Assembly: GCF_902459465.1 (NCBI RefSeq) | Contig: NC_047076.1 | Span: 7,874,001 to 7,938,000, forward strand | Length of the DNA: 64,000 nucleotides | From: Asterias rubens | Lineage: Eukaryota | Direction: 5' to 3' | Shown: positions 1-64,000 of the stretch, piece by piece | Position numbering within the stretch: position 1 is the first letter of the stretch | How the letters are laid out: every line of letters begins with the position of its first letter | Program-made: the position numbers and the translations under genes | Notes under the pieces: generated by a model | Seen by the model: the letters and a program-made list of their open reading frames with translations, nothing else | Databases searched by the model: none | What the model was told of the DNA's origin: nothing

Positions 1-258
1 AAGTTTGCAATTTAAACTGCTGAATATGGATCACCGAAATCCGAAGAAAAAAAAACAATTTTGACGGACGAAAAACAAGTTCAATTTCTTTTTTACGAAA
101 ATAATGTGAATATTCTTTGTCAACAAACAAAAGTTCTCTCTAAAAAGTTCAAATTTCCCGCAAATATTCTGCACTTTGATCAATAAACACTTGCAATTCT
201 CAATACACGTCCGCTCTTCACGAATGAATAATGGAGTGTAAACAAATATAAGACCCAC

Positions 259-277
259 GCGGCGCAGTAACTGCCAT
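259..277 (-). other. Possible short first coding exon (MAVTAP-) of a minus-strand gene running off the left edge of the window
   Basis: Minus strand reads GCTGCAAAATGGCA (good start context), followed by a GTGGGT donor-like site (plus 253-258). A TGACGTCA CRE motif lies just upstream at ~315-322. No downstream exon is available to confirm it. Confidence 0.25.
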
Positions 278-1845
278 TTTGCAGCTTCATTGCGCAAGTC
301 TGGTTTCGGCGCGATGACGTCACCATGTACACTGCGCTGTAGTGGGATTTATGAATGACTCTTTACGAGAGGTCAAAACTAGACATCTAGCTCTGTACAC
401 AACCTTGCAACCGAATAGCTACAGATTCTTGAGCGACCCCTCATGGAAAAGGCGCTGTAGCTGAAAACCGCCTCGTTCCTCAACTTAGCTACGGCCACCA
501 TTTTGTAGAATAGAACACGGTCTTTCGTTTGGTATGCGTCGCGATGGTGAGCTAAGTCGCGATCGTTAAAATCCCCTTCAACAAACATTTTAACATTGTT
601 TCAATAGTTTAAGATTAATTATGGCAAAGTGGACTTAGCCATAATTAAAAAGCCTAACATCTAAGCTTCATTTTAAGGGGTATTTCGATATTTTTGGACG
701 TATTTACGGCCGTACGACAGCCCAAAGAAAAACTTCATCACGCATGGCAATTCAGGGACAAGAAATGAACTGCGCGCTGACGGGGTGCGAATTAACGAAA
801 AGTACGGATTTTTTCTTCTCTTTTCTCGGAAAGTAAATTTCTAATTATTCTAACATTTTGTCAAGTACTAGAAAACGAATTTCTCAAAAGTTTTACATTA
901 TTAACATACTTTTATTCTACACCATTTCGTAAAAAAAAATTTTTGGAACTGAAATATGACACCGTCGCAAATTAAAACTTCGTCAAATTGTTCGCCAGTC
1001 ACGTGACCGGGCGACGTCCCTAATTATAGCTCATTTTTACAGTATTCATATGCCATTTATTAGGAGTTCATCGTGTATGCATAATAGAAGAAAATACCAA
1101 AAATTCACTTAGTTTTGTATTCTTCATTACTTACGTCTGTGGTCGCCATGTTGTATTTTGCAGTTTGCAATGCATTCTGGGATCGGGAATGGTTAATATA
1201 GCAAGTTAAAAAATAGTTTCTGTCTTTCTACACAGCTCTCTTTTTCATTGAAGTATTATTTTAATCCCGACCAGTTGCGAATGAATACTTTACAGGGAAG
1301 CAACTCATTATCCTAGTCATACGTCAATCAGTCATCTTTGATTGATATAAAGTTATTTGTAATGATCAACAAAAAAGTGGTAAAATTGGTGTTGAGAACC
1401 AAGTTTTTATTTTAGACACACTGCAGTCCCCCCCCCCCCTCTAGCCATAGAGATAACGCAGCCATACATCGAATACACACACACATCGTAACATTACGGC
1501 ACAACAAGCACGACTAGCTCACAGTAGTGGAGGAAGATCACATTATTTTCATGAGAAAAGGAAGTGCTTACGTTTACACACTCGGGACTATGCCACTTAT
1601 TAATTATTGCAAAAACTGAGAGAGTGAGGAGGGACATCGTGGCTATGTCCTTGTCTAGAACTGCAAGTTGTGAGCAGAATGTTGGGGTCTAAAAAACACC
1701 ACAACAGACAATGAAACACTGCTAGACTGAAGTCGCGAAGAACTTTCCTGTTACTGTTAGTTTGATGTGTGCCAGGCTGCCTGTGTGTTTACACATGGAG
1801 CAATAAGTTCACATACTTGCTTGAACCAGAAATTCACAGGCAGAA

Positions 1846-4800
1846 ATGGCCATAATGAAAAGCAAATCTCGCACGGTGATTTATGTTGCTGTTGGTGTAA
1901 TGGTTGGAGCATTGCTCAGTTTGATCTGCGCTCCACCAGGCAGTGATTGCGGACTGGACAGTAACATTCACGCAGGGACCAAGCGAAAAACCAATGCAAT
2001 CATAGATTACGGCACGGATGAAAACGGGAACCAACTAAATGACAAGGACTTTGAACCGGTTTTGATGACGGCAAATAATCCACTGGTGAAGAAGGACATT
2101 GATCGACAAAGCCTGATCCGATCGCGTTACATCTCTTCGGAACTTCAAATTAAAGAGAAACTATTTGTGGGCGTAATGGTGTCACGTGAAGAGATCGATT
2201 TAGATTCCACCACTGTTGGGCTAAACAAGACGCTAAGCCATTATGTCAATAAATTAGTGTTTTTTGCGAAGACGAACCCTGAGCCAGCCCCAAGCGGAAT
2301 GACGATTGTCGCGTTTCCAGGGGAACAGGTCAATGTGAGGATGTTCCAAATATGGAAGTACATCTACGAACACTACGGCAACGAATACGATTGGTTTCTT
2401 TTGATTCAAGACAACACGTATATTTACGGAGAGGTGTTTATGGAGTTTCTCGGGCACATGAGCGTGGGGCGTGATTTGTACATGGGAAGTCCGGTGCATG
2501 AATCTGAGATGGATGTGACATTCTGTAGCAGAGAGGCAGGTCTGTTTGTGCAGAAAGGAATTTAACTGCAATTGACTGTATCTAAATCAAATAGCCCCTT
2601 TGTTGCTGTGAAAGTCGCCATTTTGGGCAGAGTAGCGCATCTAAATGCGCACATCAATAAAGCACGCAGCGTTCCCGGTTTGGTTGCTATGGCATGAGCA
2701 CCCACACACACTCGCTCACAGACGCAATGTTGTAGGGCAGGTGTTTGAATGGTGAAGTCATACTCATTATTCATGAGTATATGATAGGAAAATTGCTGTT
2801 TGATTCTGCAGTCTTTCCTGTCTGGCTCAGCTCAGCATTGCTTTGAGTTTGACTGTACAGTATCATACATACCAAGACATTCTAGCTATTGTAGTCTTTG
2901 TTTTTTAAAATTATTATCAATATTTTCAGAATCTTGTTTGTAAATGTGGCATACATGTAGTTCCATTGTAATCCACACCCACTTCCACACAAATTGGCTC
3001 AAATGATTACCATAGGAAATGTATTGAGCTATTTTTACTTGAGGATTCAAATAACAAAAACAGCAATATCACAAATTCTAAAACTTATCCCTAAACATTT
3101 ATTAGGTGTTTTTAAACGTTGTAGACACAAAGTGTCTAACACTAGAAATATTCCTTTGTTGGGCCTCAAAGTAATCTCAACTCCTTTGGAGTATGCACCA
3201 TCAGGCAAGTTTAATAATGTTGCTAATCATTCACAACAAAGGTCTCTACCCCCTCGCAAGTACCCATTTATTCCATGGTAACAAGAAGCTATAAGGTCGT
3301 GGGTGCGAATCCCACCCGAGTGTCGAGCATTATGTCTGTGATTTTTTTTACAGAGCTCGGGAAAGTACTGAGTATACAGTGCTAAAACACATCTTGGTGG
3401 TATATTGGTACAAACTAAAAATAAATGTAAGAAGCTATTTTATAGTTTAAAGGCAGTGGACACTATTGGTAACTGTCAAAGACTAGCCTTCACAGTTGGT
3501 GTATCTCAACATTTTTTTATGCATAAAATAACTAACCTGTGAAAATTTGAGCTCAATCGGTCATCGAAGTTGCGAGATAATAATGAAAGAAAAAAACACC
3601 CTTGTCACACGAAGTTGTGTGCGTTTAGATGGTTGATTTCGAGACCTCAAGTTCTAAATCTGAGGTCTCGAAATCAAATTTGTGGAAAATTACTTCTTTC
3701 TCAAAAACTATGGCACTTCAGAGGGAGCCGTTTCTCACAATGTTTTATACCATCAACCGCTCCCCATTACTTGTCACCAAAAAAAGGTTTTATGCTAATA
3801 CATGTAATTATTTTGAGTAATTACCAGTAGTGTACACTGCCTTTAAGGGGCAGGTTGTTAGGATCATGTTAAAAAAAAAATGTAGACCTATGGCTGTACA
3901 TTGAATTAGTTACTGCATGCGTGCATCCTCCCCTGTTTATATCTATATATGGAGATTGGAGAATGCACATTGCGAGCGGAAATTGGGTGAGAGGTTACAG
4001 CCACTGGGCTGTATTGACAATGACTACATAGCCCCTTGACTTGAAGTGTCTTGCCGAAGAATACTTAGTGTCACAACCAGGATTTGAACCCACACAATAA
4101 CAACTCGGCCATGAGAACTTCAGTTTGATGTTCTAGACAGCTCAACCATGACCCGATACAATCATGAGAACTAAAATAATAATTTTTCATCTTTTCTGTT
4201 ATACTTACAGGGTACATGTTGTCAAGAAACCTGCTGAAGAAAGTCGGACCATACTGGGAGGATTGCATGCGCAAGTCGTGGAACAACGTACCGGACTTGG
4301 AGTTTGGAAGATGCGTTCAGGACCACTCGGATGTACGCTGCTCTTCCGTTTATGAGGTAAGAGAGAAGCAATTTCCTTTGGAATCTTCAACCCAACTTCT
4401 CACAAATTCTCCAAAAACCATTGTGCTGCTTCAAAGCAGACTGACAGGTGCATTTTGTTTACACTTTAAGGTTCTATTTCTATTTCTATAAATGAAAACA
4501 TTTCATCCAATACCCAGTAAGCCAAAACCATTCTTTAGCTGGTCTAGAAATGGATTAGTGGCATGTCTAAGCCGAGGGATCTACATGTACATGTAGTTCA
4601 CCAGACCCAAGCTCTTGTGTTGTCAGCAGCAGAGTGTGGGTTTGAATCCCAGACATGACACTTGTGCTCTTGACTATAGGCACTTAACCTAATTGCTTCA
4701 TTAAAAGTTGGGAAGGTATTAGACCCAGTAACTGGGGCGCTGTACTCGTTTTTCCAAATTTTGACATTATCGGTAGTACGACCGATAATGTCAAAATTCG

Positions 4801-6651
4801 AAAAAAGGAGTACAGCGCCCCAGTTACTGGGTCCTTGGAAGGTAGTGCATTCTGCTGTACCAGCCAGGCTCCTAGTGGGTGATACCCTTGCCTACATCCT
4901 TAGGAACTGTGAAGGGGGTTACCCTGTTTCAGCCCGAGGAGTACATGTAGGTTGTACTGTGCCCATGGGATGGTGACAGTTGATTCCAAGGTTCGACAGC
5001 CCAAGAAGTGGCCGTCTGGCCGTGTGATATATTTAACGGTTCGCATTTAATTATTATTTTTTTTTAACAAGATACAATAATATACCAGCATTCTGTCTCC
5101 CATTGTTGCTTGGAATGTTTAGAAATCGAAACAAAAGGCTTTACAATTTCTTGGTTTTTTTTTTCCTTAACTTTTTTTCTTTCCTTTTCTCCATTTCAGG
5201 AATCAACGTTTTATGCGTACGATTTTGAAGACAAAGTTCTGTCAAGCAAGGAGAAGCAAGACAGCGAATTCCATAGGGCTATGTCTATATACCACGTGAT
5301 GGACACTCGTACAATGTATAAACTTCATAAATATTTCTCAGAGCAGGCACTAAGTCGAACTCTGGGTAAGATTTCTGAACTTCAGAATGTCATAGAGGAA
5401 ATCAGTGTGTATGCGCCTGGCGGCAAGTCTAAATTAGCCTGGCCAATCGGATCAAAGAGCACCTTCAAACCCACATCACAGTACGACGTTATTGGTTGGG
5501 AGTACTTCACGATGACACATGTGTTTGGATTGGATGACCCAAACTCTAAGTCTCCTCTGATTGGTGCAAATAAACAAGACATTGACGAGATTCTCACGAC
5601 GACAATGTCACGCTTGAATGAGATCTACGGAAATATTTTCATGCTCGGACGACTTGTGAATGGATACCGAAGATTTGAACCACTAAGAGGTATGGAGTAC
5701 ACCTTGGACATGGAATTGAAACTTCACGGCGACAAAAAGGAAGTTCAGAAAAGGGTCCACTTACTTCGACCTCTCAATAAAGTGGAGATAGTTTCAATGC
5801 CCTATGTCACCGAGTACACCCAAGTGACGATCATTTTACCAGTGGTTTCTGGCAGTCAAGAGCAAGTCCGCATCTTCTTAGACACCTACGCAAGGATTTG
5901 TCTTGAGACACGTGACAAGTCTGCTGTTATGCTGATCTTCATTTACACCCCTGCTGAGGCTTTGTCGATGGTAAAGGAGGATATTTACAGCGTCAACAAA
6001 GGGTATATATCCTACTTGGAGCGCAAGTACCCTGGCTCTCACCTGTCGTGGATCAGCGTCAAAACTAGCCTTCCTTCGCCCATCGCAATCATGGATGTTG
6101 TCTCAAAGAAGTTTGCTTCGGATACCCTCTTCCTCCTGACCAATGCTAATATGGAGATTGCCGCTGAGTTTCTCAACAGAGTTCGCATGAACACTATATC
6201 TGGTTGGCAGGTCTTCTTCCCGATTCCCTTCTCCCAGTACGACCCCAAGATCATCTACAAGGAGTTGCCGAACCCCAACCGTATCGACATAACCAAAGCC
6301 ATCGGGCATTTCGACACGTATCTCTTCGAGCATGCTAGCTTCTACAACTCGGACTACATGAACGCCAGGAAGAATTGGAACGAGAGACATCCAGGTAGTG
6401 AGACTGAACACATCCAGTCAGACCTAGACCTCTTTGAGATGTTTCTGCACACCAAACTGAACACCTTCCGGGCCGTAGACCCAGCTCTTAAGCTTCACTA
6501 TCGTCAACGAATATGCCAACCCTCTCTGAAAGAAGATCAGTATCAACGATGCTTAGAAGGAAGAGCTGAAGGTCTAGCGTCGAGATCACAGCTGGCGATG
6601 CTGGTGTTTGAGCAACAGCAAAAACAGCCAGGATTAAAGGGTCCTGCGTAG
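1846..6651 (+). CDS. CHPF: Chondroitin polymerizing factor (chondroitin sulfate synthase 2/CHPF family), 763 aa; exons 1846-2539, 4211-4356, 5200-6651
   Basis: N-terminal TM anchor (IYVAVGVMVGALLSLIC) and family motifs RSRYISSEL..KEKLFVGV, YDWFLLIQDNTY, LVNGYRRFEPLRGMEYTLD, FFPIPFSQYDP and FDTYLFEHASFYNSDY. Introns are GT-AG with consistent phases (1, 0), and the length matches vertebrate CHPF/CHPF2 (~770 aa). Confidence 0.93.
3447..3846 (+). mobile_element. Kolobok/T2-like MITE (family A, ~380 bp), TTAA target
   Basis: TTAA|AGGCAGTGGACACTATTGGTAA…TTACCAGTAGTGTACACTGCCT|TTAA; nine related copies in the window. Confidence 0.85.
4545..5030 (+). mobile_element. tRNA-derived CORE-type SINE (split by a MITE); relatives at ~13600-13850 and 14001-14310 (+), and ~3990-4155, 39340-39590 and 54990-55120 (-)
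   Basis: B-box GGGTTTGAATCCC, a GTGCCCTTG…AGGCACTTAA core and a shared ACCAGCCAGGCTCCTAGTGG…AACCCTGTTTCAGCCC body. Confidence 0.65.
4719..4836. mobile_element. ~115-bp near-perfect palindromic MITE inserted in a SINE; related copy at 11531-11636
   Basis: AGACCCAGTAACTGGGGCGCTGTACTC…GAGTACAGCGCCCCAGTTACTGGGTCC, flanked by a duplicated GGAAGGTA. Confidence 0.75.
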
Positions 6652-8555
6652 AGTTTCAACTCTTGTGTTCTCACTATTTTCTTCTTTTAGAACCTAAGCT
6701 ATACTTTAATAAAAGTAATAACAGGAAATATTGCTCTGCAGATAAATTAGCTGGGACCCAGTTGCAACACTGGGACATAATTAGCGCGGCATCTTAGTTG
6801 GTAATCTGGTTATGCTATTACTGGAATAAGTTGTAAGCAAATATGTTGTGCTTACCAGCTTGATACAGTTCACAGGTGGGGAGAGTCTTGTGACAATAGC
6901 AGGGTCCCAATCAACGAGCCTTTATAATTTTTCTAGCTTTTGTCACGAAAGTCTCCTACTTTATGGTTCTGTTACCACAGAACTCGGTGCTTACAGTTAC
7001 ACAGTCACCAGTCACTTACTGGGTAAGCGCCAAAATTCTGCACTAACTTTTTAAGTGAAGACTGCTTAGTAACATGAAATATGCATACGTGCAAGCACAA
7101 ATTTTTGATAAAATGTCAAACACGCTTACATTAAATGCGGATTTGTCTCCTTCAGTAAGTACAGATTTTTTCTGATAACAGAGCCATGGTATTGGGCACA
7201 AGTCCATAGTCTTTTATAGGTTGACGTTGGACCTCATCTGCTGAGTGTGTCGATCACGGACCATCCATTGTTTTTTCGATCTTTTTTATTTAGCTGCAGT
7301 AATGATTTCAATCATCCACAAACTCCTATGGACCATGTCTTTTACTTTCATTCCAGGAGAATAATTAATATTTTATTTTATTTATAGAGTACAGTACATT
7401 TACATTGTTATTGCCCATGGTTGGACATTGTCATAATGCAATCCAAGGGACAGTGAAGTGTCCATTCAATTAAACTTAAAGTTTTAGTTCAAGAGGCTGG
7501 CAAGAAGAATTTGCAAAACAATCATTGGTTTAAATGATATAAACTGTACAAAATATGTTAATGTAAAATGTACTTAATAATATAAAGTTCACTTTAGTAT
7601 AACTCTTAAAGTTACTTTTCTGACTGATAAATATTTTTTTCCATGGTGCTGTATTACTTCAAAATCACATAATTTCCAGTGTTTATGTAGAAAAGAATGG
7701 TTTTGTCCAAGCATATTTTTTTCAAACTTCTTGTGGTCCAATCTGCACCTTCCCTCCACCCCTATGTCTTGTCTCCTTATTTATTGTTAACCCCTTGCTT
7801 TGTCTGTGTGCTTTCTATATCTCTCTTTCTATTATTGTTATACTTATAATACCTGTGTGTTATGTTGTCATTTGGCCTTTGAAAATCTGTCTCTTCTTGT
7901 GTCCAAATGTCATGTTTAAACAAAATACTTTCCTTCAATATTTCAGTGTTTTCAACTTTTTTCTTCTGATAGTGGACACTTGATGCTTTGAACTTGATAA
8001 GAATACTGTTTTTGAATGTTTTGCATCCTAAATTAACAAGCAATAAGGTTTAAGGTTAAAGAACCAGCCAGTCGGACCACTAGGACACAATTGTGACTGG
8101 TCCTCATGTGTTTTAATTTGTAATTAAACAATTTTAGGGAGAACGCCGCATGTATGTAGTTAGGGTTTTTGAACAGTATTGACCAAGTAGAAATAAGAGC
8201 CTTGTATTACCAATGTCTTCAAGAAGGAGGAAAAGATGGTTTTGAGGTGTCAGTGGAAAACAGTCTCTGACGCTTCAAAATCTTCTTTGGAGAAATTGAA
8301 CAGAAATATGACAGATTTTGACCAAAACATGTGAAATAGATCAATCATGCAATAAATTTGTTCTATGTACTTAAGAATTTCAAAAAAATATATATTGTAG
8401 ATCAGAGGAGTTTTCCCAAAATGATTCTGTTTGTGGTAATCATATATTGAATCTGTCTGTTTGACCATGGTCCAAATCAAAACTAGAAGGGGTGGGGGTG
8501 TTAAACCATGTTCAACACTTGGCCATTTCAAATTATTCAAAATCCAACTGCCTTT

Positions 8556-8720
8556 CAGGCCTGGAATTTCATCTTTGAGAAGGCAAGGCCATTTTCATTT
8601 TGAAAAGGGCACTTCCATTTGAAAGTTGTAAAGTCTATGGGAAACGGCACCAAGGCTAAAACCAGGGCAACGGAGGTCACGGCCTCCATGGCCTTCCTTT
8701 ACGTAAAATTCCAGGCCTGG
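8556..8720. mobile_element. hAT-like MITE (CAGGCCTGGAATTT TIR, GGGCAC-rich); relatives at ~8940-9080, 29105-29250 and 58520-58660
   Basis: CAGGCCTGGAATTT…AAATTCCAGGCCTG, with recurring AAAGGGCAC motifs. Confidence 0.5.
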
Positions 8721-11049
8721 CATGATTTTGTTAAATGGTATTGGACTGAGAAGTGGATGGGATCAGATGAACCATCAAAATCATTGTCCCTACAGTTTTG
8801 CTTGGGTGTTGAATTACTTTTTTTACGGTGCTGGATTTTGTTAGAGTGAGGAAAAATCACTCAAGGAAGTTATGCAGATCTGTGTACTTAGAGGGTTGCC
8901 AATGCGTTGCAACAACTTTAACAGGACTGTACGCTTCGTTTTTGAAGGAGCACCTTGGTAAAGGGCACCCTATGAGGACATTGTACATTTCTACTGGAGC
9001 ATTTTTAAGGGCACCAAGGCAATGACCTGGGGGCATGGTGGAGGCAATTGCTTTGTTGCCTCCGTGAAGTATCAGGCCTGATCTAGATACATAAGCCAAT
9101 AGGAAGGAATGTGTTCATATAGGGTGCCAGCAGAATAGACTGCACATTTGGTTGTGCTGTGTTCAGACCAAATATAGCCTCTTGCACCTACATAACCAAA
9201 GATAAGCAGCACCCTCCTCTCTCATCACATAAATGTATTCGTGATTGTATATGAAATATCACTTTGCATTTCCATCCATTTTTCGTTTTGTTTATTAATT
9301 TGTTGTGCTAAATTATAAGAGTGACAATCAATATAGAAATCTTAAGAATTATATATTTTTTTAGATAGCAAAGAAAAGAAAGATTTCCCCAATCAAAATC
9401 AACTCTAACTAACTCCTATTAACAGTTTGCCATTTGTTTAAAAAAAGACTATGTACCAAATTTGCATTATTACAGTTGGGCCGTAAATCTGTGTGTTCCT
9501 ACGCGATGTGCGTTCCTACGCGTTGGGTTTAAAGCGTTTTTCGCAAGGTGTGAATATGAAAATACATGCCAAGCAACACACATTTTTTCATGAATCCATA
9601 TTGCGTTAACCGCTGACATTAAAACAGTTTTTTTTTATACATTTGTACACATTGTGTACTACGCATTACACACAACGCAACAGATTATGAACACATAGGT
9701 TTCTAGCCTTAAACAAACAGGGTTTAACAATTAATGTATCTCTGTGTATTTGACAATAAACTTGTTTTAAATAAACTTGTTGCTGTAATAAAGAAACTTT
9801 TGAATTTCCTTTTTTATTAAATAGCTTCAGTTGAATTTGATGTTAATAAAGCATATGGACAACGTTGGTAGTTGTAAAAAAAGACCAGTGTTCGATCTGT
9901 AAGTGACCCGACACATAAAATAACTAATCTGTGGAAATTTAAGCTCAATTGGTTACTGGAGTCACAAGAAAATAGTGACAGACCCTCACCCAAATATATT
10001 TGTTCACTCTCGAGTATTAAACATCGAGTTTTGGATGCTCGAGATCAAGCCTGATCGTTTTGTGAATCTGTGAACATCGAGATCGATTTTCAATCTTATT
10101 TCAAATGTTCTGTAGACCCTTTGCAAGAGTACATCCTTTGTAACCTTTACAAAGGGTGTTCTGTACACCCATTGTAATATCTAGCAAATCACTAGATATT
10201 ATTTTGATATATCTTTTTTTTTTCAAATCAAAGAGAATGGTTACTTTAAAATGACCACGATGATCACATCGTCGTAAATATTTGCGTATATTCAAATTTG
10301 ATGCCCGAACTGTACATTTTTATGCAAATATTTGTGTAAAAATCTGATGAATTTGCCCATGTGATGATTTTGTAATGAATAGTATGTAAAATTCATAATT
10401 TTATGCCCCAAAATTTAACTATTGAAAACAATATTTTGTGTAAATTGAATTTGCGTCGGACGTATGTTTACAAAGTCTGAATCTAAAAAGTAAGGATGCT
10501 TTGCCGACTACACTAGTCGGCAAAGCATCCTTACGGAAACTTCACACCCATCTGTTTGTTAAGAAAGCAATGAAGCTAGTTTGAGACGTAGGGGGGAAAC
10601 CCTTATTATTATAGTATCAGGGACACTGGTGGAAGGGATAAAAACCTGTTATCCACATGCAATGCCCCGTCCGGGTATCTAACCGGGGTCCACAGATGAG
10701 GTGAAAGGCAGAGACAGAACCCTGACTCCCCTCAGTTGTTGTGGTTAGTTTTAAAATTTTGTTTAACCGTTTTTAAATTAATAAACCACGAGGGAATTCC
10801 CGAAAGTGACTGGTTAAATGGCATTTAACAAAGAATGATTGACAAGAAAGTTAAAAGTTTTTCATTAAGTATGACCAAGAGAGGGCGATACTCATTTACA
10901 ATGGGTCGCTGGTGTCCCTTGATCAATGTGCATATTAACGGCTTACGCTGTTCTTTGACAGTGCAACTTGTTTGCTGCTACTTCGATCAGGACACCAGTT
11001 ATTATTTTGCGGCTCATTCAAAGAAAACAAAACAACAAACTGCGGCAAA

Positions 11050-14000
11050 ATGGAGACAAAACAAGACGAAGTCGACGCTCATCTTTTGATTTCTTCATCC
11101 GAAGAGTTTTTACAAAATCAAAAAAGGTTTGTGTATGTCATCTTTATTATGTATAGCAACAAATGTGGTTCATCAAATGCTTAAAAATTATTTTGTTTAT
11201 TATAAAAATACATGGTCTGCTTGTCTGTCTGCTGCGTGTGGTGCGGTACGTGGTGGAACTTTCATTTTTGTACAAACCAAAATGACAAAATTGTTTAGTC
11301 AGTAGGTCAACCAAAGCTGTTTTTTAATTGTTTTATTTTTTATTTTTGTACATATTTTGTTTTAATGAGAGACCGATGTTAAAAGCAGTAGCCCACCTTG
11401 TTGAGCTGTATCGGCTCTCTATTTTAACATCGGTCTCATCACAGTTGTAATGGCGACTGTGATGAGAGACCGATTAAAAGGGAGCCAGTACAGTAGCCTA
11501 CAGCTCAACAAGGTGGGCTACGTACTAGTACTAGACCCTGTGACTGGGGCGCTGTACTTTTTATCAAAATTTTGTCATCGACCGATAATGACAACATTTT
11601 TTAAAACAGGAGTACAGCACCCCAGTTACTGGGCCTAATTTTTTACTTGGTCCTTAGTTGGTTTCATTTAGGAAAAATACAATTAAACTGAAGTCACAGG
11701 ACTAGATGGTGGACAGCTCTAAGTGTTGCACCTGATTTATTTTGCTGTTTACATTTACAGGGTTTTGAGTCAAATTAAAGATGAGATAAATGTCCTCCCA
11801 AAGAAAGTCAAGACAGAATGCCAAGGAGATGGAGATAATCTGCCTTCCGATGTTAGGATTGAGTGTCAGCAGGTGGTGGTAAGGGTCAAAGGCTTTAGCC
11901 AGGATTTGGAAGATAAAAACAAATAAATAATACAAAATAGTCTGAATAGTGTAAAGGTTAGCCCTTGTGCTCAGTGAAATTTCCCTACCTTTTTTCCCAA
12001 GGACAAATAAAAAGTCAGGTTGGCGCAGTGGTGTCTTGCCTCGCCTTCCACCTCTGGGGACCCCGGTTCGAATCCCACCTACCGGGGGGCTCTATGTGGA
12101 TTGGGTTTTTCAGTCCCTACTTGACTAAGTGGGTTTTCCGCGGAACAATTCTCTGGGGTTTTCCTCCCACTTCTAAAACTGAAAATTCTTCATTGTCTGT
12201 TTACCTTGTATAGATGCTGAAAATGCGTTGACAAGTATTGTCATAGATGTAGAGATGTAGATCATGATTGCTGTATACAAGTTGTTTCTCATATTATAAT
12301 CAATTATGGTCTTGAAAACTTGTCCACTAAACACTTTGAGCTACAATGCCGTTGTCTTATGGTTTCCCCCAAATCAACCGCCATGTTTTAGAGTTAAAAT
12401 GGGCTCACGAGCAATACTTTTATTTTGTGTTGAGGTCTCTACCATACCCCAAAGTGATTAGAAATTTTCAAAACAAAGCAAGCTTCAAATAAATACAAAT
12501 AATCTATACATATAAATATCTAAATTATGTTCCTTATTTTGTCTAATTCCAGGATGAATTCAAGAAAAAAAAGATTGCTTTTGTGCAGCTCCTGAGTCGC
12601 ATTAAGCTGCTGGATAACCTTGAGAATGTACCTAAAGATGAGTGGCCCTCACCAGCATCGTGTGGTAATATTATCAAAGTATACTAAAAAGAGAAAATAT
12701 ACCCTAGCTGTTGCTTACTGCTTACCAACCAAAATGATCTTCTGCGTTCATAAAATAAAAAAAGTTAACAGGCCGACGTTTCGACCCTACCAAAAGACTA
12801 AATGAAGGCTGTGTTGTCATATTATAGCCTTCAAGAAAGACTCTGCTTGGGTCAAAAGATCTGGGCCCAGATTAATGGCTCTGCTTACCGTAAGCACAGA
12901 ATCGGCGCTTACGGAAGCAGGGAATTCTGGAGCGCGTTTTGGCGACCCTAACCAGAAACATGTTTGAGCTTTGGTCGCTGGTCGAGCGTTTTTGCGTGTT
13001 CGGTTGAACCGCTGTTCCGACCAATCCGTAACCGACTTGTTGGCTCGGTTAGGCTTGGTTTTAAGATGGCGGACTCTAAAAACTAACGGAAAACGTACTG
13101 GAATTCTTTTAAAAAAGAAATACTTTGAAGCATAACAATTAAATAATGTTGGTAAAATTACAAAGACTAAGTTCCATTCCTCGATAATAAAATGACGGCT
13201 GTATATTTTGAGAGCATAAATTTTCAAGAGATGTACCTACCTCATGAACTGTTTCTGGTTACCAACCCGTTTTCGCGTAGCTCTCTGAAATTGTTTCGGT
13301 CAGTGAATTTGACATCAGAAACTTGTTTCTGGTCATGGTCGCCAAAACACGCTCCAGTACTTATGGCAAGCATATTTCGAGTTAGCGGCGAATTTTGGCT
13401 TCTGCACGTGCGTACTCCGCGTTACTAGGCATTTTATGCTTACAAGGCTAGCACAGAAATTTGGAGCTTGCACGCAAGTGGGGAATCGTGATGGTAAGCA
13501 CAGAATTTTGCGGTAAGCAGAGCCATGAAATAATCTGGACCCAGGCCATTAACTATTTTCTTGTAAACTATACATAAAGGCAGACAGTTAATCAGGCTTT
13601 TTGATCAGTGGAGTGTTTATTTGATTCCCGGTCTTGGCACTTTTGCCCTTGAACAAGGCACTTAATACATTTTCTTTGTAAAAAATTGAGAAGGTAGAGC
13701 AATGTGCTTTACCAGCCAGGCTCCTAGTGGATGGTACCCATGCCTACATCCTTACAGACTTTGTAGGGGTAACCCTGTTTCAGCCCAAGGAATAGGTGGC
13801 AACGTGCCCCTGGTGACAGTTCATTTATAGGTCGACAGCCCAAATCAGTTCAGTTTAGCCTTTACCTTGAAGTAGCCTTCCGTGGCCTTCTGATGTTAGG
13901 CGATCTCTCATAAAAATAGAAGGGAAAAAATGATAACACAATTGCTTCCTACTTCCAACAAATAAGTGTGTTGTGTAATGCGCAACCAGTACCCAGTACT

Positions 14001-17000
14001 GTGGCGTGTCATGGTCGAGCGGTTAAGAGCACCGGGTTCAAGCTCTGGTGTTTGATCAGCAGAGTGTGGGATCGAATCCCGGTTGTGACACTTGCTACAT
14101 AAAATTGGGGAGGTAGTACTTTCTGCTCTACCGGCCAGGCTTCGGATTGATGATACCCAAGCCTACATCTGTATGGACTGTAAAAGGGGTAACCCTGTTT
14201 CAGCCCTAGGAGTAGGTGGCAATAGCCTCTGGGGAAAAAAAATTGTAGCCCACACCTTGAAGTGGCCCTCAGGCCTTGTGTGTCTGGCAACTTGCAAAAT
14301 AAAAACAAAAAAAAAACCTGGTGATTTTTAGTATGATTGGCTGCAGAGTGCTAACTGTTACATAGCGCTATGTAAATAAATGAGTCTTATAATTTTAACA
14401 TTATCAGCATGCCTGAAACCCTGTGTTGCTTCTGTTCTGTTTTGTTTGATAATAAGACTGGTAACGCGCACCAATCCACCCTGCGGGGTGTTTTAATAAT
14501 AATAAAAATTTCTAAGGAGTTTTATAACTGTATACTCTGTATTATGTGTTGCTTTTTACCGAACTGTATTTTGTGTTTGCGTTAAGCACTTTGATGCCTA
14601 GCATAAGGCGCTATATAAATCCCTTTTTATTTTTATAACTATTTATTTATTTTATCAACTAGATGAAGAAGCTAAAGAGGTCAGGAGTCAGCTCAAGGGA
14701 GCCAAGAGGTCCGCTGCTGATCTTGAAGAAAAAGTCAAAGAAATGATTACAGCAACCGAGGATAGTAAGTGTATAATAATCAAGCCATCACTTTCCATTG
14801 TTCTCACTTAAAGGCAGTGGACACTATTGGTAATTGTCAAAGACTAGCCTTCACAGTTGGTGTATCTCAACATATGCATAAAATAACAAACCTGTGAAAA
14901 TTTGAGCACAATCGGTTGTCGAGGTGCGAGATAATAATGAAAAAAAAACACACTCTTGTCACACGAAGTTGTGTGCTTTCAGATGCTTCGAGACCTCAAA
15001 TTTTTTATTCAAATTCGTGGAAAATTACTTCTTTCGTCGAAAACTACGTTTCTTCAGAGGGAGCCGTTTTCTCACGATGTTTTATACTATCAACCTCTCC
15101 CCATTACTCGTTACCAAGTAAGGTTTTATGCTAATAATTATTCTGAGTAATTACCAATAGTGTCCACTGCCTTTAAAGATGAAAGATAGTCCAGTAATAC
15201 CTTCAAGTCTTGTTTCCATACATTCTTGTATACAACAGGGCTCGCCTACACTTGACAATTGGCCCGAGGCCAGTGATTTCATTATCGGGCCAGTAAACTC
15301 AAGACAGGACAAGTTCAGCAGTCTTGGGGTTTTCAATTCAATATTTTTGTCTCAAAAGAATGCTGTTCAAATGTTGAGCTTGATCTTACAATCCTGCTTA
15401 GTATCACTCAACAATAATAATAATAATAATAATAACCTTTCTCCAGAAGACGATCAGAGCATACTGATCGAAACATTTGAGTTGAAACCAACGGTTCTTT
15501 TCAGAACCACCCCAACTCATTAGAGATAGTCATTACATGGTGTCACAGCAAACCTTTCTATATCGTATTTCCACCATGCAAAGTTTCAAATCCTACTTAA
15601 CCTTATTCATGTTGAGCTTTTTTACAAAATTTATACGAAGCACTTGAGAAAAACAAAAGCAACCAAACTACAAAACTACACGTTTTACAAACACTAACAA
15701 TGCAATTAACAATAACACAAACTAGAGTAACTTAGGATAGAGGTGGATTTTTAATTGGGATATGAAGGAACTCATGGAACTGTTAAAATGAACAGATTGA
15801 GGTAGACCATTCCAGCATAAAGCAAGAGATAAATCTTCTGGAATGTTTTGTTCAAACAAAATAGTTGAGATGACAAAACCATGTTCTCATTTTGATTCTA
15901 GTCTCTTTTCATTTGGGCGATATCACGATATTATCGAATATCGCTATACTAATTTGGAAACTATTTCGATATCGGATCGATTTGGTTTTAATCGCAATAT
16001 CAATATATCGCGATATATCGCGATGTATTGCGATATCGATTAAGTATCGCAATATCGCAATGTATTTCCTACTTGAGACATCTTGCACCCCATAGGTTTG
16101 GAGTAAAACCAGAAGAATAGGTCATTAGAACACCTCTCTTATGCTGTGACTGTCTCTTCTACAACTTTCACTGGGAGTTTGAAAACTGATGATGTCAAAT
16201 CTAATTAATCGCGATCATATTGAATATCGCGATATATTGTCAGCGATATATCGTGAATAAAATAAATCGATATTGCCCAAGATGAAATCCCTGTCTAAAG
16301 ACTCTGAGCTACAAGCCCTGCAGTATTGTGGACTTTCCCCAAAAATGTGTAGACTCACACAAGTGTCATTAATCAACAGTTTGACAATTTTAAACACTTC
16401 TTGTTGATGTATTACTCATTGTGAAATGAAGAATAGTATTTCTTGTTTTAACCCTACAATAATGTGCGGTAAGCACTCTATGCTCTGTGCTTTTCCTAGT
16501 CCTGTGATAAAAATCCATAGCAAAATACGGGCGGGATTCAAACCCTCCACGACCACCCCCATTTTAGGTTAAATGTCTTTACCAATAGACCTAAGCTTGC
16601 CCAGAGACAAGAGACCAGTTCGAGTTCAGTAAGATAAAAAGTTCTGTTTTAAATCTTGACAATTACTTCAATTTGGTTTCCCTTCCTTTACAATGTTAAG
16701 AAACACTCCAAGCCAAACTGGAAACTTTTGAGAGCAGACTTGAGCAAGTCCAAGAAGAGATGGCCACCCTCCAGCAGGTTGTTGAAACTAGAAGTCAATC
16801 ACTGTCAGAGCTTGAGGGGAGTGACCTTAATGTCCAGAATTTCCAGCAGAGGTTTGAGAACGAGGTTTGTACCCTGTTACTAGTATTGAGTAAAGCTAAA
16901 ATAGAATATTCATGAAACCTCTGAATCCCTATAAAAGAGACCAGCAGCTGATTTCACAAAACGCTAGGATTAAACCTGTCTCGAGTTAGGACGAGTAACT

Positions 17001-20000
17001 AGTCCTAACTTAGGATTAATCTTAAGGTTTACTTGTTACAGTGCAAGTCCTAAGATTAACCATAAGTTAGGAAGATTTAGGTGAAATCGATGGGTGCTTC
17101 TCAAACAGTCTCCTGACGATGACAACGGCAGGCTAGTCGAAACATGGAGACTAATGAAGAACTCACTGTGCTCCGCTTAAGCAAAAGTAGTAATCCCAGT
17201 CACTTTCCTACCTCGACCCAAGCAGTAGATTAAGCAGAACAGCTCTTTTCAGAACTAATTAGTCTCCCGAATTCTGAAATATTCTCCGCGGCACTTGGGA
17301 CACTAAACAGCTTCTAATGCAAGTTGTCACAACTCTCTCAGTATTCAGTTCTCGGTGTTACTGAAAAAGGGCGCCCTTACATAGATGTGAAAAGAAGGTT
17401 GCTTATTGGCTCATCCTATCTTATCATTATTTCATTATCATTTTACCTCTGGGATGACGTCAACGGGCCGCTGATCTATCGAAAGGAAAAGCCATCAAAC
17501 TATATAACAAAGCTTTCTCTTGTCTCAATATTAGACTGCCGAGTTACGCCTAGCTGAAGAAACATTGTCCAATTATCAACCACTGTTATCACGCCTGAGG
17601 GAGGGAGTTGCAGACATTCGAAGCCAATGTCAGGAAACACAGGCAGAGACTGAACTAGCTAGGCAAGCTCTGTCTAACTTGAAAGCGAGCCAGCTGGAAA
17701 ACCAACAGCAAGAACAGGACAAGAGAAAATGGTAATCAGGACTAGAAAACAAAATCTAAATATTCCTTTTTATCTGGTGTTTATATACATTTTTGTAATG
17801 TTTCCAAATTCCTGTTTCTTAATACTAGTAGTGATAATACAAAGAAAGACACTAACTTCTTGTTCAGAATAGTATAAAGTGCTTAAACCCAAATTATACG
17901 GTTGGTTTTTCGAACTGTTTGATTGTTTTAATCATAATATAAATGTAGATGTATAAAATAAAACTAACATCTGTAAGTTTCATTTCAATATAAGTTATCA
18001 CACGCACGCTCGTGGAATACAAAAAAATGTAGCGCTTCTGCGTCCCATATATCCAACGAGGCCGTAGGCGGAGTTGGATATGGGACGCAGACGCACTATA
18101 TTTTCTCGTATTCCAAGAGCGTGTTAAAATGAATTTATCTTCCAGTTTCACATGCAACGCGCAAAGCTTAAAATTTCAGAACGTTGTTTCGCGACGAAGC
18201 GCACAAAGTTAGAAGGTAATTTTTCCACTGTTCGTATACGGAGCGTGACGCATTGACATTCACAATACACACTGTGTAATAAAAACAGAGGAAGTAGTAT
18301 ATATGTTTTTATCCCCCCTCCAGTTCAAGCATCTGATTGGTGGATTAGCGCGTACTGGAAGATAAAAGGTGATGTCACGTTTTTTAAGATATTGCCGAAA
18401 AACCAGAGTGAATATTTATTATATATCCAGGAAGGAAATATAATCCCTGATGGCACTACACAATCTGATTCAAATTTTTGGGCATAAAAACTGTCTTTTT
18501 ACATAACCACATTATCTCAAAGTGAAATGATTCTCTAAGTGCTTTATACTATCAAATGCTGCTGTAGGCTTTTTACCAAATGTTTAATTACCAAACGTAT
18601 ACCTTCCCTTTAGTACACATTGGTGTAAGGGTAAACAAAAACAAGTTATCAAAGTTTATCAATCTTATCTTTAGGTGTGACTCAGCTTACCAAAACCTGG
18701 TTGAACTTACGGGCGTCTCAGAGCGATCGCTCGGCAACGATTCCTGGACATTAGAGCTTAACACAGCAGGTTGTAGTTTAAGCGACAGAGAGGGCATGAA
18801 GGCTGTACTGACGTTGCACTTTAAACCAGGCACTGCCGAATGGGAACCTAAGACGCTGAGCTCAGCCACAGTAAGTTTGTCTTTACGCTTGGATCAAACC
18901 AGTCAAAAACATCTGCTAATATAAATGTTAAGTTGTTCAGGAATGCAAGTTTTTGAGATAACGGCAAACAAATTCTGGAGCGATTATGTCCATGCAGGAA
19001 GAACAATCAGTAGTTGGAATACTCGGTCTGAGATACGTATTGACAGTAAACCCTGGTTCATACTTCCTGCGAACGCTTCGTGCAATGCGAAGTGTCTTGC
19101 ATCACAAAATGAAAAACAGGGTGTACCGATTATGATTGCATCACAAAACTTTGCATTGCATTCGCAGGAAGTATGAACCGGGCTTTATGATTCTCAGTTT
19201 TTAAAGTTAGAGGAGGATAAACACTGATTTGATTGACAGGCAGGAAATATAATCCCTGATGGCAATACACAATCTGATTCAAATTTGTTGGCATAAAAAC
19301 TGTCTTTTTACATAACCACATTATCTCAAAGTGAAATGATTCCAAAAACACTTTGTACCATTGAAAGCTGCTGTACTTTTATTGCCATTTATTTTTTAGA
19401 GTGATTACCTTTTAAAGGCAGTGGACACTATTGGTGATTACTCAAAATAATTATTAGCATAAAACCTTACTTGGTAACGAGTAATGGGGAGAGGTTGGTA
19501 GTATAAATTATTGTGAGAAACGGCTCCCTCTGAAGTGGAGTAGTTTTCCACAAGTTTGATTTTGAGACCTCAGATTTAGAATTGGAGGTCTCAAAATCAA
19601 GCATCTGAAAGCACACAACTCAGTGTGACAAGGGTGTTTTTTCTTTCATTATTATCTCGCAACTTCGATGACAGATTGAGCTCAAATTTTCACAGGTTTG
19701 TTATTTTATGCATATGTTGAGATACAGTAAGTGAGAAGACTGGTCTTTGACAATTACCAATAGTGTCCAGTGTCTTTAACAAAGATGCATATTGGTTGTT
19801 CAGATATGTAGGCCAATCTAACTTTAAAGGAGTTCCAACAAGCAAGGACATGTACATTAAATATTTTGTATCATAACTGTTTCATTCCCCCCTTTAGATT
19901 GATATTGAGACGCTGGACATTTCAGATCTTGTAGCAGAGGGAGTGAGAAAAAATAACATTGCTTTCTTAGTGTCTGCTGTGATGAAGAAACTTAAAAATC

Positions 20001-21619
20001 ATGCACCCCTATTCATGGAAGTGGAACAGCTCCGCCATCAGTGAGTTAATAGAGAAAGCTACTTTTTAGGGGGGGGGTGTCTCTTTGGGAAATTACAGTG
20101 AGGTCTTTAGGATAAGTGGCATTTGATGGAGTTAAAGTGAAGTTCAGCCCAAAATATTAAAAAATGATAGTTTGTCCATTGCGGCAAATTACTTACTCAT
20201 GGTTTCTGTAATAAAAAATAAAAGATTCCCAGCCATTTTCACTTTAAACTGCTTATAAAACAGCCACGTTTTGGCATAGAAATGATGATTTGGTCTCTAA
20301 AGCTTTGAAATGTCAAATTATCCTACAAGCTTTTTCTGGTCTTGCTTATTATTCTTAATAACCTTTTGTTTGGTTGATGATTTTCTCTAACCCTTCTACT
20401 GTCTGACTATTCAATAACATCCACTGTGGTTTTGTACGATAGATCAATGCCAGCCTACAATGATTTTGTGTGTTAAATATATCTGCATAGTGCACAGTCA
20501 ACCCTCCTACTGTCTGACCATTCAATGTCATCCATGTGGTTTTAAATGCTAGATCAATGCCAGCCTACAATGATTTCCTGTGTTAAATACATTGTACAGT
20601 ACACATGTCAACCCTCCTATAACAGTCTGACCATTCAATATCATCCACTTTGCGTTTTGAATGATAGATAAACTATATACCACCCTGCAATCTGATCTCA
20701 AGTCACAAGAATGTTTTTCACTGTTGTTTTTAGGTATGCCATCGACTGGCAGAGTGAAGAAGGCATTCTTCGAGTCATTTTAGGCGATAGCGGGCACATT
20801 GTCTGTACCCTCTCTGTGGCCACTGGACCCCTAGGGTTGACCCTCACCCAGCTGAAATCAGTAGAGGGTGCTTCCAAACACCCACCCATCGAGGAGTTGA
20901 AGGTGAGCATTGCTTAGCACAAGTTTAATCTCATGTGCCATTTTCCCATTACAGGATAGCTCCTTTAAAGAAAGAGGCTGGAATAAAACATCCTTTTCAT
21001 CTGACAACTCACACCTGTTATCCCCATGTAATTCCTTTTCCAAACAGTGGACTTAATTGGATCATGCACAAACCAGTAGGGCTGCTGCCTGCCCCAGCAG
21101 GCAGATTAAGTGCTCATCCATGAAGTTTAATGGCCCAGTTCAATGTTAACTCACCCACTGGTGAAAAGGATGTTTAGTTTCCAGGTTTCGTGGCGCAACA
21201 CTAAGAAAATCTTTACTGGAGTTTCCCTGTAAAGCAGTTTTTTTTTTAAATTAGGCCAAATTACCATAACATACATGAAAGACCTGGCGTTTATTTTACA
21301 AAGAACCAAAACTCATCTTAGGGTTTTTCTAATATCATCGGGGTGATTTGTGTTAAAACCCTACAACTGACTGCAGTAAAGTACCATAACTTCCTGTCAT
21401 CAATTTGTCAGGATTTATTCATTTACATACAATCACACTCTGCCTGAAGAATGTAGTTGGTTTCTAATGTATTATTGCCTCGCAAATAATTGCATTACCT
21501 GTTTGACCTGTACACTGAAAGTATTAGACTATTTTTTTCTTTTTTTCCAGCCACCTCAAGAATCACCAAGGATATCGGAATGGCTGGAGTACTTGAAAGA
21601 AGCTGTACACAACTTTTAG
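11050..21619 (+). CDS. Coiled-coil + putative tandem-RWD kinetochore-like protein (Zwint-1/Sos7/Kre28-like), 448 aa; exons 11050-11126, 11761-11878, 12553-12664, 14663-14764, 16701-16864, 17535-17731, 18675-18870, 19898-20040, 20734-20902, 21551-21619
   Basis: Ten GT-AG exons chain with matching phases (2,0,1,1,0,2,0,2,0) into one open frame of 1347 nt. There is a long heptad-rich region, then WCDSAYQNLVELTGV followed by two beta/alpha modules (…EVEQLRHQYAIDW…). The gene model is solid; the family call is from motif memory. Confidence 0.8.
12018..12200 (+). mobile_element. tRNA-derived SINE with a V/Meta-like core; reverse relative at ~10640-10725
   Basis: GGCGCAGTGG A-box, GGTTCGAATCCC B-box and a GTGGGTTTTCC…GGTTTTCCTCCCAC core. 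Confidence 0.65.
12864..13541. mobile_element. Harbinger-like non-autonomous element, ~680 bp, CWG flanks
   Basis: CTG|GGCCCAGATTAATGGCTCTGCTTACCG … CGGTAAGCAGAGCCATGAAATAATCTGGACC|CAG, with a GC-richer unique interior. Confidence 0.6.
14808..15176 (+). mobile_element. Kolobok/T2-like MITE family A
   Basis: Same TIR and internal sequence, with TTAA on both sides. Confidence 0.85.
15412..15435 (+). repeat. (AAT)n microsatellite
   Basis: AATAATAATAATAATAATAATAA. Confidence 0.9.
15914..16325. mobile_element. CGATAT-rich hAT-like non-autonomous element, in two blocks (15914-16070, 16205-16325)
   Basis: GGGCGATATC start and many CGATAT/ATATCG subterminal repeats. Confidence 0.45.
16945..17095. 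mobile_element. Palindromic MITE (GATTTCACAAA…TAGGATTAA…GTGAAATC family); related copies at ~42005-42180 and ~37410-37540
   Basis: Shared GAGTTAGGACGAGTAAC…CTAACTT core and inverted ends. Confidence 0.55.
19043..19183. mobile_element. Tourist/Harbinger-like MITE (…GTTCATACTTCCTGCGAA TIR); related copy at ~33912-34108
   Basis: AAACCCTGGTTCATACTTCCTGCGAA / TTCGCAGGAAGTATGAACCGGGCTTTA inverted ends occur at two loci. Confidence 0.6.
19412..19779 (-). mobile_element. Kolobok/T2-like MITE family A (reverse)
   Basis: Same TIRs, internal sequence in reverse orientation. Confidence 0.85.
20385..20660. repeat. ~120-bp minisatellite, ~2.5 copies; related unit at ~34255-34400
   Basis: Repeated AACCCTCCTACTGTCTGACCATTCAAT…AGATCAATGCCAGCCTACAATGATT. 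Confidence 0.75.
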
Positions 21620-21737
21620 AACAAATTGTTCACTTCAAGAAAAGGCAGTATATACATTAGTCAAGAGTGACCTTGTGTATGTCCGAGTCTATTATTTTGA
21701 CGTTTTTTTTGGTCCTATTCAAGCTATATTGTTAGAT

Positions 21738-22210
21738 ATCTTTATAGCAGGGGTATACTTTAAAATACCCTGTTCAGGATATTTGGCACAGACTTCTGCA
21801 TTGTATGTGATCTTTATAGCAGGGGTATACTTTAAAATACCCTGTTCAGGATATTTGGCACTGAGACTTCTGCATTCTATGTGATCTAAAAAGCAGGGGT
21901 ATACTTTAAAATACCCTGTTCAGGATATTTGGCACTGAAACTTCTGCATTCTATGTGATCTATAAAGCAGGGGGTATACTTTAAAATACCCTGTTCAGGA
22001 TATTTGGCACTGAGACTTCTGCATTCTATGTGATCTATAAAGCAGGGGTATACTTTAAAATACCCTGTTCAGGATATTTGGCACTGAAACTTCTGCATAC
22101 TATGTGATCGTTAAAGCAGGCAGGGGTATACTTTAAAATACCCTGTTCAGGATATTTGGCACTGAGACTTCTGCATTCTATGTGATCTATAAAGCAGAGG
22201 TATACTTTTA
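21738..22210. repeat. ~74-bp tandem repeat, ~6.4 copies
   Basis: Unit AGCAGGGGTATACTTTAAAATACCCTGTTCAGGATATTTGGCACTGAGACTTCTGCATTCTATGTGATCTATAA, starting at 21747, 21819, 21893, 21967, 22042, 22120 and 22194. Confidence 0.95.
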
Positions 22211-22435
22211 CTCTGTTTGGGATATAATACTTTTTTTGGCAGGGGGAAATTTTTCCCTTGTTTTGATAGACTGTTTAGTAGTAGGGGTTTTTACCCAGTT
22301 GGGATATACTTATTTTGGCAGGGGGACTTTTGCCCTCTATAGGATCACATGGTTTTGCTCCTCTAGTTCTGATATTTAGCTCTATGGTTATACTGTTAAT
22401 CTGGTAGAAGTATACACGTATGAAATACTATTATA

Positions 22436-22660
22436 GACAACTTATAAGAATCTTATAAGAATCCTAAAAGATTCTAATAAGAATATTACAAGAAACTGTA
22501 TTGAACTACTAAAGAACAGTCTTACGCGAATTGTATTAAGATTCTTATAAGATTATAAGAACCTGTATTGAACTGCTCAGAGCAGTCTTATAAGATTCTT
22601 ACTAGAACCTTTTATGAATTTTACATGTAAAGTAGTCAGATCTTATAAGAAATATACCAG
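22436..22660. repeat. Degenerate CTTATAAGA/TTCTTATAAG palindromic low-complexity repeat
   Basis: Repeated CTTATAAGAAT / ATTCTTATAAG motifs on both strands. Confidence 0.6.
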
Positions 22661-23583
22661 GATCTTATGTTATGTATGATACACAAGACTTATGTACACT
22701 ACACTGGGGTCAACATATGACTAACTCTAAAGTATTCGATGAACCCAAACCATCCACTGAAACACAAATCAGCGTTGCATGAGACTAGCAGGGCACTCTT
22801 TCAGAAACATTAAAAAAAACTGTCTCTTAGCTTTGCCCAGTTTCATAGAGCTGCTTAAGCAGACAATATTGCTTAAAAATATTCTGCTTAGGAGACATGA
22901 GTAATATACCAGTAACAAGTTTTACTTGTGCGAGCTTCCAACTGGTCTTTCTAATTTGATGAGGGATAGACAAGAGTGGGCAAATCTCAACATGATTCCG
23001 ACCTCCGTCGGCTATGAGAAAGAGACGGACGTTTTACCCATTGGCTCATTGAAGATTACTGGTCACATCACTATATCAACACATGTAAAGTCACATCACT
23101 ATATCAACACATGTAAATAATATAGAAGTCTTTTTTCAAAGGGTCAACTGTGTATAAATTAAAGTGTGTACAAATGAAATTAACTAGCATATCGATCCAC
23201 ATCAGGTTTATTTCAGCATTTAGCTTTTAAAAGTTTGTAACTAAAGAGAATCATTTGACTGTCTTCTTAATATCTTTGAAAATAAACCTCAGAGAGAAGA
23301 AGAAACATATGTGCCAAAATATCTGTTTTTGTCCACAGTTGAATGAATTAAATATTTGGGAACTGTTGAGTATATTTTGAAGAATGAACCATACACTGAA
23401 GCCATTCTAAGATTCATACAAACTTGTAAGATGACGCCACTGAGATTTATAAAGGCATTATTAAATGCTTGTATGGCACACTCAAACAAATTCGACAATG
23501 ACTACCCCAAAAATTTCCGATACTGAAAGTGAGAATGAAAAATGAACAAAACTTTATAAAATAAAAAAAATTGGAAAAATACG

Positions 23584-23656
23584 TGCCCCGTGTGAGGCTC
23601 GAACTCACGACCTTCAGATTATGAGACTGACGCGCTGCCGACTGCGCCAACGAGGC
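23584..23656 (-). tRNA. tRNA-Met(CAT), elongator type
   Basis: Reverse complement is GCCTCGTTGGCGCAGTCGGCAGCGCGTCAGTCTCATAATCTGAAGGTCGTGAGTTCGAGCCTCACACGGGGCA (73 nt). It has a full cloverleaf, intact A/B boxes, and is near-identical to metazoan elongator tRNA-Met. A TTTTT Pol III terminator follows a few nt downstream. Confidence 0.96.
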
Positions 23657-23950
23657 ATCTGTTCACGATGGTATTTTTAAGGTTTATATACTTTTTACTA
23701 TTTATAAGTGCAAAACACGCAAGCGCAAAAGTAGCTTTTTTTCGCTGGTAACTTTTTAGTGCATGTAATATGATGGATACGCGTGAACCAGTGAAGCAAT
23801 TAGAATTCTGTTACTCATATGTGGTGCACAACGAACAAGGGGCCGGTGTTCTCAACAATTATTTTGGTAAGGTTTTCATGATCTTTTAAAAAGTATTAAA
23901 GGAGAGAATACCTCCATTTTAAACTTTAGATAGTTGAAAAATGGGTAAGG

Positions 23951-24082
23951 GGAAAAGTTTCCGTATGGCGCCACCACTTTTTCATTCGCAATAAAATAAT
24001 ATAGTATCTAATTTACCTGATTGATATATCCCTTTTTGTAAAAATGAGTGAAAAAGTGGTGGCGCCATACGGAAAGTTATCC
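23951..24082. mobile_element. 132-bp palindromic Merlin-like MITE
   Basis: TIR GGAAAAGTTTCCGTATGGCGCCACCACTTTTTCA / TGAAAAAGTGGTGGCGCCATACGGAAAGTTATCC, with an 8-bp TSD GGGTAAGG/GGGTAATG. Confidence 0.75.
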
Positions 24083-24389
24083 GGGTAATGTGCTCCTGAG
24101 GTTTTTGAGCGCTTGAAAGCTACGTTTTATCAAAATGTCTCATTTGTCTGGGCCGGCACCTTACGCCGTTACGGTTTCCGCTTTCAAATTCATGTGGAAA
24201 GGTCAACTCGACCTGACTGAGTATTGCAGTTTTTGTTTACCCCCCACCCTCCCCTCCCCCCCAACACTATTTTAGTATTTGCTAGTGCTGCAGATTGATA
24301 ACAGCGTTCTTTAAAAAACACCTTTGTTGTGTTCTGAGTGAGTGATTATAGCAAAAGGAATTTTTTTATATTATTAACATAAATAAAAT

Positions 24390-24683
24390 GGATAACTTTC
24401 CGTGTATGGCCGCGCCACCACTTCACTCATTATTTACTATTAATTAAAGAGGAATATTAAAGGGATATCTCATTGAGGTAAATTAGAGGAAAAGTTTCCG
24501 TATGGCGCCAACACTTTTTCATTCGATATTAAATAATATAGTATCTAATTAACCTCAATGAGATATCCCTTTTTGTAAAAATGAGTGAAAAGGTGGTGGC
24601 GCCATACGGAAAGTTATCCAAATTAGAAACTATATTATTTCATATCGAATGCAAAAGTGGTGGCGCCATACGGAAACATTTCC
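24390..24683. mobile_element. Merlin-like MITE with a second copy (24488-24619) nested inside it
   Basis: The inner copy is flanked by a perfect AAATTAGA duplication; the outer copy is decayed. Confidence 0.75.
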
Positions 24684-24779
24684 CCTAAAATAATTGAAGT
24701 CTTTATTGATTATTAAAATTTGATTGTTTTTATTTATAAAACATGCTGGAAAAAGTGTAGGGGGACTTGTAAAAAGTTG

Positions 24780-25648
24780 TAGTTGCGATAACGTAACCCT
24801 CCTGCCGACGGCGGAGCTGGAGGGTTACGAGTCACACGCAATCTGTGCAGGGCGAAATGGTCAAACACGTACAATTTCGACAGCTAGTCAATAGATTTGC
24901 TCAATTTTTACCCCTTTCGAAAATCATGACACAAATTCTATGAACCAACCTTAATCCTCAATATCTAATGAATAACATTTAAAACACCATTGAGAAAGTA
25001 TTTTAAAAAAAAGTACAAAAACTTACCAGATTCCGGAGCGAAACAGTCACAAATTTCCCAGGTTCTATTTTGAACCTGTCGCTTCGCCATTTTGTGACTT
25101 CCCGATGTTCATTGCTGTTGGACTAAACCATTCTGTAAAAGGGGTGTTATAAGGCAGCGCGGCAGGGCGTGTGCGCTGTCCGTTTACTATTTGCCCGCTG
25201 TTCACTCACTAGCGCACTGCCGCACTGCAGCTGCACCCATTGTAACACCCCTTTTACAGAATGGTTTAGTCAAACTGGGCTGCGGCTCGGTCGGCAGGTC
25301 GTCAATTCAATTGGCTGGTACCTACGGTTGGGTTCAGCGCTTGGGGTCAGCGCTTGGTAACCAGCGACAGGTTCAAAAATAGAACCTGGGAAATTTGTGA
25401 CTGTTTCGCTCCTGGGATCTGGTAAGTTTTTGTCCTTTTTTTCAAAATATTTTCTCAATTGTGTTTTTGAATGTTATTCATTAGACATTGAGGATTAAGT
25501 TCGTGTTCATAGAATTTGTGTCATGATTTTTGAAAGTGGTAAAAAATGAGCAAATCTGTTGACTAAAATATTTCGCCCTGAATCGATTGCGAATGACTCA
25601 TAACCCTTCGGCTACGCCGTCGGCAGGAGGGTTACGTTATCGCAACTA
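24780..25648. mobile_element. ~870-bp element with ~300-bp terminal inverted repeats (TAGTTGCGATAACGTAACCCTCC…GGAGGGTTACGTTATCGCAACTA) and an inner 45-55 bp inverted repeat
   Basis: 24780-25083 is the reverse complement of ~25353-25648, and 25117-25165 pairs with ~25215-25272. A 56-bp ends-only relative lies at 52202-52257. Confidence 0.75.
25353..25421 (+). promoter_or_regulatory. Probable non-coding first exon of the RGG/zinc-finger gene (donor GGATCTG|GTAAGT at 25421/25422, acceptor TTAG| at 26034); 5' boundary uncertain
   Basis: The coding exon has an acceptor 15 nt upstream of its ATG (26050), so it needs an upstream exon. The nearest consensus donor, next to a GC-rich promoter-like core, is this one. 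Confidence 0.5.
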
Positions 25649-26049
25649 GGGGACTTGGACCTTTTTCTGTGGTCGTGTGGATTCCACGGTTTATTTACAC
25701 CTTTCAAGATTGTACTACCTTTTTGGGAAAGATTTCTTTATCCTGCCAACATTGTAATCCTGCCAACACTTCACTAATTTTTACCAAAAGGTTTATCGCA
25801 TTTGAATAATATTACTTATTATTAGTTATTTATTTCATAACAAATGAAAAAGTGGTGGCAGGATTTTTACCCAGCACTAATTTTTTTACCAAAATGTTGC
25901 CATCTTCAGTCGTACTGCCTACTACAAAAAAGTTGTGGTTCATTATAGTTGCAAGAATTGTTAGTTTCTGCAGATCAGTTGTGATGATCAACAAATTTAT
26001 TTTCAGATGTATAATTTTATTCTTTGATCCTTAGTACAGTACTTGAATC

Positions 26050-29000
26050 ATGTACGGTAACAATAGAGGTATGGACTACTCTTCCCAGTACGGAGCAAGT
26101 AGTAGTATGCCATATAGCATGGACCTCTCTGGTTATGGAACAAGTGGTGACAATGAGGGCTATGGATCGTCGATCATGCAGGACACCTCCTTCTCTTCTT
26201 TCCCAAGTGGGAATGGACAAGCAGGAGGCATTAAGTACTTCGGAGGGCCTCAAGGATCTTTCCACAATGGTCCCGGAAAGAGCATGGGTGGAAACTATGG
26301 TAGCAGTGGAGTGCAACGTGGCGGGAACCGTGGAGGAAGTGCGGGGCGTGGTATGGGGCGTGGTGCTACAGGAGGCACTGCTAGAGGTGCTGCAAGGGGC
26401 GCTACTAGAGGCGCGGCAAGAGGTGCTGCAAGAGGCGCTGCAAGGGGTGGGGCATCAGGGCGAGGTGCCACAACGGCAGGAAATGGCGCAATCAAAAAGG
26501 TATCTACACCTGGAGTGTCTACAATGGATAAAGATGAATCGGGGTACCTTCAGGATCATGCTGGTCACTTTCCGGATGAATACTGGTGTAAGGTGAGTTT
26601 GTTGCACCGGCAGGGGACTTTTGGGACGCCAATTTAAGTCTTTTTAACTTCTGTCATGTATTTTTGTGATATTTTTATTCAACCTCATTGAATTGAATTG
26701 AATTGAATAGGTGGTAGCAGATTTACCAGGTAAATCCATTTTTCTTGGTAATGTGCGCATGTTAAGAAGTACTTAAAATGGAAATTTTACTTGTAAGTCT
26801 GCTGCGTCCTGCCGTCCAAAGTCTCGTATTGTAACCCTCCATACTCCTGAGGGTTGCTGACCGGAGGATTACAATGTTAAAGGGTTTGGATACTTTTTGT
26901 ACAACACAAAAAACAATGTCCAAAACAAGAAATCTTCATTTAAAATATTACCTTCTTAGGTGCTGTTTTTATTTTGAGAAATGAGTCAAACAATGCCATG
27001 AAAATAATTTTTGTCTCAGGAGACAACAATTGATAGCATGTACAAAGTATTAATGCGACTCTCCTGAAAACACAGCTGTGTGATTTTCACTTTTTATTCT
27101 TAAAAACTTGACGACTCATGAAGCTGAAACTTCTACAGGTAAATTTTATTACAAACATCTTTAGTCACAGTGAGTAGAGATTCATGTCATGTCCAAAAAC
27201 TTGATCCACAAAAGGTGTATCCAAACCCAGGTAGTGACTAGTGACCAGATTTGCAGTAGTCTTTCATAAATTAAAGATGAAACTAACATTATCTGTGGTT
27301 GTTACAGATCTGCAACGCAAAGACGACAGGACCCAGCAACTACCGACAGCACATGAATGGGGTTCGTCATCAACAGGTACATAGTTTATGACACAACGGC
27401 ATTTTATATTTGATACCCTCGAAGAAACAATGCCAAGATCATCCAAGTCTACCATTCTGGCCAAAATGCTTAGGCCGCCCATTCCTAACGTTACATAAAA
27501 CCAATCCCTTTACACTTCCCACTGACAATCATTCTCTTCCTCGTCCCCCCGCTCAATGTTGACTGTAACGCAGAAGACCGAGCAATCAGAACCAACATTA
27601 AACAAAGGGTGCAGGGGGGCCCCAACGAGATATGGCCTAGATTCTAGCTATCCAAGTCGAACAATGCCGTCAGAAATGAAAACTGCACATGTAAGCTAAC
27701 ATAGCAGTCTTCTGACGTCAAGTCTTCACTTGGATGAGCTGGCTTATTCACCATCTGTGCCTAATTTTGTGTAATTCAGCACATAAATAGAACATTTCTT
27801 GTTTAAGTTTATATTTGATGATGTGATTGAGACTGGGATTGAGAAAGGGATTGCGACTGTTGTGTTAATATTGGAACTCCACTGTGAGATTCACAGTGGA
27901 TTTTTTGATAACTTTTCAAATTATTTTGAACTAAACTTGTTAGAGAAAAATAATATCGTAGGAACACAAAGTGTTGTGTGCTCTACAGTTTTTCACTGGT
28001 TTCACAAAAACAAAAGTTTTTATCTGAAAGATCACACAAACGTATCAGGACAATTAAGGCTTTTATTTCCTACAAAGCAACTGTTCAAGTTTGTGAACAG
28101 TTAAAACGTTTCTTTTCTTTTGAAATCTGTTGAATATTCTAACCTTTATGAATATCAAAAGCTCAGAAGCCACTCAGGACATGGTCTCTGTGCCCTGGAC
28201 CCAATTTTGAAGAGAAAATATTGCTGGAATAGTTGTGCTAGAATGAATCAGTAAGCATGATATATTGGACAAGTATTTTGGTTGATAACATTGATTTGAT
28301 AAGCGCATTTTGTTGTGCTTAGCAATTTTGAATGAATGAAAACTTGACTTGATTTTCCTGCTCAAATATTTTGTGCAAAATTTATTTAAATGTATGTCTG
28401 GTTCCCAGGTTTTATACAGGCTTTATTTCAAACAGATAACAAAGTCCATTTTTGTTCTCTAAAAAAAGTGTACTTGAAGCCAAACTTCAAGTACATGTTG
28501 TTATTTTTTACACTGTGAATAAGTATCACAGGGTAACTGCAAATCAAATTTGGGTAGGGTGTCTTCTTTCAAAAACTATAGATTAAAATGCACATTGTTT
28601 GTGCATTCGTATAGGGTTACTGTATATACCTGCGTATGGTTCTCTATTCCTTGCCTGTATAAATAATGGGAACCAGTTTATTTGAACAACCAAGATATGG
28701 TTCATTAAATTGTATGTTTGTGATAATGTTATCATGAAACTTATGATGCCAGAGGAGCATTCCCTTTCCGGAGGGATGCAACTTGGCCGTTCCTAATCCA
28801 ACTTGTTTTCTCTTTTCCCTTCATACTATAGAATCTCCAGAGCATTCAACAGGGCGGTGAGTGGACAGGTGCAGAGGGGCGGATTTTGGCACCTCGCCAA
28901 AATCCCCGCTGACACCATTGTTCTCACAATGATGAAGTGCTGTATGGGAAATATTTCAACATTGCAATTAAAAGCTCATCCTAAAAAGTTTACTCGGTCA

Positions 29001-32000
29001 GATCCTTCAATTGTCGCGGGGAAAAAGTTAACATGTACCTGCCATGTGAAACTTCAAAGGACAATTTGGAAACCAGTTCAGCTGGTATCCATGCCCCATT
29101 CTTAGCCTCCGCAGGCACAGCTATTTTCCTCTGATAAAGGGCACTTATATGAGGAAAATTTGTATTGCAACATTTCGCAAAGGGCACCGCCTTCATAGCA
29201 CAGGGCACCACAGCAATTGCTGTAAGTGACGTTGTTCATTTGGAGGCCTGCCCTCAGTGCACTGCCTCAGTGCCCTGTGAGCCATTTAAGATCATTACAC
29301 AGTTACCACATAAATAAAGCTTAAATGGTTTTGTATGTTGCAATGCATTGAATAGTAACAGTAAATAAACATTACAAGGAATTTGAGTAAGCGCCAATTG
29401 CAGGAATATTTCCCATACAAATACGCTTTGACTTTAGCTGTACTATCTACCCTTACTAGAAGTCATCTGCGACATAAAACATCTGCTCAACAGTGTTTAT
29501 GTCTTGTACCAATTGCTCACCTGTAGCAGAGTAAGAAATTATTCTTGAATTTGTGTTTCGTGCTGTGAAAGTCAGATTGATTGGCTGTTAGTTGAAATAT
29601 TTGTTGTCCGAAGTTAAGTTTTAACTGTTCGGCAAACCAACAATGCTTGCATGGGTTAGATAATATCATTATTTTGAGTCAAATGGAAATTTCTTTTGAT
29701 GTAAATCTTTTGGATTGACAATATTTAGAAATTGTTACATACAAATGTTGCAATTTTGTGCAATGGTTGTCTGAAGTTGGAAATATTTCAACATACTTGC
29801 TAAGAAAATGTCTGATAAAAAGAAGAAGTATGCATCAATCAGTCATTCGCAGGGTGTAAACAGAGGTTGTTTACACTGTACATGTGAGCTCTATGAAATA
29901 TACCTGTGTATTCATAGGCCATGAATTTATGCATGCATGCCCATTGGTAAATCAAGTTACACAATAAGGCAAATTCTTGACCAATCAGATATGAGTATGT
30001 CAAGTGTTTATTTACATGAAGCAGCAAACCAATCAAACCCTGTACTTTCACAGCATAAGAATTTTTTTCTCTGGAACTGCAACAAAATCGCGGGGTACCA
30101 ACACTTTGATTGGTAAACATTACAGTTTAAAATTGAGTCATTCAGGGTTCTCCAGATTTTAGAAACTTTCAGTTTGAAGTAAGGCGACCAGCCAAAGTGG
30201 ATACGATTGCGTATGGTTACCACTGGTTACCACTTTCACAAACTGGTTACCACTTTCAGAAATGTGCCTAGTAGTACAGAAAAGTCATGGTTAGGAGTAA
30301 CAGATTACCAGTTAAACTGCCATGTAATGTACATTGCTTTTGACTGGTCTCCTGCTACTTGTGCTTAGCTAATCACTTTGTAATGCAACAATTGTCATTA
30401 ATCTTATAATCAAAGTCCACACGCTTGGGTGTTCAGATGCCTGAAGCCGTTGTACTTTAACTGATTTAAAAAAATAGCCAGTTGAACCATGTTTGGTTCC
30501 CTTAGATTCCCCCCCATTAAATATGGCCAACAGTTGTGCTGTTGTGTTGCAATCACTGATGGTATAAATGAGCCTCTATCTGGCTTCTGAAATCATTGGA
30601 GAACCCTCTTCGAGTAACATAACAAACAAATATTTGTAAATCAAATATTTACTTTGGCTTAAGAATCAAGTATTTCCGAAAAAGTTGCAGTTCCAGCGAA
30701 TTTTATTCAACAGTTCATTTACATTTACAAAAAACTGCCGCGTTATCATTTTCAAGGCCCAATTTTTTTTAAATGCCACTAGTCTACAGGTCTTGTAGCT
30801 CAGAACTCTCATTGGACCAGATAGATTTTAAGACCAAAAATATATATTTTTTGTGTGTGAGAATTATTTACTGAACTCTTGGAAGGCGGTTCAAACTAAA
30901 GAGCTTAAGTGAAAAAAACATAAGATTTTTTGGTTGTGGGGTTTCTGACCAAATGCTTAAACTACTTGACTCTGGCCAGGGGTCAAGCGGGTATGGTAGG
31001 TCAATTGTAAATCGAAAAATAAGTTTTAAACACAAAGCTAACAACTGGAACCAATTTCAGAAGTGAACGCAAGGATCCCCTGAAATATTTCTGTTTTTAT
31101 CTCAGCCCTTTGATTTAAGGAAAACATTACAGTGAATTTTGTTTTTGTGTCGGATGTGGCCTGATTCAAGAAAAATTTTCCTTAGTTTAGAGAAAGAACC
31201 ACTTTGTAGCCAGGCAGCGACCAGAGGAATTGAGGCAAATGCCTCCATTGTCTCTATAAAGTATGAGGCCTGCGTATTACCAAATTTATTACTACAAACC
31301 ATCATGTGAAAAAAACAAAATGTAAGGATTTGATAATCACAAGAAGCATTGGTTACGGGCTCATTCCCTGAAAATGTCTTTCTGGGTTATTAAAACTGTC
31401 ATCAAAAGCGTGCTAGATTTGAATTGTCTGGTACGATGATCTGGATGATCACAAGTTACCGTTTAAATTTGATTCCCTCAGACTATCCAGACAGTTGCTA
31501 CATGTATGTCACATGATTCAGGCAAGCGTTTGCGTAGTAAGTTCTGTTAGAGACGGTGAACCATGTGTGCCGCAGTGGTACCAGGGTTTGCTGATCTGAG
31601 TGTGCAAAAGCTAGCCCGAACCATTCGATATAGCAACTGTCAGTATAGTCTGAGGAATTCAAATGTAAATTGTAACTTGTGACTAAGCAAGTCATTGTAC
31701 CAAACTTTATTCAAATTCAACTCGCTGGCTTCTTATAATGGTTTCTAAGCTTGCAGGATAAATATGAATGTCGTTAAACCACAGAGTATTTGTTGTATTT
31801 TACAGTTGCCCCTCTTAAGACTGGACCTCAGACACCTCGCAAGAGGAAGATGGAGGCTGAAGGAATTATACCTAACAAGAAACGCTTGAAAGAAATGATT
31901 GCTGGCAGTGATGAAGCTTTTATCGGTAAAAATCATCATCTTTTTATCCGACTATCAAGTTGACCCTCTTACTGTGTGACCCATTATTATTACCACTATG

Positions 32001-35000
32001 GTTTTTTATAAGACAATTACAGTGTGAGGTGCTGTTCTTAACAGTGTGGTTATGAACGTGTAGGCTGCTGTCCGACCTTATTCCCAACAGTCTTTGGTTC
32101 GAATACCTCACATGTAATATTCCTGTGGACTGTGCTCACATAACTTGGGGAGTAGGGGGGAGTACCGAGTATACCGTGCATGATATATCAGTGTATTGAT
32201 AAAAAGATTCGTTCCTGGCTTTGGCTGTTCAGTGTGCTGCAGCACCATCATAACTGTTCTCATATCACAAAAAAGACTCTAAGGCTGTCTTAATAAAAAA
32301 CAATAAGCACTTTCAAAAAATCCGCAGATTAAGTTTATAAAACTTGTCGTTATTATTATCACTAACATAAATTTTACATCTGATAAAATTTTACATCTGA
32401 TTTTGTTTTTTGGGCAATGTTAGGAGTGGAATACGTGACGTATACAAAAATCGTAGATACAGTTTATATAACTTGTTATTATTGTTATCACTGACATAAA
32501 TTTGATAAAATTTGACCTAAATTTTCTTTTTTTGGGCCAATGTTAGGAGTGGAGTACGTGACTGAGATTCTCCGCGAGGGATCCGAACCCGAGTACGATT
32601 GTGAGATTTGTACTTGCCGGACACTACAAGGAAACATCCTCTTTCATCTGACAGGATTCCGCCATCGGTTTGCGTTCATTGTAAGAAACCATCTTGGTCT
32701 AGTTTCCTCTTTGCAAGCATACAACGGACTCTCTTTGTTATGACAAAAAGGGCCACACTGTTTTTTCTATTTAACAATTTGGGTACTTTTTGTAACACAA
32801 AACACAATGTCTTTTTGAGGTTGAACAAAGAATTAACTAGAGTGGAATTTGAACCAACGACCTCCGGATTAACGTGCCGGCGCTCTACCAACTGAGCTAT
32901 CTAGCCCTATATTGGCGGTGTCCCTATTTTGTCAATTGCAATGTCCACAGATTTAGAAGAGCATTAGTGGATAGTGTTAGCAGAAAGCTTACCTTAAAAT
33001 ATTACTAGCTGAGGTGCTGTAGTTTGAGAAATTAGTAAAACAGTGTCACACAAATATTGTTTACATGCTAGAATTGTTTTGGTCTTTAGAGACGAAAAAT
33101 ATTTTTTTGACTCTCATTTCTCAAAAAGTACAGCACCTCGACAAGTAATATTTTGAAGGGAAGCTTTCTATCATCATAATTTTTAAACTGTGTGAGTTTG
33201 ATGTAAATCTGTGGACATTGTGTTTTGTGTCCTACAAAAAGTACCCACACCCTTTAAGAACACTTATGTTGATGAATCTTATACAATTTTCAAGACATTC
33301 GTGACGTCGGGAAACATTTTGAAGTTCATACTATAACCATTTTTTCTGTAAAATATTTATCTCTGAAATTAAATCATATTTGATAAAATATCTCTAAAAC
33401 TGTCTCTAAAAACCTTAAATAAACGCAGCAGCTGATTTTGGTTGTTACAACCTTATCTATGGTCAGTGTGTTTACATGCTGTACAAATTGTGCAGGGTTT
33501 TTCACTTTTTTCTTTTGACTCGCACAAATTGATTAAGCCCAAATTTGGACACAGCCCATCAAACAGTTATGTGACCAACACTCTGGTAGATTGATCACAG
33601 TCCAATTTTGAAATTATTTCCGTTATCAACAGACCAAGCACAAACCAGATATTGCGGAGGCCATCGAAGCAGGAGCCAGAGCAATGGAGGAAGCAGAAAA
33701 AGCCGCTAACCCTCCCGACCCAGCAGCCAGCGTCACCGTAGACAACGAAGGGAAGGAGAAGAAGAAACCTTTGAGAGGGCTGCGGGAGAAACTGAAAGAG
33801 TACATCCAAGAGGTGGCGGCCGAGTTCCCTATGAAGCCACCCAAGTTTAAAGTCATTAAGGATATGCTTCCGCCAGGTATTGACACGACAACTTTCTTGC
33901 CCCTTCTCTCTTAAGCCCTGTTCATACTTCATGCTAATGCGAAGGCAAAGCCAAATTGACGTGATTTTGACGTCACAACTCTCCTTTCGCAGCGTGATTT
34001 AGCAAGAGAGTTAAGCAAAGTTCAACTGTTGCTAATTATTTGTTGAGAATTTCTGACGTCACCATGCGCTTCGCTTCGCGTTTGCAGGAAGTTTGAACCG
34101 GGCTTTCGGCTGTATCTGAATTGTCAGCTACAGTTATGGCTTTGCCTGTATGTTAGGTTGTTGTTAAGATTGGCTTATGTCAACGCATAATGACGCAATG
34201 ATCTAACCATAGCTGCAAATTCTGACCTGGATTTAGTTTGTTGGATTTGTTTGAACGATGGTTAGTCTATGCCAGCCTGCTATATGGTGGTGGATGAATC
34301 TAAACAAAACACAGTCAGCCCCCTATTGTCTGGCCATTCAATATTACCCATTGTAGTTTTAAATGAAAGATAAACTATGCCAGCCTCCAATATGAAATAA
34401 TATGCGAATGCATCAAACACAACCTGTGTGGTTGAATGGTTTGATATGGTTAGACCACTTGTGTTAGGAGGGCAAAGCGAGAATGTTCAGATGAAGGGAA
34501 GTTTTTCCCAGACATAATATAGAAGCCATTTCCTAGTTAATGTTTGAATGATGTCTGATACAGTGACTTCATTGGTAACAAACAATGCTTATTATTTATT
34601 TCTAAGATTTAATCCAGACTTTATTCTTTTCAGCTGCCAAGAAACCTGCATTGACAGCTGTCGCAAGCGGAAGAGGTCGTGGTGGTGCCAGTAGCTTAGC
34701 TGGAGGTCGTGGCGGTGCAGGTAGCTTTGCTAGAGGTCGTGGTGGTGCTGGCAGCTTTGCTGGAGGTCGTGGCGGTGCTGGTAGCTTTGCTGGAGGTCGT
34801 GGTGGTGCCGGTAGCTTTGCTGGAGGTCGTGGTGGTGCCGGTAGCTTTGCTGGAGGACGTGGTGGTTCCGGTAGCTTTGCTGGAGGTCGTGGTGGTGCCG
34901 GTAGCTTTGCTAGAGGTCGTGGCGGTGCCGGTAGCTTTGCTGGAGGTCGCGGTGGTACTGGTAGCTATGGTGGAGGTCGTGGTGCTGGTAGCTATGGTGG

Positions 35001-38000
35001 AGGTCTTGGTGGTGCCAGTGGCTTTGCTGGAGGTCGTGGTGGTGCCAGTGGATTTGCTGGAGGTAGTGGGGGATCAAGTAGTTTCAGTGGAGGGATGAGT
35101 GGCTTTGGTGGAGGTTATGGAGGTTCAAGTAGCTATGCTGGAAGTCTAAGTGGAAGTCTTAGTGGCCCCAGTAGCTTTGGAGGAGAAAGTTACGAGACAG
35201 GAGGTGAGTTTCCGCGGGTGTCAGATAATCTTAATTAGATTTAATTCGTTTTGCAATAACATCCTACAAAGTTTAAGTTAACTTCAAAAATGAAAGGTTG
35301 ATATTTACCAATCTGTTTGAAGTGGGAGAGATCTCCTGAAAGCAAATTTGTATCTTTAGGCAACTTTAGGTATCTCAAGGTAAGTTTTGCTAACTCAATG
35401 TTACTCAAGGTAACTTTAGTTTAATCATGGTAACTTCAGGTAACTCAAGATAACTTGGGGTAACTACAGGTTTGAACTCTGGATAACCCTTGGGAACCTC
35501 ATATAAAAACCTTTAGTCTGACCAGGGCCCATTTTCATAGAGCTGCTCTAAGCAGAAAATAGTGCTTAAATATGTTGTGCTAAGCAAAAATAGGCAGGAT
35601 ACCAGTCACAGATTACACATGTGACATGCTATGTTGGCTGATAACCTTACTTTGGTAAGCAAAATATAGTTGTGCTTAACTGCTCTTTTATGCTTTAAGC
35701 AGTTCCATGAAACTGGGCTTTGAACTTTTTTTTAATTTAAATTTTACATTCCTCCCTGAATAATACATTTTTGATGTTGCATCAATTAATCATTTGCAGG
35801 TGGTTATGGACGTGGTAGCGGAAGTGGGATGATGGGCAGCAATAGCATGGGAAGTGACTATGGAAGTACAGGAGGGCGTGGTCGAGGGTTGGGTCAGTAC
35901 TCGGACAACTCGGACCTTGGCGGAGGGTACGACCTACCGCCTCAGAGTAAAGTCAGCTCAGTCAAAGCGTAAGTTTAACAATCAGTTGACTGTCAGAACA
36001 AACCTAGTCCTATAAGAGATGTTAAATTTGCATCGGGGATAAAGAATATTAATTTTTTTTTTTACCCATACACCGATGTATGTAAGCACTGTATACTCAG
36101 TACTTTCCCGAGTCCTGTGAAAAAATATCACAGGCATTTTACTCGGGTGGGATTCGAACGACCTCTAGCTACTCAAGACACTGCTCTAGAATTGCAAGGG
36201 TCGTGGGTTCGAATCCCACCCGAGTAACATGCCTGTGATATTTTTTCACAGGACTCGGGGGGGAAAGTACTGAGTATACAGTGCTTACACACATCGGTGT
36301 ATGGGTAAAAAACCAAAATGATTAAACCTAGTCCTCTTTTTACACTCAGTCAAAGTTATTCCGACTTTACCCTTTCTTATTTAAACTTGCCCTTAGAATA
36401 TGCAAATGGAGTTAATGGACCCTTAATCTAACCTGAGACAATACAAATCTGGGCGCTGTACTATACTTTAGACATGGACTATACAATCATGGCCACTGGG
36501 TTGTGGCACAAAAGGTCAGGCTGGAACATTTACAATATATACTAAGGGGTCCTGTGTCCTCACCACTTTGCTCCTATTGGTTCATAGCCACCAATTGTTT
36601 CTGAAATGGAAACTTTGATTGGCTGTAATTTTCCCGCTTCTTTCTGGATCCTTCCCTTAATCCCTTTCCCCTCTCTTTTTCTTTAAATGGATATGTATTT
36701 GTTTGTACTTGTTTTATGCCTCTGAAGAAGGTCCAGTTTAGATCGAAAGCTAAGGCCATCTACCCTACTTATTATATATACAAAGGGTTTATATAAAACA
36801 TGTAAAGTAAGAAAATGAACATTCATACTATATCTAAATGCTGTTTTTTTTTGGTGTGACATTGACCCCAAGCTTAATGTGCACTCATGGTACATATCCT
36901 GTCCGCCATTTTGGGAGTCAAAATCATGCACAAACATATGCACAAACGATTTGACTCTAAAAATGGTGGAAATGGTAGACCAGATTGTTCGGAGGTGTAC
37001 TCAGTGTTAGGTAAAGGGTCTGTAGAAATCAATCATCCTCATTCGCTTTGTAACCGCTGGAAAAGGCGCTTTAGTAAAAGCTGCTAATTAGTGACATATA
37101 ATACAAATTGGTGCAGTTACATGTATTTCAAAAGAACAATCGCCCCATTTGTAGAGAACAAATCGCCCCACTTGGAGAAGGGGTGTTTTGGTAACTTATT
37201 TATATTTACTTTCTCATGTTAGTGAGCTTGATAACTACTTGATGGACACCCTGAAGAAAGACTCGTTGGTCAGCGATGCCTTCATCCTGAGGGAGTTTGA
37301 ACGTCGTTTCGGCACCTCCGTGAGGCGGGGGAGGACGGACAATTATGATGATGATGCTGGACCATCCCAGAGGGATTCCCATGTGAGTTGACAAAAAAAT
37401 AGTCCTGGTCCAGGGTTCGATTTCACAAAGTTCTTGAGATTAGTTATCGGACCAGGGGTCGATTTCACATAGATCTGGAGATATATCAACAAAGTGATTT
37501 GTGTTGTGGCGTCAAGTTTTTGCTTTGGTTTAATCGCCACACCTTGTGAAATTGAGCCCGTGGCCAATTCAGTACATAGCCAAAAGCAAAACAAGAACTC
37601 GCAAGATAAGTTTTTTTAAATAGTTTTTTTAATCTGAAGCTTTTGATGGATTTTATTTTGGTGGCTTGTCAACGCTTTAAAATTGGTTCCAATTTGGAGA
37701 GCCTGAAACTGAAATAAACCTTAACAAATTTTGCTCTCGTTCATCAAAAGAATATGTTGACTTCCCAGTTTGGGTTAACCGGACGATGGTCTGAGGGATG
37801 ATGATATTAAAGGCCGAATTACAGTGACCCCACTGTGGGACACGGTGACAATAACCGGTGAAGCGAATAATTGATAAACTGCTGACCTCAGACCGTCATC
37901 TAGAAGGGTTAAGTTCTGGAACGATTCGGGAATTCTTAGGGCTCAAAGTGGTGGTAGATTTCTGAGAAAGTTTTTATGAGTGGTAGGCAGTGTTGGAGGA

Positions 38001-41000
38001 AACTGAGTGTAGAAATAGAAATGGTAGGCAGAGACCCCTAAGCACAGCCACACTTTGTGTCTTGGTCCCAATTTCAGGGGCTTTGCTTTCTGCTTTTTGT
38101 CACTGATTGTTTTGTGTATGTGCTGTACTCGCCACTAATTCAAACCCCACTGTATGTTCTCTACATAGATTATTGTTTCCTGAATTCTGTTCTGTATTAT
38201 TAATTTTTGTTTCTCTATTTGAAAGTTGCATTGATTAAAAAACCTCATTGACTGTGGGTGACATTTCCCAGTGAGTTGACCAACCCTTCGAAAACCCCCC
38301 AACTGAACAGGGCCCAATTTCATGGCTCGTCTTACCGCCAAATTTTGCAGCTTACGAGCAAGGGCTGAGTTTTTGCGCTAGCTGTGTAAGCGTCGAATGC
38401 CTAGTTACATGGAGTGCGCAGAAGCTTAAATTCTCTGCTTACCCGTAAAATATGCTTGAGCAAGGGCTGAATTTTTGCGCTAGCTGTGTAAGCATAGAAT
38501 GCCTAGTTACATGGAGTACGCAAGCGCAGAAGCCAAAATTCTCTGTAGATCACATGATTCTCTGCTTTCGTAAGCATCAATTCTTTGCTGTTTGCTCTAA
38601 GCAGAGCCATGAAATTGGGCCCTCGTTGTGTATGGTGGCACAACTATGCACATCACATGATATCATATTGTATTCTGTCAGAACAACAGTGGATGATACT
38701 GAATAACCCTTTAAAACCATTCAATTGCACAGGTTCTGTATGATGGCATGACCGTGCACAGAACTATCTTGTTTACATGTGTGTACCATGTACATGTAGA
38801 TGCATTCTTATGGTATCATTCACATGAAATCAAATTTCATGTGAATTATTCATGGGATATGAATATGCTTAAGTCATATTCATGAAGGAAAAAATATATG
38901 AATATGTAAGAGTCATATTCATTGGGTATGAGTATACATAGTCATGAATATACTTGAGTCATATTCATGGGACATGAATATGCATGAGTCATATTCATGG
39001 AAAGTGGAACACATGAGTCATATTCATTGGAAATGAATATGCATGAGTCATACTAATGGGGTATGACCAACATGAGTCATGAATATACATGAGTCAAGTT
39101 CATGGCAAATGAAAATGCATGATCCAAATTTATGGTAATGAAATACGTGAGTCTTATTCATTGGAAATGAACATATATATGAGTGAATATTCATTGAATA
39201 TAAACATATGAATATCTATGAGTCATATTTATGGGATATGAAGATGCATGAGTCATAATCATATATCTCCGTAGAAAGTTTTAGATTAAAATATCAAAAC
39301 GTTCATTTTACGACAGGTATAAACTTTGAAGCCCATATGTATAGCTCCTTACTTAGCCAATTATATAGCCCCTTGTAAGGGATTACAAGGCGTTGAGGTA
39401 CAATTTGCAGCCAACCATGCCAGAGACATCATGCCCTTCTCTTAATGATGTGTGAACTGGGTTCAATAACGTGTATTACACAATACACAGGACCTAGGGC
39501 TTTACGTCTCATCCGAGGGACAAAGCAATTAGTGTCTAAGTGTCTTGCTGAAGAGCCATGACTGGGACACGAACCCACACTCTAAACTCAATTTTCTGCA
39601 AACTACACACATGCAGAAAAGTTGCTGAAAACACCCTCTTTGATGTCAGAAGTAAACAGAAGAACAAAAACCGTTTTGTTCCTTGTGCTGTGCATGCTTT
39701 TTCGGTGGTGAATATTCAGACGGAACTTTTTGAAACAATTTTCCCAGGTGAGCCCCCTTTTTTCCTGCAGACATGTCAAAGTGTCTGATTACTTATTCTG
39801 TGTGGTTTAATTATTCTGAATTTTATATTCTCATGACTTTTTTAAAAGTGGTTGTTGTGAGATGTGAATAAATTAAAAACCTGGGGGAAAAAAAAGTATT
39901 TTTACAACCAAGAAGGATTGACAATATCATACTTTCTAAAATTAACAAACACAAATTTGTCGCCTGAACATTAAACAGAAATATTTTCACCAACAACGTA
40001 TCTTAATTTACATGAAACTAATGTTGAACATTGATTTAATGACAGATTAACTTAACATTCTTTGTCCAAGTGTAACATTTAAAATTTTTTTTTTAGTCGC
40101 CCAAACAAGGATAAAAGCCACTCTAGGTAAGGGGCTAGAAGAAGAACATGATTAAACATGGAAATAACTCGGTAGAGCTGGAGGCAGGAATTAATATTCC
40201 TCTTGAAATAAGACTGCTTAATGATAGAAACCAAAGCGGTACTTCTTAAACAAAAATTTCATGTGTTTTTTTATGAAGCAATACATTGTGGAAGGACAAT
40301 CTCATCACCCGCTGTTCATATTTATTCATATTTTTTAGCCACAGAATTCACTGTCAAGCTATTCAAGCTATAGCAATTCGGGAGAGTACACCTCCACACA
40401 GCCAAAGCGTGAACCTCTGCTTTCAGAGTCTTCACGCACATCGGAAAATACGTACAGCTACCAGGGGACGTCGTCGTATCAGGGGACGTCGTCGTACCAG
40501 GGGACATCGTCGTCGCGTCCACTGCCCAGTAAGGCAAACGCCGAGCCTGACAACAGCCCAAGTGTTCAGCAAATGTTTGCAAGTCTGGTGAGCTAAGAAA
40601 CAACTTTAGTTACCATTTTGAGAGAGTAACTTCAATATTCCACTTAACACTGCAATGTGCTGATGAAAGATATTCAAAATATTTAAAGTTGGTTTAAGTA
40701 GTGGGATTGCCTTAGTCTTTATCTTGGATCGAAAATCGTCTAATTTGGATTTTAAGCTTTGCATAGAGGAGAAGTGAAAGTTACTTTCCGAGATGACAAT
40801 CCTGAAATAGTTTCTTCTTAGTGGAAGTAGTGGTTCTGCCTCTGTAAAGCGGATGGGAGTCTCTACACATTTTACCTTTCCATTTCACATTTTCTAGGGT
40901 GAAAGCTATGATATAATCTTTTATTAGTAGAAGGAGTGGTTCTGCTTCTGTGAAGCAGATGAGACCCAAGTCTCTACATTTCAGAACTTTCCATTTCAGA

Positions 41001-44000
41001 TGGTGCTTTTTCCATTTGTCAAAGACCGAACATTTCTTTTGGAGTAGAGTTTTTACCTGGTTAACGCTTTAGTATCCTCAACATTCAATACGATACAAAT
41101 ATTAATTGATTTACTAGTAGATCTAACATCAAAACTTTAGTCAATCCCACTGCTGCCACCACTTTAATGGATTGCATTTGATGTAGAGGTCCGGTAGAGG
41201 TAAATTTACATGGTTGTCGACCTTAACTTGGCATCCTCAACCTTCTATATCATACAAATATTAGTTGACGCGCTAGCAGATCCATCATCCAGACTTTAGT
41301 CAATCCCACTCTGCCACCACTTTGATGCAGGAAAGAACTGCATTGGTAGTTACTTAAGTAGTAAAGGAAGGGAACACACACTGACAGATGTTTTCATGTT
41401 TGCTCCTCACTACCCTGCAGTCCAATTCAATGATTGCCAATGAGGCCGATGCCAAGCTTGCCAAGCAGGTAACAGACACACTGACCAAGGCTCTGATGTC
41501 GTATGAGAATAAAGGAGGGGAGAGTAATGTAAGTCAGTAGGGATTCCCTTGAGTGGGGTTTACATGCATTGTTGCATCGGCCAGGTCTGCTTTCTTCTTA
41601 AAAATAACTTATTGTATTTTTTAGTTAAAAAAATAAAAATCAATAAACTGCAGTATCAGTCCTTGTTTTTTAAATTTATTGTTGTATGAATTATCAAAAA
41701 TAAAAGTGTATTTTTACATAACAAATAGTCCTGCATCCAATTTTACCAGTGGCTAAAATGCCCATTGAAATGATAAATTAAATGAAAACATTATTTGTAG
41801 ATGTGGAATATGCTCTTGTGTTCACTTCCTAAGGGGTTTTAAAAGGGCTCTAAAGGGTTACATTTGCACCCGATTTGTGCCACAATCATAGAGTGAGCTC
41901 TGTCTTCTGCTTGATAAGTGTATTGTGTTCCTTGCATTTTCTCATCTTAACGATGAAGCGATTGGTCAAGCTGCTTCTTATACAACACAAGTGCCACTAC
42001 TGGGGTCAGCAGCCGATTGCACAAAGCGCATCGATAAATCCGATCTTGAGTTAGGACGAGTAACCTGCCTAACTTTAGGATGGGTTCAATTTGTCCTAGC
42101 GTCTATAGTTACAGAACTTAACTCTTCCAAAGTCCTAAGATTAATCCTAAGTTAGGAAGAGTTTGGTGAAATCGACGGCTGGTCCCAGTACAACTATGGT
42201 CTGAAGCTGAATTTCACAAAGAGCAAAATTTGCCTTGCAAAGTGTGATGTAATACAAATGTGGCAATATTGACAATTCATCTTAAGATAAATCTAAGTGC
42301 TTTGTGAAACTGGTTTCACCAAGCACTTAAAAACACCTAAAGATTAGATATTGCTTACAGGTTTTGTATATTGTGACTTAACACTTTCAAGTAAGATTGA
42401 TACACTTATGGTCAATCTGAGCTTTTTGCAACACTACTCTTTAGGTTGTTGTGACCGACCCATATTTCCTATTAATGTATGCGATGAAATATTATCACTG
42501 CACATGGTCGTATTGACAATGAGATACAACCTTGTTGCAAGAGGTTTCATAGTTGTCACAAGGTCATACAACGTGATATGACCTTGTTGCAACAGTTCTA
42601 TTTGCCACAAGGTCATACAACGTGATATGACCTTGTTGCAACAGTTCTAATTGTCACAAGGTCATACAACGTGATATGACCTTGTTGCAACAGCTCTTTT
42701 TGCCACAAGGTCATACAACTTGATATGACCTTGTTGCAACAGTTGTAATTGCCACAAGGTCATACAATATATGACCTTGTTGCAACAGCTCTATTTGCCA
42801 CAAGGTCATACAACTTGATATGACATTGTTGCAACAGTTGTAATTGCCACAAGGTCATACACCGTGATGTGACCTTGTTGCAACAGTTGTGATTATCATA
42901 AGGTCATACAACGTGGTATGACCTTGTTGCAACAGTTGTAATTGCCACAAGGTCATACAATATATGACCTTGTTGTAATAGTTGTAATTGCCACAAGGTC
43001 ATACAACTTGATATGACCTTGTTGCAACAGTTGTAATTGCCACAAGGTCATACAATATATGACCTTGTTGCAACAGCTCTATTTGCCACAAGGTCATACA
43101 ACTTGATATGACATTGTTGCAACAGTTGCAATTGCCACAAGGTCATACACCATGATGTGACCTTGTTGCAACAGTTGTGATTATCATAAGGTCATACAAC
43201 GTGGTATGACCTTGTTGCAACAGTTGTAATTGCCACAAGGTCATACAATATATGACCTTGTTGCAATAGTTGTAATTGTCCCTTACAAGGTTTCTGTCCT
43301 TTATGTAAATATAAGAATTTCGTACGTGCATTCTTACATTTGTTTATGTTCTGGTTCTGCTGGTTTCCCTTTTCTGTAATCTTGTTTTCTGATCTGTCCA
43401 TTGTGTTGGTTTATGTGTGTCTTCTGTATTCAGTTGATTGTTATTTAACTCAAGTTATAAACCACAAGGGAAACTTTTGGGTTGAAAAAAGAAAATTTGG
43501 ACATGAACCAGAGAGCTCTGGATTAACAAGTCGGTGCACTACCAAGTTGCAACTGAGCTATCTAGCCCTAATTGTAGCAGTCTGCATATTTTATCAATAT
43601 CTTTGTGCCAGTCGGAACCCATTCAATCTGTAACTGCCGTATAGGCGAGGATCACACCCAGGTTTATGATACAACCAACCTGGAAAGTGGCAAGATCACC
43701 TCAAAGGAACACGTTGCCCTGGATCGGTCGAGTTGGTCTTTGAAAAGCATTTCAAACCCATTTTTTAAGAAATGCATATGATTAGATAGATGATTTAAAA
43801 GAAGATTGACTCGATAAAATGGCCAACCATGTTAGTTCGCGACGTAAAAAGAAAACCATGCAATTTTGAGGAATGTTTGTGTGGATCATTATATTCTGCT
43901 GTAATTTATCTATCAATATGCATTTCATAACAAACGGTTAAACGCTGTTCAAAGACCAACTCGTCCGATTCAAGGCCCTGGTCCCTTTACTGGGTGTGAC

Positions 44001-44287
44001 TCTTTATTTGGAACACCAAGTAAACCACAGAGGAAACTGACCAAGTAAACTTGTAATTAAACTCAGTTTGAACACCAAATTTGTTATTTTTTTATTATCA
44101 ATCTGCCCATCTGACATCAAATTAATGCATGTACTTCAAAATCAGAGACCAAATTATAAAGGAGTTATTGATTTTCCGGTTGTTTTCTTTGCAGTTGCCC
44201 GAGCCTAGCCGTAGGTATGGAGAAATGTTGCCGCCTGCCCAAAGATCACAGTATGACCGTCCTTCTGTAGGTTACAGTAGGTTATAG
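26050..44287 (+). CDS. RGG/Gly-rich protein with two C2H2-type zinc fingers (U1/matrin-like and CG7065-like), 827 aa; exons 26050-26592, 27308-27376, 28832-28856, 31806-31925, 32547-32680, 33633-33876, 34634-35203, 35800-35968, 37223-37382, 40339-40587, 41421-41528, 44195-44287
   Basis: Twelve GT-AG exons with consistent phases give 2484 nt of open frame. ZnF1 is YWCKICNAKTTGPSNYRQHMNGVRHQQ and ZnF2 is IGVEYVTEI…YDCEICTC…HLTGFRHRFAFI. The C-terminal IANEADAKLAKQVTDTLTKAL motif resembles uncharacterised CG7065-like proteins, and there are two RGG repeat blocks. Confidence 0.85.
32771..33258. mobile_element. Second TTAA-flanked MITE family (GGGTACTTTTTG…CAAAAAGTACCC), with a 127-bp insertion; related copy at ~26878-27228
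   Basis: Inverted ends GGGTACTTTTTGTAACACAAAACACAATGTC / GACATTGTGTTTTGTGTCCTACAAAAAGTACCC…CTTTAA. A similar left end, TTAAAGGGTTTGGATACTTTTTG, occurs at 26878. Confidence 0.6.
32812..32938 (-). mobile_element. 127-bp insertion ending in a tRNA(GTT)-like module, with a 7-bp TSD CAATGTC; longer relative at ~43480-43700
   Basis: Minus strand reads …GCTAGATAGCTCAGTTGGTAGAGCGCCGGCACGTTAATCCGGAGGTCGTTGGTTCAAATTCCACTCTAG…CTCAAAAA. The TSD is at 32805-32811 and 32939-32945. Confidence 0.65.
34699..35060 (+). repeat. 30-bp coding tandem repeat (GGRGGAGSFA) x ~11
   Basis: GGAGGTCGTGGTGGTGCCGGTAGCTTTGCT units, in frame within exon 34634-35203. Confidence 0.95.
35528..35718. mobile_element. Harbinger-like MITE (GGCCCAATTTCATAGAGCTGCTTAAGC family)
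   Basis: Inverted ends are present. Related copies lie at ~22830-22935, 38311-38621, 44940-45180, 46270-46460, 46712-47275, 49270-49400 and 62190-62517, several with CTG/CAG flanks. Confidence 0.65.
36015..36325. mobile_element. Head-to-head pair of tRNA-derived SINE copies (family B); single copies at ~3290-3420 (+), 16450-16590 (-), 53750-53870 (+) and 60880-60960 (-); second head-to-head pair at ~55640-55822
   Basis: GGGTTCGAATCCCACCCGAG B-box plus a GGAAAGTACTGAGTATACAGTGCTTACACACATCGGTGTATGGG body on both strands around ~36160. Confidence 0.7.
38311..38621. mobile_element. Harbinger-like MITE with an internal ~100-bp duplication
   Basis: CAG|GGCCCAATTTCATGGC…GCCATGAAATTGGGCC; GAGCAAGGGCTGA…ACATGGAGT occurs twice. 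Confidence 0.65.
38815..39262. repeat. Degenerate ~31-bp ATGAGTCATATTCATGG…GAATATGC minisatellite
   Basis: Repeated CATGAGTCATATTCAT motifs with self-complementary halves. Confidence 0.8.
42522..43290. repeat. 46/49-bp hairpin minisatellite, ~15 copies
   Basis: Unit ATGACCTTGTTGCAACAGTTGTAATTGCCACAAGGTCATACAACTTGAT. Confidence 0.95.
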
Positions 44288-44305
44288 TAATCTGGGGGTA
44301 AATAT

Positions 44306-44902
44306 GGGTACACTGCATACAAACTAGTAAGGCCTAGTGGGTATAACTGGGTTTACTGTAAGGGAATGGGTGCAAGGCCTTACTTGGAATGGGCTTAACT
44401 GGGTACACTGCATACAAACTAGTAAGGCCTAGTGGGTATAACTGGGTTTACTGTAAGGGAATGGGTGCAAGGCCTTACTTGGAATGGGCTTAACTGGGTA
44501 CACTGCATACAAACTAGTAAGGCCTAGTGGGTATAACTGGGTTTACTGTAAGGCGAGGGCGAGCAAGGGTTGTAGTGTTTAGATTGGTCACTACACATCT
44601 TGCTGAAGTACTCTGGGTTAAACTGCCTACATTATGGTGTTAATGCAGTTTAAGGGAATGGGTGCAAGGCCTTACTTGGAATTGGCTCAACTGGGTATTC
44701 TTTACTCATCAATGTGGGTAAGTAATAGGTATATCTGGGTACCCCACTACACATCTTGCTGAAGTACTCTGGGTTAAACTGCCTACATTATGATGTTAAT
44801 GCAGTTTAAGGGAATGGGTGCAAGGCCTTACTTGGAATGGGCTCAACTGGGTATTCTTTACTCATCAATGTGGGTAAGTAATGGGTATATCTGGGTACCC
44901 CA
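44306..44902. repeat. 95-bp tandem repeat (~2.6x, 44306-44553) followed by a related 155-bp duplication (44590-44902)
   Basis: GGGTACACTG at 44306, 44401 and 44496; CACTACACATCTTGCTGAAG at 44590 and 44745; both share AAGGGAATGGGTGCAAGGCCTTACTTGGAAT. Confidence 0.9.
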
Positions 44903-44939
44903 CTTCACTTCTTTACATTTGGTTCCTCGCTATATACTG

Positions 44940-45180
44940 GGCCCAATTTCATAGAGCTGCTTAAGCACAAAATTTTGCTTAAGCAAAAAAATCCTTGCTT
45001 AGTGAATTCAGATTACCGGCCAAGACTCTACTCAATTGTTATGCCAAGTAAAAAACAGCTAAATACCAGTCACAAGCAATGTATATGGCATGAAATTTTG
45101 GCCAGTAACATGTGAAAAACAAGCGGGCTATTTTCGTGCTTAAGCAAATTCTTTGCTTAAGCAGCTCCATGAAATTGGCC
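44940..45180. mobile_element. Harbinger-like MITE
   Basis: CTG|GGCCCAATTTCATAGAGCTGCTTAAGC…GCTTAAGCAGCTCCATGAAATTGGCC. Confidence 0.7.
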
Positions 45181-46731
45181 CCTGGCCTAGTACACCTTTG
45201 ATTAGATGGTGTTTTTTAAATATGAAGTTACCAAGTGACCAAAGTGTTAATGATAGAAACCTATTCCATGTACATGAAATGATTGCCTATATAGTATCCT
45301 TGGTACCTCTAGGTATATTAAATGTAAAAAGGCACAAATGGGTTCCCTGTTGACCAAAAAAACCCAAAAGATACATCAAGACATGATTGTCAATATTTCC
45401 TTTATTTTATTTACTTAAAACCATTTGTATGACATGATTAAGTGGAATGCTGTTGAATTTGCTTTTTTTCTGAGTTTAAATAAAGGCAAGCAAACCAGCA
45501 GATTGGGTAAAAAATAACATTGGAAACAAGCTTTGCCTTTTTATTGTACAGTGATAAGTAAGATGATCTGCAGAAATTAAAATAGTTTTAACTTAAAAGC
45601 TCATGTCAAAAACAGGTTATGGTTATAACTGAACGCCAATATCCGCACTTTAAACACTTTATTGTTTAGCTCTTCACTTTGGTCAAATTGTTTTTGAGTA
45701 ACTCGATCAAGTGTTTTTAAAATGTCTATTCTATTATCAACAACAAAGCTCAAACTGTTGTTTGTATTTATTTGTTCGTATGAGCCGACTAAAAGATTGC
45801 ATTGAAACCAGGGCTGAAGCAGAAATTATTGGGGAACCAGTCACAAACACCATACCACTACTTCATTTTGGCTAGTAACTTGTTTCCCTCATGGTTCGCA
45901 TGGTTTTTTTCTGAATCCAGATATTTTCTCAAAACATTCTTGAAAGAAGAAAAACAGTCACTAAAGTGAGATAAAAAAGGTCCACATTGTGACTAAACCG
46001 GTAGCTTCGTTTTTCTGGTGATTCACAGATTTTGTAAACCTCCTGTATTGTAACATCTGTGAGATTCTATGTCTAGAATAAGGGGGAACCCAGGTCAGCA
46101 AGCCATATCCGTGACTTTTCAGAGTAATTAAATCTCATCCCTTTTCAAAGCAAGGTTTTTTCTGTGCTAAGCATTTTATTGTGATCAACCATTTTTTTAA
46201 TTTAAACTTTGCACTTAGTTTTAACATGTTTTTATTTTAACTAGCTGAAACTATTGCTTTGTCTACAAGTCTACAGGGTTTGATTTATAGAGCTCCTGAA
46301 AAAATAAATGTTTAGTTAAGTTGTCTGCTTAGCAAAAATTTGCCAGCCAGTATACACTACCATGGTATTTTGGCTGGAAACCTGTTTCTGCCATTGAAGC
46401 AAGATTTTGCTACGCAAAGCAAATTTGCACGCTAAAGCAGCTCTATAAAGTTGACCCACAGATTTTTTTTTTTAGAGTTCTCTCCACAATGTATCCTGTT
46501 TTTGTATTCATGTGCATGGTTCCCTGTTAGACTATATTTATGTGTTTGTAAAGATGAGAGCTGAGACCAATAAAAATTCATGTTTTTACATTTTGGGTAT
46601 TTCTGATGGTGATTTAAATATTTGGAGATAAGCATCTTTGAATGCCCTTGGGGATTTCTGTTTAGGCAAATTTATTGAAGATATGTAGCTACCCTACCAT
46701 ACCTTTTCTTGGCCCAATTTCATAAAGCTGC

Positions 46732-47112
46732 TTAAAGGCAGTGGACACTATTGGGAATTACTCAAAATTATTATTAGCATAAAACCTTACTTGGTAACGA
46801 GTAATTGGGAGAGGTTGATAGTATAAAACATTGTGAGAAACAGCTCCCTCTGAAGTGATGTAGTTTTCGAGAAAGAAGTATTTTTCCGCGAACTTGATTT
46901 CGAGACCTCCGATTTAGAATTTGAGGTCCCCAAATCAAGCATCTGAAAGCACACAACTTCATGTGACAACGGTGTTTTTTCTTTCATTATTGCAACTTTG
47001 ACGACCAATGTAGCCCAAATTTTCACAGGTTTGGTTTTTTTATGCATAAGTTGAAATACACCAAGTGAGAAGACTAGTCTTTGACAATTACCAATAGTGT
47101 CCAGTTTCTTAA
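46732..47112 (-). mobile_element. Kolobok/T2-like MITE family A nested in a Harbinger-like MITE
   Basis: Inserted at the TTAA of the host's GAGCTGCTTAAGCAG arm, with TTAA duplicated on both sides. Confidence 0.85.
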
Positions 47113-47310
47113 AGCAGAAAATAAAAAAATATTGCTAATCATTTTTTTGCTCAGCAAAACTAAGAAATTTGTACATGTAACAATGCCATTTTAGCTGGAA
47201 ACCCTTTTCTGTTTAACATAATTTTGTTGGGGTTGGCAAACTTTTTGTGCGGAAGCAGCTGTATGAAATTGGTCGACTTTTTCTGGGCCCTTTCCAGTAA
47301 GGGAAAATTA

Positions 47311-49682
<2,372 letters not shown>

Positions 49683-50734
49683 TCAGATTAATCCAGCTTA
49701 GAATTTCACAAAATATATCTGAAAAAAGTTGCGATATAACCCACCTTCCTCTCTCGTCTGTGTCAGAAGGATGGAGGGTTATGGTAGCGCAATATCCCCA
49801 AATATAATTTAAAAACAAAAGAAGAAATATTTTAGGGCCTGTAAAAATATTTCATTTTTGGGTCATTACCAAAGTATTATAGTTTTGTTATATTATCATA
49901 CCTAAAGTCACTTCACTTACATCGTTAAAATAAGGAAGTAAGCTTCAAATTAATCATTCAAATAATAAAACAAACAACAAACCAAAGCAAAGTGAAAGTC
50001 TCAACGATGGGTGAGTTGTTTAAAGCTCATGTGATGTTGGCTTCACCATGGCTTCACTCTGTCCCTGCCCCTTCCCGCTTTCATTGCCTTTCTTTTGCAA
50101 GACCTTTCAAAAATGACAGCAACACCTTAAAAATTAAATTTCAAGATTTAGTTAAAGATGCTATGTCAGTTTTTTGGCCAATTTGACCCAACAATTTTGA
50201 TTTGAAATTCAATAGGTATTTTGATGGGGGGGTCGAGAAAGTTACAAGCTTTCATTTGAGCCATTGCCCGAAAAAGTCCGCCATTTATTAGTAGCAGTGA
50301 AATAAAGGGCTCAAAATTAGTTTTTGTCGGGATCCCGACAATTATATCACGTGACCAATTCTTATGTGTTTTATAAGAAATGTTTTAAATTTTGTCATGG
50401 TTCCTAACCATTAAAAGTCAAAGTTAATTTTTTTCCGTTAGAGCGGGTGATACTCTTTGAAATACCATTCACTCAAAAAATTCAATTTTTTAATGTTTGG
50501 GGCCAAAAATCTGACATAGCATCTTTAAAAACTTTTAAGGTGTGAGTGTTGCTGTCATTTTTGAAAGATCTTGCAAAGAAAGGCAATAAAAGGGGGAAGG
50601 GCAGGGACATAGTGAAGCCAACATCACATGAGCTATAAATAACTTTGAAGTTAAACATCAAGTTAAAAATCAAGGACTAAAGTCACTGTTCACAAATGTA
50701 TTCGCTTCCAATCAATATCATAATTAGCGTTTAC

Positions 50735-50908
50735 CTGTGTTTACAGCTTCGACGCCCAGCTGACTGGTACTGCTGTCAGGTGACTGTATTCCGTTCACGT
50801 GAGCCATACCTAAAGATTGACATGAGACCTAACGCGATTGGTCAAGAAGGAAAGAGGCCACCAATCAAAATTATTGTACTTAAGTGGCTTGTCTAAGGTT
50901 CAGGTAAG
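50735..50908. promoter_or_regulatory. Bidirectional promoter shared by DCAKD and RBM48, including a probable DCAKD non-coding exon 1 (donor at plus 50733-50734, acceptor at 49677-49678)
   Basis: The genes are head-to-head. Two CCAAT/ATTGG boxes (~50837, ~50860) and an AAGATGGCGG YY1-like motif overlap the RBM48 ATG. The minus strand has an ACACAG|GTAAAC donor. Confidence 0.6.
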
Positions 50909-53900
50909 ATGGCGGCGCCCATGGACCATCATCGTCGACAAAAATCTTGTGATGTAAGGCCAGCTTACAGGGAAGGTAGACGAGAAAGAGCTGTGAAGGT
51001 TTGTTAAAATATTTAGATATATGATTGCTTTGTTTTTTTGTGTTATTTAAATGCAAAGCCAAGGGAAAAATAGAAATTGGAAGTCTGTACGGAGGGTCTC
51101 CTGTACAGAATTTGCCCAGTTTCCGGACACGCGCAACTGACTCGCTCAAACAAAGGAGCCTCAATGCCTAAACCAATTAAAGCTGTCTAGTTCTGTTTAA
51201 TTCATGAATTACTAGATTGTTGAATCAATTTTGTACCCAGTCTCATGCACAATGCAAGTAATTGTGTGCCATTACCCAACTATGCTCTTGACACATTTGT
51301 ATGCGTGAATAAAAAAGGGAAAAATAAAAAAAACTCAATTATGTTAATTGCTTTGGTAGAACTAGACGAGGAACCCTAGACCATTTCCTTCCTTCATTGA
51401 TACTTACTACGACTGGAAACATTTCTGTATATTCAACTGTTACTTAAAGACAGTGGACACTATTGGCAATTGTCAAAGACCAGTCTTCTCTCTTACTGTA
51501 TCTCAACATGTGCATAAAATAACAAACCTGTGAAAATTTGAGGGATAACTTTCCGTATGGCGCCACCACTTTTTCACTCATATTTACAGAAAGGGATATC
51601 TCATTGAGGTAAATTAAATACTATATTATTTCATATCGAATGAAAAAGTGGTGGCGCCAGACGGAAACTTTTCCAATTTGAGCTCGATTGGTCGTCGAAG
51701 TTGCGATCGAGATATGAATGAAATTAAAAAAAACTTGTCACATGAAGTTGTGTGCTTTTAGATGCTTTATTTGGAGACCTCAAGTTCTAAACTTGAGGTC
51801 TCAAAATCAATTTGTGGAAAATAACTTCTTTCTCGAAAACAAAGTCACTTCAGAGGGAGCCGTTTCTCACAATATTTTATACTAGTAAAGAAAGTAGTAT
51901 CAACCTCTCATCATTACTCGTTACCAAGTGAGGTTTTATGCTGATAATTATTTTGAGTAATTGCCAATGCAATAGTGTCCACGCACGGCCTTTAATATTA
52001 AATAAGCGGACACAGAAATGTTACCTGTCCCGTAGTCGTAGACTAAATTAAAAATTAAGTCTTACCACTGTTTTTCAGTCCCTTAAATCTCAATCTAATC
52101 ACACTTCACGTGCCAATGGTATTGACTAATGTTCCTCAATATCTGCATTATGTAAAAACTCATTAACGAGTCTTAGAACCTTGGCGCTCACCGGCTCATG
52201 CTAGTTGCAAAGGTAACCCTCCTCCTGACGGTAGGAGGGTTACGTTATCACGAACTAGGCTTGACATATGAATGCTTGATTGTAGATTTGAGGTTCACAA
52301 AGATGTTTGCATGTTTCTATTAGTTAAATTTAAAACAAATGTATATTTTATTAATTTTTCATTAGGCCCCTATACAAAATACAATGAATATATCCTTATC
52401 ATTGATCCTTTCCTGTTGTAGGCCTAATTGTTTATTTTACATAATTTTGTATTGTGTCCCCCTTAAAAAAATACAGAAAATTGTGTTCAAATGGTTAAAA
52501 TTACATGATGGGAAACATTAAAAATGCACAACAAATACTTTACTGAGTGCTCTCACATCCCAAGGTTTTTTCAAGTTTGGACAAAGTAGGCTGTATTTTT
52601 TCCCTTAGTTTTTAAAGTTCAGACATTTCTGTTGTGACAAGTTTTTCCTGATTTTTACCACTTCCCCAAAACAAAGCACACATCAAGGTTACATACGTAT
52701 ATCCGATGTGTAATGAATCAATCACGACTGGTCACTTAAACGTTCAAACGTCATAAAGAAATCCTTTTCCCTAAAACAAATAAAAAGTTATCAAAGACTG
52801 TTACAGTTGTTCTACATTGTACTTCATCCCTGTTTTGAATTCTGGTTGTGTGTTTGGTGGACTTTGAGTTACAATTTTAAGTTAAGAAAGTTTGTTATTT
52901 GAATGCAATGTTTAGGTCCTTTTGCAAGATATTAATAGGCCTACATGTTGCGCTTTACTGCCCTGTGATTTTCATCATAGTGTCTGGGTGTTATTTTGAA
53001 ACCCTGTTTTTAATTTGAATACCCTGGTTTAAATTTGAACACCCTGTAACACATGTATGTTGTATTAAAGGCAGTGGACACTATTGGTAATTACTCAACA
53101 TAATTATCATCATAAAACCTTTCTTGATTACGAGTAATGGGGAGGGGTTGATAGTATTTAACATTGTGAGAAACAGCTCCCTCTAAAGTGACATATTTCG
53201 AGAAAGAAGTAATTTTCCACGAATTTTATTTCGAGACCTCAAGTTCAGAATTTGAGGTCTCGAAATCAAGCATCCGAAATCGCACAACTTCGTATGACAA
53301 TGGTGTTTTTTCTTTCATTGTTATCTCGCAACTCCGACGACCGATTGAGCTCAAATTTGTACAGGTTTGTCATTTTATGCATATGTTGAGATACACCAAC
53401 TGTGAAGACTAGTCTTTGACAATTACCAATAGTGTCCACTGTCTTTAAAGTGAACAATTTGGACACCCAAAATTTCCAGCAAATTTGGACACCCTTTTTT
53501 TTTACCAAATCCTGGCTAAAACTTTTACTTTCATCCCGTTCTAGGTGTATACGATCAATCAGGAGTCTCGCTACTTGCTGGTCCAGGGAGTGCCTGCCAT
53601 CAACGTCACCGATGAGCTGTTGAAACGTATGTCACTGTATGGCACAATAGAAGAGTACAAGATACTAGAGGAATATCCAGCTGAGGCCTTCACCAAGGTG
53701 TATTGGGTCAAATATGCAAACATACAAGCAGCAAGGTATAATAGAACAGAATTGCAAAGGTTGAATCCCACCTGAGTAATATGTCTGTGATTTTGCTTAT
53801 AGAACTCGGGGAAAGTACTGAGTATACAGTGCTTACACAAATTGGTGTATGGGTGAATTCAAAATTGCTATTCTTTACGATTGCCACACCTACATTCCAA

Positions 53901-56900
53901 CATACCATAGTCTATATGTGCCAAGGAACAATACACAGAACAAAATAAAGAATACTGGGAACCCTGGCCTCAGAACAATTAATAAACTGTTACTACACGT
54001 CAAACAATACAACTAAAAACGGACTTGGCTGCTTGACCAACGTTTCACGAACTGAAAAGACTAAGGAATTTCTTGCTACAAACACTAAAATTTTAGTGTG
54101 TTCGGTACAAAAATGGAAATTAACCTTGACACACTTGGTCAATGGTCACTGGCAATTTGTTTCATTCCTTGGACCGTCTCAGCTCCATTGAGAATATACA
54201 GCTTGTGCTGCCATGTTAAAGGCAGTGGACACTATTGGTAATTGTCAAAGACTAGCCTTCACAGTTGGTGTATCTCAACATATGCATAAAATAACTAACC
54301 TGTGAAAATTTGAGCTCAATCGGCCATCGCACTTGCAAGATAATAATGAAAGAATAAAACACCCTTGTCACACAAAGTTGTGTGCGTTTAGATGGTTGAT
54401 TTCGAGACCTCAGGTTCTAAATCTGAGGTCTCTAAAATCAAATTCGTGGAAAATTACTTCTTTCTCGAAAACTCTGGCACTTCAGAGGGAGCCGTTTCTC
54501 ACAATGTTTTATACCATCAACCTCTCCCCATTAATCGTCACCAAGACAGGTTTTATGCTAATAACTATTTTGAGTAATTACCAATAGTGTCCACTGCCTT
54601 TAAGGCACCAAGATAAATCAATCATGAGAACCATCTCTACTGCTTACAACAACAGATCTTGGATTCGGTGACCTAGACCGCTTTGCCACAACTTGCCAAA
54701 ACTGTTTCGTGCAGAGCTACTTATTGTACTTAAAGCCTCTATGAAATTGGGCTCTAATATTTTTGTAATTTGTTGTGCTAGAATGTGCAAGAGGAAGCTT
54801 GATGACCAACCATTTTATGGAGGAACCCTCCACATATGCTACGCTCCTGAGTATGAATCCACTGAAGACACGAGACTCAAGCTCCAGGAGAGACGTAAAG
54901 ACGTCGCACGGCGGCTGAGAAAACTCCAGCCGGGAGGCAACGGTAAGAATTGTTTTTTTGTCTCTAACTGGACGTATGATGAGGTGACCAATACTAATAA
55001 TGATAGTGACTTCTTATACAGCGCGCATATCCGTCCCATCTAAAGGATGCAGCAATAATAGTCAAGTGTCTTGCTAAAGGACACAAGTGTCACGACTCTC
55101 AAATCCACACTCAGCTGAACCCATCACTCAGTACTCGTGCTGAAAAACAACAGCGGGATCCATGAGTATAGTGGTCATTCGGTACAAGATGACATCCATG
55201 AGCAGCAAGCCATGAAGTGGATAATATTGAACGGTCGAACAGTAGGAGGGTTGACTATGTACTGTGTAGATGCCCGATACACTTGATAAAACTTGATAAA
55301 ACATAGTTCTTTATTCACTGCTAATTGTTTTGTTCATTTGTTTGGATTTGGAAATAAAGTGAATTGAATTGAATTGAATATCAACTGAAAAAGTTTTGCA
55401 GACTGGCCTAGTGTATCTATTGATCAAAACCACAGTGGATGATGATATTGAATGGTCGGACAGTGGGAGGGTTAAGCTAGCAATTGGACATTTTGCATCA
55501 AGCACGTTGAATATTAAGTTTGTTTTAATAAGGTAATACCATAAAAAAATAACAATGCCTAAGCAACTCCAAAATGACAGAATGTGCTTTAACAGATGGA
55601 AATTTGCATCGTGAATAAAGAATGTTAATTTAGGTTTCACCAATATATAGGCCTACACTGATGTGTGTTAGCACTGTATGTACCCAGTACTTTCTCGAGC
55701 TCTGTGAAAACAAAATCCCAGGCATATTACTCTAGTTGGCAGGACACTGCTTTAGAATCGCAAAGGTCGTGGGTTTGAATCCCAGCTGAGTAATACACCT
55801 GTGAGTTTTTTCACAGGGATAAGAAATTTCAAACTTTTATCTGAATTCAGATTTGTTTGTAGTTGCTCTGTTAATGTTCCACGAATTTGATTTCGTAACC
55901 TCAGATTTAGAATTTGAGGTCTCGAAATCAAGCATCTGAAAGCACACATCTTCGTGTGACAAGGGTGTTTTTTCTTTTATAGTTATCTCGCAACTTCGAC
56001 GACCAATTGAGCTCAAATTTTCACAGGTTTGTTATTTTATGCTATGTTGAGATGCACTAAGTGAGAAGACTGGTCTTTGACAGCTACCACTAGTGTCCAG
56101 TGTCTCTAAAAATAAATGCTGCTGTTTGATTGACTTCTCTAGCACTGAGGATACTGCTCCAAGAAGCTCCTTGGAATCTATAACTCCAGGGGTTACCAAA
56201 CCAGGGGGAAATGCCTTCATTTCAATATACCTACTTAAATTTAGATTGTAGTTTCAGACTTGTTTGTAAGAAATTACTCTCATCCTTGTTTACATTGTGT
56301 TTATTGTTGTTGTTTTTAGCGGACGTACCACATACTGCTGGGCAAGATCATTCTTCATCTTCATCAACACAAGACAATGCACCTATAGCATCAAAGTCAG
56401 ACACCCCAGCTCCCACATATCTGGACTCAAGCAAAAGCCAACACATTGGCCCAAGGAAACCAGACTCTACCATCACCAAACCACCGAATACATCCATAGA
56501 CTCTAGTGCTGCCGTTAAACAAGAAGTACCACTGCATCTGCCAGCCCCTCCCAAAGTCCTCCCCACTTGGGAATGGGAGAAACCATTAACATCACATGAC
56601 CAGTTTCCCCGGTTACCAACGGCGCATGCAACATTACCCCTCAATTACAATCCATACCCTGACGACTACAAGCCACATGATGTTGAGGCGTCACAAGAGG
56701 GCGCCAGTCATCGAAATGCTACATCTGAAATAAATCCACCGCTAAGGTCAAACATATTGAAAGATTCAACGGCGGACACAAGTGGGTTGAACTTCCTGAA
56801 AACGGGAGCGAGGCCAAAGTTCAAACTCAAACAGGACAGGCGACGAGTGGGAGAAGCAAGGCCGAACCAGCCGACATTTCTTGAGCGTGTTGCATGGCGC

Positions 56901-59900
56901 GAGGGCGCCGTAAACGAACCGGAAGCAGGGACACGACCGGACGTGTCAGATGATCGAAGAGCTCAGCTAGCTCACCTCAAGAGACCCTATCAGAATCAAT
57001 TTCCCGTACCCAGTACATCTGATCAGGTCCCACCAAACGCGGAATTGACCTCCTCACTTATACGACACCCGCTGGTCAAGCGTAAACACCCTGCGGATTG
57101 TCCACAGCCCTTTCTCGTAGCAGAGACACGGTTCCAGGGTGAACTGCAAATGCCTCAGTCTGAGCAGTGGAAGGAGGGAGGGTTTGGGGTGTTACCCAGA
57201 ATGGATTTGCCCCCAACCATGCCAACCATGAGCGAATCCTCGTTTGATAGGATGGTGCACAATTTTCCACAACAACAAAGAAATGTAAGTATTCTCAAAT
57301 TTTGTCTTCATAAGCGCAGTAAATGCATTCAGGATTAAAATCTTGTTAACAATATTAAAATTGAAGTAATTTAAGAATCCAAATTACTTCATGCAGCCAC
57401 ATTTTATACAGCCACATTATACACATTTTTTACACAGCCCAATGAAAGAGGTATTTTAAGTACAATTCATAAATACCTCGGACAGTTTCTCTATTCCTAT
57501 TGGTGGAGAGCGCGTCACGTGGGGGTGTTTAAACCGTTGATAATGACCAGTGTTTATAACCGGTTGTCCGTACTAGTCTTGATGCAAGACGTTTCTTGTT
57601 AAGGGCGATGCAGGCACTGTCGGTGAGTTGGCTGCGCTGTGTGTGAAAGGAAAACCAGCGAATATGCACCAAGACTATATGCGCATGCACACGAACGTAA
57701 CCGAAAAACACACGCGTACGAACATCGTACATGTGCATACTGAACATATGGAGGTGGAAACAGAGCTCAAGCACTTGGAAACGGATAGGTTTTACAGAGT
57801 TTCTTACTTATTACGCCTTTTAGCCAAAAAGGTATTTATGAAGGGGAATCAAAGTGTGTTGAATCGGTTTTCAACTAGTGGTTTAAACCCGCCGAGGCCT
57901 GGTTCTTGATAATTTACCTTGACTTCATCTCGGTAAAATTATCAAGAACCATGCCTCATTGGGATTAAACCACTAGTTGTAAACCTCTTCACCACACATT
58001 GATTCCCTTATTTGAAACTTGGCATGGCGGAAGTACATTCAGGTGAGGTGTGCAGTGCAGTGGTGGCAGTATTGTAAGCAAGTCATTTTTCATCTAGTCA
58101 AGTCAAGTCGCAAGTCATCTTTGTCCAAGTCGAGTCAAGTCGCAAGTCAACAAAATCGAGTCCAAGTCACCGTTGCGAGTCAACAACACTGAGTGGTGGT
58201 TCTGAGAAGAACTGGCGGCTGTTAACTCAACGTCTTGATCAGTCTGCTCTAATCAGCTTACATTTTGTGATGATCGCCCTGTTTGGTTTTGATCAACCTT
58301 TGATATGAAGAAAGGGGCATGTGAAAACTTGTTCAGGTGTTATTTGTGTAACTCTTGAATTCATTTGGAAATTATGATACTTAATGTTAAAATTCCCAAA
58401 TGACTGATGTAACATCATGCCTGACAGGAAATGCCCTGGAAAGAAACAAGATCACCTTTTCTGTACAAACAAGTTTATGCCTACGTGTAGATAGTAGATA
58501 CCGTCCCTTGAACTTTGCTCATGAAAAGGCACAGCAATTTCGTTTTTGTATGGGGCACTGGTAGTCAAATTTGTATTGAAACCTTGCGAAGGGCACCACA
58601 ACAAAAGCACAGAGCACCATATCAATTACTGTTGGTGATGCGAGTAATTTTGAGGACTGCTATTATGGTCTCATAGCAAAACCCATTAGCCAAAGTATTT
58701 TTTGAAGATAAACGTTTTGTAGCACAAGGAGATACATGTCTATATGTGGTTCCCACAGTCCTCAAATTCATTTTTAAGCATAAGACAACAATTTTAATGC
58801 GGGGCCTACTCTGAGGAAATGAGTCATAACATTTTGGAGGAAAATGAGATGTTTACTTTACAAGAGAAAATGTCTGGCTGACATTCTAGTTGTAATGTTT
58901 CTTGATATATTTTTGTATAGAGAATAGTAACAAATTGATTTGTTAAGATAGCAGAGAATAGTTACAAACTTATGAACTAAGATAACATTTGATATCACAT
59001 GAGCTCTTGTGGTAGCAGTTCGTGGTGTGATAGCGGTTACTGGAATGATAGCGCCCTCTTGTGGCGAGTGGTCCTTGGGGTGGTAGCGGTTTATAGCGAT
59101 TATAAATGTTGTTACTACACAACTAGACATCTTGGGACCAAGACTATCCAAGACCATACTGTATAAAAAACTAAAAATCCAAATTTTTGGACTCTGACAA
59201 TGATGGTAAGCCTGATCCCAGTTTATTAGTGCAGTCGTCAGTGCAACTCAATATGAAAACTCAACACCCAAACTGTTGGACTCTGATTATTGTGGTATGG
59301 TATGCCTGACCCAATGTAAAGTATGATCAGTTTACTAATTTAACAGAATCAAGCAAAACATGCAGTTGGATTTTGAAAGGTTAGGGGTCGTTATGGTCAA
59401 AGCGTAGTGCCTCAAATAGGGAAACTTGTTTTTCTAAATGGAAACTCCAGTGGCACCAAGACAATTCAGTGTCCCTAAGGAAATGACCAGGGGCATGGAG
59501 TCAATTGCCTTTGTTGCCTCAATGTAGCATCAGGCCTCCTTTTGGTTTAGTATCATTCCACTGTTTTGCTTCTTTTCTCAGATATCCTGTATCTCCTTTA
59601 AGGTTATGTTGCCGACCCAATTACGTCTTGAGTTACTTTCCCCCCATCTGTCCATGCTTACTTGTAACTCCAAGAATTTGGCATTAGTCATTTAAGCCAC
59701 TTTATGCTGGAGTTATCCTGGCTAAATGATTATTGGCTCCATGAGAGTGACAATTTATCACTCATGGGGCTTTAAAGGGGCTACAGCATTCACATGACGG
59801 CGCAGATGGTTTATCTGCCAGGCACATGGCCAGTTGGTCGCCATGTGGTGTAATTGAGTAAGGCAAGGAGCCAAGAGTGTATGTCGCTTACAGGGGCAGT

Positions 59901-60603
59901 CAGGGGTAATGTTGGACTACTTGTCCAATGTCCACTTTTTTAAATTTCTAGCCTACACGTTTTTCGCTCTACTGCTGGAGGAATGCCTCTTCACAAGTTT
60001 GCCATTTCTCTCTATCCAGCTGTTTTTTTGCTAAGCAATGCCCAGGGCTATATTTTGAGTATGTAAAATATTAAAATTGACAAATGTTATAAGAAATGAA
60101 ATCAAGAGTGCCTAATGCTTCATTTTATTGCATAAATTAAAACCTGAAAATGTTGGCAACAAATTTGACAAAAGTTGTAATGGGTAAGCATTGCACTTTT
60201 ATCAAATATTGACTAAGAATTGAGGTTTTTTATTGTGCACAGAAGAGCCCCAGCTATTGCTTTTTCTTATCATGTTATCCTTGATTTTCTCTCTACATTT
60301 TCAAATATTGAAATTTTATGGGGAAAATATTTAAATAAATTAACAGTATAATATTGGGAAATATTTAGGTTTCATGAAATTGTGAAGTATTATTTGTTAC
60401 ATACTTGTTACAAAATTTGTTTTGTACTTCTACAGCCAACTCAAGGACCTGGCATAAATGCATTCAATAACGGGGAATACACACAGCCCATGAGAGCGCC
60501 TCGACCTGCAGCAGTAGCAGCAGCAGCAGCAGCAGTAGCCGCAGCAGCCGCCATTGCTGCAGCAGCAGACGGGGAACCAGACTCCAAGCGTCGGAGGATC
60601 TAA
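50909..60603 (+). CDS. RBM48: RNA-binding protein 48 (minor spliceosome component), 524 aa; exons 50909-50998, 53545-53735, 54782-54942, 56320-57284, 60436-60603
   Basis: Signature DHH…RPAYREGRRERAVKVYTINQESRYLLVQGVPA…YGTIEEY…EYPAEAFT…ARMCKRKLDDQPFYGGTLHICYAPEYES, and a C-terminal KRRRI. Phases are consistent (0,2,1,0). Confidence 0.95.
51444..51995 (+). mobile_element. Kolobok/T2-like MITE family A interrupted by a 132-bp Merlin-like MITE at 51543-51674
   Basis: Family A TIRs are present, and the inner element is flanked by a perfect AATTTGAG duplication. Confidence 0.85.
53065..53448 (-). mobile_element. Kolobok/T2-like MITE family A (reverse)
   Basis: TIRs plus TTAA flanks. Confidence 0.85.
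54216..54603 (+). mobile_element. Kolobok/T2-like MITE family A
   Basis: TIRs plus TTAA flanks. Confidence 0.85.
55875..56110 (-). mobile_element. Partial Kolobok/T2-like MITE family A
   Basis: The internal sequence and one decayed TIR match family A. Confidence 0.7.
57466..58010. mobile_element. Two abutting non-autonomous elements: 57466-57842 with 13-bp TIRs, and a ~165-bp palindrome at 57843-58010
   Basis: TTCATAAATACCT / AGGTATTTATGAA; GGGAATCAAAGTGTG…CACACATTGATTCCC with an inner GGTTCTTGATAATTT/AAATTATCAAGAACC pair. Confidence 0.6.
58085..58185 (+). repeat. (CAAGT)n-like degenerate repeat
   Basis: AGTCAAGTCAAGTCGCAAGTC…CAAGTCGAGTCAAGTCGCAAGTC. Confidence 0.6.
60510..60568 (+). repeat. 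GCA-rich coding repeat giving a 20-aa Ala tract in RBM48
   Basis: GCAGCAGTAGCAGCAGCAGCAGCAGCAGTAGCCGCAGCAGCC… encodes AAVAAAAAAVAAAAAIAAAA. Confidence 0.9.
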
Positions 60604-60991
60604 ACATTGGACAGCGACAGTTAAGTGAGATTATCAGCATGTTGGAGGATTTGTCTGATAGTGTAGTTTCAATCCATAAATGTCATAGAGGTCTTTATGT
60701 AAACCGCTTTTTTGTGGAGGACAGAAGTTTGCATCTCTTAACCCTCCTACTATTAGAGTGTTTCTCAAGAAAGCTTTGAACCCATACCTCAATATGCTGC
60801 AATAGTGCATGCAGAGCTGGAGATTTTTGGCAACATTCAGGGGGATATTTAGAACTACATTCAACATATTCATTTGGGGTTTACCCACATACACCGATGT
60901 GTGTTAGCACTGTATACTCAGTACTTTCCTGAGTTCGGTGAAAAAAATCACAGGCATAAAGTTTCTTTAATCAGTGAGATTTTCAAATGTG

Positions 60992-61377
60992 TTAGAGGCA
61001 GTGGACACTATTGGTAATTACTCAAAATAATTATTGGCATAAAACCTTTCTTGATTACGAGTAATGGGGAGAGGTTGATAGTATAAAACATTGTGAGAAA
61101 TGGCTCCCTCTGAAGTGCCATAGTTTTCGAGAAAGAAGTAATTTCCCACGAATTTGATTTCGAGACCTCAGATTTAGAACTTGAGGTCTCGAAATCAACC
61201 ATCTAAATGCACACAACTTCGTGTGACAAGGGTGTTTTTTCTTTCATTATTATCTCGCAACTTCGATGACCGATTGAGCTCAAATTTTCACAGGTTAGTT
61301 ATTTTATGCACATGTTGAGATACACCAACTGTGAAGGCTAGTCTTTGACAATTGCCAATAGTGTCCACTGCCTTTAA
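60992..61377 (-). mobile_element. Kolobok/T2-like MITE family A (reverse)
   Basis: TIRs present; left target is TTAG and right is TTAA. Confidence 0.85.
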
Positions 61378-63634
61378 TTAACATGGATAGGTTTGATCAT
61401 ATTCAGGGGTCTGTACAGTGTAGGTCAGTCAGGGAGAGTTGGTTGCTCTGACCGTGGCATTTTGAGGCATACACAGGCTTTTGTACAGTAAAGACATTGC
61501 CCAGTGTGGTAAACTGGAGAAGCCCACGCTAGCTTTGCTCATTTGCAATGGAATTTTAGCCACTACTGGAAGAGATAAGGTTCTCAATCTTTTGGCAAAT
61601 TTATGTTGTGGCAATCTGTGGCGCTGATCGACCATTACTAATACACTGATAAGAAAGTATGGCATGGGTTAGTTCACCATGACGTGCCGAGCAGACATGG
61701 GAGAATTTTAGGCATCTTAGTGTATGCACCTGTAGACCTTTCTACTTGTATAGACCTTTCTCATACTGCCACCATCTTGGTCATGTTCCCTGTTTCCATA
61801 ACAGTAATGAATGCCAACATTCATTGTGCAAACACGGCACCAGACTATTATTTTGTCAATCGTTTGGTTACAATGAGTTGGAATAGAGTAAAATCAAGAT
61901 GGCCACACCTAAATAAAGGTCTATTGCTACGTCACAGCCCGAAACTGTAGAAAGCTCTATGCAAAACAAAAACGGATGGCCACAGTTTGTAATAATGTCA
62001 TAGCGTTGCCTAACAACCTTTTTGTGCTTACTTACTGCGATGTTCCATTTCATAGCGCTACTAACAGTAAGCACATGAAAAGGCATTCTAACCTTTCGGT
62101 GCTTACTGTGTGAAAACGAATGATTTAACAATACAATCCATGGGAAATGCACAACATGGCCACCTAGCCTGTGAAATACGCTTATGCTTAAGCAAATTTT
62201 TTTGCTATAGTTGGCTTGAAAATCTGCTTACTGTTATAAGCAAGCAGCTCAATAAAAATAGGCCTTGGTCTTAGCTTTGGTTGCCTTTTTTCTGTCAGAC
62301 CCAACAAAAATTTGCTTAGCATGGAGTTTCTACCTCGATAAAAACAGGATTACCACCCAAATTTCCACATGATTTTCAGGATAAGCAAACAACAGTTGAA
62401 TACCAGTAACAAACAGTATGCAACAAATGGAAATGTGGTTGGTAAACTTGTTTTTATCAAGGAAGAAATTTCATGCTAAGCAAATTTATGTGCTTAGCAG
62501 CTCTATGAAATTGGGCCCAGAACTGGGTGCTTTTTAGCTGGACATGTACACTTGAGCTTCAACCGTAATTCTTCTCACTTTGAAGAATCAAGTAATTGTG
62601 AAAAGATAAGTGGATGTCGGGTTTTATTTAGATGATTTGTTCTTAAAATTGTAAACATCCTCTGACCTTTGTTTCAAAAACTATATAAGTGTTGATATAA
62701 CTCTGTCCACGCCCGTCTGTTTGTGAGCATGCAGGAAAGCACAGTGGCTACGTGATGCTTTTTCATGAAAGCTTAAAAATAACCCAACCTAATACGCAAA
62801 TAAACCACTTTCGTATCTTCTCCGTGAAAGGGATACATTTTTGAAAACCCACATCCTGAAAGGATTTTGGTGGCTAATGACCTAGTTTTGTTGTAAATGC
62901 GCAGGAAATTAAAGGGAGCAGAGAAACACTTCTATGTGGGTTTGTTGCCCTAATCCAGGTCACAGGCGTGTGACCCTGTTCACAGTTTCCCATCCGGCTC
63001 AGACACCCTGGCAGACAAACCTGACGTCCCCTTAATTATTTACAATTAATGGGTCCAAGAAGAACGAGAGTGGGAGAAGAAAGAAAAAAAACATGGAGGC
63101 GTGACTCAAAGATTGATTGTAACAGGAAGGGATAGTGATAGGTGTCTTTATTTGGCAAGGGATGGAAGTGTTTATGGCATGCTAGTTGTAATTATTCTTC
63201 TGGGAACTGAACCACTGACGTCTGGTTTCGTGTTGTGGAGGGAAGGGGGATTATGGGAGTGTTGGGAGAAATGTAGGTTATGGGGTAAATTGGGGGCGTT
63301 GTAGACTGCTCGTTGTGGTGTTTTGTGTAGTTGGAACTATGTATGTTAAGGGGGTTTTGGGGTTAGCTGTGGTGTGTTGGGTTCTGTGAGTTCTACCTTG
63401 ATGGTATGTGGTTGGGTTTTAACATTTGATGAACAGGGATTATGACTTTAAAAGAGGAGGTATTTACGTCTAATTTGAATACATGTATTTATTTACTGTG
63501 TTTGTAGGGGGTGCTTTAAGATGGTTACCAGACCTGTAGTAAAAGGATGGTGCTCTGTGTGTGGTAGTAGAAGGTATTGACCCACCTAGCCTGATAATTT
63601 CATCATCACAAAAACCTGGGATGCATCATTTTGG

Positions 63635-64000
63635 GGGAAATATTGATACTTGAAAATAGGCCAAAAAAGGAAACAAAAAAAATTTTAATCAAATTTGGGC
63701 AAATTTTGAAGCTCGATTCAAGCTACATTTAGGGAAATATTGATACTTGAAAAATAGGCCAAACAATTTAAAAACGACAGCATTTTTATAAAATTTTGGC
63801 AAATTTTGATTTTTTTGCTCTAAAATGATGCAGTAGGCTCTACTGATGCCTTTTTATATAACTTGAGCTATGATTCAAGCTATATTTAGGGAAACATTGA
63901 TACTTGAAAAATAGACCAAAAAAATTTAAAACGACAAGGGGTAAGTCCAGCATTTTTATCAAATTTTTGCAAATTTTAAAGATTTTTTTTCACTCTCTCA
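63635..64000. repeat. AT-rich tandem repeat (~97-157 bp units) running to the window edge
   Basis: GGGAAA(T/C)ATTGATACTTGAAAA at 63635, 63732 and 63889. Confidence 0.8.

What the first reader, a model, noticed from the sequence alone, without database searches (positions are those of the whole stretch)
24780..25648. Long inverted-repeat element with mirror-image outward-facing exon/splice-donor cassettes that may supply the promoter and first exon of the zinc-finger gene
Seen in sequence: both ~300-bp arms contain the same block ending in a consensus donor facing outward (plus GGATCTG|GTAAGT at 25421; minus GAATCTG|GTAAGT at ~25027). These surround a GC-rich core with a CGCCATTTT YY1-like motif (25086). 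The first coding exon of the downstream gene has an acceptor at 26034 and no other obvious upstream exon. Each terminus carries a stem-loop (TAACCCT…AGGGTTA) ~11 nt before CTAG/CTAC, like a Helitron 3' end, and a 56-bp ends-only version sits at 52202-52257. Inference: a mobile element, either a long-TIR DNA transposon or two head-to-head Helitron-like ends, was exapted as a bidirectional promoter. It would drive the gene rightwards and possibly a spliced non-coding RNA leftwards towards the tRNA-Met.
Basis: partly seen in the sequence, partly recalled or inferred. Interest (0 to 1): 0.7.

Follow-up and report, generated by a model that had tools for sequence, protein, structure and literature searches.

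The report
Intronic long-inverted-repeat transposon, not a promoter
The flagged 869-base inverted repeat is an ordinary non-coding copy of an abundant cut-and-paste jumping gene sitting in the first intron of a zinc-finger gene, whose conserved first exon lies 2.2 kb further upstream.

Summary
The inverted repeat at 24780-25648 is real. It is one of at least 20 near-full copies (87-97% identical) of a dispersed 866-bp family. Its 30-nt terminus occurs 1,424 times in the genome, against 0 for the control.

Copies have perfect terminal inverted repeats (TAGTTGCGATAACG...) and 9-bp target-site duplications. Derivatives of 75-119 bp made of the two ends alone carry the same duplications. This is a non-autonomous long-TIR DNA transposon, Mutator-like by elimination. 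It is not a Helitron pair, a local duplication or an assembly artefact.

The "exon/donor cassette" rests on one GGTAAGT heptamer. It belongs to the family consensus and is no better conserved than many other 7-mers in the arms.

The premise that the gene has no other upstream exon fails. A spliced transcript-like contig of the orthologue from a relative has a 5' leader matching window 23685-23801 (z = 25 against shuffles). A TTG|GTAAGG donor follows at 23866/23867. The element therefore lies in intron 1 (23867-26034).

Use as an alternative promoter is therefore unsupported, not disproved. No autonomous partner was found.

The parts
23685..23866 (+). Conserved non-coding 5' exon of the zinc-finger gene. 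Its start is undefined and lies at or left of 23685. The donor is TTG|GTAAGG at 23866/23867. It contains the conserved palindrome-like motif CGCAAGCGCA.
   Evidence: The 5' leader of L037 (nt 3-123) aligns to 23685-23801 at 73% identity over 124 columns, local score 50 against 13.5 +/- 1.5 for 300 shuffles. The donor was read.
23867..26034 (+). Inferred intron 1, a 5'-UTR intron, filled with MITE-like repeats and holding the 869-bp element.
   Evidence: Bounded by the donor at 23867 and the acceptor at 26034. In L037 the leader is joined directly to the coding exon.
24761..24769 (.). Left copy of the 9-bp target-site duplication, GGGGACTTG.
   Evidence: Identical 9-mer at 25649-25657.
24770..24779 (.). 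A 10-bp filler, TAAAAAGTTG, between the left TSD copy and the left terminus. This junction is atypical and unexplained.
   Evidence: Other copies have the TSD directly abutting the terminus.
24780..25083 (.). Left arm, a long terminal inverted repeat. The terminal 34 nt, TAGTTGCGATAACGTAACCCTCCTGCCGACGGCG, are the unit shared by all derivatives.
24792..24829 (.). Subterminal palindrome (hairpin) of the left end.
   Evidence: I19; -15.3 kcal/mol, z = -4.7.
25021..25027 (-). GGTAAGT heptamer of the left arm, a donor-like site facing left.
   Evidence: It is present in the family consensus and intact in 55 of 70 arms examined.
25084..25362 (.). Unique GC-richer core of the element. It includes CGCCATTTT at 25085-25093 and an inner palindrome, 25117-25152 against 25240-25275.
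   Evidence: I8. In the diverged copies fetched with flanks the core comes with arm sequence.
25363..25648 (.). Right arm, a long terminal inverted repeat. The inner block at 25373-25402 is, with the termini, the best-conserved part of the arms.
25421..25427 (+). GGTAAGT heptamer of the right arm, a donor-like site facing right in the sense of the gene.
25649..25657 (.). Right copy of the 9-bp target-site duplication, GGGGACTTG.
26035..26592 (+). Second exon and first coding exon of the matrin/U1-type zinc-finger gene. ATG at 26050, donor AAG|GTGAGT at 26592/26593.
   Evidence: tblastn of the L037 ORF matches 26050-26598, 27296-27376 and 31805-31954.
52202..52257 (.). Old, degenerate ends-only derivative of the same family: two termini around a short loop, with decayed TSDs.
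   Evidence: Young counterparts of 75-119 bp have perfect 9-bp TSDs.

Best explanation
The 869-bp element is a non-autonomous cut-and-paste DNA transposon. It has arms of about 300 bp, a 279-bp non-coding core and no ORF, and it belongs to an abundant, recently active family of this genome.

The family is mobilised in trans. The enzyme recognises the 34-nt termini (TAGTTGCGATAACGTAACCCTCC...) and makes 9-bp target-site duplications. With the long TIRs, this points to the Mutator (MULE/Foldback-like) superfamily. That assignment is an inference by elimination, because no partner was found.

This copy is 3.6% diverged from the family consensus. It inserted at GGGGACTTG inside the 5'-UTR intron of a matrin-type zinc-finger gene, 386 bp upstream of that intron's acceptor. 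The gene's conserved leader exon lies about 0.9 kb left of the element, next to the tRNA-Met.

The outward-facing GGTAAGT in each arm and the CGCCATTTT motif are family-consensus sequence mirrored by the inverted repeat. They are most likely silent intronic sequence here.
For: Mobile element:
- At least 20 near-full-length copies at 87-97% identity on many contigs.
- The 30-nt terminus occurs 736 + 688 times with up to 3 mismatches, against 0 for the reversed control.
- In the window it occurs only at the two ends of this element.

Target-site duplications of 9 bp:
- 7 perfect and 5 with one mismatch among 17 full-length copies.
- 6 perfect, 3 at 8/9 and 1 at 7/9 among 10 short derivatives of 75-917 bp.
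- The 75-119-bp derivatives consist of the two termini alone, so the terminal 34 nt or so suffice.

Age: copies lie 1.4-4.5% from an 866-bp consensus. Older subfamilies at 75-88% identity keep the same arm sequence around the core.

Donor heptamer:
- It is in the consensus of both arms and intact in 55 of 70 arms.
- Among arm matches under 89% identity to the right-arm consensus, 27% of 7-mer windows are at least as well conserved.

Upstream exon:
- L037 lacks the introns that separate the corresponding coding segments in the window.
- Its leader matches 23685-23801 (z = 25; alignment A1).
- A donor lies at 23866/23867.
- The predicted leader of at least 197 nt compares with 217 nt in L037.

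CpG decay of this copy is like that of other copies: 6 of 46 CpGs lost, against 3.2% substitution at other sites.
Against: - No RNA of this species was examined, so use of the element as an alternative promoter or exon is not excluded.
- The upstream exon is inferred from a relative at 64% protein identity (best tblastn segment).
- No autonomous element carrying these termini was found. The 4 MULE-domain loci and 12 Merlin loci examined lack them.
- The inner arm block is conserved as well as the termini, and the adjoining stretch with the heptamer is conserved above the arm average. This hints at some function for the family.
- This copy's left junction has an unexplained 10-bp filler.
Confidence: 0.8

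Rival explanations
1. One reading: the element was exapted as a bidirectional promoter. Its right arm would supply the promoter, first exon and 25421 donor of the zinc-finger gene, as the main or an alternative form. Its left arm would drive a spliced non-coding RNA leftwards.
For: - A perfect GGTAAGT faces the gene 613 bp upstream of the acceptor.
- The core is GC-richer and holds a YY1-like 9-mer.
- The inner arm block next to the heptamer is conserved above the arm average.
- Mutator TIRs are known to provide outward-reading promoters in maize (bioRxiv 10.1101/2023.06.05.543741, found).
Against: - A conserved leader exon with its own donor lies upstream and is the one used in the relative's spliced contig.
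- The motifs are family-wide, not specific to this locus.
- One heptamer per arm is near chance expectation.
- CpG decay of this copy is like that of other copies.
- No transcript evidence exists.
Confidence: 0.08
2. The family belongs to the Merlin superfamily (IS1595-like transposase), which also makes 8-9-bp duplications and can have TIRs up to 462 bp.
For: - The TSD length of 9 bp is compatible with Merlin (PMC8101967).
- The genome holds a young Merlin family with at least 8 open 312-aa frames.
Against: - Merlin TIRs end in a conserved 5'-GG-3' (PMC8101967). These end in TAG.
- None of 12 Merlin loci fetched with 1.5-kb flanks is bounded by these termini. Only incidental neighbouring copies appear in L051 and L054.
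Confidence: 0.07
3. Two head-to-head Helitron-like 3' ends, or a local inverted duplication, or an assembly artefact.
For: A hairpin lies about 12 nt from each end, and the right end reads ...CTA followed by G.
Against: - 9-bp TSDs and perfect TIRs across dozens of copies. From general knowledge, Helitrons make no TSD and have no TIRs.
- The element is dispersed on many contigs with conserved boundaries.
Confidence: 0.01

Closest known systems
Non-autonomous Mutator-like elements (MULEs), e.g. maize Mu1 and the non-autonomous Muta1 derivatives of Aedes aegypti
   Same: Long TIRs over 100 bp, 8-10-bp (here 9-bp) target-site duplications with no obvious target consensus, many internally heterogeneous non-autonomous derivatives sharing only the termini, and frequent insertion in or near the 5' ends of genes (PMC5225508).
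   Different: No MURA-type transposase partner with these termini was found. The arms carry a subterminal palindrome. Hairpin-only derivatives of 75-119 bp are abundant. No captured host gene fragment was detected.
Foldback-type elements (Drosophila FB; sea-urchin TU elements, recalled from memory; Foldback-type elements noted earlier in this genome, s1-175460)
   Same: The inverted repeats make up about 68% of the element, the TSD is 9 bp, and most copies lack coding capacity.
   Different: The arms are unique sequence, not arrays of tandem subrepeats (one search reports no direct-repeat family within 24780-25648). The core of 279 bp is constant across subfamilies.
Outward-reading promoters in Mu TIRs (Mu-suppressible alleles of maize)
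   Different: There it is shown by transcripts. Here there is no transcript evidence, the element is intronic, and a conserved upstream exon exists.

Membership tests
Mutator / MULE superfamily | Target-site duplication of 8-10 bp, typically 9 | tested here: met
   9-bp TSDs. Among 17 full copies, 7 are perfect and 5 have one mismatch. Among 10 short derivatives, 6 are perfect and 4 near-perfect.
Mutator / MULE superfamily | Long terminal inverted repeats (over 100 bp) | tested here: met
   Arms of about 300 bp, about 92% identical in the consensus apart from a 22-nt gap in two pieces. The minimal mobilised unit has only about 34-nt TIRs.
Mutator / MULE superfamily | Autonomous partner with the same termini encoding a MURA-type DDE transposase (Pfam MULE, PF10551) | tested here: inconclusive
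   Only 4 PF10551 matches in the genome. No termini within 1.5 kb of any, nor within 6 kb around the 1046-aa frame on C5. The full list of 1,424 termini could not be paired.
Merlin superfamily | TIRs ending in a conserved 5'-GG-3' | tested here: not met
   The termini read TAGTTGCG.... The criterion is from PMC8101967.
Merlin superfamily | IS1595-type transposase between the family's termini | tested here: not met
   12 Merlin loci with 1.5-kb flanks are not bounded by these termini.
Helitron | No TIRs and no TSD, with insertion between A and T | tested here: not met
   Perfect TIRs and 9-bp TSDs. The criterion is from general knowledge.
Foldback elements | Arms built of tandem subrepeats | tested here: not met
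   The repeat finder reports no direct-repeat family inside 24780-25648. Tandem Repeats Finder was not run.
TE-derived (exapted) promoter or first exon | Transcripts start in the element and splice from its donor to the host acceptor | not testable with these tools
   A conserved leader exon lies at about 23685-23866 with its own donor. It is homologous to the leader of the orthologue's spliced contig.

The most novel reading that the evidence does not exclude
The inner part of each arm is a family-level functional module: the conserved block AAAATAGAACCTGGGAAATTTGTGACTGTT plus TCTG|GTAAGT. It would be an outward-facing promoter or leader with a splice donor, making every copy a natural promoter or exon trap. 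Such a copy could splice into downstream host exons, including here as an alternative 5' exon of the zinc-finger gene.
Probability: 0.06. Interest if true: 0.6.

Novelty: new member of a known kind. Interest (0 to 1): 0.15.

Why it matters
It matters mainly for annotation.
- The stretch should be masked as a transposon family with a minimal 34-nt terminus and a 9-bp TSD.
- The gene model should start at the conserved leader beside the tRNA-Met, not at the element.

The family is young. It has perfect TSDs and hairpin-only derivatives that define the minimal sequence needed for mobilisation. That makes it a convenient handle for finding the still unidentified transposase in this genome. Earlier notes name the genome as the starfish Asterias rubens; I did not verify this.

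Tried and rejected
No letters of 23583-23647 were sent to any search tool afterwards, and they were masked in my scripts.

2. cDNA of this species through the protein index. The exon-1 query gave only P0001 and P0002, and neither contig's DNA was available.

3. Autonomous partner.
- MULE-domain loci and Merlin loci lack the termini.
- A copy split by 2 kb holds a truncated LINE reverse transcriptase.
- A copy split by 5.3 kb holds an unrelated transposon with its own TIRs, TAGGTAYGTGACAA, and ORFs without Pfam matches.
- The interior of the 917-bp derivative is another long-TIR family.

4. The idea that the GC-rich core is an independent nested MITE. Rejected: the diverged 'core-only' hits are flanked by diverged arm sequence.

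5. RNA families. Rfam gives nothing in the element. The weak plant-miRNA hits at 23951-24688 are palindromic MITE artefacts far below the gathering scores.

6. The joined step was left out. The hypothetical spliced junctions (25421+26035 and 23866+26035) were not typed or searched.

Full report
**Observation**

The stretch 24780-25648 is a long inverted repeat. The repeat finder gives collinear complementary blocks of 79, 61, 54, 37, 35 and 16 nt at 89-100%. Together they define arms at 24780-25083 and 25363-25648 around a 279-bp core.

- GGTAAGT heptamers facing outwards, with the last exon-like G at 25421 (plus strand) and 25027 (minus strand).
- CGCCATTTT at 25085-25093.
- The acceptor at 26034/26035.
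- Subterminal palindromes in both ends.
- A 56-bp ends-only version at 52202-52257.

The left terminal palindrome folds far better than shuffles as single-stranded DNA (-15.3 kcal/mol, z = -4.7). The decayed right one does not (z = -1.4).

**It is a mobile element**

A search of the window's own genome (417.6 Mb) with the 869 bp found more than 20 near-full-length copies at 87-97% identity on many contigs. There were 1,102 first-look candidates. The 30-nt terminus TAGTTGCGATAACGTAACCCTCCTGCCGAC occurs 736 + 688 times with up to 3 mismatches, against 0 for the reversed control. In the window it occurs only at the two ends of this element.

Seventeen full-length copies give an 866-bp consensus and lie 1.4-4.5% from it. 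The window copy lies at 3.6%. Older subfamilies at 75-88% identity keep arm sequence around the core. A local duplication or an assembly artefact is therefore excluded.

**What kind of element**

With 45-nt flanks, the copies start with TAGTTGCGATAACG and end with its exact reverse complement. They are flanked by 9-bp direct duplications, for example ATTACTTGA, CTCAGGTGA, TCAAAATGG, ACGTGAAAT and GCGTCACTA. Seven are perfect and five have one mismatch among the 17.

Ten shorter elements were picked from the spacing of termini. They measure 75, 78, 81, 81, 94, 119, 345, 348, 429 and 917 bp. Their 9-bp duplications are perfect in 6, 8/9 in 3 and 7/9 in 1. The shortest consist only of the two 34-nt termini around a short GC-rich loop.

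TSDs and perfect TIRs rule out Helitrons.

Among cut-and-paste superfamilies, a 9-bp TSD leaves two candidates:
- Mutator-like elements, with long TIRs over 100 bp and 8-10-bp TSDs (PMC5225508).
- Merlin, with 8-9-bp TSDs but TIRs ending in a conserved 5'-GG-3' (PMC8101967).

The termini here read TAG. Twelve Merlin transposase loci of this genome are not bounded by them. I therefore file the family as Mutator-like by elimination.

The defining transposase was not found. Only four MULE-domain matches exist, and none has these termini nearby. Three longer 'copies' turned out to hold nested insertions of other elements:
- a truncated LINE;
- a 5.3-kb unrelated transposon with its own TIRs;
- another long-TIR family.

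**The window copy**

The duplicated 9-mer GGGGACTTG lies at 24761-24769 and 25649-25657. On the left it is separated from the terminus by a 10-bp filler, TAAAAAGTTG (24770-24779), which I cannot explain.

**Is it the gene's promoter and first exon?**

Three lines of evidence argue against this.

First, the motifs are family properties. GGTAAGT and CGCCATTTT are in the consensus. The heptamer is intact in 55 of 70 arms. Among arm matches under 89% identity to the right-arm consensus, 27% of all 7-mer windows are at least as well conserved. That set includes the left arms of young copies. By my arithmetic, about 0.04 such heptamers are expected in a 304-bp arm read on both strands, and the mirror copy follows from the inverted repeat.

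I note one point in fairness. The inner arm block (AAAATAGAACCTGGGAAATTTGTGACTGTT) is conserved as well as the termini, and the stretch with the heptamer is conserved above the arm average. Some family-level function of that part is possible.

Second, the premise that no other upstream exon exists is wrong.
- A scan of metagenome contigs with the first coding exon found L037 (JACSEG010038375.1, 1,163 nt).
- Its reading frame matches window 26050-26598, 27296-27376 and 31805-31954 without the intervening introns. It is therefore a spliced transcript, or a copy of one, from the orthologue of a relative (64% identity in the best tblastn segment).
- Nucleotides 3-123 of its 217-nt leader align collinearly to window 23685-23801. 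Identity is 73% over 124 columns. The local score is 50, against 13.5 +/- 1.5 for 300 dinucleotide shuffles, z = 25.
- A TTG|GTAAGG donor follows at 23866/23867.
- Exon 23685-23866 plus the 15 nt between the 26035 acceptor and the ATG gives a leader of at least 197 nt, close to the 217 nt of L037.

The element therefore lies inside intron 1 (23867-26034), together with several other MITE-like repeats.

Third, this copy has lost CpGs like other copies: 6 of 46, against 3.2% substitution elsewhere. That gives no sign of special protection, though the argument is weak.

**What could not be done**

Public runs holding the gene exist, including raw RNA reads.

As required, I did not type or search joined (spliced) sequences. 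The two candidate junctions therefore remain untested. An alternative promoter in the element is unsupported but not excluded, and I give it about 8%.

**Comparison with what is known**

The element works like a non-autonomous MULE or Foldback-like MITE. An outward-reading promoter in a Mutator TIR is a known phenomenon in maize (bioRxiv 10.1101/2023.06.05.543741).

Earlier notes of this scan name the genome as Asterias rubens. They describe other 9-bp-TSD Foldback/Mutator-type elements and a similar 'leader exon in TIR' idea that public RNA data did not show. I used these as leads only.

**Verdict**

This is a real, well-defined and ordinary intronic transposon copy: a new member of a known kind. 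The promoter and first-exon reading is not supported.

Noticed in passing
window 23656-23690: The conserved leader exon of the zinc-finger gene begins within about 30 nt of the 5' end of a minus-strand tRNA-Met gene (23583-23656), so the two are arranged head to head. The leader holds a conserved CGCAAGCGCA palindrome-like motif at 23718-23727. A 15-nt match to the same part of L037 recurs at 38519-38533.
   Followed up: partly
window 23950-24700 and 25750-25870: Intron 1 is packed with other palindromic MITE-like repeats that share GTGGTGGCGCCATACGGAAA. They produce weak, sub-threshold Rfam hits to plant miRNA families, which are artefacts.
   Followed up: no
L006 (G000:C8:5709439-5710304): One full copy is inserted, with TSD GGTTACGAG/GGTTACAAG, just after the terminal hairpin of a related element. 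In L036 a LINE fragment sits at position 38-42 of another copy. The hairpin region may be an insertion hotspot.
   Followed up: no
L027+L072 (G000:C2:7087294-7092591): A 5.3-kb transposon with TIRs TAGGTAYGTGACAA lies inside a copy. It carries a long SLELHNSLTP tandem-repeat ORF and downstream ORFs with DDE-like motifs (GFDATT, MSDRAAVN, CHLHPLD). Pfam gives no hit.
   Followed up: partly
L071 (G000:C1:14861170-14862086) and many loci: A second abundant long-TIR family of about 0.8 kb, with arms of about 305 bp and many copies at 97% identity, is nested in a mini element. This genome holds several families of the same architecture.
   Followed up: no
L045-L056: A young Merlin family with at least 8 copies, each keeping an open 312-aa IS1595-type transposase frame.
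   Followed up: no
L033 with L038 and L039 (G000:C5:16412781-16415918): A 1,046-aa open frame with a MULE domain and no flanking inverted repeats within 6 kb. It is possibly a domesticated transposase.
   Followed up: partly
window 24770-24779: A 10-bp filler, TAAAAAGTTG, lies between the left TSD copy and the left terminus of the window copy. A similar 14-mer, AAAAAGTTGTGGTT, lies at 25927-25940.
   Followed up: no
window 26362-26459 and 34606-35235: Two RGG/RGA-rich repeat exons. The first is a 12-nt periodic array. P0001, a 96% identical protein from a public assembly, goes out of frame exactly there.
   Followed up: no
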